NCBI GenBank assembly: GCA_965200965.1
Contig: OZ241744.1
Span: forward strand, 672,001-736,000
Direction of reading: 5' to 3'
Length of the DNA: 64,000 nt
Source of the DNA: an uncultured Candidatus Binatia bacterium
GTDB taxonomy: Bacteria > Desulfobacterota > Binatia > Bin18
The notes under the pieces are model-generated. The model saw only the letters and a list, made by a program, of their open reading frames with translations. It ran no database searches and had not been told where the DNA came from. Below are positions 1 to 64,000 of the stretch, piece after piece (positions within the stretch are counted from its first letter, which is position 1; every line of letters begins with the position of its first letter). Made by a program: the position numbers and the translations under genes.

Positions 1-472
1 CTGAGGGCGGGCGTGGGAGGTCCTGGTCAAGCAGGACTGCGGCACGCAGGGCGAGCCACGGGCCGTAGACCGGGTGGATCAGGATGCCTAGGATGCTCGG
101 CCCGGCCAGCCCCGCGGCCCGGGCCAGGTGCATGAACGAGACCGGCTCAGTCCAGAAGCGAAACGGGTAGGTGTAGCGATAGCCTGCTCCCGATGCCCGG
201 AGGATGGGCGTCAGGGCGCGCTCGATAATGTTGACCGTGTAGGCGTCGAGCGGGTGCGGGTCGCGTGTGTAACGCGCGGCGTAGGGCCGAAAGCCGGTCC
301 AAAAAGCGCTCCCCCCGTTGCCGATGACAATGACCGTGCGGGTGTGGGGCAGGAGCGGCTCAAGACGATAGGCAGCCGGTACGAGCGCTTCATAGGCCGC
401 GCGGCTGGCGGTGCCGATCAAGTTCAGGCCCGAGGGGGCAAGCGCGTCTGTGATCTGATTCAGCAGGTCCAT
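1..472 (-). CDS. MMACHC-like (cobalamin-processing family) protein, partial (runs off window start)
   Basis: Manual translation from ATG 472: MDLLNQITDALAPSGLNLIG...VIGNGGSAFW...DPHPLDAYT...GILIHPVYGPWLALRAAVL; open to the window edge. Confidence 0.6.
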   Translation of the reverse strand, partial: MDLLNQITDALAPSGLNLIGTASRAAYEALVPAAYRLEPLLPHTRTVIVIGNGGSAFWTGFRPYAARYTRDPHPLDAYTVNIIERALTPILRASGAGYRYTYPFRFWTEPVSFMHLARAAGLAGPSILGILIHPVYGPWLALRAAVLLDQDLPRPPS

Positions 473-570
473 GTGGTCATGCTACGCCTGTGCCTGTCGG
501 CCGGCCAGCCTGCTTTCCTTGACAACTCCGGGAGGCGCTTCCTATGATGCCGCTCAAAGGAGGGACGGCT

Positions 571-1509
571 ATGGTAGCCAATCGTGATCTGAGCGAAGCG
601 CAAGTCAACGAGTTTTTCACTACCCTCAGCAACTGGGGCAAATGGGGCAAGGACGACCAACTGGGCGCGCTCAACTATATTACACCGGACAAGCGGACCC
701 GGGCCGCGGCCCTCATCCAAGACGGGCACACCGTGTCCATGTCGCTGCCCTTAGCGACCGAACCCGGTCCTGATAATCCGACTCCGGTGATGCACCTCAT
801 GGTCCAGACAGGCTCTCAGGAAGAGAGCCGCGCCGCGCCGATTCCGTATAGCGCCGACTACTTTGCGATTGCACCGCACGGGCTGGCCAACACCCATGTG
901 GACGCGCTGTGCCATGTCTTTCACAAGGGTCAGATGTATAACGGTTATCCGTCTGAAGATGTTGGGGCCAGGGGCGCGAAGAACGGGGCTATTGATGCGC
1001 TCAAAGGCGGGGTGGTGTCTCGGGGCGTGTTGATCGATATCCCCCGGCTCAAGGGCAAAGAGTGGCTCGAACCCGGCGAGGAAATCACCCCGGCCGACCT
1101 TGACCAGGCCGAGCAGGCGGGCGGCTTTCGGGTCGAGAGCGGAGACGTGCTGTTTGTGCGTACCGGGCGGCACGCGCGGCTGAGATCACAGGGGCCGTGG
1201 GACTCGTTTGGCGAAGGCATGGCCGGCCTTGGGGCGGCCTGCCTGCCGTGGCTGCATGCCCGCGAAGTGGCCGCTCTGGCTGGAGACGGGGCCAGCGATG
1301 TGCTGCCCAGCGGCTACGACAAGCTGCTGTTACCCATCCATGCCGTCACGATTGTGGCTCTGGGCCTGCACCTGATAGATAACTGTGACCTTGAGGCCGT
1401 GGCCGGGGCGTGCGCCGAGCGGTCGCGCTGGACCTTCCTGTCGATTATTGCCCCGCTGGTGCTGGTCAAGGGAACCGCCTCGCCGGTGAATCCGCTGGCC
1501 GTGTTCTAA
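571..1509 (+). CDS. Cyclase/kynurenine formamidase-like metal-dependent hydrolase
   Basis: NWGKWGKDDQLGALN, HGLANTHVDALCH, GDVLFVRTG, GTASPVNPLA motifs. Confidence 0.85.
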   Translation: MVANRDLSEAQVNEFFTTLSNWGKWGKDDQLGALNYITPDKRTRAAALIQDGHTVSMSLPLATEPGPDNPTPVMHLMVQTGSQEESRAAPIPYSADYFAIAPHGLANTHVDALCHVFHKGQMYNGYPSEDVGARGAKNGAIDALKGGVVSRGVLIDIPRLKGKEWLEPGEEITPADLDQAEQAGGFRVESGDVLFVRTGRHARLRSQGPWDSFGEGMAGLGAACLPWLHAREVAALAGDGASDVLPSGYDKLLLPIHAVTIVALGLHLIDNCDLEAVAGACAERSRWTFLSIIAPLVLVKGTASPVNPLAVF

Positions 1510-1529
1510 ATCCCGCGTCTCCCAGGCAC

Positions 1530-2501
1530 ATGCGAGCCATCCGGTTTCACCAGTTCGGCGGTCCCGATGTGTTGCGGTATGAGGAGGTGGACGAGCCGTT
1601 TGTTGGAGACAGGCAGGTTCTGATCCGGGTAGCGGCCGCGGGGGTGAATCATTCCGATCTGGATCGGCGTCAGGGGCGCTACCCGCACGCCTACCCGCTG
1701 CCACTGACGCCCGGCCTGGAGGTAGCTGGTCGGGTGGCTCGGGTCGGGGCCGAGGTCAGCGCGGTCAGGCCCGGCGAGCGGGTCATGGCTTGGGTCGGCA
1801 CTGGCGGCTATGCCGAGTATGTCACGGCAGCGCCAGAGGCGGTCTACCCGCTTCCCGATTCTCTGGGTGTTGAGTCCGCGGCCGGTATGCCGGTTGTCTG
1901 TGCGACCGCCTATCATATCCTGAAGACCAGCGCGCGCATCCAGCCCCAGGACTGTGTCTTGGTTCAGGCCGCGGCCAGCGGGGTTGGCACGATTGCCGTC
2001 CAGTTGGCCAAGCTGTGGGGTGCCCGCGTGTTTGCCACCGCGTCGAGCGAGCAAAAGCTCCACCGCATACGCCAACTCGGCGTCCAGGAAGTCATCAACT
2101 ATGTCGAGCGCGATTTTGTGTCTGAGGTCCTGCGTATGACCGACCGACACGGGGTTGATGTGGTGCTGGAATGTGTTGGGGGAGATGTGTTGACCCGCAG
2201 CCTGAACTGCCTGGCACCGATGGGTCGGCTGGTCCTGTATGGCCGGGCGAGCGGTACCCTGCCGATGCTTGATGCCGCTCAGATTCTGACCCGGAATATC
2301 ACGCTCAGCGGTCTGCATCTGGGTATGCCGCCGTGGCATGCCGCCCTGCATCGGCGGCCAATGCAGGAGGTGCTGGCCCTGGTCAAAGCCGGCAGCCTGC
2401 GCCCTGTCATGGACCGGACATTTCCACTCGCCCAAGCGACCGATGCCCATCGCTATCTGGCCGCCCGACGCGCAATGGGGAAAGTCGTCCTGATTCCTTA
2501 G
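1530..2501 (+). CDS. NADPH:quinone oxidoreductase (MDR/zeta-crystallin family)
   Basis: MRAIRFHQFGGPDVL, PGLEVAG, AAASGVG, GKVVLIP. Confidence 0.9.
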   Translation: MRAIRFHQFGGPDVLRYEEVDEPFVGDRQVLIRVAAAGVNHSDLDRRQGRYPHAYPLPLTPGLEVAGRVARVGAEVSAVRPGERVMAWVGTGGYAEYVTAAPEAVYPLPDSLGVESAAGMPVVCATAYHILKTSARIQPQDCVLVQAAASGVGTIAVQLAKLWGARVFATASSEQKLHRIRQLGVQEVINYVERDFVSEVLRMTDRHGVDVVLECVGGDVLTRSLNCLAPMGRLVLYGRASGTLPMLDAAQILTRNITLSGLHLGMPPWHAALHRRPMQEVLALVKAGSLRPVMDRTFPLAQATDAHRYLAARRAMGKVVLIP

Positions 2502-2507
2502 GACAGG

Positions 2508-3587
2508 TCAACGGACTGCGCTTTTGGCGTCCTTTTCCTCGGCCCGCAGCCGCGCGTCGAGCCGGTGAGGCGGTGGGTCAGAGGGCCGGGCTTTGGACGC
2601 GGTTTTTTCCGCTTGGCTGTCCGAGACGCTGGGGCTGAGGCGGTGTGGAGTGGCCGGTGCCACAGGTTTGGCCGCCTTGGCCGTCCGCTCAGCCGTCGCT
2701 CGGTGGGGCCGCCACCAGCGAAACGAGGCAGTGTGTGCCGGACTCGGACTGAGGCCAAACAGGCGGGCCATTTCCTGCCACACCCGGGTGTGCAAATGGC
2801 GGAAGAAGTCGCTGTTTTCAAACTCTTTTTCAAAGACCACGGTGGTAGAGTGCGACACCAGACGCTGCATCCAGCCATCGAACGGAACCGGCGGCAGAAA
2901 GGCAAAGGCTTTCAGTTTGCTGGCCATATCCATCAGCCCGGTATGGACTCTGTTAGCCAGGAAATAGCTGCGTGAGCGGTGCCTGAGGCGTTTGTTCAGC
3001 TCGATAATTTCGGTGAACATGCGCAGCGAGGTAGACCAACTGATATCGTCTTCTTCCATTACGATCAGGTTCATATCGCTGAGCGTTGCCGCAGCCAGAC
3101 TGAGGCTGCCCAAGCCGGCTTGGGTATCAAAAATCAGATAGTCAATGTCCAGCGACTCGGCGGCAAAATGCCGCAGCAGGGCGATCTTTTCAATCGCCAA
3201 GTCAAGTTCAATCCGGGCAACCTGGTTCCAGTCCGGGCGCTCGCTCTCTATGGAGGCGGGCAGAACAAAAATCCCGTTGAGACGCTGGTACAGCGCAGCC
3301 GAGGGGTGCTCGCCCTTTGGGGTGACCGCGGCTTGTAAGGCCCCAAACAGCGCGCTCTGGGCGTTGTCATCCCCGGTCAGGTAGTCGAAGAGCGAGACCG
3401 GGACCTGGTCAAGTTCGATTTTATTGTGGAACGACAAGAGGGTCAGCCCACTGACCGAGAGGTCTAAATCGACCGCTAAGACTTTACAGTTCTGTTCTCG
3501 CTGAATAATCCGGGCCAGACTGGCCGACAACAGCGTTTTGCCCACGCCACCTTTTCCGCTACACAGCGAAAGCGTCCTCATCATCAT
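2508..3587 (-). CDS. ParA/MinD-family ATPase
   Basis: Deviant Walker A SGKGGVGKT, VLAVDLD, DYLIFDT; GGAGG RBS before ATG 3587. Confidence 0.75.
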   Translation of the reverse strand: MMMRTLSLCSGKGGVGKTLLSASLARIIQREQNCKVLAVDLDLSVSGLTLLSFHNKIELDQVPVSLFDYLTGDDNAQSALFGALQAAVTPKGEHPSAALYQRLNGIFVLPASIESERPDWNQVARIELDLAIEKIALLRHFAAESLDIDYLIFDTQAGLGSLSLAAATLSDMNLIVMEEDDISWSTSLRMFTEIIELNKRLRHRSRSYFLANRVHTGLMDMASKLKAFAFLPPVPFDGWMQRLVSHSTTVVFEKEFENSDFFRHLHTRVWQEMARLFGLSPSPAHTASFRWWRPHRATAERTAKAAKPVAPATPHRLSPSVSDSQAEKTASKARPSDPPPHRLDARLRAEEKDAKSAVR

Positions 3588-3757
3588 GTCCTCCAGTCTT
3601 GACACATCCGAGGCGACATACCTCCCGGACATCATACTATCCTCAGCCGGGAAGAGACAAGAGGCGGGAGGAGCCAGCCGCCTGGCACCTCGGGCCGAAT
3701 GGGGGCCCTCCAGACCCGGGGGGCTGCTATCGGCTGGAGAGAGTTGGGGGTCCGGGC

Positions 3758-4290
3758 ATGGATGAGTTCCGCTACGCGATTGCCTTGGCGTTTCTGATTG
3801 GCCTGCCACCGGGGCTGTTGTTCTGGCCGTGCATCCACCCCTGGTCTGCTTGGCGGGGGTTTGTTTGTGGTCCGCGGCGCACTGCTGGCCACCGAGTACG
3901 GGACGAACGCTGTCTGTCTGGTGCTGGTCGTCGTGTGTCTGAGCGGAGCAGGGGCGGTCATCCTCCAACGCCGCAAATATCTGACCCTACCTGTCATGAT
4001 TCGGACTGCCCGAACTGCACCCTCACAGCCGCCCAGCCCTGTTGCAGGCGGGATTTATACCCGGATACGACACCCGCGCTATATGGAAGTGTTGCTGTTG
4101 GTGCTGGGTTTTGCGTGTGTGGCCAATTACCTGATCTTGTATGTCTGGGCGGGCTGAGTCTGCCCCTGCTGTCTGTGATTGTCGTGCTTGAGGAGCGGGA
4201 ATTGCGCCGGCGTTTTGGCCCGGCCTATACGGCCTGCTGCCGGCGTGTGCCGCGTTTTTTCCGCGCTGGCCTTGAGCGGCCATGTGCTTG
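3758..4290 (+). pseudogene. Isoprenylcysteine carboxylmethyltransferase-family membrane protein, frameshifted
   Basis: GGIYTRIRHPRY and EERELRRRFGPAY motifs lie in different frames; end approximate. Confidence 0.65.
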
Positions 4291-4365
4291 TTCTGGCCGG
4301 TCGAATCGGTGTAGTCTGACAGTACGCCCTCCCGGGCGAGACCACACAACGAGGAGACGCGCAGC

Positions 4366-5088
4366 ATGATTGATATACACTATTGGCCCACGCCAAACGG
4401 CAAAAAGGTGACCATCCTGCTTGAAGAGTGTGGCATGGCCTACACGATGATCCCGTGCAATATCGGCCGCGGCGATCAGTTCACCGACGAGTTTCTGAAC
4501 ATCTGCCCCAACAACCGGATGCCGGCACTGGTTGACCACGAACCCCTGGGCGGGGGCGAGCCGATCAGCATTTTTGAGTCTGGGGCGATGATGATGTACA
4601 TTGCCGAGAAGGCCGGCAGGTTCTATCCCCAAGACCTGCGGGGGCGTTACAAGGTCAACCAGTGGGTGATGTGGCAAATGGCCAATCAAGGCCCCAAAAG
4701 CGGGGAGTGTGGGCATTTTCGGCGTCTCGGTGACGAGCAGGGCGACCAGACATATGCGGTGCGGCGCTTCACCGATGAGGTCAACCGGCTGTTTGGCGTC
4801 CTGAACAATCAACTCTACCGCCAGCGTTATGTGGCCGGCGACGAGTACTCCATCGCCGATATGATTTGTTACCCGTGGACGGTCCACTGGGAAGCCCAGG
4901 GCCAGGACATCAACGAGTTCACATACTTCAAACGCTGGTTTGACGAACTCTCGGAGCGGGACGGGGTGAAAAAAGGCATGGCCGTGGGCAGCGAGCTGTC
5001 TATGGACTTCTCCAAGCTGTCGCAGCAAGAGAAAGACCGTCTGCGCAAGATGCTCTACAACCAGCGGGCGCGCCCGGTCCCGGAATAG
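4366..5088 (+). CDS. Glutathione S-transferase (YfcG/YghU-like)
   Basis: WPTPNGKKV, PNNRMPA, FESGA, YSIADM. Confidence 0.9.
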   Translation: MIDIHYWPTPNGKKVTILLEECGMAYTMIPCNIGRGDQFTDEFLNICPNNRMPALVDHEPLGGGEPISIFESGAMMMYIAEKAGRFYPQDLRGRYKVNQWVMWQMANQGPKSGECGHFRRLGDEQGDQTYAVRRFTDEVNRLFGVLNNQLYRQRYVAGDEYSIADMICYPWTVHWEAQGQDINEFTYFKRWFDELSERDGVKKGMAVGSELSMDFSKLSQQEKDRLRKMLYNQRARPVPE

Positions 5089-5156
5089 GCGGACGGCAAA
5101 ACATATGAGATCCGGAACGGCGCTGTTCCGGTGGGGATGATTTCGAGCCTGGAATC

Positions 5157-5882
5157 TTATCGCCGGCCAAGCTGAACCGCCTCGGCCAGCTCGACTGTGC
5201 CGGTGTACAGGGCGCGGCCGATAATCAGGCCGTGGATGCCGTCGGCTTCATACGGCCGCAACCGCTCAACGTCTTCAAGACTGGCCACGCCACCAGAGGC
5301 AATAACAGGAATCTGCACCGCCCGGGCTACGGCCCGGGTGGCTTCGATATTCACTCCTTGCGCAGTGCCGTCCCGGACGATATCGGTGTACACAATCTCA
5401 CCAACGCCCAGAGCTTGGCACTGTGCGGCCAACTCGGTCGCTCCAAGCCCGGTCGTTTTGGTCCAGCCTTGGACGGCGACTTTTCCGGCCCGGGCATCAA
5501 TACCGACCGTAATCCGGCCCGGAAAGCGGCGGCACGCCTCGGCCACAAGGTCCGGCTGCCGACAGGCCACCGTGCCCAGAATGGCCCGCCGCACACCGAG
5601 CGAAAACACCCGCTCAATCGCCTCAAGGTTGCGCAGCCCGCCGCCGAACTGCACCGGGAGGTCAACGGCTCGACAGACCTTTTCTATGACCGCGGTGTTG
5701 ACCCCGGTTCCCGACACGGCCCCGTCAAGGTCAACGACATGCAGCCGCTCGGCCCCGGCACCCTGCCAGCGTCGGGCCACAGCGACCGGCTCGTCAGCAT
5801 AGACGGTCGCCTGATCCATATTACCCTGGTACAGACGCACACACTGACCGGCCTTGAGATCAATGGCGGGGATAATCTCCAT
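5157..5882 (-). CDS. hisA: ProFAR isomerase
   Basis: IIPAIDLKAGQCVRLYQG, LHVVDLDGA, GGGLR, IASGGV. Confidence 0.97.
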   Translation of the reverse strand: MEIIPAIDLKAGQCVRLYQGNMDQATVYADEPVAVARRWQGAGAERLHVVDLDGAVSGTGVNTAVIEKVCRAVDLPVQFGGGLRNLEAIERVFSLGVRRAILGTVACRQPDLVAEACRRFPGRITVGIDARAGKVAVQGWTKTTGLGATELAAQCQALGVGEIVYTDIVRDGTAQGVNIEATRAVARAVQIPVIASGGVASLEDVERLRPYEADGIHGLIIGRALYTGTVELAEAVQLGRR

Positions 5883-5888
5883 AGGGCT

Positions 5889-6533
5889 TCACAGCCGGCG
5901 GGAGTCGGTCACAAATTTGCCAAAGTTGGCCAGGATTTGCAGGCCGACCGTCTGGCTCTTTTCGGGGTGAAACTGGGTGGCAAAGATAGTGTCCGACCAG
6001 ACGCTTGAGGCAAATGGAATGCCGTACTCGGTGGTGGTGGCAACAATGGCCGGGTCTGCCGGGAGCGGATAGTAGGAGTGAACAAAATACACGGCCGCGC
6101 CCTCGGGCACATGGGCCAGATGGGGGGCCGACCGCTCAATGTGGAGTTGATTCCAGCCCATGTGGGGAATTTTGTGTGGCCCATCGTCGCTTATCAGCCG
6201 GGTCGGGTCAAAGCGCTCAACCGTGCCCTTGAGGATGTCCAGACCCCGCACCCGGCCAAACTCGTGGCTTTCTGAGAACAGAATCTGCATCCCGACACAG
6301 ATGCCAAGCAGCGGCGTGCCGGCGGCGGCCACCCGATGGACGGTGTCAATAAGCCGGCAGGCGGCCAGCCCGTCCATACACGCGCCAAACGCGCCCACGC
6401 CTGGCAGAATCACCCCCGCGGCAGCCTCAATCCGGGCCGCGTCACGCGTGATTTCAGCCGGGTAGCCCATCTTCTCGCAGCCTTTCTGCACGCTGCGCAG
6501 ATTGCCCATGCCGTAGTCAATAATCGCAATCAT
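5889..6533 (-). CDS. hisH: Imidazole glycerol phosphate synthase glutaminase subunit
   Basis: IDYGMGNLRSV, LPGVGAF, GICVGMQ, PHMGWN, QFHPEKS. Confidence 0.97.
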   Translation of the reverse strand: MIAIIDYGMGNLRSVQKGCEKMGYPAEITRDAARIEAAAGVILPGVGAFGACMDGLAACRLIDTVHRVAAAGTPLLGICVGMQILFSESHEFGRVRGLDILKGTVERFDPTRLISDDGPHKIPHMGWNQLHIERSAPHLAHVPEGAAVYFVHSYYPLPADPAIVATTTEYGIPFASSVWSDTIFATQFHPEKSQTVGLQILANFGKFVTDSRRL

Positions 6534-7116
6534 GCCCCATCCCCTTCAAAGCTGGCCGTCAAGTGGATCAAGGCCCTCCAATTCCCCTTCAGAACTGGCT
6601 CCAGTGTGTGAGATCTTCCTCTAATTCCCCTTCAGAACTGGCGTTGGTTACTCAGGAGTTCCTCTAATTCCCCTTCAGAACTGGCTTACCAAAGGCGGTG
6701 CTTCCTCTAATTCCCCTTCAGAACTGGCCGGTCGAGCCAGGATCTTCCTCTAATTCCCCTTCAGAACTGGCACCCGGAAGGGATGCAATCCTCTAATTCC
6801 CCTTCAGAACTGGCGCGAAAGAGGAAGAACACCCTCTAATTCCCCTTCAGAACTGGCACCCGGAAGGGATGCAATCCTCTAATTCCCCTTCAGAACTGGC
6901 CGGCAATCACGGTGTTGGCCTCTAATTCCCCTTCAGAACTGGCCCAGGCTTTTGATAGAGTCCCTCTAATTCCCCTTCAGAACTGGCCGGCAATCACGGT
7001 GTTGGCCTCTAATTCCCCTTCAGAACTGGCGTTGGGGACGAGACTGAACCTCTAATTCCCCTTCAGAACTGGCCTGCAGTGGAACGATGGACCTCTAATT
7101 CCCCTTCAGAACTGGC
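6532..7116 (-). CRISPR. Type V-C CRISPR array: 13 full 25-nt repeats plus 1 degenerate terminal repeat, 13 spacers
   Basis: Plus-strand repeat CCTCTAATTCCCCTTCAGAACTGGC starts at 6575 (1 mismatch), 6618, 6661, 6704, 6747, 6790, 6833, 6876, 6919, 6963, 7006, 7049 and 7092, with a degenerate copy at 6532-6556. Twelve spacers are 18 nt and one is 19 nt. Degeneration at the left end and an AT-rich leader at the right imply minus-strand transcription (crRNA repeat GCCAGUUCUGAAGGGGAAUUAGAGG). Confidence 0.98.
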
Positions 7117-7175
7117 TTATAGCAGATAACTATTTGTACTACAATCGGCTTCTGATTTTTCCAATGAGGATACTC
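7116..7175 (-). promoter_or_regulatory. CRISPR leader with candidate sigma70 promoter
   Basis: AT-rich 59 bp between the array and cas1; the minus strand reads TTGTAG-17 nt-TATAAG with an extended-10 TG. Confidence 0.55.
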
Positions 7176-8201
7176 ATGGCTGAAATTGATAAATTTCAAC
7201 ATCCAGATTCTATTTGGACATGGAAATCAACCAAGCGAGGCGGCAAGACGACCTTGTGGCTGCCCTATGTCTCTCAGGTAGACAGACTCAAAAAGAACCT
7301 CTGGCGGTTCACCTATAACGGGGGCGAGGTCGATACCGACCTGTCTCAGATTGAATGTGTCATGTTCTAGGGCGCGACCGGACAGATTCCCGTCGCGCTC
7401 ATTGACGACCTTTCCTCTCGCCGTGTCCCGCTCCTCGTTCACCGTCGCAACATCGGACGCCCGGCGGTTTTCCTGCCGGCACCCAGAGCCGATTCCGAAG
7501 ACATTTTGACAAAACAGATCGTTGCCCGAACAAATGAGTCCAAACGTGCTTACATCGCGCGGACGCTGGTACGCGAGCGTTTTCGGGCCGTAGTTCTGCC
7601 CATGCCGAGCACCGTCTACAAGCGGCTGGCGCGGGCGCGGAATCCTGGACAGGTACGGGTCTGGGAAGCCGAGCAATCACGCAGATATTGGCGGAGATAT
7701 TTCACTCAGCTGGGATATCCCGACGTGACACGCAGAGAGGGGGGACCTTTACCAGCGGCGCTTGACGCCGGTTCCATGTTCCTGTCCGGCGTTCTTTTGC
7801 GCTGGCTGCTCATCCACCGGCTTTCGCCCAGCCACGGCTTCCTGCATGAAGGGACCGACTACATGGGACTTGTCTACGACCTGATGGAACCGGCGCGGCA
7901 CATGATTGAGGAGGCTGTTGCCACGGCGTGCAGGGCTCATCCTCCGCAGGACGGTTCTGATTCGCTGACCAAAGCGGCCTTGTCCGCGCTGAAGAACGAT
8001 ATGGAGAAGGTTGTCTACGTTCCTGCTACCCGCCAGTTCGTGCGTCGCAAAAATCTGCTGCACGGAAACGTGCTGGCGCTGCGGGCCTACCTGGCCGGTG
8101 ATATGCGCCGGTTTGTCGTTCCTGTCGCGGGCGAACGCAAGGGCGGGCGTCCGCCGAAGGTTTCCTACCGGCTGCCGGGTGATATTCCTGCCGCAAGGTA
8201 A
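7176..8201 (+). pseudogene. cas1: Type V-C Cas1 with in-frame TAG at 7368-7370
   Basis: ORFs 7134-7370 and 7506-8201 share one frame. Read-through gives MAEIDK...LWLPY...IECVMF*GATGQIP...EAEQSRRYW...SPSHGFLH...LVYDLMEP (Cas1 E/H/D-type motifs); GAGGA RBS. Confidence 0.9.
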
Positions 8202-8318
8202 AAATGCCCCCCTTTGAAGGGCATCCCGTGCCTCCGGGGGGCGAGAGGCGGGGACGCCTTCCAGGTTGAGGTATGGATGATCAGTCCTTCGGCCTGGAAG
8301 GGAATGAGGGACTGTTGC
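8202..8318 (-). ncRNA. Candidate tracrRNA/scoutRNA of Cas12c
   Basis: Minus strand has UACCUCAA (8266-8273; CCUC pairs with repeat 3' GAGG) inside a 9-bp stem (8257-8265/8293-8301) and CCCUUCA (8215-8221; pairs with repeat UGAAGGG), ending in a hairpin plus U-tract. Confidence 0.75.
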
Positions 8319-11300
8319 TTATTTCCGCTTCCCGGTCAAGTCCCGAAGCGCCGCTCTTGACCTTTCCACATCAATCCGTTCCAGAAAGCGCCGGCCGATA
8401 TTGATCGCGGCGTTCTCGTCGGCATGACCCTCATAGCCACAGTCAAGGTACACGCAGGTGAAGCGAGATTGTGTGGTGTCTGGTGACATGGTAGACGACG
8501 GGGCTTGTCGCATGTTGCGCTTGACGAGGCGCTCAATATCGCGGCGTGGTCGGCTTTTTTTCTGAACTGGCACATTCAGCGGTCGTCTCTTCTTTTCGCG
8601 GCGAAACTTCTTGCACTCGCCGGGCGAATAATCAGTTCGTTCGAGAAGCCGTATCGTTCCGTCTTTAAGGGCAATGTGGCCGTCTTCCCCCACTTCGATC
8701 CTGTCTGGCATGGTGCGGAGCGCCTGAAGGGCGTTTCGGCCGCAACGGTGGCAAATCTGGCTGGTACCGGCGGGGTTCACTGTGACGCCGGGAAACATGC
8801 GGAGCGGCTTGGATGGGCCGGAAAACTGCCTTTTCTTGTTGTTCGAGGTGTGGATGTAGGAATGATCCCAGCTGTCCGCGGTAAACCAATGGTGGCGACG
8901 AACCGTCTTATGGGCCTCCACTTCGGAAAACGTGTAGCGACGCAGGACCGAACCGTAGATCATTTCCAGTTGACCGGCACCTGTCTCGAAGTTGACGACC
9001 GAGCTTTCGAGAACGGGAAATCCGCCGAAACGTTTGCACAGGGTCTCAATACGGTTGCAAATGTCGCCCACCACGTTTTCCCGGAAGCGCATCAGAGCCT
9101 TGGAATAGGTCTGGCCAACCTTCTGGTTGGGTTGACGTGAACCGCGGTGGCGACGGACCGCGGCCCTCAGTCTCCTGAAGGCAGGAATGGCGACGCTGCC
9201 GACCTCAAGCGGGTCCCGTTTGTTCTTTTCCACAAAGTCTCTCAGCGAGAAGACCGCATAGCCGATACGTCGCTCGCCAAGGTCTATGGCAACGATGTGG
9301 TCAAACAGAGATGGAGCTTCGGGAGACGGGCGGTCGTCAATGACAGGAATGGCAAGCTCGCCCCTGGTCTGCACCGGTTCTGCCGAGAGGCGTATCTGCT
9401 CACCTTCCAATTGCAAAGACTGTGTGAAAACCCGGTCGAGGATCAGCGTATAGTCGCCGAGTTTTATATTCTTGTCTGTCAGGGCGCGGTCGAGCCACGT
9501 CTTGAAGGAAGGCGGGCCGATCAGCCGGAAGGCCGGTTTTTTCGTGGCTCTCCAGCGTTTGAGTCCGCTTGTTGCGTTCTTCTTGACAGGGAGACCGGCC
9601 AGGGCCGGTGCTGTGCCGCCTCGGAGGTCGAGTTCGACATACCAGTCGTGGGGCGCTTGACACGCAGCAGGGCGCGCGTACCCGGCTCGGGAAACTTTGC
9701 CTTGCTCAAGCTCTGTGCTGTCTCGCACGGCAGAACGGCTTCGGCCTTGTCACGCATGACCGCGGAAAGCTCCAAGCCCTTGGATATTTCACCCTTGGCC
9801 GAAGAATAGTCCGCGGGCGGCTGCCAGGGGCGTTCCTTTGGGACATAAAACAATTCTTCGTGGTCAAGGCGCAGAAACTTCGTGCGCACGATGAAACCGT
9901 CACGGAATGCGCGAAACAACAGGCCCTTGATAGCGCTGTTGAACAGGTTGAAGGCGCGCATGGCTACATCACGCGAAACCTCCTCAACATCGAGTTGGGC
10001 GGCGAGCAGGGGAGGGATGTTGATGAAGACGATTCCCGGTTCCGGTTTTGCCAGATGGCCCGGTATACAATTGGGCAGACCGCCGAACCGTGTCGTCAGG
10101 ACAAACTCTTCTATCAACAGCAGATCGCGCAGAAGCGCATGGTCTGTGTTTGGAACCGCGTGCAGAGTCTTGCGGAGTTCTGTGGCCCGCTCCTCCAGCC
10201 ACGACAGCCAGTCGCTTGCGCGGGCGCGATCCATGTCGAGATCGTAAGCCTGGTGACGTGAGGTGCTGAAGGGATGCTGATAGAGGCTGCCCTTGCGGTT
10301 GTGGAAATAAAGGTTCGCTTCTTTCTTGTTGCGAAAGAGGGGCGTCATGGTGTCCCGGATTTGCTCGGCCACGCTTGGCGACAGCTGGCGCGACATGGCT
10401 CCGAGGCGGTTCAGCAGCCGCCGAAGTGCGTATTCAGCCGCACGAGCGGGTTTCATGCCACGGTCGGAGAGCGCCTTGTATTCGCGTTCTTCCAGAATAC
10501 GCCAGGGGTCAAGGCCGCCTGTATTGCTGTCGGCCCAGTCGGAGAGCCGCCGGAAGTGCTCGCGGCGCTTTTGCACGACTTCATTCAGGCCGGCTTTCAG
10601 GCGGCGGATCTCGCAGTCGGCATCGTCGGTTCCGCCTGATATGCTGTTCAGCTTGGGGGGCGTGAAATCCCTGGGAATGTCCTGCCTGAGCGATTCCAGG
10701 GCGTTTACACATTTCCCGTCTTGGGCGCGTTCGATTTCCTGCTGGATGTGGCTATCGAGCATGGCAAGTTGCCCAGCTAGTTCGGCCAGTTCGCCGGCGA
10801 CAGATTCAACGGTGGCGATATGCGCCGGTTCGGGAATATCGTCCCCGCTCAAGACAGCGAGCGCGGCTCCGGCCGTGTTGACCCGCTCAGGAATGCGACT
10901 GGAGAGGGCCCGAAGGCCGGCAGCATCGGTGTGCTGACCGGAAAACAGAAAGGCATTATCGGAGCCTTGCAGTTTTTCGGAGATAGTGATGTCCGGCGGC
11001 GAGGAATGCAGGTCGATCAGTTCACACAGGCGCTTCCAGTAGTTTGAGACCCAGGAGGCGATCTTGCCGCCAACGGAGCCGCGAAACTCGGCGTACCCAC
11101 GGGTGTTGAAAAACGGATTGTCGATGGGAATTGCGTCGGCAAAGGCTTTGAGTTGCGTGACCCGTCGCTGTTCCCCGTGTGGAACGACGAGGTCTTCCGC
11201 AATCTGCTTGATGTTCGATTTCCGAAGGTAGCCCAGGCCCTTGCCGAACAGCCAGGACAGGCCATTGTTCTGACCGGTGACAACACTGTCTCTCAGACTC

Positions 11301-12099
11301 CTTGCAAAATCACTCGAGGATGGGACAAGATCGGGCCTGTCTCGTTTCAGCCTGCCGGCGCAAACCGCTACGGCCTGATGCAGCCAGATTTCCTCGTTAC
11401 CGGTCATATCAACAAAGGGAGCTTCAGGATCGTAGGCAAGCGTACAGGAGTCCAGACCGGCTGTGGTTCCGGGTGGCAGGTTCCTGAGCTTCGGAAAGGA
11501 GTTGCCAAAATTCGCCAGATATTCACCGGCATGTGCCAGCGCGCCGGTTGCGTTGCCGGCGAGTTCCTTCCACCCGGAGAATTGGGCAGTGACTGTGTGA
11601 GCGATTCCTTGGGCCAGCAAAAATTCAGGCTGATCCTTCTCACCGTCTTTTGGCGGACGCTTGTTCCAGTCCTGAAACAGCCGTCGCGCCAGGGTGTCTG
11701 CCGACCACGCTACGGCCTTTCGTGGGACTGTGGCGAAGATGCCTTCGATTGATTGAATCGTAATGGCCGAGTTCCTGATTTCCGTATGGACGCGGAGGGC
11801 AGCGGCGAATGCGTCTTCGGGGTACCGGCTTCGGTTTCGGAACTGATGCGTCTCCCCGCCCTTGGAAAACAGGCGGAACCCGGATAGATGGACCGCGCAC
11901 ACCAAGCCGGTCAAGCTCCCGCGTGCAATCCCTTCGGTGATGTCATAGGTCCGAGTTGCCGCGGCAAAGTCCAAATCGCCGTCCTGGCGCTCAGCTTGAA
12001 TTTGTATGTAAAAACGCTTTCTTCCTGTCTCCGCGCAGCCGTTGCCACTTTGCGCCGCCAGTCACGCGCGTTCTGCCCACCGTGATATTCCCGTCTTAT
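8319..12099 (-). pseudogene. cas12c: Cas12c (type V-C effector), about 1260 codons, split by frameshifts near 11992 and 9660
   Basis: Three ORF pieces join into one protein: NARDWRRKVA...FKL, HLSGFRLFSKGG, NGLSWLFGKGL, FRGSVGGKIASWVSNY, QAPHDW, RuvC-I IVAIDLGE, RuvC-II FPVLES, Zn-finger CHRC...CVYLDC, RuvC-III HADENAAINI. Confidence 0.9.
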
Positions 12100-12328
12100 A
12101 CCTCTCCCAACTCGTCTGCTGAAAAGTTTTCCTACCGTAGCCCAAACATCGGATTTGAAACAAGCAAGGCTGGGAATCAAGCCGCCGGCACCGGAAGCGG
12201 GCCACACGCTCCCCATTATGTTGACGATGAGCCTGGACGTGGTATCCAGACACTTGGTAGAAAGGCGAATGATGCTCTCTTCCTGAGGGTATCATCGTTC
12301 ACCTTTAGGGGCGCGGGAGGAAGAAGGC

Positions 12329-13495
12329 ATGGCCGCTTCTATCAAGGATCAGGTCGCTGTCATTGGGACCGGCTGCATCAAGTTTGGCGATAATGTTGAC
12401 CAGGGCTATGAAGAGATGGTGGTTGAGGCGGCGTCTGCCGCTTTTGACGACGCCCAGGTCGGCCCCGACGAGATTGATGCCGGCTGGCTTGGCACATATT
12501 CGCCGGCCCAGGGGCACGGCAAGGCCGCGGTGTCGCTGGGTGATGCGCTGCGGTTGTACAACAAGCCGATCTCCCGGGTCGAGAATTTTTGCGCCACCGG
12601 AACCGACGCCTTCCGCCACGCGGTCATCGCGGTTGCGGCCGAGCTGTACGATATGGCCCTGGTGCTGGGGGTGGAGAAGTACAAAGACCGCCCGGGGCAT
12701 GGCTTGGCACGCGAGGGCGTACACCCTTACCATAACGACGGTTCGACCGCGCCTGGCCTGTTTGCCCTGGCTGCCACCCGGTATATGCATACCTATGGCC
12801 TGACCCGTGAGAGCCTGGCCAAGGTGTCGGTCAAAAACCACTACAACGGCTCGCTGAACCCCAAGGCGTATCTGCAAAAGACCGTCTCTGTCGAAGAGGT
12901 CTTGACTGCGCCCATTGTGGCCTATCCGTTCGGGTTGTACGACTGCTGCCCGACGACCGACGGGGCGGCCGCGGTGGTGGTGTGTCGCTCAGACTTGGCC
13001 AGAGAATACCGGGACGACTACATCCTGGTGAAAGGGGTCGGTCTGGCAGTGAGCAGCGGCCGGCCCTTTATGGACCCGGGTTACGATTACCTCGGCTTTC
13101 AGGCTACCGAGCACGCCGCAGCCCAAGCCTACGCGATGGCCGGCATCAGCGACCCGCTCACCGAGATTGACGTAGCCGAGGTCCACGACTGTTTCACCTG
13201 GACCGAAATCACCAACTATGAAGACCTCGGCTTTGTCCCCAAAGGCCGCGGCGCGACCCTGATTGAAGAAGGGCGGACCGCCCTCGACGGTGATATCCCG
13301 GTCAATCCGAGCGGCGGCCTCAAGTCGTTTGGCCACCCCATCGGGGCCAGCGGGGTGCGCATGGTGTATGAGATTGTGAGCCAGTTGCGTGGCCAGGCCG
13401 GCCCGCGCCAAGTCCAGGACCCCCGGCTGGGCCTGGTTCACAACGTTGGGGGGCCGGGCGCGGTGTCGTGCGTGGCCGTGCTGGGCCAGCCCTAA
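12329..13495 (+). CDS. Thiolase (SCP-x/archaeal-type acetyl-CoA acetyltransferase)
   Basis: VENFCATG, CCPTTDGAAA, AEVHDCF, NPSGGLKSFGHPIGASG. Confidence 0.9.
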   Translation: MAASIKDQVAVIGTGCIKFGDNVDQGYEEMVVEAASAAFDDAQVGPDEIDAGWLGTYSPAQGHGKAAVSLGDALRLYNKPISRVENFCATGTDAFRHAVIAVAAELYDMALVLGVEKYKDRPGHGLAREGVHPYHNDGSTAPGLFALAATRYMHTYGLTRESLAKVSVKNHYNGSLNPKAYLQKTVSVEEVLTAPIVAYPFGLYDCCPTTDGAAAVVVCRSDLAREYRDDYILVKGVGLAVSSGRPFMDPGYDYLGFQATEHAAAQAYAMAGISDPLTEIDVAEVHDCFTWTEITNYEDLGFVPKGRGATLIEEGRTALDGDIPVNPSGGLKSFGHPIGASGVRMVYEIVSQLRGQAGPRQVQDPRLGLVHNVGGPGAVSCVAVLGQP

Positions 13496-13507
13496 TAGAG
13501 GATAGCC

Positions 13508-14193
13508 ATGCCTGCAATTGTTGACGAAATCTGCGAACGTGCCCTTGAAATCGTTCCCCAAGTCCCGTGGCTGGTTGAGCCGCTGACGCCCGGGCGCGGG
13601 CGGGCCTTCATTTTGCAGCATATTCTGCGCAACCGCCTGTTCAGCGCGGTCATCCGGCCGGCCTGGATCAGCCGCTGCCCGGACTTGGCCGTTGTGCGGA
13701 AAACCATCGGCCAGATGCGCGAAGAGCTGGTATATGATGACGAGATTGCGCAGCCCCACACCACGCTGCTGTGGCAGATGGGCCGCAATGTGGGCCTGAG
13801 CAACGAGCAGATGGATACCACCCGGCCCGTTCCGCTGGTCCATGTGGCCCTGAGCGTGTGGGAACACATCGCCCGCACCCGGCACTGGGTGGCTGGCTGG
13901 CCACCTCGGTTGACGAGTTCATCCTGACCGCTCTGCCGGGCGAGCATAATTTTCGGGCTGAAGCCTGGAAGCAGACCTTTGATCTGAACGATGAGCAGGT
14001 GTTCTTCTTCAGCTACCACATCAGGGCCGACGACGACCACGCCGGCCGCAAGGTCTGGGAGCCGATCGCCCGGCATATGACCACCGACCGCGACCGCCAG
14101 GAAGTGATTGAGGGGATGGAGTTGGCGCTTACGGGCTGCACGCTGTTTTATCAGGGCATCTGCGAACTGGGAGACAAGCTCGATGCCGACTAA
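13508..14193 (+). pseudogene. Heme-oxygenase-like diiron (CADD/TenA/PqqC-like) protein, frameshifted near 13900
   Basis: REEL...QPHTTLL in one frame, VDE...FFSYHIRADDDHA in the next; restoring one CTGG unit rejoins them. Confidence 0.6.
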
Positions 14194-14959
14194 CCCCCAG
14201 CTCAAACGTCTGGTCGATCTGGCCGCGCCCTACTGGGCCGGCGAGGCCGAGGTGGTCTGGACGTATTTCCAGAGTTCCAGCCGGACGACCGCTACTGAGT
14301 TGGTATGGCTCCGCCGCCAGTGTTTTAAGGAGATCTGGGGCTCCGGGGTCGGGGATAAGAAAAAAGGGCTGTTTCAGGGTCCGGTGGCCTATCTGAGCCA
14401 AGTCTTTGAGCAGATTGACCGGCAGGTTGATCGTCACACCGTACTCGACGTTATTGACGACCTGCGCACCGAGTTTGCCCATTACTGCCTGTTTGCCGAT
14501 ATCCATGACTGGCTGAGCGGCGAGAAGCTGCACCCGGGCCAACTGCGCGGCTGGCCGGCCGACGACGAGCTGGCCCGGCTGCGCTACGAGTACCGCGAGC
14601 GGCGTGGCCGGCTGGGCTATTTTGCGGTGCGTTTTACCGAGGGCGGCTACTGTAGCATGTACTCGGCCGGGATGCGGCTGGCCGGCTCGGGCCCGCTGGG
14701 CGACCGCATCGCCCGGGCCTGTGAACAGGTCTACACCGACGAGATTGGGCACATGCGGGCCGGCTACGCCGGTCTGGCCCGGCAGCGGCTCGCCTCAGCC
14801 GAATGGCAGGATATGGCCTACATGGTCCGCAAGATTCTGCTGCAACGCCTGCATATGCGCAACGAGCAGTTCAGCCATCCACTGTCGGCCGGGCGTATCC
14901 GGACGATTGACGCCGGCGACATCACGCCGATGGAGTTTGATTACAACGGGCTGGATTAA
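14183..14959 (+). CDS. Ferritin-like diiron-domain protein
   Basis: TEFAHY, FTEGG and DEIGH (ExxH pairs); overlaps the upstream stop. Confidence 0.55.
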   Translation: MPTNPQLKRLVDLAAPYWAGEAEVVWTYFQSSSRTTATELVWLRRQCFKEIWGSGVGDKKKGLFQGPVAYLSQVFEQIDRQVDRHTVLDVIDDLRTEFAHYCLFADIHDWLSGEKLHPGQLRGWPADDELARLRYEYRERRGRLGYFAVRFTEGGYCSMYSAGMRLAGSGPLGDRIARACEQVYTDEIGHMRAGYAGLARQRLASAEWQDMAYMVRKILLQRLHMRNEQFSHPLSAGRIRTIDAGDITPMEFDYNGLD

Positions 14960-14983
14960 GGGCGGTCTGGACAGGAGGGGTGT

Positions 14984-15813
14984 ATGGAACTGGTAGCCTT
15001 GGACAAACAGGACCGGATCGGAACGCTGACGTTCAACCGGCCCGAGAAGCTGAACGCTATGAATCCGGCGCTGTTGGACGAGTTTTCCGAGGCAATTGCC
15101 TCGGTTGGTACCGATGAGGAGATCAAGGTTCTCATCATTCGGGGCGCTGGCCGGGCGTTTTCGGCCGGCTATGACTTGGCCGGTGGCGGGGGGGCAAAAA
15201 CGGTGGATGCTGACCGGACCGCACTGCAAAGATGATCGAACGCTGGCTCAGTCTGCGCGAGCTGCCCAGGCCGGTGATTGCACGGCTACTGCTTGGCCGG
15301 GGCGAGTCAACTCCGCGCCTGCTCGGATGTGATTTTTATGGCCGATACCGCCCGGTTCGGCTTTCCGTCGCTGTCGGCCGGGCCCCCGGCTTTGTGAGTT
15401 CAATGTGGAACTGGCTGGTTGGACCGCACCGGACCAAATACATGGCGTTTTTGCCCGGCAGCCAGCTCAGCGGCAAGGAGGCTGAGGCGATGGCTTTTGC
15501 CACCTGGACCTTTCCGGCTGAAACCTTAGAGGCCGAAACCTACCAGTACGCCCGGCCGGTGGCCAAGGTGCCGGAGGAGTGAATGTGTCGCCTTCCTCTT
15601 GACCTGATAACACGTTCACTCCTTGCGGAAAAGCTGTGGCTGGAAAAACTGGCCATCAATCGGGCGATGGACCTCCTGGGCTTTCGGACTGCGGTCCTGG
15701 CCGGGGCCGAGTACGACGCTATTTTTCACTTCGGCTCGGGCAATGACGAGATTCGGCGGGTCAGAAAAGAGCGCGGCTTGCACGGCGCAATCCAGTGGTA
15801 CGAAAAGCACTAG
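14984..15813 (+). pseudogene. Enoyl-CoA hydratase/isomerase, multiply frameshifted
   Basis: LTFNRPEKLNAM, GAGRAFSAGYDL, LPRPVIA and EKLAINRAMD spread over several frames. Confidence 0.8.
15575..15623. repeat. About 50-bp inverted-repeat insertion inside the hydratase pseudogene
   Basis: AGGAGTGAATGTGT (15575-15588) versus ACACGTTCACTCCT (15610-15623), 13/14 complementary. Confidence 0.6.
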
Positions 15814-15821
15814 GCTACCCT

Positions 15822-17090
15822 ATGCCACGCCTGCCCCGGGCCGATCCTCCGGCCGGATTTGCCACCGATGAATACGCCCCGACCAGGCAGTCGGTTGAGC
15901 GCCAGCCGGCCTTCTACCTGTGGTTTGTGGTCGGCCTTGGCTCGTGGTTTACCGCCTTTGGGATGCAGGGCGTGTTGTTCTCGTGGCTGGTTGTCGGCGT
16001 CTTGCGGGCCGATGCCGAGTGGGTCGGGGTTGCCCAGAGCGCGCTCATGCTGCCGTCGATTGTGCTGGTGCTGCTCGGCGGGATGGTGGCCGACCGCCTG
16101 GACCGCCGCTGGCTGCTGATTGTGCTGCACCTTGTGGCCGCTGGCCTGTCCGCTTGTCTGGTGGCCGTTGTGGCCAAGGGCTGGCTGTCGATGAGCCTGC
16201 TGATTGGCTACGCCCTGTGTGTCGGCACGGTGCAGGCGTTTGCCATGCCGGCGCGTGATGCCCTGCTGTCAGACGTTGCCGGGGCAAATATGCTGCGGGC
16301 GGTCGCCGGCATGACGCTGACGCAGTGGCTCTCGCAGGCGCTGGGGGCTTTTCTGGCCGGCAGCGCCCGCTGGCTGGGCATTGTCCCGGCGCTGGCCATG
16401 CACGCGCTGGTGCTGCTGGCCGGCGCACCCAGCTTGCGCAAACTGCCGCCCCCGCAGCTGTCCGGCAAGAGCGGGCCCTTACGCGCCGGCCTGGGCGAAC
16501 TGGTCGCCGGAATACGGGAGGTCCTTGGCTCGGCACCGCTGCGGTCCTCGCTGCTGCTGGTCATGGCGGTCGGGATCGGCTTTATCGGCCCCTATCTCGT
16601 CGTCCTGCCGCTGCTGGTTCGGGACTATTACGGCGGCGATGTGGCCCAGCTCGCCGCGCTCAATATGGCCTTTCCGCTGGGCACGATCTTTGGTGCGGGG
16701 ACCGTGCTGTGGTCCGGCGGGATGCGGCGCAAGGGGCTGGCCCAGGTCGTGGCGCTTCTCGCCGGGGCGTGCTGTGTCGGTAGCCTGTCGCTCGGGCTGC
16801 CCTTCTGGGGGGCTTGGCTGATGGTCGGGGCGTGGGGGACGAGCGGGTCTGTTTTTATGAGCGCCGGCCGGACGGTTTTTCAGGAGCAGGCTCGGCCTTC
16901 GCACCGGGCCCGGGTCCTGTCGGTCTACACCCTGGGCTTTATGGGAACGACCGGCCTGATTGGCGCGCCCCTGGCCGGGCTGACGGTCAATTGGCTGGGG
17001 CCGCTGCCGAGCTGCGCGTGCGCCGCCGGACTGATGATCGCCGCCGTCCTGGGAGTGGCCGCGGGCAGCCAAGTGACCCGCCTGGAGTGA
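15822..17090 (+). CDS. MFS transporter
   Basis: GGMVADRLDRR MFS motif; about 12 hydrophobic segments. Confidence 0.9.
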   Translation: MPRLPRADPPAGFATDEYAPTRQSVERQPAFYLWFVVGLGSWFTAFGMQGVLFSWLVVGVLRADAEWVGVAQSALMLPSIVLVLLGGMVADRLDRRWLLIVLHLVAAGLSACLVAVVAKGWLSMSLLIGYALCVGTVQAFAMPARDALLSDVAGANMLRAVAGMTLTQWLSQALGAFLAGSARWLGIVPALAMHALVLLAGAPSLRKLPPPQLSGKSGPLRAGLGELVAGIREVLGSAPLRSSLLLVMAVGIGFIGPYLVVLPLLVRDYYGGDVAQLAALNMAFPLGTIFGAGTVLWSGGMRRKGLAQVVALLAGACCVGSLSLGLPFWGAWLMVGAWGTSGSVFMSAGRTVFQEQARPSHRARVLSVYTLGFMGTTGLIGAPLAGLTVNWLGPLPSCACAAGLMIAAVLGVAAGSQVTRLE

Positions 17091-17119
17091 GACGCGACCG
17101 CCCTGTCGGCCGGGGGGGT

Positions 17120-19288
17120 CTAGTCGGCGCATAGGCTGGCCACCACATTCTGGACGAGGCGCAGGCCATAGTCTTCATCCAGGGTCAGAATCGACTCGGG
17201 ATGAAACTGGACCGCGGCAATCGGCAGCTCGCTATGCTCAACCGCCATGACCACGCCGTCATCGCTCTCCGCGGTGATACACAGTTGGGACGGGAGCCGG
17301 TCTTTGCGGGCGAACAGCGAATGATAGCGACCTGCTGTCAACTCTCGCGGCAGCCCCTCAAAAATCCGCCCGCCCAGAACCCGGACCAACGAGGCTTTGC
17401 CGTGCATCGGGTAGGACAACACCGACAGTTCGCCGCCAAAGTGTTCGACAATCCCCTGTAAACCCAGACACACGCCAAAAACGGGCAGCCGGCGTTTGAG
17501 GACAGCCGCCAGTGTGCCGGAAACATCAAAATCTGAAGGTTGGCCCGGCCCGGGCGACAGGACGACGAGGTCGGGCCGCTGGGCATCAAACTCGTGGTGT
17601 GGAAAACCGGCCCGCAGGGTCAGGACCTCGGCCCCGGTCTGACGCAGATAGTTGGCCAGGGTATGGACAAAGGAGTCTTGATGGTCAACCAGCAGAATCC
17701 GTTTGCCCCGGCCCGGGCTGTTGACCTCCGGCGGTCGCTCGCCCCGGCTCTCGCGCGGGCGACGAATAGCATCCAGGAAGGCCGCGGCCTTGATATGGGT
17801 TTCGCGTTCTTCGTCGTCCGGGTCGGAGTCATATAACAGGGTAGCCCCAGCTCGGACCTCGGCCACGCCATCTTTGAGCCGAATCGTGCGCAGGGTCAGC
17901 CCCGTGTTCATGGTGCCGCTAAAGCCCAGCAGGCCGACGGCCCCGCCGTACCAGGCGCGGGGAGACTTTTCATGATCCTCGATAAACTGCATGGCCCACG
18001 CTTTTGGCGCGCCAGTGACTGTCACCGCCCAGGTGTGGGCCAAAAATGCGTCCAGGGCGTCAAACTCGGATCGCAGCCGGCCTTCAACATGATCGACGGT
18101 GTGGATCAAGCGCGAGTACATCTCGATCTGTCGCCGGCCAATCACCCGCACGCTGCCCGGCTGACAGATGCGGGACTTGTCGTTGCGGTCTACATCCGTA
18201 CACATGGTCAGCTCGGACTCATCTTTGCGCGAGTTGAGCAGCCGCAGGATTTGGCTGGCATCGCTGATCGGGTCCCGGCCACGCGCGATTGTGCCGGAAA
18301 TCGGGCAGGTCTCCACCCGATCGCCCTCGACCCGGACGTACATTTCCGGGGAGGCACCGACCAGATATTCGGCGTGGCCGAGGTTAAGCAGAAACCCATA
18401 CGGAGAAGGGTTGCGATCGCGCAGACGCCGAAACAGCTCGGAGGGCGGAGCAGGGCAGGCCTCAAAAAAGGTCTGGCCCGGCACGACCTCAAACAGCTCG
18501 CCACGCTGAAACGCCTGGCGGGCTCCCCGAACGCCCTCGGCATATTCGCCCGGTTGATGATCGCAGCCCTCGGCGACGGCGTCGGTCGCGTGGTAGGGCT
18601 GGCTCGGCCCGACGCGTGGCAGCCTGGAAGTAGAGCGCCTGTCACACTCGAAATCGTAACGATAGCGCAGGGCTTGTTCGCGTTGGTGGTCAATCACCAT
18701 GACTTCATCGGGAATGTACAACACCAGGTCGCGTTGATCCTTGGGGCGGGGCAGACGCAGGCGCAGGGGTTCAAACTGAAAGGCCAGATCATAGCCAAAA
18801 GCGCCGTACAGCCCGAGTCGGCTGTCCTCATCCGAGGCAAACAGCGCAATGAGCGTGCGCAGCAGCGAAAAGACCGACGGCTGTTTGCTGCGCTGCTCTT
18901 CGGCAAAACGGCCCGCCGCCTGCCGAATCGTGCCCGCTATATGGCCTTCGTCACGCTCGGACGAGGCGATCGCCGGCAGGGCTTCAAGCGCCCGGGCGAT
19001 CGCCGGCAGGAGTACTTGGCCGCGTTCGTTCAGGGCCGACAGCCGAAATTCCCGTTGCCGGCAACTCAGGGCCAGGGGCGGGTTCACAAAGCCTATGTCC
19101 CAGCGCGTGTAGCGGCCCGGATACTCATAGCTTGACGCCAGGAGTATGCCGCGCTGGCTATCGAGGCCGTCAATGATCGGCTCAATAGCGTCCTGAAGCG
19201 GGATGCTGTCAATGCGGCGACGAATAGCAATCCCGCCCCGGGTGCGATAGGCGTGCAGGCCAGGGATGGGGAGGGCTGTCTCGGCCAT
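17120..19288 (-). CDS. trpE: Fused anthranilate synthase TrpE(G)
   Basis: SSYEYPGRY, NPSPY, GASPEM, CTDVDRNDK, followed by GATase DHQDSF, LSPGPG, GVCLG, QFHPES. Confidence 0.95.
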   Translation of the reverse strand: MAETALPIPGLHAYRTRGGIAIRRRIDSIPLQDAIEPIIDGLDSQRGILLASSYEYPGRYTRWDIGFVNPPLALSCRQREFRLSALNERGQVLLPAIARALEALPAIASSERDEGHIAGTIRQAAGRFAEEQRSKQPSVFSLLRTLIALFASDEDSRLGLYGAFGYDLAFQFEPLRLRLPRPKDQRDLVLYIPDEVMVIDHQREQALRYRYDFECDRRSTSRLPRVGPSQPYHATDAVAEGCDHQPGEYAEGVRGARQAFQRGELFEVVPGQTFFEACPAPPSELFRRLRDRNPSPYGFLLNLGHAEYLVGASPEMYVRVEGDRVETCPISGTIARGRDPISDASQILRLLNSRKDESELTMCTDVDRNDKSRICQPGSVRVIGRRQIEMYSRLIHTVDHVEGRLRSEFDALDAFLAHTWAVTVTGAPKAWAMQFIEDHEKSPRAWYGGAVGLLGFSGTMNTGLTLRTIRLKDGVAEVRAGATLLYDSDPDDEERETHIKAAAFLDAIRRPRESRGERPPEVNSPGRGKRILLVDHQDSFVHTLANYLRQTGAEVLTLRAGFPHHEFDAQRPDLVVLSPGPGQPSDFDVSGTLAAVLKRRLPVFGVCLGLQGIVEHFGGELSVLSYPMHGKASLVRVLGGRIFEGLPRELTAGRYHSLFARKDRLPSQLCITAESDDGVVMAVEHSELPIAAVQFHPESILTLDEDYGLRLVQNVVASLCAD

Positions 19289-19326
19289 GAATCCTTCCTC
19301 CTTCGTCCTGTACACGGGTGTAGCCC

Positions 19327-19478
19327 AAAAAAAGACCGTCACCCAGAGACGACGGTCTTTGAAAAAGAAAAGCCGCCTCTTTGGTCAAGGCGGCTCCGTG
19401 CATATAGACAATAGGGCGGGCCACCTGCTAAGGCAGCCACCACCAGTTCTGTCGGTCAAGAGAGTACGGTATATACAC
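19327..19478 (-). promoter_or_regulatory. trp ribosome-dependent attenuator
   Basis: Leader with WWW; alternative pairing GCTGCCT/AGGTGGC/GCCGCCT/AGGCGGC; two hairpin plus U-tract terminators (19371-19395, 19331-19360). Confidence 0.85.
19428..19478 (-). CDS. trpL: Trp leader peptide MYIPYSLDRQNWWWLP
   Basis: GTG start, three tandem TGG codons, TAG stop, directly upstream of trpE(G). Confidence 0.8.
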   Translation of the reverse strand: MYIPYSLDRQNWWWLP

Positions 19479-19558
19479 ATGCCGGATCGTGGCAGGTCTC
19501 GGGCTTCGCGTCAAGAGCGCGGTGGTGCCAGGATGCGATCCGTTATGAGGGAGGACGG

Positions 19559-20100
19559 ATGCAGGACAGTGTGCTGGCCGGCGGGCGGGTGTATCTGCGC
19601 CCTTTGGAGCGCGGTGATGCCGGGCAAATCCTGCCCTGGCTACGGCACCGGGAGTTGACCCGGTGCCTCTGTGGCTTTTTCCCCACGACCGATGTCCGTG
19701 CTGTGGCCGACGGGATTGAGCGGCTGTACCGCACCGGGCATGACCTGCTGCCCGGCGTCGTGCGCCGCGATACCGGGGGCCTGATCAGGCTCACCGAGTT
19801 CCATCAGCTCGATTTGGACAACCGCCAAGCCAGCTTTGGCCTGCTGATCAGCGAGACGGCCCCCGGGCTACGGCGCAGAGGCGGCCGGGCTGATGCTTGA
19901 CTACGCCTCTGCTGAGTTGGGGCTGAATCGGGTCTGGCTGCATGTGGACGAGGACAACCGGCGCGGCCTCCGCGCCTAATCTCAAGGTCGGCTTCCGGTC
20001 CGAGGGACTGCTGCGCAAACAGTGCTACGCTGAGGGCCGCTATCATAATACATTGCTGATGGCCGTGCTTCGCCGCGAATGGCAGGCGCGCAAGAGTAGA
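19559..20100 (+). pseudogene. RimJ/RimL GNAT acetyltransferase, frameshifted
   Basis: RVYLRPLE...DLDNRQASFGLLI then KVGFRSEGLLR...GRYHNTLLMAVL in other frames. Confidence 0.7.
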
Positions 20101-20272
20101 AGACCCCAGCCCTTGGGCTGGCCCAACACGCGCTCGCCCATGCGCTGAATCTCGCTTTGTTGGGGCGAATACTGAAAATCCACAGTTCATCCTTCCCTGA
20201 GTCTCAAGCCCGTGGTCCTGTCTTGACCCGTCAGGCCAGGATGCCATAGCTAGGCGGGGGAGGAAAAGAGAC

Positions 20273-21706
20273 ATGGTTACGCTTGAGGTTGCCAGAGCCA
20301 GGGATGGGGTGTGGGTCCGCGATGGAGAGTGGACCGGGATGCTGCCTTATGAGGATTTTCCGAAGTTCAGGGATGCTGCTGAGAGCGCGCTTGTCAAGTT
20401 GCAAACACCAGGGCCCGGGCAATACGCTTGGCCCGAGTTGGGCATCACTGCCGACCGGCAGACGGTTGAAGACAGCCACCGCCGCAAGCGTGGCCTCAGC
20501 CGCATGCGCCGGCTGGCGCTGGGACTGCTGGCGCTGATGGCGGCCGTCTTTGTCGCGTGTAGCGTCGGCTTGGCCGAGTATCCCTGGCTGGGCTACGTCC
20601 TGGCCTTTGCCGAAGCGGCGATGATCGGCGCGCTGGCCGACTGGTTTGCGGTGACTGCGTTGTTCCGCCGCCCCCTCGGTCTGCCCATCCCCCACACCAA
20701 CATTGTGCAGGAGCGCAAGGACGATATCGGCCGCAGCCTAGCGGCTTTTGTCAACAATAACTTTTTGACCCGGCATAATGTTGAGCAGCGGCTCGCAGGC
20801 ATTGACATGGCCGGTGAGCTGAGCGGCTGGCTCAAGGATGAACACAACGCCCGGGAGTTGAGCCTCACCCTGTGCCGTGGCCTGCGGGCCGTTGTTGATA
20901 CCGACGACGGTGCATTGGAGTCCTTCATCAGCCGCCACTTCCGCGGTGCGCTTGACCGGATAGAGGTCAGTGCGCTCATTGCCCGCTTCCTCAACCGGAT
21001 CGTCATCGACGACCACAGCAAGGTCTTGTTCAACAAGCTGCTTGAGTTGGGGCACGAGTATTTTGACCGAAACCGCCCGCGTCTCCGCGAGGAAGTGAAA
21101 GACCAGGCGATGTTTGGGACGAAAACCATAGCCGGGAAGCTCTTTGACCAGCTGTCGGAGAAGCTGTGGGAGGCGCTCAAGGCGATGCACTCCGACCCAA
21201 AAGTCCGCCAGGAGTTTGATGCACGCCTCAAGCTGCTGGCCTGGGAATGTGTCCACGATGCTGACAAGAGGGGAGCCATCGAAGCCTATAAGCAGAAGTT
21301 TTTGAATGACCCCGAGGTCAGCAGGACGCTGTCCGCTCTGGGCGAGGACCTGAAAAACCGACTGATTCAGAGTCTGACGGAGACCCAGGATGCGGACCCG
21401 CCACTGGCCCAGAACATCGTCAGCCTGTTTGACCGGCTGGGAGACATGTTGGCAGAGGATTCGTTGGCCAGGCATCTGGTCAATGAACGCCTGAAGGCCG
21501 CTATCCCGACCCTGGTAGACCGCCACCGGGACAGCCTGAGCGGCGTGATCAGCAAGACGGTCGCCGGCTGGGACGCTCGGCAGACCTCGGCCCGGATCGA
21601 GCTGCGGATCGGCAGAGACTTGCAGTTCATTCGGATCAACGGCACGCTGGTCGGCGGTCTGGTGGGCTTGGTGATCTATACCCTCAGCCATCTGTTCTTC
21701 CATTGA
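20273..21706 (+). CDS. DUF445 membrane protein with N-terminal DUF2442-like domain
   Basis: EAAMIGALADWFAVTALFR and GRDLQFIRINGTLVGG; N-terminus LPYEDFPKFRDA...YAWPELG. Confidence 0.85.
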   Translation: MVTLEVARARDGVWVRDGEWTGMLPYEDFPKFRDAAESALVKLQTPGPGQYAWPELGITADRQTVEDSHRRKRGLSRMRRLALGLLALMAAVFVACSVGLAEYPWLGYVLAFAEAAMIGALADWFAVTALFRRPLGLPIPHTNIVQERKDDIGRSLAAFVNNNFLTRHNVEQRLAGIDMAGELSGWLKDEHNARELSLTLCRGLRAVVDTDDGALESFISRHFRGALDRIEVSALIARFLNRIVIDDHSKVLFNKLLELGHEYFDRNRPRLREEVKDQAMFGTKTIAGKLFDQLSEKLWEALKAMHSDPKVRQEFDARLKLLAWECVHDADKRGAIEAYKQKFLNDPEVSRTLSALGEDLKNRLIQSLTETQDADPPLAQNIVSLFDRLGDMLAEDSLARHLVNERLKAAIPTLVDRHRDSLSGVISKTVAGWDARQTSARIELRIGRDLQFIRINGTLVGGLVGLVIYTLSHLFFH

Positions 21707-21749
21707 GAAGGCTGCTGTGCGAATCGGGGCCGCCTTTGGCTGACCCAGG

Positions 21750-22961
21750 CTAGGGGCGCTTGTGGCGCTCCATTGTCACCAGGGTGGCCAGCTTCTGGGG
21801 CGGGGGCAGACCCTCGATCACCCGTCCGTTGACGATCAGGGTCGGGGTGGCGCTGATTTCAAGCCGTCGGCCTTCTTCGACATCCCGGCGCACCCTGTCT
21901 GCTATGCGCGTGTCTTGGAGGCAGGACTCAAAGCGCTCAAGGTCAAGCTCGAGCGCCTCGGCGTAGCCGACCAGATCGGCCCTGCTGAAGCGTTTCTGGT
22001 CGGCGAACAGGTGGTCGGCATAGTCCCAGAATGTGTCTTGTTCGCCGGCGCATTCTGAGGCAATGGCCGCGGCGCAGGACGAGGGATGGACTTGCTGGTC
22101 AATCGGGTTACAGGCCTGGTCAAGCGGATAGTGGTGAAAGATCACCCGGACCGCGCCCTTGTTGGCCGCGCGCAGATAGTCCAGGTACTCATGGGCCAGG
22201 GCGCAACTGGGACATCGAAAATCGACAAACTCGGTAATGCGCAGCGGCGCGTCCGGCTCGCCCTTGACGTAGCGCTCCTGGTTTTGGACTGCCACCTCGC
22301 GTTGTTCCTGATAGAAACGGACAAAACTCCTGTCCATGCGCTCAACGCTTGGTGCCCTGAAATCGAGCGGCGTGATACGGACCTGAGCCTGCCGGTTTTG
22401 CCACCAGCCAATCCCCACGGCCAGGACGACGCAGCCGAGCAGGCCAAAGGCAAACTGGCCCGGCTCGAAGTCGGCTGAAGAGCGGGCCAGCCTGAGCGCG
22501 CTGACAAACAGGCCGATGTTGACCAGATACAGCGCAGTGCAGAACAGGCACACCGCCTGGAGTTGGAACAACGAAACCGCGGCCATGTACAGGCCAAACA
22601 TACACAGCCAGGAACACACAAAGAGCAGAGCGGTCGCCCGGGGCACGAAGGCCAGGACGAGGGTGACGAGGTAGGCGGCGGTCGCCCACACGGCCACCGG
22701 CAGATCAAACAAGGTGGCATAGGCGCTGTTGAGCACCGAGCTACAGTCAATGACCGACCCGGCCTGGCAAAAGTGGGCCGTCACTAACTCCTCGGCCTCG
22801 GCCTGATAGTGCATGACAGACAGATAGATGCCAATCCCCAGACCTAGCAGGGCCAGGATGCGCGTCAGCATCAGCGGACCGGCTGGCAGGGGCGGGGCGG
22901 CTTGCCCGACCGCTACCGGTGCGCTCTTGCGGCGTTCTGCCTTGTTTTTCTTTCCTGACAT
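21750..22961 (-). CDS. VKOR-DsbA fusion
   Basis: C...CSSVLNS, CLFC (VKOR); DFRCPSC and ATPT (thioredoxin fold). Confidence 0.85.
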   Translation of the reverse strand: MSGKKNKAERRKSAPVAVGQAAPPLPAGPLMLTRILALLGLGIGIYLSVMHYQAEAEELVTAHFCQAGSVIDCSSVLNSAYATLFDLPVAVWATAAYLVTLVLAFVPRATALLFVCSWLCMFGLYMAAVSLFQLQAVCLFCTALYLVNIGLFVSALRLARSSADFEPGQFAFGLLGCVVLAVGIGWWQNRQAQVRITPLDFRAPSVERMDRSFVRFYQEQREVAVQNQERYVKGEPDAPLRITEFVDFRCPSCALAHEYLDYLRAANKGAVRVIFHHYPLDQACNPIDQQVHPSSCAAAIASECAGEQDTFWDYADHLFADQKRFSRADLVGYAEALELDLERFESCLQDTRIADRVRRDVEEGRRLEISATPTLIVNGRVIEGLPPPQKLATLVTMERHKRP

Positions 22962-23045
22962 AGTATGAGACACCTACCACAGTCGTTTTGGGGTGGCCAA
23001 GAGGGGCACGCCGGAACGTGGCGTATCACTTGTAAGGACGGGCCC

Positions 23046-24107
23046 ATGAAATTCGGTCTTTTTTATCAGCTGCCCTGTGCTCCTCACCAGAGTGAGCTCA
23101 GCCGCTATCAGGAGACACTGGAACAGATCCAATACGCGGATGAGTTGGGGTTTGATACGGCTTGGCTGGCTGAACTGCATTTTAACCGGCCGTTTTCGAT
23201 TATGCCCTCGCCCCTGATCGTTGCCACCGCCCTGGCCGAGCGGACGCGGCGCATTCGTCTGGGGCTGGCCGTGGCCCTGCTGTCTTTGCAGCATCCGCTG
23301 CGGCTCGCCGAAGACGCTGCAACCGTCGATCTGCTCAGCAACGGACGGCTCGAATTGGGGGTGGGGCGCGGCACAATCGCCATTCATTTTCAGGGCTTGG
23401 GCGTGGCCAGGGACGAGAGCCGGGGGCGTTTTGAAGAAGCCCTGACTATTATTGAGCGGGCCTGGAGTCACGACGCCTGTGCGTTTGAAGGTCGCTATTT
23501 CCAGATTCCCCCCACCTCGGTTGTGCCCAAGCCGCTCCAAAAACCGCACCCGCCGCTGCGAATTGCGGCCAACAGCCCGGAAACCGCGGCCTTTGCCGGC
23601 CGGCGCGGCTATTCTGTCTTTGTGGCCTCTCCGATTAACCCTCTGCCCAACTTGGCCCGGCATCTGGACGGCTACCACCGGGCGTTTCGGGCCACCGGGC
23701 ATCGGGAGAAGCGGGCCGATACCGCGGTCCTGTTTCCCGTGTATGTTGCTGAGAGCCAAGCGCGGGTCCGCCAGCAGGTCGAGCCGAGCACCATGCACTA
23801 TTTTCGGACGGTAACGGTCCAGGCCGAGCTTGGTGAGCGAGGGCAAGGCCGGCCGGCGTCGTATGACTATCTACACGAAGTCCGCCAGAGACAGAAGGCC
23901 GTCACCTGGGAGCTTATCGACGCCACTATGGCGCTGTACGGTCCGCCCGAGCAGTGCGTCACCAAGATCCGCGACGCCCACCGGCAATGTGACATGGACC
24001 AGATCATCTGTTGGTTTAATCCGGGCGGCTTGGTGCCGCACGGCCAAGTGTTGGCCAGCATGCGGCGGTTTGTTGAGGAGGTCATGCCGGCGGTACGCAG
24101 CTTATGA
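23046..24107 (+). CDS. Luciferase-like monooxygenase (LLM)
   Basis: MKFGLF, WLAELHF, GRLELGVGRG, PKPLQKPHPP. Confidence 0.9.
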   Translation: MKFGLFYQLPCAPHQSELSRYQETLEQIQYADELGFDTAWLAELHFNRPFSIMPSPLIVATALAERTRRIRLGLAVALLSLQHPLRLAEDAATVDLLSNGRLELGVGRGTIAIHFQGLGVARDESRGRFEEALTIIERAWSHDACAFEGRYFQIPPTSVVPKPLQKPHPPLRIAANSPETAAFAGRRGYSVFVASPINPLPNLARHLDGYHRAFRATGHREKRADTAVLFPVYVAESQARVRQQVEPSTMHYFRTVTVQAELGERGQGRPASYDYLHEVRQRQKAVTWELIDATMALYGPPEQCVTKIRDAHRQCDMDQIICWFNPGGLVPHGQVLASMRRFVEEVMPAVRSL

Positions 24108-24122
24108 GCCGGCGCTTCTCCC

Positions 24123-25163
24123 TCACTCGGTTTGTGCGTCGAGCGCCTCATCAATCGCTTCCTGAAAGACCGTAAACGGTTGGGCACCGGAAAGAAAGCG
24201 GCCGTTGATGAAGAACGCCGGCGTGCCGCTGACCCCGAGCTGCGAGCCTTGGGCGAGATCCCGGCGGACCGCCGCGGTCTGCTGTCCGCTGTCCAGACAG
24301 GTATTGAAGCGTTCTGTGTCGAGTTGTAACTCGGCGGCGTACTGTTTGAGTTGCTCAACCTCGAGAGCCTTGACATTACGGAACAACACGTCGTGGTAGT
24401 CCCAGTATCTCTCCTGCTCACCGGCGCAGCGGGCCGCTTCAGCCGCTTTCCAGGCCCGGGGGTGAGAGGACAGGGGGAAGTCTTTGAACACCAGTCTGAC
24501 CTGATCCTGATAGGTGCTCAGAATGAGATTCAGGCTGGCCTGTACACGGGCACAGTACGGGCATTCGTAGTCGGCAAACTCCACCACTGTGACCGGAGCC
24601 TCGGCTGAGCCCTTGGCCGGCGCACCGTCAATCGCCACCTCAACAATCGGCGGCTTGAGGCGCATGGTGATGGCGGCTGTCTTGCGCAACTCCCGAAGAA
24701 ACGCCCGCCGGTACCGCTGCTGTCTAGTCCGCTGGAGTTGTGTGGTGATACGGTCTCTCAACTCGTCCAGCGGCTTATTGTCCAGGCGGGCGGCGTTGGC
24801 CTCGTAGAACGCCTCAATGTCTTCCTCTGTGACGGTCCCGGCCTTGTCCGTGACCTCTTGCTGCAACAACTCCCGGCGCGAGAGCCCACGCTTGTCGGCT
24901 TCGGCCGCCACGAGTCGCTCATCAATCAGGGTATCAACGGCCCGCCTCTTGACCGAGTAGACCTGATTGCGCAGGCGCAGCATCTGCCCCCTGAAGCGCG
25001 CTTCAATGTCGGCCTCGGTTACAGGCCAGCCCTCAACGGTGGCCAGCACCGCACTCGGGGCTGCCTGCGGGGCTGCCTGTCCAGGCGCGGGAGAGCCTGC
25101 ACCCAGCAGCCAGACCAAGGCCGCCCCGATAACCCATCGGGCTGTGTTCATCCGCCTTGCCAT
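24123..25163 (-). CDS. Secreted DsbA-family thioredoxin with SurA-like N-terminus
   Basis: Signal peptide, EFADYECPYC, KDFPL, GVSGTP. Confidence 0.85.
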   Translation of the reverse strand: MARRMNTARWVIGAALVWLLGAGSPAPGQAAPQAAPSAVLATVEGWPVTEADIEARFRGQMLRLRNQVYSVKRRAVDTLIDERLVAAEADKRGLSRRELLQQEVTDKAGTVTEEDIEAFYEANAARLDNKPLDELRDRITTQLQRTRQQRYRRAFLRELRKTAAITMRLKPPIVEVAIDGAPAKGSAEAPVTVVEFADYECPYCARVQASLNLILSTYQDQVRLVFKDFPLSSHPRAWKAAEAARCAGEQERYWDYHDVLFRNVKALEVEQLKQYAAELQLDTERFNTCLDSGQQTAAVRRDLAQGSQLGVSGTPAFFINGRFLSGAQPFTVFQEAIDEALDAQTE

Positions 25164-25490
25164 GTCGCGCCTAGCCGGTAAAGGTAATCAGCACGAAGAA
25201 GACCAGGAGCGGAATGAGCATCCAGACCAAAAACACAATCCAGGCCGGTCCCTGTCCTTGACTTCTGTCCATTGTCCCTCCTCGGTGTGGCGAGTTTGCC
25301 CCAGCATAGGCAAAACCGCCGGGTTTCTCAATGGCAGGGTGAATCCGTGGAGATGCCGGCCGGCAGTCAAGGGCTGGGAAAATACGCCGTTCGGCTTGAG
25401 ATTTGCGCTGCTGCCGGGAATAATGGGTATTCTCCGTTGGGATGGTTTTTCCAAGGGCCGGAGGCTGTGGAGGAGTGGAGGAGGTGAACA

Positions 25491-26720
25491 ATGGAGAAGA
25501 GCAGTCTGTTGATCCGGTGGGTGCTGAGTCTCGGCGCATTGCTGTTGGTTCAGCCTGTGTGGGCAAAGCCCGAGCTGTCGCCGTCTTTTGTCGGCATGTA
25601 CCGCAAAACCATGCAGATCGAGGCGCAGTTGTTCAGCGTCGCTAGCCGTCACGGGGTTGACCCGCGTCTGGTCCGGGCGCTGGTCCTGCATCAGTCCGGG
25701 GGCAATGACTATTTCGTGTCTGACACCGGCCAGCCGCAGCACCACCGCTTTTTGCTGGTTGACCCTGAGCCGGCGCGGGCAAACACGGCTGAGGCCAATC
25801 TTGAGGCCGGCGTAGAGCGCTTCGCCCGGCTGGCCGCTCAACTGGATCGCCACGACCATGCGCTGGCCGCCTATGTGGCCGGCCCCCAGGCGCTCGCCTC
25901 TCAGCCGGCCTTGCCCCTGTCCATTCTCCACGATGTGATACAGGTTGAGCAGTATAAGTCCGTGTTGCGCCGACATGAAGCTGAGGTCCGGCGTCAGGCT
26001 GAGGGTCTGCGGCTGCGGCGTGTCCAGCCGGGCGAGGACTGGCCGGCGGTGGCGCGGGCAACAGGCGTATCGGAACTGCTCTTACGCCTGTACAACCCGG
26101 TACTCGCCGGCCATCGGCTGCGCCCCGGGATGCTGCTGGCCGCTCCTGGCCGTCCGCTCCTGGCCGTCTTTGAGACGCGGGGTACGACGCTGTCCTACAC
26201 CGCCCGGGTCGGGGACTCGACGCGGAATCTGGCGCGTGCTTTTGGCGTTGACCGTGACCGCCTGCGCCAGGACAACAAGTTGTGGTATTTGCAGCCGCTG
26301 GCCGGCGGCCGGCCACTCAGCATCCGCCGGCTGCCGGCGCGTGTGGCTGGCCGGGCGACTTCCCGGCCTCCGGCCTCTCGACCCGCTTCCGGGCGGCGTT
26401 TGACCACCCATACGGTCCGGGCCGGAGAGACCCTGAGTCGCCTTGCCGCCCGCTACGGCACCTCGGTGCGGGCGCTGATGCAGGTCAACCGGCTGCGCGG
26501 TTCGCGCATTCTGGTCGGCCAGAATCTCCGTATCCCGAACGCGCAGGCCGGCCGGCGGGTGGCTCAGCGGCCACATCGGCATACCGTCCGCCGGGGCGAC
26601 ACCCTATCGCACCTTGCCGCCCGCTACGGCACCTCGGTGCGGGCGCTGATGCAGGTCAACCGGCTGGCCAACTCCCGGCTGCGGGTCGGCAAGACCCTTC
26701 GAATTCCTGACCCTATCTGA
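25491..26720 (+). CDS. Lytic transglycosylase-like and multi-LysM protein
   Basis: GVDPRLVRALVLHQSGGN, ALAAY; C-terminal HTVRAGETL and HTVRRGDTL LysM repeats. Confidence 0.8.
   Translation: MEKSSLLIRWVLSLGALLLVQPVWAKPELSPSFVGMYRKTMQIEAQLFSVASRHGVDPRLVRALVLHQSGGNDYFVSDTGQPQHHRFLLVDPEPARANTAEANLEAGVERFARLAAQLDRHDHALAAYVAGPQALASQPALPLSILHDVIQVEQYKSVLRRHEAEVRRQAEGLRLRRVQPGEDWPAVARATGVSELLLRLYNPVLAGHRLRPGMLLAAPGRPLLAVFETRGTTLSYTARVGDSTRNLARAFGVDRDRLRQDNKLWYLQPLAGGRPLSIRRLPARVAGRATSRPPASRPASGRRLTTHTVRAGETLSRLAARYGTSVRALMQVNRLRGSRILVGQNLRIPNAQAGRRVAQRPHRHTVRRGDTLSHLAARYGTSVRALMQVNRLANSRLRVGKTLRIPDPI
26441..26666 (+). repeat. Identical 55-nt direct repeat in tandem LysM domains
   Basis: 26441-26495 equals 26612-26666. 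Confidence 0.85.
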
Positions 26721-26727
26721 GCCGCAC

Positions 26728-27711
26728 TCAGCCGACCTGCGCGTCAAAATTCTCTTCGATCGCCTTGACACTGCGATAGGCAAACTCGGTGCAGGGCACG
26801 GGAATACCGAGCCGTTGACCCTCTCGGTACACATAGCCGACGGTTTCATCAATCTCGGTCTTTTTGCCGGCCAGCACATCCTGGAGCATGGAGGGAACGA
26901 TATGGGTCCGCCCGTCGGCCTCAACGCCCCTGCCGACCTCAACGAGCTGCTTGACCGCGTCGTCAAACGGGGCGTGACACAGCGCCTCAAGGTCAAACAG
27001 GCTCCAGGCCGGGTGCCTGGACAGGACCACGCCCCTGGCCGCGGCAACGGCGACCACCTCCCGAAACATACGCACTGACAGGGCGGCCAACTGTGGGCTG
27101 GCCCATACCCGGTGCATGGGCAGCCTGGTCAGGGTCGCAATGGTGGCGAACGGATTCTGGAGAGCCTGTTTGGTCCACTCGACAGAGACGATGTCGTTGA
27201 CCCCGTTGGCTTTGAGCCCGGCCTCTACAAAGGTCTGGACAATCGTGTTGACCCGCTCTGAGGGACGCCCGTCGAGTTCGCCAAAGAAGGTAAGTCCGTC
27301 CAGCGTATAGGCGACTTGGCCGTCGCCGCGCAAGGTTGCGCCGATCATGGTCGTTGCCCCAATGACTGTGTCCCGCCCGAATACCTGGGCGAGCTGGTCA
27401 TTTTTGACTACACCGTTCTGGAGCGAGGCGGCCCCACCAAGCTGCATATGGGCGACCCCGGCCAGGGCTGACGGCATGTCTTTGGTCTTGACCGTAATCA
27501 TCAGGATATCGGCCTGCCAAATGTCCGTGGCCTGGGCTTGGCTGGCGACCGGGGTTCGAAAATCAGCCAAGCCGCTGACCTGCAAGCCGTGGCGCTGGAC
27601 CGCGGCCGCATGGCTTGGCCGGGCAACCATGATGACATCGGCACCATTGCGGGCCAGATAGGCACCAATAACCGAGCCTACACCGCCCGCTCCGAGTATC
27701 ACAATACGCAT
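26728..27711 (-). CDS. panE: Ketopantoate reductase family
   Basis: LGAGGVG, ITVK, SLQNG, SMLQD, TEID. Confidence 0.8.
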   Translation of the reverse strand: MRIVILGAGGVGSVIGAYLARNGADVIMVARPSHAAAVQRHGLQVSGLADFRTPVASQAQATDIWQADILMITVKTKDMPSALAGVAHMQLGGAASLQNGVVKNDQLAQVFGRDTVIGATTMIGATLRGDGQVAYTLDGLTFFGELDGRPSERVNTIVQTFVEAGLKANGVNDIVSVEWTKQALQNPFATIATLTRLPMHRVWASPQLAALSVRMFREVVAVAAARGVVLSRHPAWSLFDLEALCHAPFDDAVKQLVEVGRGVEADGRTHIVPSMLQDVLAGKKTEIDETVGYVYREGQRLGIPVPCTEFAYRSVKAIEENFDAQVG

Positions 27712-27776
27712 ACGCCCTCCTCTGGGCGGGATTATTCCGTGCCCCGCTCGGCCCTGTCAATGGGAAAGGCGGCGGT

Positions 27777-28403
27777 TCAGTCTTCATCCCTCAGCCCGGC
27801 CGGTAGCCTGACCCGATAGACCTGCGTCAAATGTATCAGCCAGGCCTGGTCTGAGGGCAGGCCGCCAATTTCCTCCGTGCTTACCTTGCGACCTGCCGCC
27901 CGACTGAGTGCTTCAGCCTCGGCTTTCGTGCGCAGGACGAGGAGGGTGTCATAGCGTCCAAACGAGACCTCTCGGGCCGAGCCCAGAAACGACACCACGG
28001 TCGCCCCGGATCTGAGAACAAAAGTCAGCAGTCGCTCCACGCTGTCCCCGGCGTTCAGGCCATCGAGCAGGATGAGGGGAGGGGGGGTGTCGGTCTGCCC
28101 CTGTTGTACCCCTTGAACAAGCGCATCCAGAATGTGGCGCGGCACCTCTTGCAGCAGGCGAGCCGGAGACGCGAGGGGAATATAGCGAGCGTTATCCCGC
28201 ATCAGCAGGCGAAACTGGATTTCTGTGGCCGGGTATCGCCGGGCATCGATACACACAACTGGGCTGCGACGCTGGACATGCTGGCAGGCTAGGGCCACGC
28301 ACAGCTGTGTTTTGTCCTGCTGTGTCCCGCCCACAACACCAACCCGTCCGAGCAGCTCGGGCAGCGCAAGAGGCCGGGCGGGCGGGCGGGCGTGGCGGGG
28401 CAT
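27777..28403 (-). CDS. Hypothetical protein, degenerate P-loop-like
   Basis: VGVVGGTQQDKT and LILLD resemble eroded Walker A/B motifs. Confidence 0.4.
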   Translation of the reverse strand: MPRHARPPARPLALPELLGRVGVVGGTQQDKTQLCVALACQHVQRRSPVVCIDARRYPATEIQFRLLMRDNARYIPLASPARLLQEVPRHILDALVQGVQQGQTDTPPPLILLDGLNAGDSVERLLTFVLRSGATVVSFLGSAREVSFGRYDTLLVLRTKAEAEALSRAAGRKVSTEEIGGLPSDQAWLIHLTQVYRVRLPAGLRDED

Positions 28404-28486
28404 GGTGCTGAGAGCATAGCCTGGGGGTTCGGAAACAGCCAGCCGGCCTTGTCGGTCCGCGGAAAGTCCTCTAATGAACAGCCGTA

Positions 28487-28924
28487 ATGGGTATGTCTAA
28501 ACGCGGTTCTTGGCTGGTGCTGGCTTTTGTCGCCGTGGCGAGCGTCCTGGTGATCTTCGCCTGGAACTCCCGCCCGGTCCCCAGGGAGGGCTGGCGCAAG
28601 ATACTGGAAGAACCCGGAGTGTCTGCCGCCCGCCGGGGTATTGAGTTGTCCCGCCTCGGCCGTCAGTTGCTCTCCCCGCATGAACAACAGGAAATTGACC
28701 GTCTGTACGCAGAGGCCCTCCAGGGTTTGCCCGAACACGAACGCCGGGCCTTTGGCCTCCTGTCCCAAAAAGGGGCTCAGGCGAGCGCACGCGATTTGCA
28801 GCATAGTGCCGAGCTGATCCAAAAATCGATCCACTCCCTGCCGGCTGCAAAACAGGACCGGCTGTTTGGGCTGATCGAAAAAGCCGTCCGGCTGCAATAT
28901 GAGAAAGAGCAGGGTGGGCAGTGA
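28487..28924 (+). CDS. Hypothetical membrane-anchored protein
   Basis: N-terminal transmembrane helix, helical body. Confidence 0.55.
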   Translation: MGMSKRGSWLVLAFVAVASVLVIFAWNSRPVPREGWRKILEEPGVSAARRGIELSRLGRQLLSPHEQQEIDRLYAEALQGLPEHERRAFGLLSQKGAQASARDLQHSAELIQKSIHSLPAAKQDRLFGLIEKAVRLQYEKEQGGQ

Positions 28925-29480
28925 CACACACGCGGCTGAGGGGCCGCGGCTGACACGCAGGCGGCCGGCGTGTCAGGGCCGGGCCGGCCGCGGGGTAGTG
29001 GCTGCGGGGCTGGTCCTGGCGCTCGCCTTGTCCCCGACCCTGGGGCTGGGTGCCGGGGCGGGCGCGACAACCCTGTACGGGGTGGAGGGCTTTCGGCTCG
29101 AGATCGGCGCGGTGAGCCAGACGGCCCGTGCCCTGGGCATGGACCGCGTCCGGCTCCGCGGCGTCGCCGGGCGTCGGCTGCGCCGAGCGGCTCTCCCGAT
29201 GGGCGATTTTCCGACCGTGCTGGTCGTATCGCTGCACAGTGTTGCCCATCCGGGCAGTGTCCTGGCCTACTGCCTGGATGTAGAAGTCCGCCAGATTGTC
29301 CGCCTGAGCCGGACCGAGCAGGTGACAATGCTGGCCCCAACCTGGGCTGCTGGCAAGCTGACCCTGACCTTGCGTGGCAGCTTTGTGCGCAGTGTTGAAG
29401 ACGCTCTGGGGGTGCTGTTGGACGATTTGGTCCGCGATTATCGTCTGGTGAATGCCGAGGCATCGCCCGAGGCCCGCTGA
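28921..29480 (+). CDS. Hypothetical secreted protein (start uncertain)
   Basis: Signal-like segment; follows the upstream gene. Confidence 0.45.
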
Positions 29481-29489
29481 ACCGCCTCG

Positions 29490-29752
29490 GGCCCCGCCTC
29501 GACCCAGCACACCGTGTGGCCGGAAATGGGCAGAAAGCCGGCCCGCTCAACCTCAGAGCGGATGTGCGGAAAGTCAAAAATGGGCAGAATACGCGGGGTG
29601 AGCGATTCGCCGATATGGTAGCGGGGAAACGTGTGTCTTTCCAGCACCACGACCCGCAGGCCATCGCACGACAACAAGCGGGCAATAGTCGCCCCGGCCG
29701 GCCCGCCACCGGCCACGATAACGTCGCTGTGCGTCGGGAGTGCAGCTTGCAC
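29490..29752 (-). pseudogene. N-terminal fragment of FAD-dependent monooxygenase/halogenase (QhpG-like by context)
   Basis: DVIVAGGGPAG...VLERHTFPRYHIGESL; truncated after about 85 codons. Confidence 0.65.
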
Positions 29753-29764
29753 TATCGCTCGCCT

Positions 29765-30215
29765 TCCTATTTGCTTCCAACTCTTTGCTGATAGTTGCCC
29801 GGAAGAACCGCTTAGAGGAGTCGCTTGGCTCATCACGCCTGACGATATTGCGACCGGGCAACACGGCGCTCAGTGTCTTGCACTGCTCCATATCCCGTAT
29901 TTCGGCAGGACCCGGGATATAGTTGCGCGGGATGTCCCGTATCGCCTGTAGCTTGATGACGATGGCCGCCAGGTTGAATAGGGCGGCCTCCGCGCCTGGG
30001 TAGCCGTTCTGGACCGGATGGGTCACCGTCGAACCGTCAGTGGCAACCACACGCTTGATGTTGCCGGCACCGCGCTGCGGCTCCAGCTGGGCGGGCAGTT
30101 CGTGCGTCTCCTGTCTCGCGCTATGTTTGATTATACCCATAAACTCCTTGACGCTGCGGCTTTCTACCAGCCGCTGCAGGGAGTCGCCTCTGGCAAATTC
30201 ATTCTGGTAGGGCAT
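29765..30215 (-). pseudogene. NurA-like nuclease, 3'-truncated
   Basis: MPYQNEFA...VVATDGS...NGYPGAE; overlaps the herA stop. Confidence 0.6.
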
Positions 30216-31450
30216 ACGGTAGCTCCGGAGAGGCAGTGAACTTAGTGATTTGCACGGGTAAGGTGTATGGGCTGGACAAGGTACGGACTCTCAGAAAGCC
30301 GGTTTCGTTCACCTTGATAATGCTGGCGATGAAGTCGGCGAAGTCGTTGTACTTGTTCAATTCTCGGGTTTCGTCGGTGTTGTTGAGGTGAGCGATGAAC
30401 CAGTTTTCGGTGTTTTTCAGGATGTTGGACTGAATCGTGGACGGCTCCTGAGTGGAATAGACCAAGCCGATGTTGAACTTAGTACCCTCTTTTGCGACGC
30501 GTGCCCAGATATTTGTAGTGTCGGTCTCGCTTCCTCTGGGCAGCAAGGTGTGGGCTTCCTCCACATAGATGATGACGGGGGGCGGCTTTTTTACTTCACC
30601 GGAAGCCTCATCAGTTTCCGGCTTAACGAAAGCCTGTTGCTGGGCTGTGAATATGCCGCTCATAATGCGATCAGCGGCTTGCTTGTTCATATCGGGGTCG
30701 CCCAACGCCTGGTCGAATATTACCAACCGTCCGGCACGGATATGAGCAATAATATCGTCAACGTAATCGGTGTTCGAGTTCAAGCTATGCCACTGCCGGG
30801 TTCGCTGGATGATAGCCGGTCCCCTGGTATTCTCAAAGATACGCAGCAGTCCCAAGAAGCGGTTGTCGGACCAGTTTCGGTCGGTCGCATAGTCTCTGTC
30901 GAATTTCCTGAAAGCTGACCCACCAACCCATTCAGAGAGATCTTGGCAGAAATTGCCCGCTTTATCCCAGGACATTTCAGTGTGCCGTGCCAAATGCTCG
31001 GCGTATTGCTTCATTGATTGTTCACTCAGCATCGCCTTGCGGATTTTTTCGCCGAACAGACCATCAACGCTGATGCCGCTTTCTGGTCTTTCAAATCCGG
31101 CGACGGCTAGGACTGCACTTGTACACGAATAAAGCCCGGCGATAGCGGATGTTGACACTATGGGTGTCGGCGTCCGGTGGTGCCGTGATGTCGGCACTAA
31201 TAAAGCTCTTGATATAGCCTCCGGTTTCCTCTCGGAGAGCTTCGTTGATGATTTGCTTGCCTTGGTAGAGGCTGTGAAGAGCTTCGTCTAACTCCCGTTT
31301 GCCGGCGTTTTTGATGCGAGGCATCGCATCGCCGAAAAAGTTGAATTTGGTGATCTTGCGGTCTGGGTCATTAGGGTGCGGTTGCAGCCCATAGGTTACA
31401 ACGTCATCGCCAAGACCGTCTCTTATGTTGGATATATTTCGCAGGCATCC
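30199..31450 (-). pseudogene. HerA/FtsK-like ATPase, 5'-truncated and frameshifted
   Basis: IIYVEEAHTLLP, VAKEG.KFNIGLVYSTQEPS, NTENWF; Walker A absent. Confidence 0.75.
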
Positions 31451-31454
31451 CCTG

Positions 31455-32662
31455 ACCACGGACTCGGGGCGTGTCCTGGTGCGGCTAAGAGCATGGCCCT
31501 GTTTGAGCTGGACGCGGTATGTGAGGCGATCCTGCACTACGGCCAAGTCCGCCCGGCGTGCAGCCTTGATCACCTGACCGCGGCGCTGGCTGGCCGGTTT
31601 TCGGCTGAGGAAGTCGCTGAAACGGTCCGGGAGTTTATCCGCCTGCACCTCATTTGAGCCCAACCCTCCAGCCCCGCCGGTGTTGATGCCTGTACTGGAT
31701 GTTGAGCAGTTTCCGGTCAGCTCGCTAGTCGTTAACGTTGCCAACAAATGCAACCTCCACTGCACCTACTGCTATGAGCCGGAGGAAGCCAAATACGGCC
31801 CCGCGCCGGTCCAGATGGACTGGCCAACGGCCCAGGCCAGCGTTGATTTTCTGTTCCAAAATCGGGTCAGAGCAGGGAGGTCAACCTGATTTTTTTGGTG
31901 GCGAGGCGCTGCTGAACTTCAAGCTGATGCGCCAAGTGGTGGCACCCAGCTTGGAACATCTGTTTGAGCGGCTGTACCGCCCGCCCGGTGGTGGCGCGGG
32001 TCACGGTGACGAAAGACGCGAGCGATATTCTCCGGACGTATGAGCACCTGACCGGCTTGGGCTTTTTTGAGGTCGGATTTTCTCCGGTCACAGCCACCAT
32101 CGGTCCCGACTACGAGTTAGCATCAGCTGATTTGCACGAGGTATTGGCCGGTTTTCGACAGCTCGGCAGCCTGTACGTTGAGCGAGCCGGGCAGGGCCGC
32201 TACACCGACTTCTCTAATCTGAGCACCCTGTTGACCGATATCCATGTCGGAACCAACAAGTTTTTTCCGTGTGGGGCTGGGCTGGGTCTGCTGGATGTGG
32301 ACGGCAATGGCGATGTGTATCGGTGCCACCGTTTCCCTGGCAGTGAAGAGCATACCTACGGCAACATGAAAGATGGGCTGGACTACGGCCGGCTGAATGC
32401 GTTTGTCAACAAGGTCCACCTGGGCAACAAAACGGTGTGTCAGACCTGCTGGGTACGCGGGCTGTGTGGGGGCGGGTGTTATCATGAGGCCCTGACCCGG
32501 TTTGGCGACGCCCTCCACCCCCACCTGCACTACTGCGACTTTCTGAGAGCCTGGACAGAGTACGGCCTCCGGGTCTATATGGAGTTGCAGCGCACCGCCC
32601 CCGGCTTTGTGGAGCGCTATGTGCTGCGGGGCAGGGCAGACGCGCCCAAGGAACTGACGTGA
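31455..32662 (+). pseudogene. qhpD: Radical SAM/SPASM thioether maturase QhpD, disrupted
   Basis: CNLHCTYC, FFGGE, PCGAG...CHRF, CQTCWVRGLCGGGCYH; stop at 31655, frameshifts and an internal deletion. Confidence 0.85.
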
Positions 32663-32673
32663 AGGAGATGCTG

Positions 32674-32985
32674 ATGAAACATCTGAAGCCACGCAACCAC
32701 AAGGCCGAACGGGCCGCTGCCCAAGCGCAGGACGACCTTGTCGGCATGAACCAGCCGGTCGGCTGCACAACGATCTTCAACCCCGGTTGGGAGCCAACCT
32801 GTGGGGGGACGAGCAGTATGTGCGCCCCGGTTGAGGCCGATCTGCTGAGCTGCGCCAATGTGTGTTGGTGGCCGGCCCAGGTGCCGGATAGCTTACAGAA
32901 TACCCCCGAGTGGGCCAAAGCCTGTTCGGGCTCGACCCAGGAAGACTGGAGGAGCCTGGAAGTCGTCTTTCCCAAAATCGACTGA
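32674..32985 (+). CDS. qhpC: Quinohemoprotein amine dehydrogenase gamma subunit (CTQ precursor)
   Basis: MKHLKP leader; GCTT.F.PGWE, C.P.EADL..C...CWWPAQVPD, DWR.L..VFP. Confidence 0.92.
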   Translation: MKHLKPRNHKAERAAAQAQDDLVGMNQPVGCTTIFNPGWEPTCGGTSSMCAPVEADLLSCANVCWWPAQVPDSLQNTPEWAKACSGSTQEDWRSLEVVFPKID

Positions 32986-33027
32986 ACCCCGTCGGGCGAG
33001 GGCGAGCCAGTACTGAAAGGGAATCGG

Positions 33028-34104
33028 ATGCGCTTGTGTCAGGCTTTGCTGGCCTGCCTCGTGCTTGTTGGCCTGCCACACACGGCCTGGGCAAAGTGGT
33101 ATCTGCTGGCCTCGGTCCATCCCAACAACCTGGTCGTGATTGATACCGAGACCGATAGGGTAGTGCAGAATATCGGGCTGGAGGGGCGTGGCCCGGCCCT
33201 CAACATCGCGCCTAATCCCGCCCATCCGCAGTACGCCTATGTGGTGAACAATTTGTCGCAGAGCGTGGCCCTGGTTGATCTTGACGAGGGCAAACAGGTC
33301 ACGAGTTTCTGGCTCTCCAGTGATACTGAGTTGGTCCGCACAATGGCGATCGACGTCAGCGCTCAGGGTGACCGGCTGTTCGTTCACGAGAGGCCGCTGC
33401 AAAAAGACCAGGGCAGTTACGCGGCACTCGACAACCGTATCCGGGTCATTGACCTCAACACCCAGCAGACCGTGCGGACCTTTCCCGCCCCCCGCCAGGT
33501 CATGTCGCTGGCCTCGTCCAAAGACGGCGGCCGGCTGTACGTTTTCAGCGTTGGTCAGGATATCTTTGTGTACGATACCGAAACCGGGCACCAGCTTGAC
33601 CGCCTGCCTCTGCTGAATCGGAATATCACCGGGCTCGGGCGGACCGACGGCCTGCCGCTCGTCAACCCCTACCAGGAGCACGGCTATCTGGTCTCTTTTG
33701 GAACGTTTGTCACCGATACGATTACCGGACAGGTCACGCTCAGCATGGCCTCCCTGGACCTCAGTGCGGCGGATCCCGAGGTTGAGGTAGTTGAATTTCA
33801 GCCCTTCGCCCCGGAGTCCTGTGTGTTGACCGGGGCGCTGTCGCCTACGACCGGAAAAGCCTATTTTGCTTATAACCGCCTGTGGCGGGTCAACCCTCAG
33901 ACCCGTCGTATCGAAAAGAGCAGCCCACTGCCCAATGCCTATTTCACGCCGCTCATCCATCCTCAGGGCACCAAGCTCTACTGTGGTAGCAACTGGCACG
34001 ATGTGGCTGTCTTTGATGCTGAGAGCCTGGAGTTGCTCACCAAAATTGAGCTTGGTGCCACCCAGACCGGCGGGGGCCATGTGCTCCGGTTTGTGGAGCG
34101 CTAG
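33028..34104 (+). CDS. qhpB: Quinohemoprotein amine dehydrogenase beta subunit (beta-propeller)
   Basis: Signal peptide, PNNLVVID, FPAPRQ; position after qhpC. Confidence 0.8.
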   Translation: MRLCQALLACLVLVGLPHTAWAKWYLLASVHPNNLVVIDTETDRVVQNIGLEGRGPALNIAPNPAHPQYAYVVNNLSQSVALVDLDEGKQVTSFWLSSDTELVRTMAIDVSAQGDRLFVHERPLQKDQGSYAALDNRIRVIDLNTQQTVRTFPAPRQVMSLASSKDGGRLYVFSVGQDIFVYDTETGHQLDRLPLLNRNITGLGRTDGLPLVNPYQEHGYLVSFGTFVTDTITGQVTLSMASLDLSAADPEVEVVEFQPFAPESCVLTGALSPTTGKAYFAYNRLWRVNPQTRRIEKSSPLPNAYFTPLIHPQGTKLYCGSNWHDVAVFDAESLELLTKIELGATQTGGGHVLRFVER

Positions 34105-34145
34105 CCCTCGGCGTCTGGACCTTTCCTGTTGAGAAGGACGCCCCA

Positions 34146-34775
34146 GTGCAGCGCAAGGTTTCCCGTCGCGAGCTGCTCCAAAGCACCGGGGCCGCTTTTG
34201 TCTTGGCCCAGGCCGCGGCCGAGCCTCTGCCCGCGGCCTCGCCCGCCTTTGCCGCGGTTGTCAAACGCCGGGCGATGATTCGGGCCTACACGGCTGAGCC
34301 GGTTCCAGAGGAGCTCATTCAACGGCTGCTCGCCTATGCGGTGCGTGCGCCGAGCGCGGGCAATCTTCAGCCCTGGGAGTTTGTGGTTGTCCAGGACCCC
34401 GAGGTACGCGCTCAGCTGGCCGCCGCTGCCTTCGGCCAGACCTCGGTGGCAACCGCTCCGCTGATTATTGCGACCTGCGCCGACACGCAGCGCATGGGAA
34501 GACGGTATGGCCGCCGCGGGAATTTTTATAGTCTGGTCGACACCGCGTTTGCCTCCTTGCTGATTTTGCTAGGCGTTGTGGAACAGGGCTTGGGGGCCTG
34601 TTTTGTGGGTGCTTATAACCCGGTCGAAGTGGCAAGAGTGCTGGGCCTGCCCGACCGGGTGCGGCCGGTCGGGCTGATTACGATTGGCTATCCGGCCGAG
34701 CGACCCGGCAAACCGTCCACTCCAAAGCTCCCTCTCCACGCGCTCGTCCATCGCAACACTTGGCACGGACAATAG
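34146..34775 (+). CDS. Nitroreductase family protein with Tat-like signal
   Basis: SRRELL; APSAGNLQPWEF; GLGACFVG. Confidence 0.85.
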   Translation: MQRKVSRRELLQSTGAAFVLAQAAAEPLPAASPAFAAVVKRRAMIRAYTAEPVPEELIQRLLAYAVRAPSAGNLQPWEFVVVQDPEVRAQLAAAAFGQTSVATAPLIIATCADTQRMGRRYGRRGNFYSLVDTAFASLLILLGVVEQGLGACFVGAYNPVEVARVLGLPDRVRPVGLITIGYPAERPGKPSTPKLPLHALVHRNTWHGQ

Positions 34776-34784
34776 AGGACTGCT

Positions 34785-35249
34785 ATGGCCTGCGATCTGC
34801 TCTGCAAAGGCGGTGAAGTCATTGACCCGGGCTGGCCGTTTCGGGGCAGAGCCGACATGGCGATTCACCACGGCCGGATTGCCGCGGTAGAGCCGGATAT
34901 TGCCGAGTCCGAGGCGGTGCGGGTCCGGGATGTCATCGGCGGGCTGGTGTGTCCCAGCCTGATTGATTTGCACGCCCATGTCTTTGTCAACGCCCACGTC
35001 ATGGGCAGCGAAACCGACCACCGCTGCGCGGCAAGTGGGGTGATGACGATTCTTGACGCTGGGAGTGCCGGTTCGGCGACGTTTCCGGGGCTGCGTCAGT
35101 CGGTCGCCGACCGCAGCTAGGCGGTGTACGGTGAGTTTGATTTTGTCGTTACCGACCAGAACCATATGACCGGTCGGCAGCGGTTGGCGAGCCGGCTGAC
35201 GGTCAAAGACGGACGGGTCTGGTATCAGGAGCGGTTGACCGCGCGCTGA
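34785..35249 (+). pseudogene. Dihydroorotase-like amidohydrolase with large internal deletion
   Basis: GGEVIDP, IDLHAH and DAGSAG followed directly by a C-terminal LTVKDGRV segment. Confidence 0.7.
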
Positions 35250-35298
35250 AGCCACCGGGCTACGCCGCGTTGCCCAGCGCATTTGAAAGGAGGAGTCT

Positions 35299-35760
35299 AT
35301 GGCCGGCAAACATTTTGAGGAACTGCACGTCGGAGATGTCTTTCACCACCAGCCGGGACGCACAATTACTGAGACTGACAACCTGCTGTTCACGACCATG
35401 ACCATGAACCCCCAGCCCCTGCACCTCGACGCCGAGTTTTCCAAAAAGGCCGAGTTCGGCCAGCGGCTGGTCAACAGCCTGTTTACCCTCGGCCTGACCG
35501 TCGGCCTGTCGGTCGGCGATACCACCCTGGGCACGACGGTTGGCAATCTCGGCTTTGAAGAGGTCACGTTTCCCAAGCCGGTGTTCATCGGCGATACGCT
35601 GTACGCCGAGACCGAGGTAGTGGAAAAGCGTGCATCCAAGTCGCGCCCGCAGTGGGGTATTGTCATCTTTGAGCACCGGGCCACCAACCAGCGGGATGAG
35701 GTGGTTATGCGCTGCCGGCGGGCCGGTATGCTGCGCAAAAAAGAAGCTGCAGTGAACTGA
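35299..35760 (+). CDS. MaoC-family dehydratase
   Basis: [28 protein letters not shown]. Confidence 0.92.
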
Positions 35761-35839
35761 AGAGAGTGGCGGCCGCTATCCTGTAACCTTTGGCTCCGAC
35801 GGGGAGGCGAGCTATGGCCTGCCGTCGTGAGGCACGGCC

Positions 35840-37240
35840 ATGATCGGCATCACCAGCTGTGGCTACCACATCCCCTTTTTTCGCCTCGAACGCGAGCAGA
35901 TCGGCTACGCCTGGGCGCGCCGTCCTGGCCGGGGCGAGCGGGCGGCGATCTATTTTGACGAGGACGCGCTGACGCTGGGCGTGGAAGCCGCCCAGCGCTG
36001 TCTTGAGGACAGAGGCAAGACCTGCATTGATGGGGTGTACTTTGCCTCAAGCTCGGCCCCGTTCCGCCAGCGTTCTTCGGCCAGCCTTCTGGCCGCGGCC
36101 TGCGACCTGCGGCCGGAATGCGAAACGGCCGATTTTGGTGCCAGCCTTCGCTCGGCCACTGCTGCCCTGCGCGCCGGCCTCGATGCGATTGGCAGCCGGC
36201 GTCTGTCGCAGGTCTTGATCGCCGCCGGCGAGGTTCGTGATGGACAGCCCGGCGAAGGCGCAGAAGACTGGTTTGGTGACGCCGGCAGCGCGGTCACGCT
36301 CGGCCGCGACAGCGTGATCGCCGAAATTCTTGCCACGGCCTCGCAGTCGGACGCTTTTCTGGACGAATGGCGGCGGGACAGCGATGCATTTATCCACACC
36401 CAGGCGTCGCGCTTCAGTGCTGAGCACGGCTACCAGGCCAGTGTCGTCGCCGTCGGCACCCGGCTGCTGGACTGCCTGGGGATCGGGCCACAGGACTGCA
36501 CCAAGCTGATTCTGCCCTCCCCGGACGGCCGGGCGCATATGGATGCGGCCAAACAGCTTGGCTTTCACGACGCCCAAATCCAGGACCCGCTGTTCAGCCA
36601 AGTCGGTGCCTGTGGCAGCCCCGCCCCGTTTTTGCTGCTGGCCGCGGCCCTTGAGAGCGCCAGGGCCGGAGACCATCTCGTAGTGCTCGGCTATGGCGAC
36701 GGGGCCGACGGTTTTGTGCTGCGGGTAACTGACGCGATCAAGACCCATTCTGTGGCCCAGTCCCTCTCCGACCACCTGAGCGAAAAGCGCCTGTACCCCT
36801 CCTACCAGCTCTTCAAAAAGATGCGGACGTATTACGCCGAACACGCCGACGGCCCCGATCTGTCGAATGTCTTTCTGGCCAAAGAGGACCGCCAGAATAT
36901 CCGTCTGTACGGCTCGCAGTGCCCACGCTGCGGGACCCGACAGTATCCTCTCGCCCGCGTCTGCATCGCCTGCCACAACCACGACTCGCTGCAAGAAGTT
37001 CCCCTGGCCCGCAGCGGGCAGGTCTTTACCTTCACCCGCGACCATCTGTACCAGGCCGCCGACTCTCCGACGATCATGAGCGTGGTTGATCTCGATGGGG
37101 GCGGTCGGCTCTACCTCCAGATGACCGATGTTGACCCCGAGGAGGTGCGGGTCGGGGATAGCGTCGTACTCAGCCTGCGCCGGCGCAAAGAAGGCCCGAC
37201 CATGCACCACTACTATTGGAAGTGCCGGCCGCCGCGCTGA
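35840..37240 (+). CDS. HMG-CoA-synthase-like/DUF35 (Zn-ribbon OB-fold) fusion
   Basis: DEDALTLGVEAA, GYGDGAD; C-terminal CPRC...CIAC and OB-fold. Confidence 0.8.
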   Translation: MIGITSCGYHIPFFRLEREQIGYAWARRPGRGERAAIYFDEDALTLGVEAAQRCLEDRGKTCIDGVYFASSSAPFRQRSSASLLAAACDLRPECETADFGASLRSATAALRAGLDAIGSRRLSQVLIAAGEVRDGQPGEGAEDWFGDAGSAVTLGRDSVIAEILATASQSDAFLDEWRRDSDAFIHTQASRFSAEHGYQASVVAVGTRLLDCLGIGPQDCTKLILPSPDGRAHMDAAKQLGFHDAQIQDPLFSQVGACGSPAPFLLLAAALESARAGDHLVVLGYGDGADGFVLRVTDAIKTHSVAQSLSDHLSEKRLYPSYQLFKKMRTYYAEHADGPDLSNVFLAKEDRQNIRLYGSQCPRCGTRQYPLARVCIACHNHDSLQEVPLARSGQVFTFTRDHLYQAADSPTIMSVVDLDGGGRLYLQMTDVDPEEVRVGDSVVLSLRRRKEGPTMHHYYWKCRPPR

Positions 37241-37259
37241 GTTTTGGGACAGGGACGGG

Positions 37260-38567
37260 ATGACCGAGAGGAAGCCCCACGCCGGCCGGTGGATGCGGTC
37301 GGCCTTGGCTGCACCGTGGGCTATGGCGTCCTCGCTGTGCTGGTGCGCCAAGCCGGCGATCCCGATCTGTCTGTCTTCTTCGCACTGGTTGTCTGGACCG
37401 GCTTGCCGGTGTTCGGCCTCTACCTGTCCTGCTGCCGGCGCGGGTAGGCGTTTCCGGTCGGCCGGCTGCTCTTCTGGGCGGCGGCGTTCAGGATATGCAG
37501 GCTGCTCGGAGGTCCCTTCTTTGAGGACGACTTCTACCGCTACCTGTGGGACGGCTACCGCTTTGCCACAGCCGGACACCGTATAGGGCCGTGCTGGCAG
37601 AGTTTTTTGTTGACCCCGAGGTTCCGGCGAACTTTTACGGTGTGCTGGACCGGATCAATCATCCTGAGCTGCCGACCATATACGGCCCGACAACACAGGG
37701 TGTCTTTCTGCTGGGCTACTGGCTGCGGCCGGGGAGTATTGTCGCCTTGCAGACCCTCCTGACCCTGGTGGACTTTGCGACCATCGGGCTGCTGCTGAGC
37801 CTAGCCTCGGCTGGGCAGGTCATGCTGCGCTTGGTGTCCGCTGGTGGTCAAGGAAGTCGCCTTCACCGCCCACCCGGACGGCCTTGGCGGGTGTCTGGTA
37901 CTGGCCGCGCTGGCGCTGGCCCGATCCCGGCGCTGGGCGGGTACCGTGGCCTGCCTGGGACTGGCCGTGGGCGCAAAGTATACTCGCCCTGGTCGTGGCA
38001 CCGCTGGTGCTGATCAGGGCCAGTCTCCGCCCACTGGCTGCTGTTTGTGGCCACGCTGGCCGCGGTCTATGCGCCCTTTGTCCTGACCGGCGCAACAGAC
38101 TTTGCCTCCCTGCTGGTCTTCGCCCGGGAGTGGGAGTTCAATTCGGCCGTCTTTGAGTCCTGCCGAGTGGTGAGGCCCGGCTGCTGCTGGGTCTGGCCTG
38201 CGCCGTGTTCGGGGGCTGGTACGCTGTGCGCTACTGGGCCGACTGCCGCGGCCTGCCACGCGGGGACTGGCTGTACGGCCTGCTGCTGGCGCTGTCACCG
38301 GTCATCAATCCGTGGTATCTGCTGTGGCTGCTGCCCTTTGCCGCGCTGTTTCCGAGCGCGTGGGCGTGGACCGCGGCCACCACCGCCTTCATCGCCTATG
38401 TCACCGGGCTTAACCTGGACGACCACAGTCTGCAAGCCTACCAGCAGCCGGCCTGGGTGCGGCCGCTGGAGTTCGGCCCGATCCTGCTGGCCCTGGTCTG
38501 GCCGGTGCTGAGGCGTGGCACGGCCCACCGCGTCAGCGAGAGTATCGCCGGCCGGCTTGGTCATTGA
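37260..38567 (+). pseudogene. GT-C/GT87-like membrane glycosyltransferase, fragmented
   Basis: EDDFYRYLWDG, INHPELPTIYGP, WEFNS and SPVINPWY in several frames. Confidence 0.75.
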
Positions 38568-38618
38568 CGCTTGGCCGACGCTTGACCTCCCCCGTCCCCT
38601 CATCTATGGACAGGGCAT

Positions 38619-39461
38619 ATGCCGCCAATCCACCTGACGCGCTCCTGGCTTCTGTCGGCTCTGCTCGGCCTGGTGCTGACGGCCGCCACCGCCACCGCCG
38701 CGCCCAACTCGGCAATGCTGCCGGGCTGGGACGCGAGCGTTGAGAGCAACGCCGAACAGATCGATCACAGCGCATGGCAGCGCCTCCTGGATGTTTACCT
38801 CAAAACCCACCCCTCGGGCATCAATCGCTTTGACTATGCTGCGCTCAAGGCTGATGCAAAAGACACCGCCAGGCTGGCCGGCTATCTCACCGCTCTGCAA
38901 GCGCTTGACCCCAGGCACTATGCCCGGGCCGAGCAGAAGGCATACTGGCTCAACTTCTATAATGCGCTGACTGTGCAGATCGTGGTGGACGCCTATCCGG
39001 TGGACTCCATCCGCAACATTCACCAGGGCTGGTTGCCCCTCAGCGGCCCCTGGGACGATGTGCATACCAAGGTTGCCGGTCAGCCCCTGACCCTGAACAA
39101 CATTGAGCATGGCATCCTGCGGCCTATCTGGCGGGACAAGCGGATCCATTATGCGGTCAACTGCGCCAGCTATGGCTGCCCGAATCTGTCTGCTACGGTG
39201 TTTACTGCGGCCAATACTGAGACGCTGCTTGAGGCCGCGGCCGGTACCTACGTCAACCATCCCCGGGGCGTGGCCTTTGTGGACGACGATTTCCTGGTGC
39301 TCTCGAGCATCTACGACTGGTATGTTGAGGACTTCGGCAACAGCGAAACGGCCGTGCTGGCCCACCTCGCACAGTATGCCGAGCCGGGGCTTGCCGCCCG
39401 TCTCAAGAGCTTTGCCGGGTCAATAGACTACGCATACGACTGGCGCTTGAACCAGCCCTGA
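38619..39461 (+). CDS. DUF547 protein
   Basis: AYWLNFYNA, LNNIEHGILR, RIHYAVNCASYGCP, YDWRLN. Confidence 0.9.
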   Translation: MPPIHLTRSWLLSALLGLVLTAATATAAPNSAMLPGWDASVESNAEQIDHSAWQRLLDVYLKTHPSGINRFDYAALKADAKDTARLAGYLTALQALDPRHYARAEQKAYWLNFYNALTVQIVVDAYPVDSIRNIHQGWLPLSGPWDDVHTKVAGQPLTLNNIEHGILRPIWRDKRIHYAVNCASYGCPNLSATVFTAANTETLLEAAAGTYVNHPRGVAFVDDDFLVLSSIYDWYVEDFGNSETAVLAHLAQYAEPGLAARLKSFAGSIDYAYDWRLNQP

Positions 39462-39476
39462 GACACTTGGCGCGGC

Positions 39477-41609
39477 CTAGCGGCGCAGGCGGTGGAAGGT
39501 CTCCACCCAGTCAAGCAGCCCTACGGGGGCGTGCTTCCTGCGCCAAGTGCCGGCCGCGTATTTGTTGGCTTCGCTCAGCGTCGGGTAGATGTGGATTGTG
39601 CTGAGGAGCTTCTTCAGCCCCAGCCCCCACTTCATGGCCAGGATGAACTCGGCCATCAGCTCGCCGGCGTGGTGGCCGACGATGGTCACGCCGAGAATCC
39701 GGTCCTTGCCCGGGGGCGTCAACACCTTGATAAACCCCCGGCCTTCCTCGTCAGCCAGGGCGCGGTCAAGGTCGTCAAGGCCGTAGCGCGTTACCTCAAC
39801 CGGCGTACCCTGCCGGGCGGCCTCCTGTTCGTTCAGGCCGACACGCGCCACCTCGGGGTCGGTGAAGGTAGTCCAGGGGATGACCGAATAGTCGGCCTTG
39901 AACTGCCGGAAGGGGCTGAACAAGGCGTTTACCGTGGCGTACCAGGCCTCGTGGGAGGCGGTATGGGTAAACTGGTAGGGGGCGATCACGTCACCGCAGG
40001 CGTAGATGGTGGGGATGCTGGTCCGCAGGGAGTCGTCTACCTCAACGGCTCCCCGCCCATCCAGGGCAAGGCCGAGCGCTTCGAGGCCGAGGCCGTTGGT
40101 CGTCGGTCGGCGTCCTAGCGCGACCAGAATGGCGTCAAACGGCAGGCGTGTTTGCTGTCCGTTGCGCTCGCAGACCAGCCGCTTGTGGCCGTTGGTGGTC
40201 TCGACCCGCAGGGCGGTGTGGCTGGTGAGCAGACGAATGCCTTCGGCGGCAAAGCGGTCCTGCACAAAGGCGCTGGCGTCGGCGTCTTCCCGCATCAGCA
40301 GATGGGGGTTGCGCTCCACCAGTGTTACCGCCGCCCCAAAGCGGGAGAAGGCCTGGGCCAACTCGCAGCCAATGGGACCGCCGCCGAGAACGACGAGGCG
40401 GCGCGGCAAGGCGCGCACCGCCCAGATTGTGTCCGAGGTAAAATAGCCGGCTGCCTCAAGGCCCGGGATGGGCGGCACGAACGGCGCGCCGCCCGTAGCG
40501 ATGATGATGGCGCGGGTGGTGATGTCCCGGTTGTTCACCCGGACGCAGTAGGGCGAAACAATCCTGGCCTCGCCCCTGACACACTCCACCCCCAGGCCGG
40601 TATAGCGCTCGCTGGAATCCTTGGGCGCGATGGTGGTGATGATCCGCTGGACCCGCTCCATGACATCGGTGAAGTTGAACTCCACGCTGGCCTTCCTGAA
40701 ACCGTATTCCCTGGCTCTGGCCATATAGCCCAGCATCTTTGCCGAGCGCAGCAGGGTCTTGCTGGGCACGCAGCCGGTATTCAGGCAGTCGCCGCCCATG
40801 CGGTGTCGCTCAACCAGCGTCACCTTGGCCTTGAGAGTGGCGGCGATGAGGGCGCAAACCAGGCCGCCGGAGCCGGCCCCGATCACAACGAGGTTGGCGT
40901 CGAAATGTCTGGGTTTCTTGAAGCGGCGCAAGACCGTGCGGGCCTTGGTGGCCTCCAGGGTTTTTTTGGCGAGCAGCGGAAACAGGCCGACGAGGGCGAA
41001 CGAGGCGAGCAGCGCCGGCGAGAGGATGCCGGCCAGGGAAGTAATCTGGCTCAACTGCGCACCAGCGTTGACGTAGACGACCGTGCCGGCCAACATGCCG
41101 ACCTGGCTGACCCAGTAAAAGGTCCAGGTGGACAGCGGCGTGACCGACATGGCCAAGTTGATGGCGAAGAAGGGGAAGGCCGGAACAAGCCGCAGGGCGA
41201 ACAGGTAGAAGGCCCCGTCTTTTTCCATGCCGCGGTTAATGGCGGCCAGTTGACGGACAAACCGGGAGCGCACCGTGTCGCCCAACACCGATCGGGCGAT
41301 GGAGAAGGCCAGGGTCGCGCCCAGAGAACTGGCGAAGGACACCAGGACCACGCCCGGCAGCAAGCCGAAGAGCGCCCCGGCGACCAGGGTCAGCAGGGCC
41401 GCACCAGGCAGCGACAGCCCGGTGACCGCAACATACAGGACGAAGAACGCCCCCGCGGTGGTCAGGGGGGCGCGGGCCTGGAAGGCGGTAATCGCGTCCC
41501 GCTGGGCGGTGAAGTACTCAATGGTCAGAAACTGCCGGAGGTCAAGGCCAAAGAACAGGCCGATGATCAGGGCGAGTACGATCAGCACGATGATGCGTCT
41601 GGCTTTCAT
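39477..41609 (-). CDS. TVP38/DedA domain fused to pyridine nucleotide-disulfide reductase
   Basis: LSLPGA, LRLVP; GAGSGG, GGDCLNTGCVPSK, GGGPIG, HIYPT. Confidence 0.9.
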   Translation of the reverse strand: MKARRIIVLIVLALIIGLFFGLDLRQFLTIEYFTAQRDAITAFQARAPLTTAGAFFVLYVAVTGLSLPGAALLTLVAGALFGLLPGVVLVSFASSLGATLAFSIARSVLGDTVRSRFVRQLAAINRGMEKDGAFYLFALRLVPAFPFFAINLAMSVTPLSTWTFYWVSQVGMLAGTVVYVNAGAQLSQITSLAGILSPALLASFALVGLFPLLAKKTLEATKARTVLRRFKKPRHFDANLVVIGAGSGGLVCALIAATLKAKVTLVERHRMGGDCLNTGCVPSKTLLRSAKMLGYMARAREYGFRKASVEFNFTDVMERVQRIITTIAPKDSSERYTGLGVECVRGEARIVSPYCVRVNNRDITTRAIIIATGGAPFVPPIPGLEAAGYFTSDTIWAVRALPRRLVVLGGGPIGCELAQAFSRFGAAVTLVERNPHLLMREDADASAFVQDRFAAEGIRLLTSHTALRVETTNGHKRLVCERNGQQTRLPFDAILVALGRRPTTNGLGLEALGLALDGRGAVEVDDSLRTSIPTIYACGDVIAPYQFTHTASHEAWYATVNALFSPFRQFKADYSVIPWTTFTDPEVARVGLNEQEAARQGTPVEVTRYGLDDLDRALADEEGRGFIKVLTPPGKDRILGVTIVGHHAGELMAEFILAMKWGLGLKKLLSTIHIYPTLSEANKYAAGTWRRKHAPVGLLDWVETFHRLRR

Positions 41610-41719
41610 GCCAAATTGGGAGAGCCGCACGCGGCAGACAGGGCGAAGCGGAAGCCGGGCATGGATGTTGGGTGTGAAGGGCCGGAGTGACACGGCTGGC
41701 CGGCCCGGTGGGAGGAGGC

Positions 41720-42094
41720 TCAGAGCTTGTAGCGGCGGGTCAGGTAATAGTGAATGAGTTCCTGTTCATCTGCCTTGTCGGCGCAATCAACACTCCGACT
41801 CCCCGGACACAACACCTCGATATGCTCGTCGTCCGGCGTGCCCGGCTTGGTTTCCGCGTCACGGGCTTCAAGGCTGTTCTTCAGGCTTTGGGCGCGCGCC
41901 CGGTCCACTTCGCCTCTCTGGATGGGGCAGGAGGGACACACCAGCTTTTTGAATGTCAGCGCTTTGCCCCGAGAGTAGGCGTCTCTAGGATTGATGCCCC
42001 CGCCGGCTGAGATGGAGCCGGGGGCCGACACCGGTACCTGCCAGATGCCCCCGGCCAGCAGCAAGGCCAGCAAAGCGAGCAGGTATTGTGTCAT
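41720..42094 (-). CDS. Hypothetical secreted Cys-containing protein
   Basis: Signal peptide, CPSC; GGAG RBS. Confidence 0.55.
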   Translation of the reverse strand: MTQYLLALLALLLAGGIWQVPVSAPGSISAGGGINPRDAYSRGKALTFKKLVCPSCPIQRGEVDRARAQSLKNSLEARDAETKPGTPDDEHIEVLCPGSRSVDCADKADEQELIHYYLTRRYKL

Positions 42095-42244
42095 GGTTCT
42101 CCCTCCTGCGAAGTGGTCTCACATGCTCTTCACCCATCCTACACCCCTACTGAACGCTGGGCAAGCCCCCTGCTATTCCCCGATGGGCCTTGCCTCAGAC
42201 CCGGGATGCGGTTATGAGGGAGGAAGGTGTCTTAAGGAGGACGT

Positions 42245-43318
42245 ATGAAAGCTGGCGTGTTTATGATGCCCTCGCATCCCCCCGAGAGAAGTTTCTACGA
42301 CGGCCACCAGTGGGACCTTGACCATCTGGAGTTGGTTGACCAATTAGGCTTTCACGAAGCCTGGATGGGCGAACATTTTACCGCTCCGTGGGAGCCGAAC
42401 CCCGCCCCCGATCTGCTGATTGCTCAAGGTCTGCAACGCACCCGGCACATCAAGCTGTGCCCGGGTGCCCACCTGCTGCCCTATCACCATCCGGCCGAGC
42501 TGGCCCACCGGGTCGCCTTTATGGACCACATCGCCCAAGGGCGTTTCATGTTCGGGGTGGGGACGAGCGGGCTGCCTAGCGACTGGAAACTGTTCAACGT
42601 TGATGGGGCCGGCGGAGAGAACCGGCGCATGACCAAAGAAGCCCTGGATATTATTCTCAAGCTGTGGGAGAGCGAAGAGCCGTTTGCGTTTGAGGGCGAG
42701 TACTGGACGGTCAACCGGATTGACACCATGCTCGACACGCTCAAGTTCCACATCAAGCCCTTTCAGCAGCCCCATCCCCCGATTGGGATTGCCGGTCTGA
42801 CCCCCGGCTCAGATACCCTCAAGATGTGTGGCGCGAGCGGTTTTATGCCGATGAGCGTCGCCCTCAGCAACGGCTATCTCAAAACCCACTGGGAGGCAGT
42901 GGTTGAGGGAGCGGAGTCCGCCGGCCGCACCCCGTCCCGCGGCGACTGGCGCGTATCGCGCGAGGTGTATATTGCCGAAACCGATACACAAGCCAAGGAC
43001 AAGGCGATTAGCGGTATGTTGGGCCGCGCCTACGGCGAGTATCTGCTGCCGCTGTTCAAGTCCTTCGGTATGCTCAGCCTGTTCAAACACCACCCCGAAG
43101 TGCCGGACTCCGATGTCACCTTGGAATACCTGGCCGACTATGTGTGGCTGGTCGGCTCGCCCCGGACAGTCACCGACAAGCTGGGGGCGATGGTCGAAGA
43201 CACCGGCGGCTTTGGTTGTCTGCTGGTCCTGACCTTTGACCAATTGGAGAACCGGCAGGGTTGGGCCGACTCGCAGCGTATGCTGATGGAAGAAGTCATG
43301 CCCCATTTTCCGGACTGA
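42245..43318 (+). CDS. Luciferase-like monooxygenase (LLM)
   Basis: EAWMGEH, LPYHHP, KPFQQPHPP. Confidence 0.9.
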   Translation: MKAGVFMMPSHPPERSFYDGHQWDLDHLELVDQLGFHEAWMGEHFTAPWEPNPAPDLLIAQGLQRTRHIKLCPGAHLLPYHHPAELAHRVAFMDHIAQGRFMFGVGTSGLPSDWKLFNVDGAGGENRRMTKEALDIILKLWESEEPFAFEGEYWTVNRIDTMLDTLKFHIKPFQQPHPPIGIAGLTPGSDTLKMCGASGFMPMSVALSNGYLKTHWEAVVEGAESAGRTPSRGDWRVSREVYIAETDTQAKDKAISGMLGRAYGEYLLPLFKSFGMLSLFKHHPEVPDSDVTLEYLADYVWLVGSPRTVTDKLGAMVEDTGGFGCLLVLTFDQLENRQGWADSQRMLMEEVMPHFPD

Positions 43319-43399
43319 CCGGGCGGGACGGCACGAGCCGCGGGAGGTTAGCTTGGCCTGCCGCTTTGCTGTTCAGGGGCCAACTGGGGAGGCTGAACA

Positions 43400-43782
43400 G
43401 GGCTTCACGATTGCAGAGGGAATGTTCGGGCTGAGCGGATTGACCGTCAGTTTTTACTCCCGCGGATGAATCACCAAGTCCATATCCTCCAGCGGGATGG
43501 CTCCCCTCAGGATACTATCCCCCAGAACGAGCGCGCCGGTAAAACACGTCCGATTCTCAAACCGCACCTGAATGGGACCAACATAGGGAACGAGCAGAGA
43601 CCGCCCGTCCGCGGCCGTCACTTGGCGTTGTTCAATGGCAGAGAGTTTCAGTTGGACGGAAATGTGATCGGGAATGCGTAGCGTCACCGCGTCCGTATCG
43701 ACAAGGGCGGTCACTTCAAGCGCCTGAAGCGCAGTGCCACGAGGATTCGACAGTTGGGTAGCGGCGTGGACAAGTCCCGTGC
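43400..43782 (-). pseudogene. Clan AA aspartic protease remnant
   Basis: GLVHA...ALVDTDA (DTG altered), PYVGPI, GAIPLEDMDL, premature TAA, start ACG. Confidence 0.7.
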
Positions 43783-43803
43783 TTTGACTATGCGGAAAAA
43801 TCG

Positions 43804-44470
43804 TCACAGATTCCCACTGACCTCTTGTGTACGCGAACCGAATACTTCTCCAGCACGCTTCAAGAACCACTTCTCGACTTCCGAAAACTGTGGATGGTCT
43901 GTCCAATTGTCCGTATCTCCTGTCCAGAGATAGCCGTGGCGACAGAAGTAGATCCCCAACTTCTTGATCTCTGGAAAATGAGGGTCGCTACGCTGCTGAT
44001 TTCGGGCGATCAAAAAATAGCCGAGAAGTTGGTCTAAGCTGCGCACATTCATTGCGTTTTTCTTGGCTGTTTTGAAGTCAACAATCATGTCTCCGGCGAT
44101 GAGGTCCGCGCCACCGACAAGGCTCAATGCCTCTCAGAAGGTGGGTCACCTGTTCGTGGAGCAGGGCGTCGAATGGCACAATAGCCACCAGAGCCAGTAG
44201 GTCTTGGATGTCTGCTGGATCGACAGTCTCGAACTGTGGATCCAGCTAGTGAGCGCGCTAGACGGAGTCCAATTGAGCGAGTCGGAGCGCGTAGCCATCG
44301 ATTTCTTCTTTTTGGGTGCTGCTCGGCCTCTTGCTCTTCAGGTAAGTCGCAACAGATCTCTTCGCTTCCTCGACAATACTGCGAACACGTTGTGCTGATT
44401 CGTGGACGTCTTCGTAAATGTCCTGGTCTGCAACATCTTCAGATGTGTAGCTTCAAGTACTTATCCATGC
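43804..44470 (-). pseudogene. PD-(D/E)XK nuclease-like remnant
   Basis: GGADLI...IVDFKT...QLLGY; upstream part broken; lower GC. Confidence 0.5.
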
Positions 44471-44526
44471 CTGGACTGATGAGCGTTCAACTCTTGTATC
44501 AGGGACTCTAATCGCTAACCATTATT

Positions 44527-45120
44527 CTACAGCATCCCTTTGGTCGATAGTATCCCTTTGACCCGCGGGTCATGCGCGACCGCGCTGCCTAGCGCCCGGG
44601 CGAATGCCTTGAAGCCGGCTTCGATGATGTGATGCGGGTTGCGACCCTGACTCATGTTGAGGTGGAGGTTCATGCCGAGCTGGTTGCTGAAGGCCAGGAA
44701 AAAGTCGTGGACCAGTTCGGTCGCAAATGTGCCGATCCGTTCCTGCCGGACGCGCAGATTATAGGCCAGAAAGGGCCGCCCGCTGAGGTCGACGACACAG
44801 TTCACCAGGGCTTCGTCGAGCGGTACGCTGGCTTCACCAAAGCGGCGGATGCCACGCTTATCACCCAACGCGGCGCGAAAGGCTTCGCCCAACGCCAGCC
44901 CGACATCTTCAACCGTGTGATGGTCGTCAACCTCAATGTCGCCGGTGGCCTCAAGACTGAGATCAAAGAAGCCGTGCCGGCTGAACAACTCCAGCATGTG
45001 GCTGAGAAAGGGCACGCCGGTGGTGACCTGGTACTGGCCGCTGCCATCAAGCTCAAGACTGAGCCGAATGTCGGTTTCGTGTGTTTTGCGGTGCAGGCTT
45101 GCGCTGCGCTGGGCTGTCAT
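44527..45120 (-). CDS. hisB: Imidazoleglycerol-phosphate dehydratase
   Basis: DDHHTVED, PLDEAL, NPHHIIEA.FKA, STKG. Confidence 0.97.
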   Translation of the reverse strand: MTAQRSASLHRKTHETDIRLSLELDGSGQYQVTTGVPFLSHMLELFSRHGFFDLSLEATGDIEVDDHHTVEDVGLALGEAFRAALGDKRGIRRFGEASVPLDEALVNCVVDLSGRPFLAYNLRVRQERIGTFATELVHDFFLAFSNQLGMNLHLNMSQGRNPHHIIEAGFKAFARALGSAVAHDPRVKGILSTKGML

Positions 45121-46426
45121 GCTGGCCTCCCTTGAGACGCTGGGCAACGGCCCGACCGTGGGCCTCGAGGCCCTCCATTGCGGCTAGGCGCATGATGTGC
45201 GGGCCAAGGGCACGCAGGGCCGGGGCCGACGCCTCGATAATACTGGTCCGTTTGAGAAAATCGTATACCCCGAGCGGTGAGGAAAACCGCGCTGTTCCTC
45301 CGGTCGGCAGGATGTGGTTCGGCCCGGCCATATAGTCGCCAAAGGGCTCGGTGGACAGAGCGCCCACAAAGATCGCCCCGGCGTGGCGGATATCGCTCAG
45401 CCATGAGCGCGGATTTTTGACCAGCAACTCAAGGTGTTCCGGGGCCAGGGCGTTGGCCAGCCGTACAACCTCGGCCCGGTCGCGGGCAACGATCACCGCC
45501 CCGTAGCGATTGAGTGAGGCCGCGGCAATCGTACGCCGGCTGAGCGTGGCCAACTGGCCTTTGAGGGCCTCAACGACCGCGGTAGCCAGCCGTTTTGAGG
45601 TGGTCAGACACACGGGGGCGGCCATTTCGTCGTGCTCGGCCTGGGACAGCATGTCGGCCGCCACATAGCTGGCCGGAGCCGTGCTGTCGGCAATCACCAG
45701 AATCTCACTCGGACCGGCCACGCTGTCAATATCAACCTGACCGTAGACGAGGCGCTTGGCTGTAGCGACAAAGATATTGCCCGGCCCGACAATTTTATCT
45801 ACACGCGGCACAGTCTGGGTCCCGTAGGCCAAGGCGGCAATGGCTTGAGCACCACCCAGCCGAAACACCGTGTCGGCCCCGGCTAGGCGGGCCGCGGCCA
45901 GCACAGGCGAGCCGGCCTGCTCGCCGTCTGCTGACGGTGGGGAGACCACCACGATGTCTTCTACGCCGGCGACTTTGGCCGGGATGACGTTCATCAGCAC
46001 CGAAGACGGATAGGCGGCTTTGCCGCCCGGGACGTACACGCCAACTCGCTCCAGGGGGGTGATTTGCTGGCCTAGGCTGACGCCTAGCCGATCTGTATAG
46101 CGCCATGAGGACTGGCGCTGTTTGCGGTGAAAAGCGCTAATCCGCTTGGCCGCGGTCTGCAAGGCGGTCCGTTCGGCTTTTGGCAGGCCGGCCAGGGCCG
46201 CGTCAAGCTCTTGGTCGGTGACGCGCAACGTGTCGAGGCTCAGGCGGACCCGGTCGAATTTTTTGGTGGCGGCGAGCAGCGCCCGGTCGCCCCGGCGTTT
46301 GACATCGCGCACAATCGCCCGGACTGTGGCTTCAACCCGCTCGCCGGCCTGCTCAGCCCGGCTGAACAGCTGCTCTAGCCGGCGGGCGCAGGCCGGGTCT
46401 GAGGTGCTGAGCAGGGGAACGGTCAT
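45053..46426 (-). CDS. hisD: Histidinol dehydrogenase
   Basis: YVPGG, GPGN, AGPSE, QAEHD, APEHL, GDY.AGPNH. Confidence 0.97.
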   Translation of the reverse strand: MTVPLLSTSDPACARRLEQLFSRAEQAGERVEATVRAIVRDVKRRGDRALLAATKKFDRVRLSLDTLRVTDQELDAALAGLPKAERTALQTAAKRISAFHRKQRQSSWRYTDRLGVSLGQQITPLERVGVYVPGGKAAYPSSVLMNVIPAKVAGVEDIVVVSPPSADGEQAGSPVLAAARLAGADTVFRLGGAQAIAALAYGTQTVPRVDKIVGPGNIFVATAKRLVYGQVDIDSVAGPSEILVIADSTAPASYVAADMLSQAEHDEMAAPVCLTTSKRLATAVVEALKGQLATLSRRTIAAASLNRYGAVIVARDRAEVVRLANALAPEHLELLVKNPRSWLSDIRHAGAIFVGALSTEPFGDYMAGPNHILPTGGTARFSSPLGVYDFLKRTSIIEASAPALRALGPHIMRLAAMEGLEAHGRAVAQRLKGGQHDSPAQRKPAPQNTRNRHSAQS

Positions 46427-47715
46427 GCACGGCTCCGTTGTTCGTCCGCGGGGTCTTTGGCGGCCGTCACCCGCCGGATATCCGCCCCCAGTTGCGAGAG
46501 TTTTTCTTCGATGCGCTCATAGCCCCGGTCCAGGTGGTAGACGCGCGAGACCTTTGTCTTTCCCCGTGCTGCCAAGCCGGCCAGGATGAGGGACACGCTG
46601 GCCCGCAGATCGGTTGCCATGACCGGCGCACCGCTCAGAAAAGCGACGCCGTTGACCGCCGCGGTGTTGTGGCGGGTGTGGATGTCGGCCCCGAAACGGG
46701 CCAGCTCCTGGACATGCATAAAGCGATTCTCAAACACGGTCTCGGTAATCAGGCTGCGGCCGTCGCCAAGCGTGAGGAGGGCCATCATCTGGGCCTGCAA
46801 GTCGGTTGGGAAGCCGGGGTAAGGCCAGGTGATGACATCGATCCGGCTCGGCCGACTGGCCCCACTGACCGTGATGCCGTCGGTCTCGACTTCCAGCCCT
46901 ATCCCGGCCGTGCGGAGTTTTTGCAGAAAGGCGTCCAGGTGATCGGCCCGTGCCCCACGCACAAACACTTGGCCCGAGGTCATGGCCCCGGCAATCAGAA
47001 AGGTGCCGGCCTCGACCCGGTCAGGGATGACCTCGCGCTCGGCACCGTGCAGACGGGGTACGCCCTCAATCCGAATGACCGGCCCGCCGGCCCCGCTGAC
47101 CCGAGCGCCCATTGCGTTCAGCAGCGCTTGCAGTTCGACAATTTCAGGCTCACGGGCGGCGTTTTCAATCTGGCTTGGGCCGTCGGCCAAGCTGGCCGCC
47201 ATCATCAGATTTTCGGTAGCCCCCACAGACGGAAAATCCAGGCTGATCCGGCCGCCGCACAGCCGGCTGGCCGTGGCCTCAATATAGCCTTCTTGCAGAC
47301 GGATCGCGGCACCGAGTTGTTGCAGGCCGGTCAGATGGATATCGACCGGCCGGGTGCCAATCGCGCAACCGCCGGGGGTCGAAACTCTGGCTCGGCCAAA
47401 ACGCGCCAGAAGCGGCCCTAAGACCAAAAAAGAGGCGCGCATGGTCTTGACCAGCTCATACGGGGCTTCGAGGTGGCGAACCGATTGCGCATTCAGCCCG
47501 ACCTCGCCCGCGCCTCGCCAATCTACCTTGACCCCCAACTCGGTCAGGAGGCGCAGGGTGGTCTGAATATCGACCACCCGGGGTATGTTGGTGAAGCGGC
47601 ACTCTTCTTCGGTGAGCAGGCTGGCAAAGAAGAAGGGCAGGGCCGCATTTTTGGCTCCGCTGACCTCAATCTCTCCGTGGAGCGGCCGACCTCCGCGTAT
47701 GACTATCGTCTCCAT
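46423..47715 (-). CDS. murA: UDP-GlcNAc enolpyruvyl transferase
   Basis: GAKNA, PGGCAIG.RP, PGFPTDLQ, TDLRA, LDRGY. Confidence 0.98.
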   Translation of the reverse strand: METIVIRGGRPLHGEIEVSGAKNAALPFFFASLLTEEECRFTNIPRVVDIQTTLRLLTELGVKVDWRGAGEVGLNAQSVRHLEAPYELVKTMRASFLVLGPLLARFGRARVSTPGGCAIGTRPVDIHLTGLQQLGAAIRLQEGYIEATASRLCGGRISLDFPSVGATENLMMAASLADGPSQIENAAREPEIVELQALLNAMGARVSGAGGPVIRIEGVPRLHGAEREVIPDRVEAGTFLIAGAMTSGQVFVRGARADHLDAFLQKLRTAGIGLEVETDGITVSGASRPSRIDVITWPYPGFPTDLQAQMMALLTLGDGRSLITETVFENRFMHVQELARFGADIHTRHNTAAVNGVAFLSGAPVMATDLRASVSLILAGLAARGKTKVSRVYHLDRGYERIEEKLSQLGADIRRVTAAKDPADEQRSRA

Positions 47716-47730
47716 ATCCTCATCCTCCCC

Positions 47731-48615
47731 TCATCTCTCGCCCTGTCGGCGGGCGGCGACAACGCGCGGCCAGCCGCCGTAATCGTAGCTGAGCCGGCAG
47801 GCACCGAGACCGCCTTGGCTCCTGGCCATGCGCAGGACGGCCTCGCTCTGGCTGGCACCGACCTCCATGACCAGCCATCCGCCCCGCCGCAGTCGTCCCG
47901 GACAGTCTTGCAGCAAGCTGCGGTAAAAATTCAGCCCATCCCTCCCGCCGTTGAGCGCTAGGCGGGGTTCCCAGTCGCGGACTTCGGCCTGAAGGCTGAC
48001 GAAGTCAGGCTCGGCAATATAGGGAGGGTTGGTGACAATCAGGTCAAAGCCGGACAGGGTGGCCGGCCACTCCCGCATATCGGTCCGTATAAACGTGATC
48101 CGGTCGGCCACCCCATGCCGGACGGCATTGGCGCGGGCGACCGCCAGAGCCTCGGCAGATACATCACAGGCCCACACTTGGGCCTGTGGCAGTTCAAGGG
48201 CCAGCGCAGCCGCAATACACGCGCTACCGGTGCCCAGGTCAAGTATCCGCGGCGCGGCCGGAGAGCCGAGCGCGTCCAGGGCGACCTCAACCACCCGCTC
48301 GGTCTCGGGACGCGGAATAAGCACATGGCGGTTAACGCTGAAATCGAGCGACCAGAACTCCTGAACACCGGTAATATACGGCACGGGCTCGCGTCGGGCG
48401 CGACGTCTGAGTGTCTGCCAGAAGACAGCCCGGGGGTGAGGAGCGAGCTCGGCGCGCAACCGCGCGTACATCTCTGTTTTGCTTCCGCCTATGGCATGGG
48501 CCAGCAACACCTCGGCGTCGAGGCGTGGGCTTGGAACGTGATGCTCGGCCAGGAAGGTGGTCGCCTCCGACAGGAGGCCGGCCAGGGAAAAAGCCCGGGG
48601 GGGTGTTGCTGGCAT
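47731..48615 (-). CDS. prmC: Release factor glutamine methyltransferase
   Basis: LIPRPETE, DLGTGS, NPPY. Confidence 0.95.
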   Translation of the reverse strand: MPATPPRAFSLAGLLSEATTFLAEHHVPSPRLDAEVLLAHAIGGSKTEMYARLRAELAPHPRAVFWQTLRRRARREPVPYITGVQEFWSLDFSVNRHVLIPRPETERVVEVALDALGSPAAPRILDLGTGSACIAAALALELPQAQVWACDVSAEALAVARANAVRHGVADRITFIRTDMREWPATLSGFDLIVTNPPYIAEPDFVSLQAEVRDWEPRLALNGGRDGLNFYRSLLQDCPGRLRRGGWLVMEVGASQSEAVLRMARSQGGLGACRLSYDYGGWPRVVAARRQGER

Positions 48616-48628
48616 GGGGCGGAGCGTT

Positions 48629-49711
48629 TTAGCTGACGGCTTTGAGGGCCTCGGCTTGGTGGGACGTTGTGAGCGCATCCACGACCGGGTCGAGCTCGCC
48701 TGCCAAGACGCGCTCAAGAGTGTGCAGGGTCAGGTTGATCCGGTGATCGGTCAGCCGTGACTGCGGAAAATTGTATGTCCGAATCCGCTCTGAACGATCG
48801 CCCGAGCCGACCATGCTGCGACGGGAGGCGGCGATCTCCTGGTGCTGCTCTTCGCGGGCTTTTTCCAGCAGCCGCGAGCGCAGGATTTTGAGCGCCTTGG
48901 CTTTGTTTTTGTGTTGGGATTTTTCGTCCTGACAGATCACCACCGAGTTGGTGGGCAGGTGGGTGATGCGGACGGCCGAATCGGTGGTGTTGACGCTCTG
49001 ACCGCCCGGCCCGGAGGACCGATACACGTCAATCCGGAGGTCTTTTTCATCAAGGTGAACATCAACATCCTCGGCCTCGGGCAGGACGGCCACCGTCACC
49101 GCTGAGGTATGAATCCGGCCCGAAGCTTCTGTTTCTGGAATACGCTGGACGCGATGCACCCCGCCCTCAAATTTCAGCCGACTATAGGCTCCGTCGCCCT
49201 CAATCAGGGTGACGATTTCCTTAAACCCACCTAGACCGGTCGGGTTTGAACTCATTACCTCCATCCGCCAGTTTTTTTGCTCGGCGTAGCGGGTATACAT
49301 CCGACACAGGTCTGCGGCAAACAAACTCGCCTCTTCGCCACCGGTCCCGGCTCGGATTTCCAACAGCACATTTTTTTCATCCAGCAGATCTTTGGGCAGC
49401 AGCAGGATGCGCAGATGGCGCTCGAGGTCGGCCCGCTGCTGGCGCAGTGCGGCCAACTCTTCTCGGGCCAAATCCCGGACATCTGGGTCGCTGTCGTCAA
49501 GCAGACCTTGGCTGTCGTGTATCTCTTGGGCTGTTTTGCGCCACTGGCGAAAACACGTCACTACCCGTCCCAAGTCGGCGTGTTCCTTGGCCAGCTTGGC
49601 GTATTCCTGGGTGTTGGCGATGACCTCGGCGGTGCTGAGTAGTTGCTCAAGCGTCTGATAGCGCCGTTCAAGCTCGGCTAATTTTTCACCTAAATTGTTT
49701 GCCTCGCTCAT
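48629..49711 (-). CDS. prfA: Peptide chain release factor 1
   Basis: GTGGEEA, PET, GGQ, RTYNFPQ. Confidence 0.98.
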
Positions 49712-49806
49712 ATGCCTCAGTTTTTCACCACGGTCCGATGGGGGGCGGACACGAGAAATCCCCACGAGGGCTGGCCTTGCAGGTTGTGTCGAACAGGAAG
49801 GGCAAG

Positions 49807-50076
49807 CTAGTCGTCGGCCGGTTCTTCCTGCTTGAGTCCGTAGCGGCGGCGGAAGCGTTCGACCCGCCCCGCGGTATCAACGATGCGCTGTTTGCCGGTG
49901 TAGAACGGATGCGACGCACTGGAGATATCAAGTTTATACAGCGGGTAGGTCTTGCCATCTTCCCATTCGATGCTATCGTGTGTCTCTACACATGAGCGGG
50001 TCAGAAAGGCGTACTCTGCCGATGCGTCTTGAAAAACGACCGGTCTGTATTCCTGTGGATGGGTATTCCGTTTCAT
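49807..50076 (-). CDS. rpmE2: 50S ribosomal protein L31 type B
   Basis: [28 protein letters not shown]; no CxxC. Confidence 0.93.
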
Positions 50077-50166
50077 GGCCAACCTCCATCTGACCACTCT
50101 TACCACCTCGCCCGGAAGCTGGCAACTGAAGGACGGCCCAGGCATGACACGGGAAGGAAAATCGGG

Positions 50167-50484
50167 ATGGCAAAAGTCTGGTTTGTCCGCCGGGAAAACC
50201 GCCCGCTGGCCTTAGGCGGCCGGGCGGCGTATGAGATGCCGTTTGAGGCGCTCGTCTGGCCCTTGGATATTGGGGTGCATCGCTTCCAGACAACGCAGCC
50301 GCCGGTTGTTGAGGCGGCCGCGGAGCCGCCCGATACGGCTGCGTTTGCCGCCCAGGATATGGTCTGGGTCGAACTCACCCCGGCCGAGTTGCTGTCCGGC
50401 TCAAGTTACCGGGCCGGCTTCTACTCCTCGCCGTATTCACCCCAGACCGCGATTGAGCGTTTGGGGAAGCCGTGGACGTCTTGA
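50167..50484 (+). CDS. Hypothetical protein
   Basis: Plausible ORF divergent from rpmE2. Confidence 0.5.
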
Positions 50485-50523
50485 ATCGCGGTTGAGACCC
50501 ATTGCCCGCTCAGGAAGCGCTCT

Positions 50524-51765
50524 TCAGATTGCGCCCTCGGCCCGCGCCTCCTCAATATCCTTGTCCCCGTACCCGATACACTCCCTCAGGATTTCCTCGG
50601 TATGCTCGCCAAGCTGCGGCGAGGTTTTCACCTCGACCGGTGAATCGGAGAGTTGGAACGGGCAGCCGACGGTTTTGAATGTTCCGCGTTGCGGATGTTT
50701 GACCTCGGCCATAATGCCGCGGGCGGCCAGCGACTCATCCTCTATCAACTCTCTTGTGTCGAGGACCGGGCCGCAGGGAACGTTGACCTTGTTGAGGAGC
50801 GTCATGGCCTCGTACTTGGTGTGTTGGCGTGTCCACTCCTCAACAATACTGAAACACTCTTCAAGGTGTGAAAGGCGGGCCTCTGGCGTAGCGTAATCTG
50901 GATGGTCAACAAGCTGTGTGCGGCCGATGAGCTTCATCAACGACTCCCAGACCTGGGCCTGGATGACTACATAGATGTAGTCGTTGGGACCACCGGGCTT
51001 ACATTTGAGGGCTTTGCCCGGATGGCCTCCACCGGACGCGTTGCCGGAACGTGGCACCGCCGTGCCAAAGGGCTTGTGGGGGTATTGCGGGTATTCCTTC
51101 AAGGGGCCACGCCCGAGCCGCTGCTGGTCGCGCAGCTTGACCCGGCACAGGTTCAGCACGGCATCCTGCATGGCGACCTCGACCCGCTGGCCGCGTCCGG
51201 TTTTCTCCCGCTGAAAGAGAGCCGCCAGAATAGCCGCGACCAAGTGAATGCCGGTCCCCGAATCCCCAATCTGGGCACCCGTCGCGGTCGGCGGGCCATC
51301 GTCCCAGCCGGTTGTGCTCATGGCCCCACCCATGGCCTGGGCGATCGGCTCGTAGGCCTTGCAGTCCACGAACGGACCAGCACCGAACCCCTTGCCGGAG
51401 GCATAGATCAGGCGGGGGTTGATGGTCTGGATGAGATCCCAACTGAAGCCCTGTCTGTCCAGAGCACCGGGCGCAAAATTCTCCACCAGCACGTCACACA
51501 CTGCGATGAGTTTGCGGAAGATTGTCTGTCCCTTGTGGGTCTTGGTGTTGATGGTGATGCTGCGCTTGTTACAGTTGAGCATGGTGAAATACAGGCTGTC
51601 GACGTCGGGCAGGTCGCGGAGCTGCTGGCGGGTGATATCACCCCGGCCTGGCAGTTCAACCTTGATGACATCGGCCCCAAGCCAAGCCAGGAGCTGGGTT
51701 GCAGAAGGTCCCATCTGGACATGGGTCATGTCCAGCACGCGGATTCTGTTCAAGGCTTGTCCCAT
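50524..51765 (-). CDS. frc: Formyl-CoA:oxalate CoA-transferase-like
   Basis: [32 protein letters not shown]. Confidence 0.88.
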
Positions 51766-51781
51766 GCTCTTTCTCTGTAGC

Positions 51782-52579
51782 TTACGATTGAAGAAAATCC
51801 TGGATCAGGCCCGAGACCCGCTGAAGCTGTTCCAGTTGGGGAAGGTGGGCAGCTTGCTCAACCATCTCGATCCGTGAGCCGGCGATCCGACTGCCAAACT
51901 CGTGGGCATACGCCGGGGGCACGAGCTTGTCCTCGCTGCCCCATACGATCAGCGTTGGCGACACAATCCGATGGATGCGTTTTGTGAGTCCCTTATCTGG
52001 GATCGGCCAGATGAACTTTCCGGTGCAGGCCAGGGCCCAGGTCACCCGAATCTGGGCGTCTTGGGCGGCCTGCTCATTTTCCGGTACGCTCAGCATTTGC
52101 TGCGCCAGTGGACCATTCTGATCGGAGAAGGCGGCTTTGACGACCTCTTCCAACGGCAGGATCATCCAGTTTTTGACCGGGATATCGTCTCGCCACAGCC
52201 CAATCGGACTTACCAGAACGAGTTTGCCGACGCGCTGCGGGTAATTCGCGGCGATCTCTGCCGCCACCATCCCGCCGAACGAGTGGCCGATGACGGCAGG
52301 ATTTTGCAGGCCGAGTTGCGCGAACAACTCGTCGTAATACAGCACCAGATCCCACACAGTATCCAAGGACTTAATCCCGTCTGGATCGCCCAAGGTCGTG
52401 CCAGGATGCTCGGGCGCATACACGGCAAAGTGCTCTGCCAAGGCATCCAGAAATGGGTCCCAGGTCAGCCCGTAGGCACCGTGCAGGAAGACCACCGGCG
52501 GGCCGCTGCCGGCGATCTGGACTTTGGGATTGATCTGGTTCTTCCAGACGCTGAGGGTGTGTTCCTGGACTGCCACCAT
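51782..52579 (-). CDS. Alpha/beta hydrolase
   Basis: FLHG, GHSFGG, AAHLP. Confidence 0.88.
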
Positions 52580-52591
52580 GTGTCGGCCTCC

Positions 52592-53839
52592 TTACAACGC
52601 GGCCAGCGTGGTCTGGCGTTTGGCCCGCAACTTCTCTGGCCACCAGTGGTTCTCCCACTCGTCGTCCCAGGTGTCATGGATGCGGGGCATGACCTCGCGG
52701 GTGAACATGTCGATGTTCTTGAGGGTCAACTCGTGCGGCATGGAGCCGATGTGCAGCAAGACCATCAGGTTGCCAACACGCAGTTTTCTGATGGCATCGG
52801 TGAGCAGGTCGCTGACGGTTGACGGGCCGCCGGCGATCACAAAGCCCTCGTCCACAAAGTCCCTGAACTTCCAGTGGGGGATGTCGTCGAGCTTATCAAA
52901 ATAGCTCTTGAAAATGCCCTTGCGGACATTGTTTTCCAGGCTGCGGTAATCCTGGTGGCCGGGCGGGAAAAAGAATTCGGGCGGGATATGCAGGGATTTG
53001 GTATAGAAGTATTGCATGTGCTTTTCGTACAGCGCTTCGGCTTTGGCGTCGGACTCGGCCACGGCTACTAGTTGCAGAAAGCCGGCCCGGAATGGGTTGG
53101 GTTCTATCCCGCGCTCGTCAATGAACTGCCAAAACCCGTCCATCACGCCTTTTCCAGCCTTGGGGCCGTAATAGCTCAGAAAGCAGTAGCAGTGGTTGTG
53201 CCGGGCGGCAAACTCCCAGGTGCTGAGGCTGCCCAGTCCCGGCACCCAGACCGGCGGGTGGGGTTGCTGGATGGGCCGGGGCCAGACGTTGACCATCGGC
53301 AACTGATAGTATTTGCCGTTCCAGGCAAAGATGTCCTGGGCCGTCCAGGCTTTGAGGATCAGGTCGTGGGCTTCGTAATAGCGCTCGCGCTGCTCAATCG
53401 GGGTGATGCCGGCGCACAGTGTGGCGTCCATGGCCGTCCCCAGCGGCATTCCAGCGACGAGGCGGCCGCCGCTGATGGTATCCAACATACCGTATTCCTC
53501 GGCCACCCGGGTCGGCGGGTTGGTCGTCGGCAGGGTAGAGCCCATCTGCACCACCGCCACGTCCATGCCGTTCGTGGCCCGGGCCATGATCGAGCCCATC
53601 AGGTTGGGGTTTGGCATAAAGCCGTAGGCATTCTGGTGATGCTCGTTCACGCACACGCCATCCATGCCGGCTTTGGCCGCATGGGTCAACTCATCCAGCG
53701 TCCAGTTGTAGTACTGGCCGACCTTTTCGGCGTCTCCCAGCTCGGTCCAGGGCGGGTCAACCCAGACCGAGTGATAGCGTTGTTCAAAATCGTCCGGCAG
53801 GTCCCGGTAGGGCATCAGGTGAAACATGGATACCTTCAT
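52592..53839 (-). CDS. Luciferase-like monooxygenase (LLM)
   Basis: VNEHHQNAYG, RVAEEY, WPRPIQQPHPP. Confidence 0.9.
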   Translation of the reverse strand: MKVSMFHLMPYRDLPDDFEQRYHSVWVDPPWTELGDAEKVGQYYNWTLDELTHAAKAGMDGVCVNEHHQNAYGFMPNPNLMGSIMARATNGMDVAVVQMGSTLPTTNPPTRVAEEYGMLDTISGGRLVAGMPLGTAMDATLCAGITPIEQRERYYEAHDLILKAWTAQDIFAWNGKYYQLPMVNVWPRPIQQPHPPVWVPGLGSLSTWEFAARHNHCYCFLSYYGPKAGKGVMDGFWQFIDERGIEPNPFRAGFLQLVAVAESDAKAEALYEKHMQYFYTKSLHIPPEFFFPPGHQDYRSLENNVRKGIFKSYFDKLDDIPHWKFRDFVDEGFVIAGGPSTVSDLLTDAIRKLRVGNLMVLLHIGSMPHELTLKNIDMFTREVMPRIHDTWDDEWENHWWPEKLRAKRQTTLAAL

Positions 53840-53932
53840 GGCGAGCCTCCTTGGGTGCGCGGTGTCGGCCAGACCATAGCAATTGTGCCATGTCTTGGCT
53901 AGGCGACCTTGGGGCTGTTTCGTACTACGGCC

Positions 53933-53962
53933 GTAGGGCGGGTCAGCGGAGTGTAACCCGAC
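53933..53962 (+). repeat. REP-like element (GTAG family)
   Basis: GTAGGGCGGGTCAGCGGAGTGTAACCCGAC: GTAG tetramer plus imperfect palindrome; single copy in the window. Confidence 0.4.
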
Positions 53963-53983
53963 GGTTTTGTATCGATATTCCGG

Positions 53984-55354
53984 CTACGACTTTGTTTCAA
54001 GGACCCCGCGCGTGAGCTCCTCTACCACATTCTTGCTCAGCACAAAGCCGTCAAAAATTTCAAAGAGAGGCTGTACGACTTGATTCACGATCTCTCCCAG
54101 TGCAGATAGGGGTGTTTGAAGAGAAACACTAACAAGGACGATAACCTGATCTTGGTAGGCCGGCCTTTGAGGCAGAAGGGATCGCCTTGGATCTACCCAG
54201 GAAACAAGGGACCGTTCTTTCAGTGTGGTCCACCGAAAGCCAAAGGCAAGCTGGGTTTTTTCTGGGTCGCAGCCCATTGCTTTCGCAAAGGCTATGCCAA
54301 CGGCGATAGCTTCTGCTGTCCTCTGCACGGGCAATTTGAAGTCAAGGCAGGTCATCTTACAAGAAAGTAGCATGTCATCCTCTAACGCCCGTCGAAGATA
54401 GAAACGGCCCTTTGGGCTTAATCTCATAAAATCAAGCTGAGGCCATGAGTCAATGAGAGCTTCCCAAGCATCTTCAAAGACATAGGGCCTTGCGCTTTCA
54501 TCACGAAAATTTCTGCTATTGAGCCATACAGGCCAGCCGGCATGGCGGGGATTACTGGAGCTCAGCAGATTCAGGAATTCCTGACTCACCGAATGGGGAG
54601 GGACATCTCCATCAATCAATAATCCGACTTCCCATGCGCCGTGAGGCGGAAGTTTATCTGGCCGTTCTTCGGCAACCTTGAAATACCTCTTTTCACTCTC
54701 TTGAAGATACTCTCGCAGACGGTCCTCGGTTGTAGCCTCCGGCTGTGAATTGCCGGTCAGCGTTTCAAGAAACTCCCGGATGACCTGCGGATTCGTGCCC
54801 GTCAGGTGGCGTCTCAGGAAACGACCAATGTCAGCCTCACGATTGTCGAAACAAACGTCAAGGATTTTCGGCCAATCTCTCCAGATCGCCTTTGTGGTGC
54901 TCGGCGTATTGTTGGCGTTGAGAGAGCGTGTGTAGACATCATTTGTGCCTATCAGCGTCTTGTCGCCAGAACGAAGATCAGACTTTGCCGCCACCGGAGT
55001 TTTGACCCCTGAGGGCACGCTTATCACGGGATACAGCTGACCTTCGCGTTCTGGAAATTTCACAGTGATCTCGAATAGTTCGGACGCATAATTTGAGATC
55101 AAAGCCTGAATTTCGTCTATATGAAAAGCTGCCTCGACGTCCCGGGGAACGTTGTTCACGTCCGGTTCGAGGGTGTCGTTATCGAACCCAATCACGAGAT
55201 ATCCCCCGCCATGATTTCTCAAGGCGAGAGCGGTCTTCACGATCTTTGCCTTACCCTCTGGAGATTTGGGGTCAATCCATCGCTTGAGTTCGACCGAGAG
55301 GCTTTCGCCAGGTATGTCTACTAATGCCTGAATCTGCGAGAAATCTATGGCCAT
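53984..55354 (-). CDS. Schlafen AlbA_2-domain protein
   Basis: ESLSVELK, ALRNHGGGYLVIG; lower GC. Confidence 0.8.
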   Translation of the reverse strand: MAIDFSQIQALVDIPGESLSVELKRWIDPKSPEGKAKIVKTALALRNHGGGYLVIGFDNDTLEPDVNNVPRDVEAAFHIDEIQALISNYASELFEITVKFPEREGQLYPVISVPSGVKTPVAAKSDLRSGDKTLIGTNDVYTRSLNANNTPSTTKAIWRDWPKILDVCFDNREADIGRFLRRHLTGTNPQVIREFLETLTGNSQPEATTEDRLREYLQESEKRYFKVAEERPDKLPPHGAWEVGLLIDGDVPPHSVSQEFLNLLSSSNPRHAGWPVWLNSRNFRDESARPYVFEDAWEALIDSWPQLDFMRLSPKGRFYLRRALEDDMLLSCKMTCLDFKLPVQRTAEAIAVGIAFAKAMGCDPEKTQLAFGFRWTTLKERSLVSWVDPRRSLLPQRPAYQDQVIVLVSVSLQTPLSALGEIVNQVVQPLFEIFDGFVLSKNVVEELTRGVLETKS

Positions 55355-55480
55355 CGCGGGTCTCTCCCTTCTACACAGGGTCGGCTAGACTATATCAGCG
55401 GCACCGCGTCTTGGCTAGGCGACCTATATGGGCTGATTTTGCGGCTGTGGTGTAGAGACAGGGAATGAGCGTGGTCAAAG

Positions 55481-56389
55481 ATGAGAGAGACTCTCAACAC
55501 TGACTGCTTCCAATGGCTGGCGGAGCGGCGGCCCCACACCATCCACGGCGTTTGCACCGATCCGCCTTACGGCTTGGTTGAGTTTTCGTCCGATGAAATT
55601 GGTAAGCTGCGGAAGGGGCGTGGAGGGGTGTGGAGAATACCTCCTGAATTTGATGGCAAGAAGAGGAAGCCGCTCCCGCGCTTTTCGGTCCTGAGGCTGG
55701 AACAACGGCGAGCGCTGGAAAAATACTTCGCCCATTGGGGGGGACTCCTCCTTCCGGCCCTCGTCCCCGGCGCGCATGTGCTGGTAGCCTCGAATCCAGT
55801 CCTTTCTTCGCATGTCTTCCACGGCCTGCTTGAAGCGAACCTGGAGCCTCGGGGGACCATCATGCGCGTCTATCACGGATTCAGAGGCGGTGACCGGCCC
55901 AAAAATGCCGAGCGCGAGTTTCCTGATCTGTGCGTCAGCCCACGGGGGAATTACGAACCCTGGCTCCTGTTCCGTAAACCCCTGTCAGAAAAGACGGTCG
56001 CCCAGAATATCCGCAGATGGGGCGTTGGCGCACTCAGGATGCTTGACGGCTCTCACCCCATCCCGGATGTCATTCCCAGCACAAAAACTCCCCAACTCGA
56101 AAGGCAGATTGCAGACCATCCGTCTCTCAAGCCGCAGCGGCTGCTGAGACTGCTCTGCCGCACGCTGATGCCAAGACCGGGAGTCCTGCTTGATCCCTTT
56201 ATGGGTTCAGGCTCAACCGTTGCCGCCTGCCAGGCGCTCCAGATCGAAAGCCTAGGACTTGAAGTTGACCCGCATTACTTCTGTGTGGCAGAGACCGCTA
56301 TCCCCCAATTGGCCGCGCTGTATCCACATGACAGAGGGGAGCGCCTCACTGCTACGCCCTCACCCTTGCTTGAAGAACGCGGGGGCTAG
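55481..56389 (+). CDS. N4/N6 DNA methyltransferase (beta class), orphan
   Basis: TDPPY precedes HPSLKP and LDPFMGSGST. Confidence 0.9.
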   Translation: MRETLNTDCFQWLAERRPHTIHGVCTDPPYGLVEFSSDEIGKLRKGRGGVWRIPPEFDGKKRKPLPRFSVLRLEQRRALEKYFAHWGGLLLPALVPGAHVLVASNPVLSSHVFHGLLEANLEPRGTIMRVYHGFRGGDRPKNAEREFPDLCVSPRGNYEPWLLFRKPLSEKTVAQNIRRWGVGALRMLDGSHPIPDVIPSTKTPQLERQIADHPSLKPQRLLRLLCRTLMPRPGVLLDPFMGSGSTVAACQALQIESLGLEVDPHYFCVAETAIPQLAALYPHDRGERLTATPSPLLEERGG

Positions 56390-56398
56390 CCCCAGGTT

Positions 56399-57043
56399 TT
56401 ACTTGGGCAGAAAGGCGGCCAGGGCGTCCTGCATGGCCGTGTTGACGGCCTTGACCGCGGGACGCTCGCCGAGCATTTCCAGGTACGCGTCCAGGCCAGG
56501 CAGGGCGTCGCCGATGTCCCAGTCATACACTCTGGCGGTGTGCAGGTTGGTGAACTGCAACTGGAAGAACGCGGTCACATCGGCGAAGGTGAAGGTGTCG
56601 CCGGCGATATACGGCTCAAAGCGTGCCAACCGCTTGAGCGCAGCGAGCCCCTGTTCCAGAGCCGGGCGAACCTGATCGTAAGCGTACTGGTCCACGGGCT
56701 TGCCGAAATAGACCGTCGGCAGATGACGCCGCGCCGGAGTATCAAGATAGAGTTCCACCGCACGGATGATTTCCTTGACCTTGGCCCTGGCCCAGGGGTC
56801 GCCGGGATACAGGGCCGGCTGGGGCTGGATATCTTCGAGATAATCGAAGATGACATTCGTCTCGCTCAGGGCCGCGCCCTCAACCTTGATGTACGGCACC
56901 TTGCCCATCGGGCTTGCCGCCAACACCTCAGGCTCCTGGCCGGGCATGACCGAGATTTCCTCAAACGGAACGTTTTTCTCCACAAAAGCCAGCTTGGCGG
57001 TGTTGAAATAATTGCTGATCGTTGTGCCGTAGAGTGTAATCAT
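56399..57043 (-). CDS. Glutathione S-transferase
   Basis: ISNY, SPMGKVP, LSET, FTFAD. Confidence 0.88.
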   Translation of the reverse strand: MITLYGTTISNYFNTAKLAFVEKNVPFEEISVMPGQEPEVLAASPMGKVPYIKVEGAALSETNVIFDYLEDIQPQPALYPGDPWARAKVKEIIRAVELYLDTPARRHLPTVYFGKPVDQYAYDQVRPALEQGLAALKRLARFEPYIAGDTFTFADVTAFFQLQFTNLHTARVYDWDIGDALPGLDAYLEMLGERPAVKAVNTAMQDALAAFLPK

Positions 57044-57131
57044 GGGTTCCTCCTCTGGGGGATAATCTGTCGCTTAGCAAGCGTATGCTGCGGCGCGCAC
57101 GGTCTCAAGCTGGCTGGGGGATTTCAGCGCT

Positions 57132-58700
57132 TTACACGCCCTCAAACAGTGCCCGGAGGTGGGTTTCGGGCAGCGGCCTCGTGGCTTTGGAGACGACAAC
57201 GGTCAATGCAACCGAAACGAGTTCGCCGATCGCGGCGCACGAGAACGGGCTAGGTCCTTCGACATACAGCCAGGCGACGACGGCGCGCAGCGGGCCGGGC
57301 GAGAACCAAGCCGGATCGAGCAGTTGGGTGTGCAGAATGAAAAAGGTGACAAAGCCGCTGACCAAGCCGGCGTAGGCTCCGACTCGGGTGACGCCGCGCC
57401 AGAGCGCGCCGACCACCAGCGGACCGGCAAAGGCCGCCATCAGCCCACCGTTGCCGATCCAGACAATCAGCGCGATGTTGGTCTCGATCAAGGCCCAGGC
57501 CAGGGCCGTACACAGCAGCAGGACGACCACGGTTGACACCCGGCTGATGCGCAGAACTGCGCGGTCGAGCTGGGCGGCGCTGGGCATGCGTTTCAGACGC
57601 GGTACCACGGTGCGGCGGTAGAGATCGTTGGCGATAATCTGGGAGGAGGAGATGACCAGCCCGTCTGCGGTGGACATAATGGCGGCCAGGACGCCGACGC
57701 CGACAAGGGCGGCCAGCCAGACCGGGAACAACTCAATGAACAGCAGCGGGAGGGCCTGATTCGGGTTTGCTCCCTCGGCGTACAGCGCATCGCCGAGCAG
57801 CGCGCGGGCCAACAGGCCGGCCAGACCGAGCATGCCCAGCATCAGCCCAAACGAAAACGCCAGACCGACAAAGGATTTCTGTTGCCGCGTGTTCTTCAAG
57901 GCCCAGAGTTTATTGCCCAGGTGGGGCAGCAAACCGAGCGGGATGTGGGAAATCAGGATCGCAAAAACCGACCACCAGGAGTGATAGAGAGGGGTGTCGG
58001 CGCTGAACAGGCCGACTAAACCGGCGTCCTGCGCGCCCAGATTATCGACCAGACCCGGCAAGCCTCCGCGGCCCGCGTCCAGGCCGAAGCCGGTCAGGAG
58101 CAGGGCGATCACCACCGTAGCGACCAGCAGCATCATGCAGCCCTGGACCCCGTCGGTCAGGATGTCGGCGTGCGCCCCGCCGAGCGCGACATAGATCAAC
58201 AAGACCGTCGTGGTGATGCCCAAGGCCCAGACCGGAGACAGGCCCAGCAGAATCTCGAACATGACCAAGCCGGACACGAGTTGCCCGGCCAGATAAAAAC
58301 ACAACAGCAGCGAAAACACCGAGACCAGCACCCGAATGCCCTCGGACTGGTAGCGGTCGCCGAGGTACTCGGGGATAGAACGATTGCCGAACCGATGCCC
58401 GGAGACCGTGACCAGGCGGATGGCGACCAACACGCCCAGATAGACGCCGGTCGGATACAGGAAGGCTCCCCAGGCAGTTGGCAAGCCCCACTCGTAGCTC
58501 AGCCCCGGGCTGCCCATAAACGTCGCGCCACTGGCGGTCGTGGCCGCAAACGCCAGCGCCAGAAACACCGGCCCGTAGGAATTGCGCGCGGTGGCAAAGT
58601 CGTCGGCGTGTTTCACCCGCCGCTGGGCAACAATGCCGATGGTTAACATGCCGCCGATGTAGACCACGAGGAAGAGCCATGACCAGGCGATGAGTGTCAT
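57132..58700 (-). CDS. Sodium:solute symporter
   Basis: ASGATFMG, TDGVQG, AAIMSTAD; many transmembrane segments. Confidence 0.9.
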   Translation of the reverse strand: MTLIAWSWLFLVVYIGGMLTIGIVAQRRVKHADDFATARNSYGPVFLALAFAATTASGATFMGSPGLSYEWGLPTAWGAFLYPTGVYLGVLVAIRLVTVSGHRFGNRSIPEYLGDRYQSEGIRVLVSVFSLLLCFYLAGQLVSGLVMFEILLGLSPVWALGITTTVLLIYVALGGAHADILTDGVQGCMMLLVATVVIALLLTGFGLDAGRGGLPGLVDNLGAQDAGLVGLFSADTPLYHSWWSVFAILISHIPLGLLPHLGNKLWALKNTRQQKSFVGLAFSFGLMLGMLGLAGLLARALLGDALYAEGANPNQALPLLFIELFPVWLAALVGVGVLAAIMSTADGLVISSSQIIANDLYRRTVVPRLKRMPSAAQLDRAVLRISRVSTVVVLLLCTALAWALIETNIALIVWIGNGGLMAAFAGPLVVGALWRGVTRVGAYAGLVSGFVTFFILHTQLLDPAWFSPGPLRAVVAWLYVEGPSPFSCAAIGELVSVALTVVVSKATRPLPETHLRALFEGV

Positions 58701-58789
58701 GTGTGTGGGGACCGGACTGTGGCCCGGCCGGCATTCCTTTCTGCGGCATGGGAGTGGCGAGTCCTTGTCCCGCCAGACAGCCCAGCCTA

Positions 58790-59008
58790 TCACAGACGGC
58801 GCAAAAGGGGTAGCTCATCCCTCGACAGGATTTCCAGCCCTGTGGAAAGGCGCTGGAGCGAAGCCAGCGTTGGATTCGCCTCTCCCCGCTCAATGCCGGC
58901 CAGATAATTGGCGCTGATGTCGATCTTTTCTGCCAGCTCTTCCTGGGTATAGCCCTTCACTTTCCGCAGGGTCTTGATCCGTTTTCCCGACAGTTTTCGG
59001 TTGTCCAT
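58790..59008 (-). CDS. XRE-family HTH regulator (C-terminus possibly truncated)
   Basis: GKRIKTLRK..GYTQEELAE...IERGEANPTL. Confidence 0.75.
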   Translation of the reverse strand: MDNRKLSGKRIKTLRKVKGYTQEELAEKIDISANYLAGIERGEANPTLASLQRLSTGLEILSRDELPLLRRL

Positions 59009-59118
59009 AGCCACCTCGCAGTTCAAAGGCAGTATGGATGCGCCACCCTACCAGATGATTTGATACACAATGATTTTTTGAGTAAAGTTGTATTTGATAG
59101 TTGGAAAGGAGAAATCGT

Positions 59119-60140
59119 ATGTTTCCTCAGTCTGCTATGCTGTGTATGGTCCTTGTGTTGTGTCTGATGGCCGGTCCGGCAGCGGGTCATGTCTCACAAT
59201 ACTCGGGCACTGCGGTCTACACCTCGGAAACCAATCTTGATGGGACAGGCTCCTATCGTGGTGTCAGCGAAAGCGTGGACAACATATTAGGCCCGGTAAC
59301 TTGTGTAACCACCGGCTCGTTTCGGCCGGCCGCGGCCGGAGAGGGGAGTTGTAGCGCAGCGGAGTCCGGAGCTTCATATTTTAATATCCGGTCAGAATGC
59401 GAAGCGGACAGTCTTGACTCTCCTGTCACTATTATGTACCCAATGACAGTCGCCTGTGTTCCAAATTCTTGCTATGAGCTTGATACGACTCATAATATCT
59501 TTCTTGCCAGAATCGGTTGCATGTACACCGCCCCTTTGACTGGAACAGTAATGGGAGAAGACCTGGAAGGGAGCCTGTCAGGCTCGCAGCAAGGTCGCTT
59601 TGCCGCGGTGAGTTATGATGTGGCAAGGCGGGTTATCGTAGCTCGAACAGAGCTCACGTTTGCTGGGACAGCGGATATTGACTTCACCCTGAGAGAAGCC
59701 GCTCCTGCTTCGGACGCTAATATCGAGGTGCCGGCCGAGGGTGCGACGATGAACGGCATTGGTCTTATCTCCGGGTGGTCCTGTCTGGGCGGAGATTTGG
59801 AAGCCGAGTTCAGCGACGCGGACGGGGTTTTAAGTACCGTGGCCCTTCCTCATGGCGTGCCACGAGGGGATACCGAGTCGGTATGCGGCGATACGAACAA
59901 TGGGTTCAGCACTACCATGAACTGGTCACTCCTTGGCCCAGGCCCCAAAACCATGCGGCTCATACAAAACGGAGAGGTGCAGGGGGAGCCACGGAATTTC
60001 ACAGTTGTGGCGTTTGATGAAGAGTTTATCCGCAGCGCGAGCGGCATGTGTACTGTTAGGGATTTCCCGACCTCTGGGGACAGCGTCACCCTGTGTGGAG
60101 TGAACCTCAACAGAGCTTTGTGGTGACGGATATCAACTGA
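59119..60140 (+). CDS. Secreted protein with Ig-like C-terminal domain; frameshift near 60093
   Basis: Signal peptide; GIGLISGWSC...CGDTNNGF...NW; the likely C-terminus WSEPQQSFVVTDIN lies in another frame. Confidence 0.55.
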
Positions 60141-60299
60141 GGGGGCAGTGAAACGACCTGCGCCGAGGTCGGGAGCAGGTCGTAATCCGACCGGCCATTT
60201 GTGTGTCCCGCCCCGCCGCCGTATCGCGCAAACATTATAGCTTCCTGTTGACACCTGCCGTGCCGCTAGCCTACCTTGTCAGCCGAAGGAGGGCTGCCG

Positions 60300-61475
60300 A
60301 TGCCGGGCTGGGACTTGAAAGACAGAGCCGCGGTATGCGGGGTAGGGCACTCGCCCTACGGCCGACGCCTGAACCGCAGCCAGATTGACCTAGCCGGCGA
60401 GGCGATTCGCAATGCGCTGGACGACGCCGGGCTGGGGCGTGACGACCTTGACGGCCTGATTGTCAGCTTTGGTACGCCGATTGGGGCCGACGCCGATACC
60501 CTGGCCTACGCCTTGGGCCTCAAGCTGCGGGCCTATAACCAGACCTGGGCGCACGGCCGTTTTACCGCCAGCTGCATTCAGTGGGCGGCGATGATGGTCA
60601 ACGCCGGTCTGGCACACACGGTGGCGTGTCTGGCGGCGATCAGTTTCTCCGGGTTTCGCCGGCCAACAATGGGCGGGGCAGGGGACGCCGAGGGCGCGCG
60701 TGAGGCCGGCGGCGGACACGGCGAAGACCCGGTCTATGGCATGACCTCACCAGGGGCCGGGGCTGCGCTGGTGGCCCGCAAGTATTTTGATCGGTTTGGG
60801 GCGACGAGCCGTGACTTGGCCGCGGTGGCTGTGGCCTTTCGCAAACACGCCTCGCTCAATCCCGCGGCCATGATGCGCGAGCCGCTCACGGCTGACGACC
60901 ATCAAAACTCCCGCTTCGTATGCGAACCCCTGCATCTGTTCGACTACTGTCTCATTAACGACGGCGCGGCCTGTGTGCTTGTCTCCAGCGCTGAGCGCGC
61001 CCGGGATATGAACAAGCCGCCGGTGTATATCAGCGGGATGCAGGGCTTGCCGGCCGGCCGGGACGAGTTCATCTGGACCTATCCCGGTTTTGGGACCTCC
61101 CAGCAGGAGGCGTTCGACTACCAGCCGGGCGTCCAGCCGGTGTACGAGATGGCCGGTATCTCGCCCCGGGACATAGACCTGCTGTTTACCTATGACGCCT
61201 TTACCATCCTGGCCTGGACCGCGCTGGAACGGTTCGGGTTCTGCGGCCAGGGAGAAGCCGCGGCGTTCAGCCAGGGCGGGCGGATCGAGTTGGGCGGCGA
61301 ACTGCCAATGAATACCAACGGCGGGCTGCTGTCTGAGGGGCATATCATGGGCTGGAATCATCAGGTTGAGTTGGTGCGCCAGTTGCGCGGCGAGTGTGGC
61401 CCCCGGCAAGTCGCCGACGCCGCCCTGGCCCAGTGGGCCAACGCCTACGGTGATGCGCTGATCTATCGGAGGTAA
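60300..61475 (+). CDS. Thiolase-family (lipid-transfer type) protein
   Basis: DYCLINDGA, YDAF, NTNGGLLSEGH. Confidence 0.88.
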   Translation: MPGWDLKDRAAVCGVGHSPYGRRLNRSQIDLAGEAIRNALDDAGLGRDDLDGLIVSFGTPIGADADTLAYALGLKLRAYNQTWAHGRFTASCIQWAAMMVNAGLAHTVACLAAISFSGFRRPTMGGAGDAEGAREAGGGHGEDPVYGMTSPGAGAALVARKYFDRFGATSRDLAAVAVAFRKHASLNPAAMMREPLTADDHQNSRFVCEPLHLFDYCLINDGAACVLVSSAERARDMNKPPVYISGMQGLPAGRDEFIWTYPGFGTSQQEAFDYQPGVQPVYEMAGISPRDIDLLFTYDAFTILAWTALERFGFCGQGEAAAFSQGGRIELGGELPMNTNGGLLSEGHIMGWNHQVELVRQLRGECGPRQVADAALAQWANAYGDALIYRR

Positions 61476-61477
61476 GC

Positions 61478-61894
61478 ATGGCCGACTACACCAGACCGAG
61501 GCCGGCGGTCTCTTCGCTCAACCGGCCCTACTGGGAGGGCCTCAGGCAGCACCGGTTTGTCATGCCGCAATGTAGGGACTGTGGCAAAACCTGGTATCCG
61601 CCGACCCCGTTCTGTCCGGCCTGTTGGTCGCGGAGTTTTGCCTGGCAGGAGCTGAGCGGCCGTGGCCGGGTCAATTCCTGGGTCGTGTTTCATCGAGCCT
61701 ATTTTTCGTCGTTCGAGGACGCCGTTCCGTATAACGTCGCCGAGGTCGAGCTTGAGGATGGCCCACGGCTGCTGACCAATCTGGTCGAGGTGGACAACAC
61801 CGCTATTCGGATCGGCATGAGGGTCGAGATTCACTTTGACGATGTGAGCGACGACATCACGCTGGCCAAGTTCAGGCCGCTCAAGGGCGGCTGA
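61478..61894 (+). CDS. DUF35 Zn-ribbon/OB-fold protein
   Basis: CRDC...CPAC, VELEDGPR. Confidence 0.9.
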   Translation: MADYTRPRPAVSSLNRPYWEGLRQHRFVMPQCRDCGKTWYPPTPFCPACWSRSFAWQELSGRGRVNSWVVFHRAYFSSFEDAVPYNVAEVELEDGPRLLTNLVEVDNTAIRIGMRVEIHFDDVSDDITLAKFRPLKGG

Positions 61895-61907
61895 TGGGGA
61901 GGTAAAG

Positions 61908-63059
61908 ATGCCAGGCATTCTTGACGGTATTCGCATCTTTGATCTGAGCATTGCCGCGGTTGGCCCGTGGGCGGCCAAGCTGTTGGGCGAGTTGGGGGCC
62001 GATGTCATCAAGGTCGAAGCCCCGGGCGGGGAACTCTCGCACTCTATTCCGCCGCCGATCAAGGGTTCGGCGGTGCTCTATATCTCGGCCAATTTCAACA
62101 AGCGCCACATTGTCCTTGACCTCAAGCAGGAGGCTGACCGGGCGATTGCGCTGCAAATCATTGAAAAGAGCGATGTGTTCATCCAGAACATGCGGCCCGG
62201 AGCGATTGAGCGCCTCGGCCTTGGCTACGATGTGGTCTCGCCCATCAACCCGACGCTGATCTATGTCTCGGCTTCGGCCTACGGCAGCACCGGCCCGATG
62301 GCCAAAGAAGCCGGGGTTGACCCGACCGTCCAGGCGTTTTCCGGCTGGTGCAGCATCACCGGCCCCGCCGGCTCGCAGGGCGAGATGTTCCGGCATTTTG
62401 CCCATCTCGATATCAATACCAGCGCGATGATTGTCGAGGCGGTATTGCAAGCCCTGCTGGCCCGGGAGAAGACCGGCCGGGGACAGCATATTGAGATGGA
62501 GATGGTGTCGGCGGCCCTGTCGCTCCAAACCAGCCGCCTGGCCGAATATTTCGCCACCAGGCAACAGCCCCGGCCAATGGGCAGTGCGGTGACAACAACC
62601 GTCCCCCACCAAGCCTTTGGGTGCGAGGATCAGAAATATATTGCGGTCGGGGTGGTCAGCGAAGACCAGTGGCCACGCTTCTGCCGGGCGATCAAGGCCG
62701 AAGAACTGCGTAACGATCCGCGTTTTGCCACCAACCCCAAGCGGGTCAAGCACCGGCAAGCGCTGATCCCCATTCTCGAAGAACGTTTTCGGACCAAACC
62801 GGTCGCCTGGTGGGTAATTCGGCTGACCAAAGAGCGGGTGCCGAACAGCCGCATTCAGGACTTTGAGGCACTCCGCTATCACCCTCAGGTGCTGGAAAAC
62901 GAGCACATCGTCGATATGGACAGCCCCCACTGGGGCACCCTCAGCGTTGACGGCCTGCCGTGGAAGTTCAGCCACACCCCGGCCGGTCCGGTTCGACCCG
63001 GTGGGCTCAAGGGCGAGCATACCCGGGAAGTGCTGCGCGAGTTCGGCCTTGGAGACTAG
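61908..63059 (+). CDS. CaiB/BaiF family III CoA-transferase
   Basis: [19 protein letters not shown]. Confidence 0.9.
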   Translation: MPGILDGIRIFDLSIAAVGPWAAKLLGELGADVIKVEAPGGELSHSIPPPIKGSAVLYISANFNKRHIVLDLKQEADRAIALQIIEKSDVFIQNMRPGAIERLGLGYDVVSPINPTLIYVSASAYGSTGPMAKEAGVDPTVQAFSGWCSITGPAGSQGEMFRHFAHLDINTSAMIVEAVLQALLAREKTGRGQHIEMEMVSAALSLQTSRLAEYFATRQQPRPMGSAVTTTVPHQAFGCEDQKYIAVGVVSEDQWPRFCRAIKAEELRNDPRFATNPKRVKHRQALIPILEERFRTKPVAWWVIRLTKERVPNSRIQDFEALRYHPQVLENEHIVDMDSPHWGTLSVDGLPWKFSHTPAGPVRPGGLKGEHTREVLREFGLGD

Positions 63060-63064
63060 AGCGC

Positions 63065-64000
63065 ATGTCTGGCGCACTGTCCGGCTATCGCATTGTTGAC
63101 CTGACCCAGGGCTTGTGCGGCCCGTTTGGCGCGATGCGGCTGGGGGACGCCGGGGCCGAGGTCATCAAGCTGGAGCCGCTCGGCGGGGATGCGTCACGGG
63201 TCATGGGCCCGCCGTTCATAGGCCGGGACAGCGCCGTTTTTCTGAGTCTCAACCGCAATAAAAAAAGTCTGGCCCTCGATATCTGGACGGACGAGGGCCA
63301 GGAGATTGTGCGGCGGCTAGCAACGCAGGCGGATGTCGTGCTTGAGGACCTGGACCCGGACGAGGTGGAAAAGCTGGGGCTTGGCTACGCTGCCCTGCGG
63401 GTGCTCAACCCCCGGCTGGTCTACTGCGCGGTCAGCGCCTTTGGTGAAAAAGGGCCGCTGCGCACGCTGCCCGGGGCCGAGCTGGTGATTCAGGCTATGG
63501 CCGACTACACCAACTCGCTGGGCCGGATTGGCGAGCCGCCGGTGCGTTTGGGGACGGATGTGGCCAGCCTCAGCACCGGCGTGTTTATCTCTCAGGCGGT
63601 CACGGCCGGGCTGTTCCACCGGGTGCGCACAGGCCAGGGCCAGCGCGTCTCGGTCAGCATGTTGGGCACGCTGCTGCACATGCGGGGCATTCTGTGGACC
63701 TCCATGACCAACCCGGACGACTGGTACGGCTTCCATCTTGACAACTACACCAAACCGCCCGACGAGGGCTATAAGACCAAAGACGGCCAAGTCTTTTTCA
63801 GCCTGCGGCGGGGCAGCAGCGAAGACTGGGACCGGCTGCTGATTGCGCTCGGCATGGAGGACTGCCTGGCCGACCCCCGTTTTGACGACTTTGGGCGCGA
63901 AGCGACCGGGGTGGGCCGCTATGTAGCCGAGGTCAAGCCGCTCTGGGAGCGCGCCTTTGCCCAGCGCAGCAACGCCGAAATCGTCCGGCTCATTCACGAG
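63065..64000 (+). CDS. CaiB/BaiF CoA-transferase, partial
   Basis: MSGALSGYRIVDLTQG...GAEVIKLEP...NRNKKS; open to the window end. Confidence 0.85.
   Translation, partial: MSGALSGYRIVDLTQGLCGPFGAMRLGDAGAEVIKLEPLGGDASRVMGPPFIGRDSAVFLSLNRNKKSLALDIWTDEGQEIVRRLATQADVVLEDLDPDEVEKLGLGYAALRVLNPRLVYCAVSAFGEKGPLRTLPGAELVIQAMADYTNSLGRIGEPPVRLGTDVASLSTGVFISQAVTAGLFHRVRTGQGQRVSVSMLGTLLHMRGILWTSMTNPDDWYGFHLDNYTKPPDEGYKTKDGQVFFSLRRGSSEDWDRLLIALGMEDCLADPRFDDFGREATGVGRYVAEVKPLWERAFAQRSNAEIVRLIHE

Follow-up and report, generated by a model that had tools for sequence, protein, structure and literature searches.

How do type V-C and V-D CRISPR systems, which consist of two proteins and lack Cas2 and Cas4, choose spacers whose targets are flanked by a PAM? 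No passage of the literature considered here answers this question. A locus that bears on it comes from an uncultured Candidatus Binatia bacterium, likely a sponge dweller, in which a broken effector gene lies beside an array rich in self-matching spacers. The window analysed comprises 64,000 nucleotides of contig OZ241744.1; within it the array, cas1, a predicted tracrRNA and cas12c fill positions 6532-12099 between hisH (identified by NCBIfam TIGR01855) and a thiolase gene (Table 1). Our reading, to which we give a probability of roughly two in three, is that Cas12c was broken by two frameshifts common to a sister strain, and that both strains then likely acquired spacers by Cas1 alone, giving separate sets of TA-flanked self-spacers.

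Table 1. Features of the V-C locus (positions in the window)
Feature	Position	Strand	Remarks
Degenerate terminal (trailer) repeat	6532..6556	-	Overlaps hisH start codon at 6533; 9 mismatches to consensus at 43-nt register
Older array part, 8 spacer slots, 7 distinct	6557..6875	-	Common to sister strain up to 6814
Leader-side array part, 5 slots, 4 distinct	6876..7116	-	All self-matching; exact host-gene matches
AT-rich leader between array and divergent cas1	7117..7175	-	Similar leaders in four relatives
V-C cas1, 341 codons	7176..8201	+	Broken by in-frame TAG at codon 65 (7368-7370)
Predicted tracrRNA (scoutRNA), then T-rich end	8200..8306	-	Conserved in 5 genomes
cas12c C-terminal piece (end of WED, RuvC I-III, zinc finger)	8319..9659	-	NF033950 503.6 bits
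cas12c middle piece (PI, REC1, REC2, part of WED)	9660..11985	-	NF033950 484.6 bits; 817-codon frame from TTG 11974
cas12c N-terminal piece	11986..12099	-	Open over 12099-11983; ATA in place of the start codon at 12099-12097; lacks a base at about 11985 (11985-11987)

Classification of the effector was done by profile scores. Both large pieces lie far above the cut-off of 250 bits of the Cas12c model NF033950, and PADLOC agrees. The Cas12d model reached 78.7 and 18.4 bits against the same cut-off and TnpB 38.1. Cas12d, TnpB and Cas12e were ruled out as identities. The RuvC motifs DLGE, VLES and ADENAA are all present across the pieces; alignments, with conservation across 47 homologues, show the acidic triad of RuvC, a CCCC zinc finger and two PAM arginines. 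As described for Cas12c2 (PDB 7V93/7V94; PMC9522604) and Cas12c1 (PDB 7VYX; PMC9723637), the locus has the same domain order, the D-E-D residues of RuvC, the zinc-finger cysteines, the PAM arginines, cas1 as the sole other gene, a 25-nt repeat ending GAGG and three short predicted repeat-tracr duplexes. An intact allele of the same effector is nevertheless distant from both, with 510 bits to Cas12c2 and 400 to Cas12c1 over 1260 aa, and the window's allele is broken, unlike either of them.

Judged from its sequence, the locus is a type V-C system that is broken in the window's strain and dead. Four lesions were counted: the lost start codon, two frameshifts in cas12c and the stop in cas1. Intact effector and cas1 frames are thus absent, which makes the locus an inactivated member of V-C. 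Five intact Cas12c alleles are on record, piece by piece 95-99% identical to the window's; they are five of the nine members of a 90%-identity cluster and measure 1256-1261 aa. The C-terminal piece is 98-99% identical to four of the five and 95% identical to the fifth over a longer stretch. The intact alleles start with Met where the window reads ATA, and across the first frameshift they read KLSAQDGDLDF or KLSVQDGDLDF. Intact 341-aa Cas1 alleles, 99% identical, exist as well.

The sequence-only reading had described an array of 25-nt repeats and 18-nt spacers, a repeat ending GAGG, cas1 without cas2 or cas4, an intergenic tracr candidate and an effector in three pieces with all three RuvC motifs, and had assigned them to a divergent type V-C orthologue. 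These observations and the type were confirmed; the self-targeting spacers and their TA PAM, the main interest of the locus, had escaped this reading. Its second repair, near 9660 and giving LLRQAPHDW, was also right, since the middle piece ends at a 2-base excess there. The first was misplaced: a base near 11992 giving KLERQDGDLDF had been proposed, and the natural alleles place the missing base at 11985-11987. That about four edits would revive the system agrees with the number of lesions, but because intact Cas12c and Cas1 alleles exist, reconstruction adds nothing. Nor is the family rare in the window's lineage, with at least 54 homologues listed and a match in 7 of 55 family genomes; apart from the intact P0002, 41 full-length sequences among the 47 aligned homologues share 55-82% identity with the intact allele.

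The breaks are not due to faulty assembly. One contig of run X1 spans 7001-12400 with 0 differences and 0 gaps relative to the window, and both frameshifts are retained in runs X5 and X6 from another study. A depth-2 contig from a third study (X11) is identical over 8717-10626, which is weak when taken alone. Neither frameshift occurs in X7 and X8. At 7368-7370 the runs X5, X7 and X8 have TAC, so that cas1 is intact at this codon, and recoding of the stop codon was set aside for the same reason. Listings place the same two Cas12c pieces, together with an intact Cas1, on a contig of 3,603,827 bases; its 817-aa piece shows 19 residue differences, each at a codon where X5 differs too. The array and effector of X5 lie on three overlapping contigs (depth 15-18) and not on one.

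The array is composed of 13 copies of the repeat at 6575-7116, 12 exact and one with a single mismatch, and of 13 spacers. Twelve spacers measure 18 nt and the remaining one 19 nt, and two are duplicated. A 25-nt repeat with spacers of 17-19 nt is the size known for V-C. In crRNA sense the array is read from the minus strand. A scan of 6400-8500 for promoter consensus sequences passed no site. Within this array there is a sharp switch. The spacers of the older part have no exact or 1-mismatch match in the bacterium's own genome, whereas all leader-side slots (6901-6918, 6944-6962, 6988-7005, 7031-7048 and 7074-7091) match it exactly, in proC (twice), a SAM methyltransferase gene, an F420-type LLM oxidoreductase gene and gyrB. 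As far as 6814 the arrays of X5 and X6 equal the window's; each of the five leader-side slots holds a different spacer. The five different leader-side spacers of X5, four read whole and one in part, also match the window's genome exactly.

All nine self-sites of the window and the sister strain carry 5'-TA at positions -2/-1. In the genome TA makes up 2.2% of dinucleotides and T is followed by A in 11% of cases; the chance of TA at nine of nine sites is about 1e-15 or, given the T, 3e-9. Shuffled spacers find a match in the genome at a rate of 1e-4, and as a positive control the same search recovered all 4 sites in the own genome. The T at -2 is the one expected of V-C: published PAMs are TN for Cas12c2 and TG for Cas12c1, and the natural flank here is TA. 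The targets are scattered on either strand, eight of nine within genes, among them gyrB and a gene resembling that of the alpha subunit of DNA polymerase III, which is the pattern that random uptake would give. They lie in ordinary chromosomal genes; a prophage origin was therefore ruled out.

The intact system would work like Cas12c1 or Cas12c2, with a tracrRNA-bound effector whose RuvC domain trims the pre-crRNA and which would then bind or cut DNA at a TA (or T-purine) PAM. Three segments of the predicted tracrRNA, expected from sequence to pair with the repeat (8304-8301, 8271-8268 and 8221-8215), would form duplexes at repeat positions -4..-1, -11..-8 and -18..-12; all three pairings are present, in the layout reported in PMC9522604. 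In the third duplex a change compensates one in the repeat in the relatives G014 and G035, which counts as one event. A search of Rfam returned no family for this RNA.

In the sequence of events that we propose, the common ancestor first acquired the frameshifts, which would have abolished guide processing and interference. With both removed, spacers derived from the chromosome would no longer be harmful. Cas1, probably with host nucleases, would then have cut pieces of 17-19 bases beside TA and inserted them at the leader in a single fixed orientation. In the window's lineage the later stop in cas1 presumably froze the array. Comparable shifts are on record in a review (PMC6990116), in which chromosomal spacers accumulate in cells with mutated cas genes or a non-cutting effector, and lost Cas9 cleavage moves uptake toward the chromosome. 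In the dCas9 case described there the PAM is set by an effector that has been retained, whereas here no full-length effector is encoded. As neither full-length Cas12c nor Cas2 nor a Cas4 of its own is available, Cas1 itself is most likely the reader of TA.

It seems quite improbable that, after the break, a leftover Cas12c fragment read TA and assisted Cas1 in the manner of Cas9 in type II-A systems. The frame of 817 codons does keep PI and REC1 parts and retains PAM-reading residues, namely the equivalents of Cas12c2 R137 and R351 and of Cas12c1 N299, which are conserved in 44, 47 and 45 of the 47 homologues; at the last position Asn is found here and Thr in Cas12c2. AGGA precedes TTG 11974, and another TTG overlaps a TGA at 11913-11911, both of which could allow a restart. 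However, the putatively expressed fragment would be without the first 40 residues and would end inside WED, before RuvC and before Arg849-Lys857, by which Cas12c2 holds its tracrRNA (PMC9522604), and the PI domain is described there as disordered unless a PAM duplex is bound. In V-A and V-B, moreover, Cas12 is reported to be dispensable for uptake, the PAM not being set by Cas12a or Cas12b (PMC9419969).

The order of events can also be reversed. Self-spacers may have come first and been tolerated, or done mild harm, in the presence of an intact, non-cutting or inhibited Cas12c that chose the PAM, and the frameshifts may have been selected later as an escape and spread from one lineage to the other by recombination. 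Enzymes of the Cas12c2 type are reported to bind without cutting (bioRxiv 2021.12.06.471469), and escape through cas mutation is well known (PMC6990116). The cas12c gene is a mosaic: between the two frameshifts 29 changes are listed relative to X5 (10424-11642), which indicates that recombination touched the gene, so that the order of events rests on parsimony, drawn from two lineages. The arrays of X7 and X8 were visible in part (8 spacers). For X7, a run with neither frameshift, 2 of 8 visible spacers have exact matches in the window's chromosome, flanked by TC where the PAM would be; one of the two spacers has two sites, at one of which TA stands at the opposite end, which may reflect a flipped insertion. 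Among the 223-224 spacers of the type I-E array of the host, which is accompanied by full-length cas genes, there are 4 exact self-matches, 2 of them with an AAG flank. The host can evidently tolerate some self-spacers without a visible lesion, and this self-targeting, like that of X7, counts against our explanation. Even so, we regard the reversed order as unlikely. Two lineages would each have to survive four or five successive self-spacers, including those for gyrB and the dnaE-like gene, when silencing of essential genes by Cas12c impairs growth, and both would then have to acquire an identical pair of lesions separated by 2.3 kb. In G007, with intact cas12c and cas1, none of 49 distinct spacers matches the own genome.

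Other relatives were compared in the same way. None of the 4 spacers of G035 is a self-match, which agrees with our explanation. Two relatives count against it: none of the 6 spacers of G014, whose cas12c is broken and cas1 intact, is a self-match, and G004, which is intact, has one self-match of 17/18 with a TT flank. Against the genome of the window's strain, 64 spacers of relatives gave 3 one-mismatch matches, taken as chance. Foreign protospacers supporting TA for intact systems were not found: a comparison of 2 of the 7 old spacers with viral contigs (one with TA added) gave no match, the G007 array had no full-length spacer match in the 55 family genomes among rows checked by position, and repeat and protein scans of JGI metagenome contigs found nothing.

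Could a Cas4 or an entire uptake module, belonging to a phage or to a different CRISPR system of the same cell, have selected the TA-flanked pieces? Five further cas1 genes and five further arrays are present in the genome, two loci show cas4-like sequence by eye, and a phage Cas4 was proposed for the fragmented CasY discussed below (PMC6509639). We consider this very unlikely: the other arrays carry spacers of 29-45 bases against 17-19 bases in all nine new spacers, their self-matches (7 sites) show TA at no fixed side, and V-D systems, whose uptake module is also Cas1 only, likewise have a TA/TG PAM. Hardly credible is a further idea, raised too for fragmented CasY, that the cell retains the self-spacers as a means of regulating its genes by reassembling pieces of Cas12c. 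The pieces do preserve catalytic and PAM residues, but no self-target is common to the two strains, the sites lie on both strands and none at a promoter, and cas12c keeps gathering lesions, as at its start codon.

We return to Cas1 as the reader of TA. It is the sole uptake gene of the locus, likewise in G004, G007 and G014, and no cas2- or cas4-sized gene was seen between array, cas1 and effector. Its metal-binding residues E164, H220 and D235 are present, and a predicted model (pLDDT 89.6) and a fold search confirmed the Cas1 fold; no PAM pocket was visible in them, and the structures listed include no V-C Cas1. The mini-integrase of Wright et al. 2019, a V-C Cas1 that resembles ours in acting without Cas2 and in its short spacers and repeats, is reported to integrate as a tetramer with weak site specificity (as cited in PMC9419969, PMC13034035 and PMC6977970); the citing passages are silent on PAM choice. 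The self-spacers with a shared TA flank in two sister strains suggest that a lone Cas1 likely picks its targets by TA without a working Cas12c. More tentatively, and at somewhat less than even odds, the Cas2-less V-C Cas1 may be a self-sufficient PAM reader that measures off 18 bases, recognises 5'-TA and determines the orientation, perhaps via its invariant C-terminal GGRPP tail. The arrays of two sister lineages would then be the record of this activity, and the PAM of the effector would have had to follow the integrase's choice.

The closest published case is the fragmented CasY of Roizmanbacteria (V-D; PMC6509639), likewise a Cas1-only type V system with an effector in three pieces and catalytic residues kept. 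There, 12 of 22 spacers are self-matching with a retained PAM (7 TA, 4 TG) and other CRISPR systems are present in the cell. The locus described here displays the same pattern of pieces, kept catalytic residues and self-spacers with the correct PAM. A TA/TG PAM and Cas1-only uptake, as in V-D, are also found, but are shared with V-C, so that they do not make it V-D. The fragmented CasY was described from one population, with self-spacers also at the old end; here the system is V-C, two lineages share lesions but not spacers, non-self gives way abruptly to self, and TA is found at nine of nine sites. A phage Cas4 and escape from autoimmunity were proposed by its authors; in the sections considered, the events are not ordered and PAM reading is not assigned to Cas1.

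For the search for new editors, the broken allele offers nothing that its intact siblings lack. Its interest lies in being a natural knockout, in which the effector was lost, Cas1 was kept, and nine independent uptake events share one PAM. It also offers a natural PAM for the large Cas12c group, whose short spacers usually hide their targets. If our reading is true, a small integrase that reads the PAM would bear on the origin of CRISPR memory and might serve as a compact DNA recorder.

Our analysis identifies the locus between hisH (boundary at 6533) and the thiolase gene (from 12329) as an inactivated member of CRISPR type V-C, in which the array is followed by cas1, a short non-coding stretch and the effector in three pieces. 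As the sequence-only reading had proposed, the array is of the short-spacer kind (25-base repeats, 13 near-perfect and one degenerate; 13 spacers of 18-19 bases), and cas1 stands alone, cas2 and cas4 being absent from the locus. The proposed assignment to V-C is confirmed by profile search, in which the two large pieces of the effector clear the cut-off of the Cas12c model by a wide margin and fall well short of that for Cas12d; the pieces can also be aligned over their whole length with Cas12c2 and Cas12c1. The effector is a distant V-C member, nearer by score to Cas12c2 than to Cas12c1, and like Cas12c1 it has the Asn that there reads PAM position -1. It may either cut, as Cas12c1 does, or only bind, as Cas12c2 does. 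The suspected intergenic tracrRNA candidate (see table) holds up as well, with all three predicted repeat pairings known from Cas12c2, as described in PMC9522604. The relatives G014 and G035 carry a changed repeat and a third tracr segment changed in step with it, which counts as a single evolutionary event. The host is probably a Binatia bacterium that lives in association with sponges: genus and family relatives are titled so, and four sequence sets carrying the locus are labelled sponge metagenome.

Coordinates of features (window positions unless a sequence is named)
Feature	Location	Strand	Remark
tracrRNA candidate	8200-8306	minus	predicted pairing with repeat at -11..-8, -4..-1 and -17..-11
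Gene presumed TenA-like	13508-14199		frameshifted here, whole in G004 or G007
Gene presumed enoyl-CoA hydratase-like	14984-15810		frameshifted here, whole in G004 or G007
Presumed I-E-like array	G000:C1:2819952-2833583		self-matches at C1:1890485 and 222867; AAG flank; distant from leader
Cas1 GGRPP tail	8130-8180
Last repeat	6532-6556
hisH	5157-6533
Duplicated window spacers	6772-6875, 6901-7005		5 = 7, 8 = 10
G004 oddities, jointly	L020:13876-14541, 12767; L079:545-613
Single V-C repeat, G007	L080:538-562

The breaks in the effector and cas1 are real. Between 7001 and 12400, the contig from sequencing run X1, possibly the window's source sample, has zero differences from the window. Both frameshifts recur in X5 and X6, runs of a sister strain from another study than X1, and both are absent from X7 and X8. 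Codon 65 of cas1 is TAG in the window's type only (TAC in X5, X7 and X8), and the cas12c start codon of the window is ATA. Five intact Cas12c alleles (1256-1261 aa) co-cluster with the window's C-terminal piece; the frameshift repair suggested near 9660 agrees with them, the one near 11992 does not, and their existence makes the locus an ordinary reconstruction target. Decay of the V-C locus is common in this family: among the 7 of 55 genomes with a V-C match, the effector is broken in G000 (the window's own genome), G014 and G033, cas1 is internally deleted in G035, G034 retains a remnant only, and G004 and G007 are apparently whole. Two more genes near the window's locus are broken.

A feature absent from the sequence-only reading is that each of the window's five leader-adjacent spacer slots has an exact counterpart in the host chromosome, the genes hit being proC, gyrB and those for a methyltransferase and an LLM oxidoreductase. 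The eight older slots of the array have no match in their own genome, exact or with one mismatch. In X5/X6 the older spacers are identical to the window's up to 6814 and the five leader-end spacers are all different; all five match the window's genome exactly, in genes which we take to be DNA polymerase III alpha-like, acyl-CoA dehydrogenase-like, amidohydrolase-like and gltD-like, and at one presumably intergenic site. TA lies immediately 5' of 9/9 protospacers, where TA makes up 2.2% of dinucleotides and a shuffled spacer would match the genome about once in 10,000. For a contig of 3,603,827 bases, both the two Cas12c pieces, with X5's residue changes (19 of 19), and an intact Cas1 are on record; this supports a defunct effector beside a working integrase in a single genome. 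One window target and one X5 target lie 3.6 kb apart (G000:C1:3479174, 3482814), possibly an uptake hot spot or chance. Two window spacers repeat two units away, a pattern also seen at the leader end of G007.

Since the lesions and old spacers are shared and the new spacers are not, Cas12c would have been lost before the self-spacers were taken up. This order is a parsimony argument whose weak point is recombination, to which 29 listed changes between the window and X5, lying between the two frameshifts, point. Without interference, chromosomal pieces, the bulk of cellular DNA, could persist in the array; chromosomal spacers are likewise retained with catalytically dead Cas9, according to PMC6990116. 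The later cas1 stop would have halted uptake in the window's lineage.

G007 carries intact V-C genes at the corresponding site, and none of its 49 distinct spacers has an exact self-match, the array being searched whole and in four pieces; the same search finds 4/4 known sites in the window's own genome. None of four spacers in G035 is self-matching. However, some results run against the main reading. In X7, which is free of the frameshifts, two of the eight visible spacers have matches in the window's chromosome, each beside TC; G004 has one near self-match (TT flank) among 5 distinct spacers; and in G014, where the effector is broken and cas1 intact, none of six spacers is self-matching. The five other G000 arrays hold 7 exact self-matches in about 478 spacers, including two AAG-flanked spacers of presumed type I-E, whose targets we take to be ilvC-like and cdaA-like; the cas genes of this type are full length. 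Another I-E-like spacer matches a cas5-like gene in a different CRISPR locus (2069144). This 3.6-Mb genome contains six cas1 genes and as many arrays, which by eye are I-C-, I-B-, I-E-, II-C- and III-B-like, besides the V-C one.

Strict PAM and orientation despite effector loss are unexpected. Spacers of 17-19 bases, against 29-45 in the other G000 arrays, implicate the V-C Cas1 in uptake. As this length fits, cas2 and cas4 are missing from the locus, and the PAM in V-A and V-B is set by Cas4 and not by Cas12 (PMC9419969), Cas1 itself is most likely the reader of TA. The leftover 817-codon middle piece of cas12c keeps the PAM residues and has lost the RNA-holding WED end and the entire RuvC. 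The C-terminal G-G-R-P-P of Cas1 shows little or no variation among 85 V-C-type homologues and forms an extended strand in the predicted structure, at high model confidence; it bears a putative likeness to the AT-hook core.

The last repeat extends directly into the hisH start, and the purine-rich core of this repeat could be the ribosome site of hisH. A HicB-like gene takes this place upstream of hisH in G003, G005 and G006, and G001 has the thiolase gene 114 bases upstream, with a promoter-like site. In G000 and G007 the CRISPR locus occupies the hisH promoter slot, so hisH-hisA may be transcribed through the array. In G004 a single spacer recurs in about ten tandem copies, a repeat-like copy adjoins the tracr where cas1 ends (3'), hisH-hisA is inverted with a repeat ahead of hisH, and another leader, followed by an array of two repeats, stands elsewhere. 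G007 has a single V-C repeat flanked by two 30-base direct-repeat copies inside another gene region.

Novelty is lowered by a published V-D precedent of the same pattern, a fragmented effector with PAM-correct self-spacers; that case (PMC6509639) concerns a single population and its authors proposed a phage Cas4. Our literature search, mostly outside subscription journals, found no report on self-targeting in V-C systems or on how their uptake selects a PAM. As a naturally occurring experiment on how a Cas1 without partners selects its PAM, the locus merits a simple test.

Follow-up and report, generated by a model that had tools for sequence, protein, structure and literature searches.

A type V-C CRISPR cassette displaced the promoter motif of hisH in a Binatia genome, and its leader probably transcribes hisH and hisA

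Which promoter serves a histidine biosynthesis gene whose start codon overlaps the last repeat-like unit of a CRISPR array? The question is posed by hisH and hisA in the genome studied here (G000, a single 3.62-Mb contig), within a 64-kb stretch of DNA, hereafter the window, that contains the following features.

5157..5882, minus strand: hisA, above the cut-off of TIGR00007
5889..6533, minus strand: hisH, ATG at 6533-6531, above the NCBIfam cut-off of TIGR01855
6532..6556, minus strand: terminal (14th) repeat unit, matching the repeat at 15/17 and 16/25 positions
6557..6574, minus strand: oldest spacer, 18 nt
6575..7116, minus strand: type V-C array, 13 repeats of 25 nt

The array is regular, with 12 of its 13 full repeats exact (the repeat at 6575 matches at 24/25 positions) and 12 of 13 spacers 18 nt long, the other measuring 19 nt. 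The preliminary description had noticed a further repeat-like unit 18 nt past the last full repeat, overlapping the hisH ATG, and this observation held: the 15/17 match forms the minus-strand 5' end of the unit, and on that strand the unit closes with the A and T of the ATG. The unit contains the Shine-Dalgarno (SD)-like sequence GAAGGGGA, with an SD duplex of -9.5 kcal/mol, and carries GCAT in place of the GAGG anchor that pairs with the tracrRNA. Outside the array, a match of at least 15/17 to the repeat occurs at 1 of 7,239,780 positions, so a match in exact register is not a chance event. The TIGR01855 alignment of hisH runs from residue 2, equivalent to profile position 1, and one HisH match in G000 makes the gene single-copy; full-profile matches to PF00977 are limited to hisA and a hisF-like gene, leaving hisA as the only full-length HisA found. 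Misassembly, which could have explained the junction away, is ruled out because short-read contigs from each of two studies run from hisA through hisH into the array. Logan contig X1, possibly from the source sample, spans 4900-6641 with 0 differences, and contigs X2 and X4 from the second study cover 4900-6814 with 12 substitutions, none of them at 6520-6600, and one gap of unstated position. An Rfam search of the 64-kb window returned no match.

Repeat-free relatives indicate what preceded hisH originally. The HisH search covered 41 genomes, and loci were taken from 22 genomes of the family, with three more family genomes left out as fragmentary matches. The repeat is present at three of these 22 loci (G000, G007 and G004, hereafter the carriers) and absent from the other 19. 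A TTG(A/C)TT-N17-(A/G)ATAAT motif lies 6-11 nt before the hisH start at every one of the 19 repeat-free loci and at none of the carriers. The same 19 loci have no SD (duplex mean -3.8, strongest -5.6 kcal/mol), and we infer that native hisH is transcribed from a sigma-70 promoter as a near-leaderless mRNA. The ancestral neighbour is a divergent thiolase-family gene and not hisB, as had first been supposed; hisB adjoins hisH in 0 of 7 genus relatives, and the proposed comparison of hisB-hisH junctions is hence not applicable. The remaining features of the locus, and the distant hisD-hisB, are listed below.

7176..8201, plus strand: cas1, broken by TAG at 7368-7370
8201..8306, minus strand: tracrRNA/scoutRNA, complementary to the repeat in its TTCC, CCTC and CCTTCA segments, with a terminator-like hairpin (8221-8207) at its end
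8319..12099, minus strand: cas12c pseudogene, with ATA at the start codon and frame breaks near 11987 and 9663
12168..12183, minus strand: stranded native hisH -35 box (GGCTTGATTC), at the far (thiolase) end of the cassette
12329..13495, plus strand: thiolase-family gene, the ancestral divergent neighbour of hisH
44527-46426: hisD-hisB, away from hisH

In five cassette-free genus relatives the thiolase-hisH distance is 130 bp (G001) or 340-820 bp (G002, G003, G005 and G006). The -35 box stands at the thiolase end of the cassette in G000 and G007, with an eroded copy in G004. It is 5.6 kb away from hisH in G000, where the -10 box has eroded, and the only native -10 remnants before hisH are GGGAAT or GAGAAT, in G007 and G004. 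With the -35 box at the far end and a -10 remnant at hisH, the 5.6-kb cassette (cas12c, tracrRNA, cas1 and array) was inserted between the two boxes. This was a single event, as the carriers group in one clade (95/97 with three genes from 8 genomes; 93/94 with two genes from 11). Overall, these alignments show that the CRISPR cassette displaced the native promoter motif of hisH: the gene lost its own motif (19/19 versus 0/3), as expected of a captured promoter. The cassette holds cas12c, tracrRNA, cas1 and array only, with no transposase or casposase that would mark an insertion sequence or casposon, and junction alignments contain no target duplication or inverted ends, although old ends could have eroded. 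A two-gene insert, HicAB-like when read by eye, occupies the same gap at G003 L037:14790-15500 and also in G005 and G006, so the thiolase-hisH gap takes up inserts repeatedly.

The content of the cassette identifies its type. The two halves of cas12c in G000 score 503.6 and 484.6 bits against NF033950 (cut-off 250), compared with 1056.7 for G007, relative to which both frame breaks are indels; contigs of two studies cross both breaks gap-free. The cas1 gene matches Cas1 models below cut-off (E 1.6e-12) and has an open-frame orthologue in G007. Only ~117 bp separate cas1 from cas12c, and Cas1 stands without Cas2, and apparently without Cas4, as in type V-C. The four cas2 matches in G000 all lie elsewhere (C1 1698948, 2071707, 2216949 and 3365360) and point to further CRISPR systems. 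The tracrRNA pairs with the 3' anchor of the repeat and with two further segments, again as in type V-C, and an alignment of six loci contains a compensatory change between two genera (repeat TGAAGG with tracr CCTTCA versus TGTAGG with CCTACA). Because this tracrRNA segment co-varies with the repeat, the array must be read on the minus strand, in the direction of hisH-hisA, as the preliminary description had stated; the TA PAM found 5' of self-matching spacers gives the same orientation. The short spacers and TN-type PAM also agree with type V-C, and the CRISPR system of G000 is an ordinary, decaying member of that type.

The five leader-side, and thus newest, spacers (4 distinct of 11; 6876-7091) match the chromosome exactly, each with a 5'-TA PAM. 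Their targets, at G000:C1 523872, 1339832, 2705104 and 3479174, are proC, gyrB, an F420-type LLM oxidoreductase gene and an unassigned gene; TA stands 5' of 4/4 perfect self-matches, and shuffled spacers matched the chromosome in 0 of 2200 cases. Of the 49 distinct spacers of G007, 3 were tested and none matches outside the array. Leader-side spacers in the second study's strain differ from those of G000, and Cas1 likely kept acquiring spacers after cas12c broke. The locus would then provide a dated case of self-spacers taken up once the effector was lost, and its self-matches serve as a PAM read-out for this Cas12c clade.

Codon comparison shows that hisH and hisA have been under purifying selection since the insertion. 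Divergence between G000 and G007 falls wholly after that event, and dN/dS between them is 0.19 for hisH (20 synonymous and 12 nonsynonymous changes) and 0.34 for hisA (36 and 36), with neutrality rejected for both (p about 1e-5 and about 3e-5, respectively). The corresponding values for gst and thiolase are 0.12 and 0.11. Relative to these neighbours, hisH and hisA together have more amino-acid changes (p 0.017), with the same ranking against repeat-free G003.

Since the native motif is lost and both genes are still under purifying selection, read-through from the CRISPR leader is the likeliest source of hisH-hisA mRNA, and transcription probably enters both genes through the array. Transcription from the leader is a prerequisite for any working array, and the G007 system looks intact, so leader read-through is also the most economical source.

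7116..7144, minus strand: predicted leader promoter, TTGTAG-N17-TG-extended TATAAG

The site reads TTGTA(G/A)-N17-TG-TATAAG in G000 and G007 and ranks first on the hisH strand in a relaxed scan of 670 nt of G000 and 2.46 kb of G007. A strict promoter scan omits it, the -10 box being without the conserved last T. The predicted promoter overlaps a predicted cas1 -10 box (TACAAT, plus strand), and its -35-like box may be conserved because it is that -10 box on the other strand. We found no terminator-like sites within the arrays of G000 and G007; those at 8221-8207 and 7310-7295 (minus strand) would limit read-through from cas12c. Other points against leader read-through are that G007 needs 2.4 kb of untranslated read-through in a rho-bearing lineage and that the three carriers represent one event. 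Rho is encoded in G000, and passages of bioRxiv 10.64898/2026.07.09.737519 describe Rho termination in arrays. The array RNA is G-rich, with no C-rich 78-nt window.

Transcription of hisH-hisA could instead start within the far end of the array, in a spacer or the terminal unit. Repeat-borne promoters are known in Neisseria type II-C systems, and the oldest G000 spacer contains two -35-like hexamers, TTGACG and TTGATC, the latter placed relative to the ATG just as the native TTGATT box was; weak internal sites also occur in G007, for instance in the leader region (TAGAAA-N16-TAACAT) and mid-array (CTGAAG-N16-CATAAT). We consider such an internal promoter unlikely, since no -10 box follows either -35-like element 16-18 nt on, the repeat has no TAnnnT, and the last spacers differ among the carriers, the oldest G000 spacer being common to neither G007 nor G004. 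It is less probable still that the insertion largely silenced both genes, leaving leaky transcription and histidine from outside. Although dN/dS of hisH and hisA lies slightly above that of the neighbours and the strict scan gives no strong promoter, all three carriers keep both frames intact over dS of up to 0.6, with clear purifying selection, and the other his genes searched for (hisG, hisI, hisB, hisD and the hisF-like gene) are present in G000.

All three carriers gained an SD-like sequence (duplexes of -9.5, -9.5 and -12.8 kcal/mol), which, the repeat being purine-rich, may be a by-product rather than a selected feature. The G007 array ends in a 23/25 repeat with GAGA, followed by 13 nt and GTG, and the hisH flank of G004 consists of a repeat, 26 purine-rich nt and ATG. 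With G004 as outgroup, the terminal unit of G000 is derived, and it fits a repeat-host fusion by deletion, which would explain why the match to the repeat is confined to 17 nt. Such a deletion, between two AAGGG(G)AAT-like stretches, would have fused the first 17 nt of the repeat to the native hisH flank, and the last ~8 nt of the unit are likely this flank in eroded form.

G004 differs in arrangement. At L036:1376-3503 its hisH-hisA pair is inverted, the array runs into the hisA end, and one repeat moved with hisH, which now lies downstream of gst; no clear promoter was found at the inverted hisH. Here hisH-hisA must use another source, making the inversion either an exception to leader read-through or a way of escaping it. 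The same locus has inverted repeat-plus-purine-tail copies flanking hisH-hisA, a 19-nt spacer repeated ~10 times, and a worn repeat that overlaps the cas1 3' end. In G007, a single repeat (L058:2938-2962) lies inside a duplicated ~30-nt unit within a long ORF.

Taken as a whole, sequence comparison shows the cassette sitting between the native boxes, and it is likely that leader read-through transcribes hisH-hisA, with the terminal repeat as the predicted ribosome-binding site (RBS). The leader promoter would now drive both genes, with the terminal repeat acting as the RBS of hisH; in G000, where Cas12c is broken, the array would stay in place as a long 5' UTR of the his mRNA. An active effector would alter this transcript. 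Passages on Cas12c2 in PMC9522604 state that processing depends on the upstream repeat together with the first six bases of the downstream one, with the cut just before the latter, and quote the ruler model of Harrington, in which the cut falls 18 nt after the upstream repeat. Under both models, the last cut in G007 would fall just where the terminal repeat begins. Cleavage there, where the last spacer ends, would free a his mRNA that starts with the terminal repeat and keeps its SD, and the GAGA anchor of G007 (GCAT in G000, versus GAGG in the repeat) would disfavour a further cut into hisH.

These considerations bear on the explanations first offered for the locus: that Cas12c cutting of an array-dependent his mRNA drove cas decay, or that the cassette recombined into a pre-existing, repeat-like hisH RBS. 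We judge this pair very improbable. Both cas12c and cas1 are broken in G000, as the decay version expects, but G007 has the same hisH junction with a 1283-aa open cas12c frame, an intact cas1 and 55 repeats, and G004 also keeps open cas12c and cas1 frames; the arrangement therefore does not force cas decay. Nor would cutting destroy the message, because the cut site published for Cas12c2, as given in those passages (PMC9522604), spares the RBS and would release the mRNA. The recombination version gains from another landing site, a PF05014 gene whose native RBS reads (A)GATTGGAGG, like the 3' end of the repeat, and fails at hisH itself, where the 19 repeat-free family loci have a promoter motif and no SD, the ancestral flank matches the repeat at 3-7 of 17 positions, and at most the 4-nt GAGG is common to both.

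The cassette and its repeat have a narrow distribution. Within the family the repeat occurs in 8 of 55 genomes, and Cas12c was found in 6 of 301 genomes of the class, all within this family. A GTDB scan for the repeat gave 6 loci, all from uncultured Candidatus Binatia; JGI metagenomes gave 0 loci for either the repeat-plus-hisH pattern or the repeat alone, and IMG/VR likewise 0.

Related cassettes, or what is left of them, adjoin the starts of other host genes in the family. In G014 and G057 the last repeat places its GGAGG 9 nt ahead of the GTG of a resident PF05014 gene (frameshifts in these MAGs could be assembly errors). At a second G004 locus, where a cas1 fragment is all that remains of the cas genes, a leader and two repeats stop 9 nt short of the ATG of a resident alpha/beta-hydrolase gene. 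At a convergent acetyl-CoA hydrolase gene in G046, G047 and G059 the stop codon comes from the repeat, and 2 of these 3 loci are deleted to one repeat with no leader. Deletion scars at G047 L062:3697-3721 and G059 L064:3378-3402 join the cas12c 5' end to a single repeat, and G060 L109 has an 18/25 repeat remnant near the convergent site. At the co-oriented sites (G000, G014, G057 and the second G004 locus) the leader survives cas loss or breakage; its retention there and loss at the convergent site fit the model, in small numbers and among kin genomes. Microhomology to the 3' end of the repeat extends over 8 nt both at the PF05014 gene and, off-register, at the alpha/beta-hydrolase gene, over ~4 nt at hisH, and is absent from the acetyl-CoA hydrolase site; landing by such microhomology is a lead only.

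Several further repeats were seen. At G057 L061:7348-8034, ~640 bp lie between two repeats, like a gene-sized spacer behind the leader, and include a 149-aa ORF with a weak, below-cut-off GIY-YIG match (E 0.0023). A solitary repeat variant, GAAGGAGAATGAGAG, occurs at G004 L057:3045-3100, where it comes after leader-like sequence and runs up to the ATG of a 72-aa ORF that has no Pfam match, and at G059 L063:3375-3400, where it adjoins another cas1-like gene. Within the window, a 20/25 repeat-like match at 33006-33030, over the ATG of a 358-aa beta-propeller gene, is probably due to chance; its purine-rich half is native, with 16-17/25 matches in two cassette-free relatives and 14 in G004. A radical-SAM-like gene, a short Cys-rich ORF and the beta-propeller gene stand in a row at 31964-34104, an order that presumably resembles a quinohemoprotein amine dehydrogenase cluster.

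A broader, less likely reading is that the V-C cassette is a portable promoter-plus-RBS at host gene starts: the leader would take over transcription, the GGAGG- or AGAGG-ended repeat would serve as RBS, and Cas12c would mature the mRNA, with hisH, a nucleoside deoxyribosyltransferase gene and an alpha/beta-hydrolase gene as landing genes. If so, the leader could not be deleted without losing histidine synthesis, and his expression would be tied to CRISPR transcription and array length. Read-through alone would make a CRISPR array the 5' region of a core biosynthetic mRNA, offering a route by which leader and array are kept without phage pressure or a toxin, and predicting that the output of a metabolic pathway shifts with spacer gain and with Cas12c processing. 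The intact (G007), broken (G000) and inverted (G004) carriers constitute a natural comparison. A full-text literature search, with subscription papers mostly outside its scope, found no title or abstract opening that describes such an arrangement.

The closest known relative is type V-C itself. As in the passages on Cas12c2 of Kurihara et al. 2022 (PMC9522604), the cassette combines Cas12c with Cas1 in the absence of Cas2, a repeat ending in GAGG, a tracrRNA with three short repeat-pairing segments, 18-nt spacers and a T-containing two-base PAM. Unlike that system, G000 has broken cas12c and cas1 genes, and its array stops where a pair of host biosynthetic genes begins, having displaced the promoter motif of that pair. 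Ectopic spacer integration, neo-CRISPR arrays and degenerate terminal repeats are known to yield repeat-like sequences at host loci and worn trailer repeats. Both features recur here, but a whole cas cassette is present, the repeat is common to cassettes at other sites, and the worn G000 unit looks like a repeat-host chimera. In promoter capture by insertion sequences, including the formation of hybrid promoters, a mobile unit in a promoter supplies an outward-reading promoter to the next gene. The present cassette likewise landed in a promoter and would supply such a promoter, with the differences that no transposase, terminal inverted repeats or target duplication are seen in it, that the promoter would be a CRISPR leader 0.6-2.4 kb away, and that the RBS would come from the repeat. 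Finally, the integron promoter Pc reads an integrase-grown array punctuated by attC repeats into genes; at hisH, too, one promoter would read through a repeat-punctuated, integrase-grown array, except that this array is non-coding and leads into a resident gene of the chromosome.
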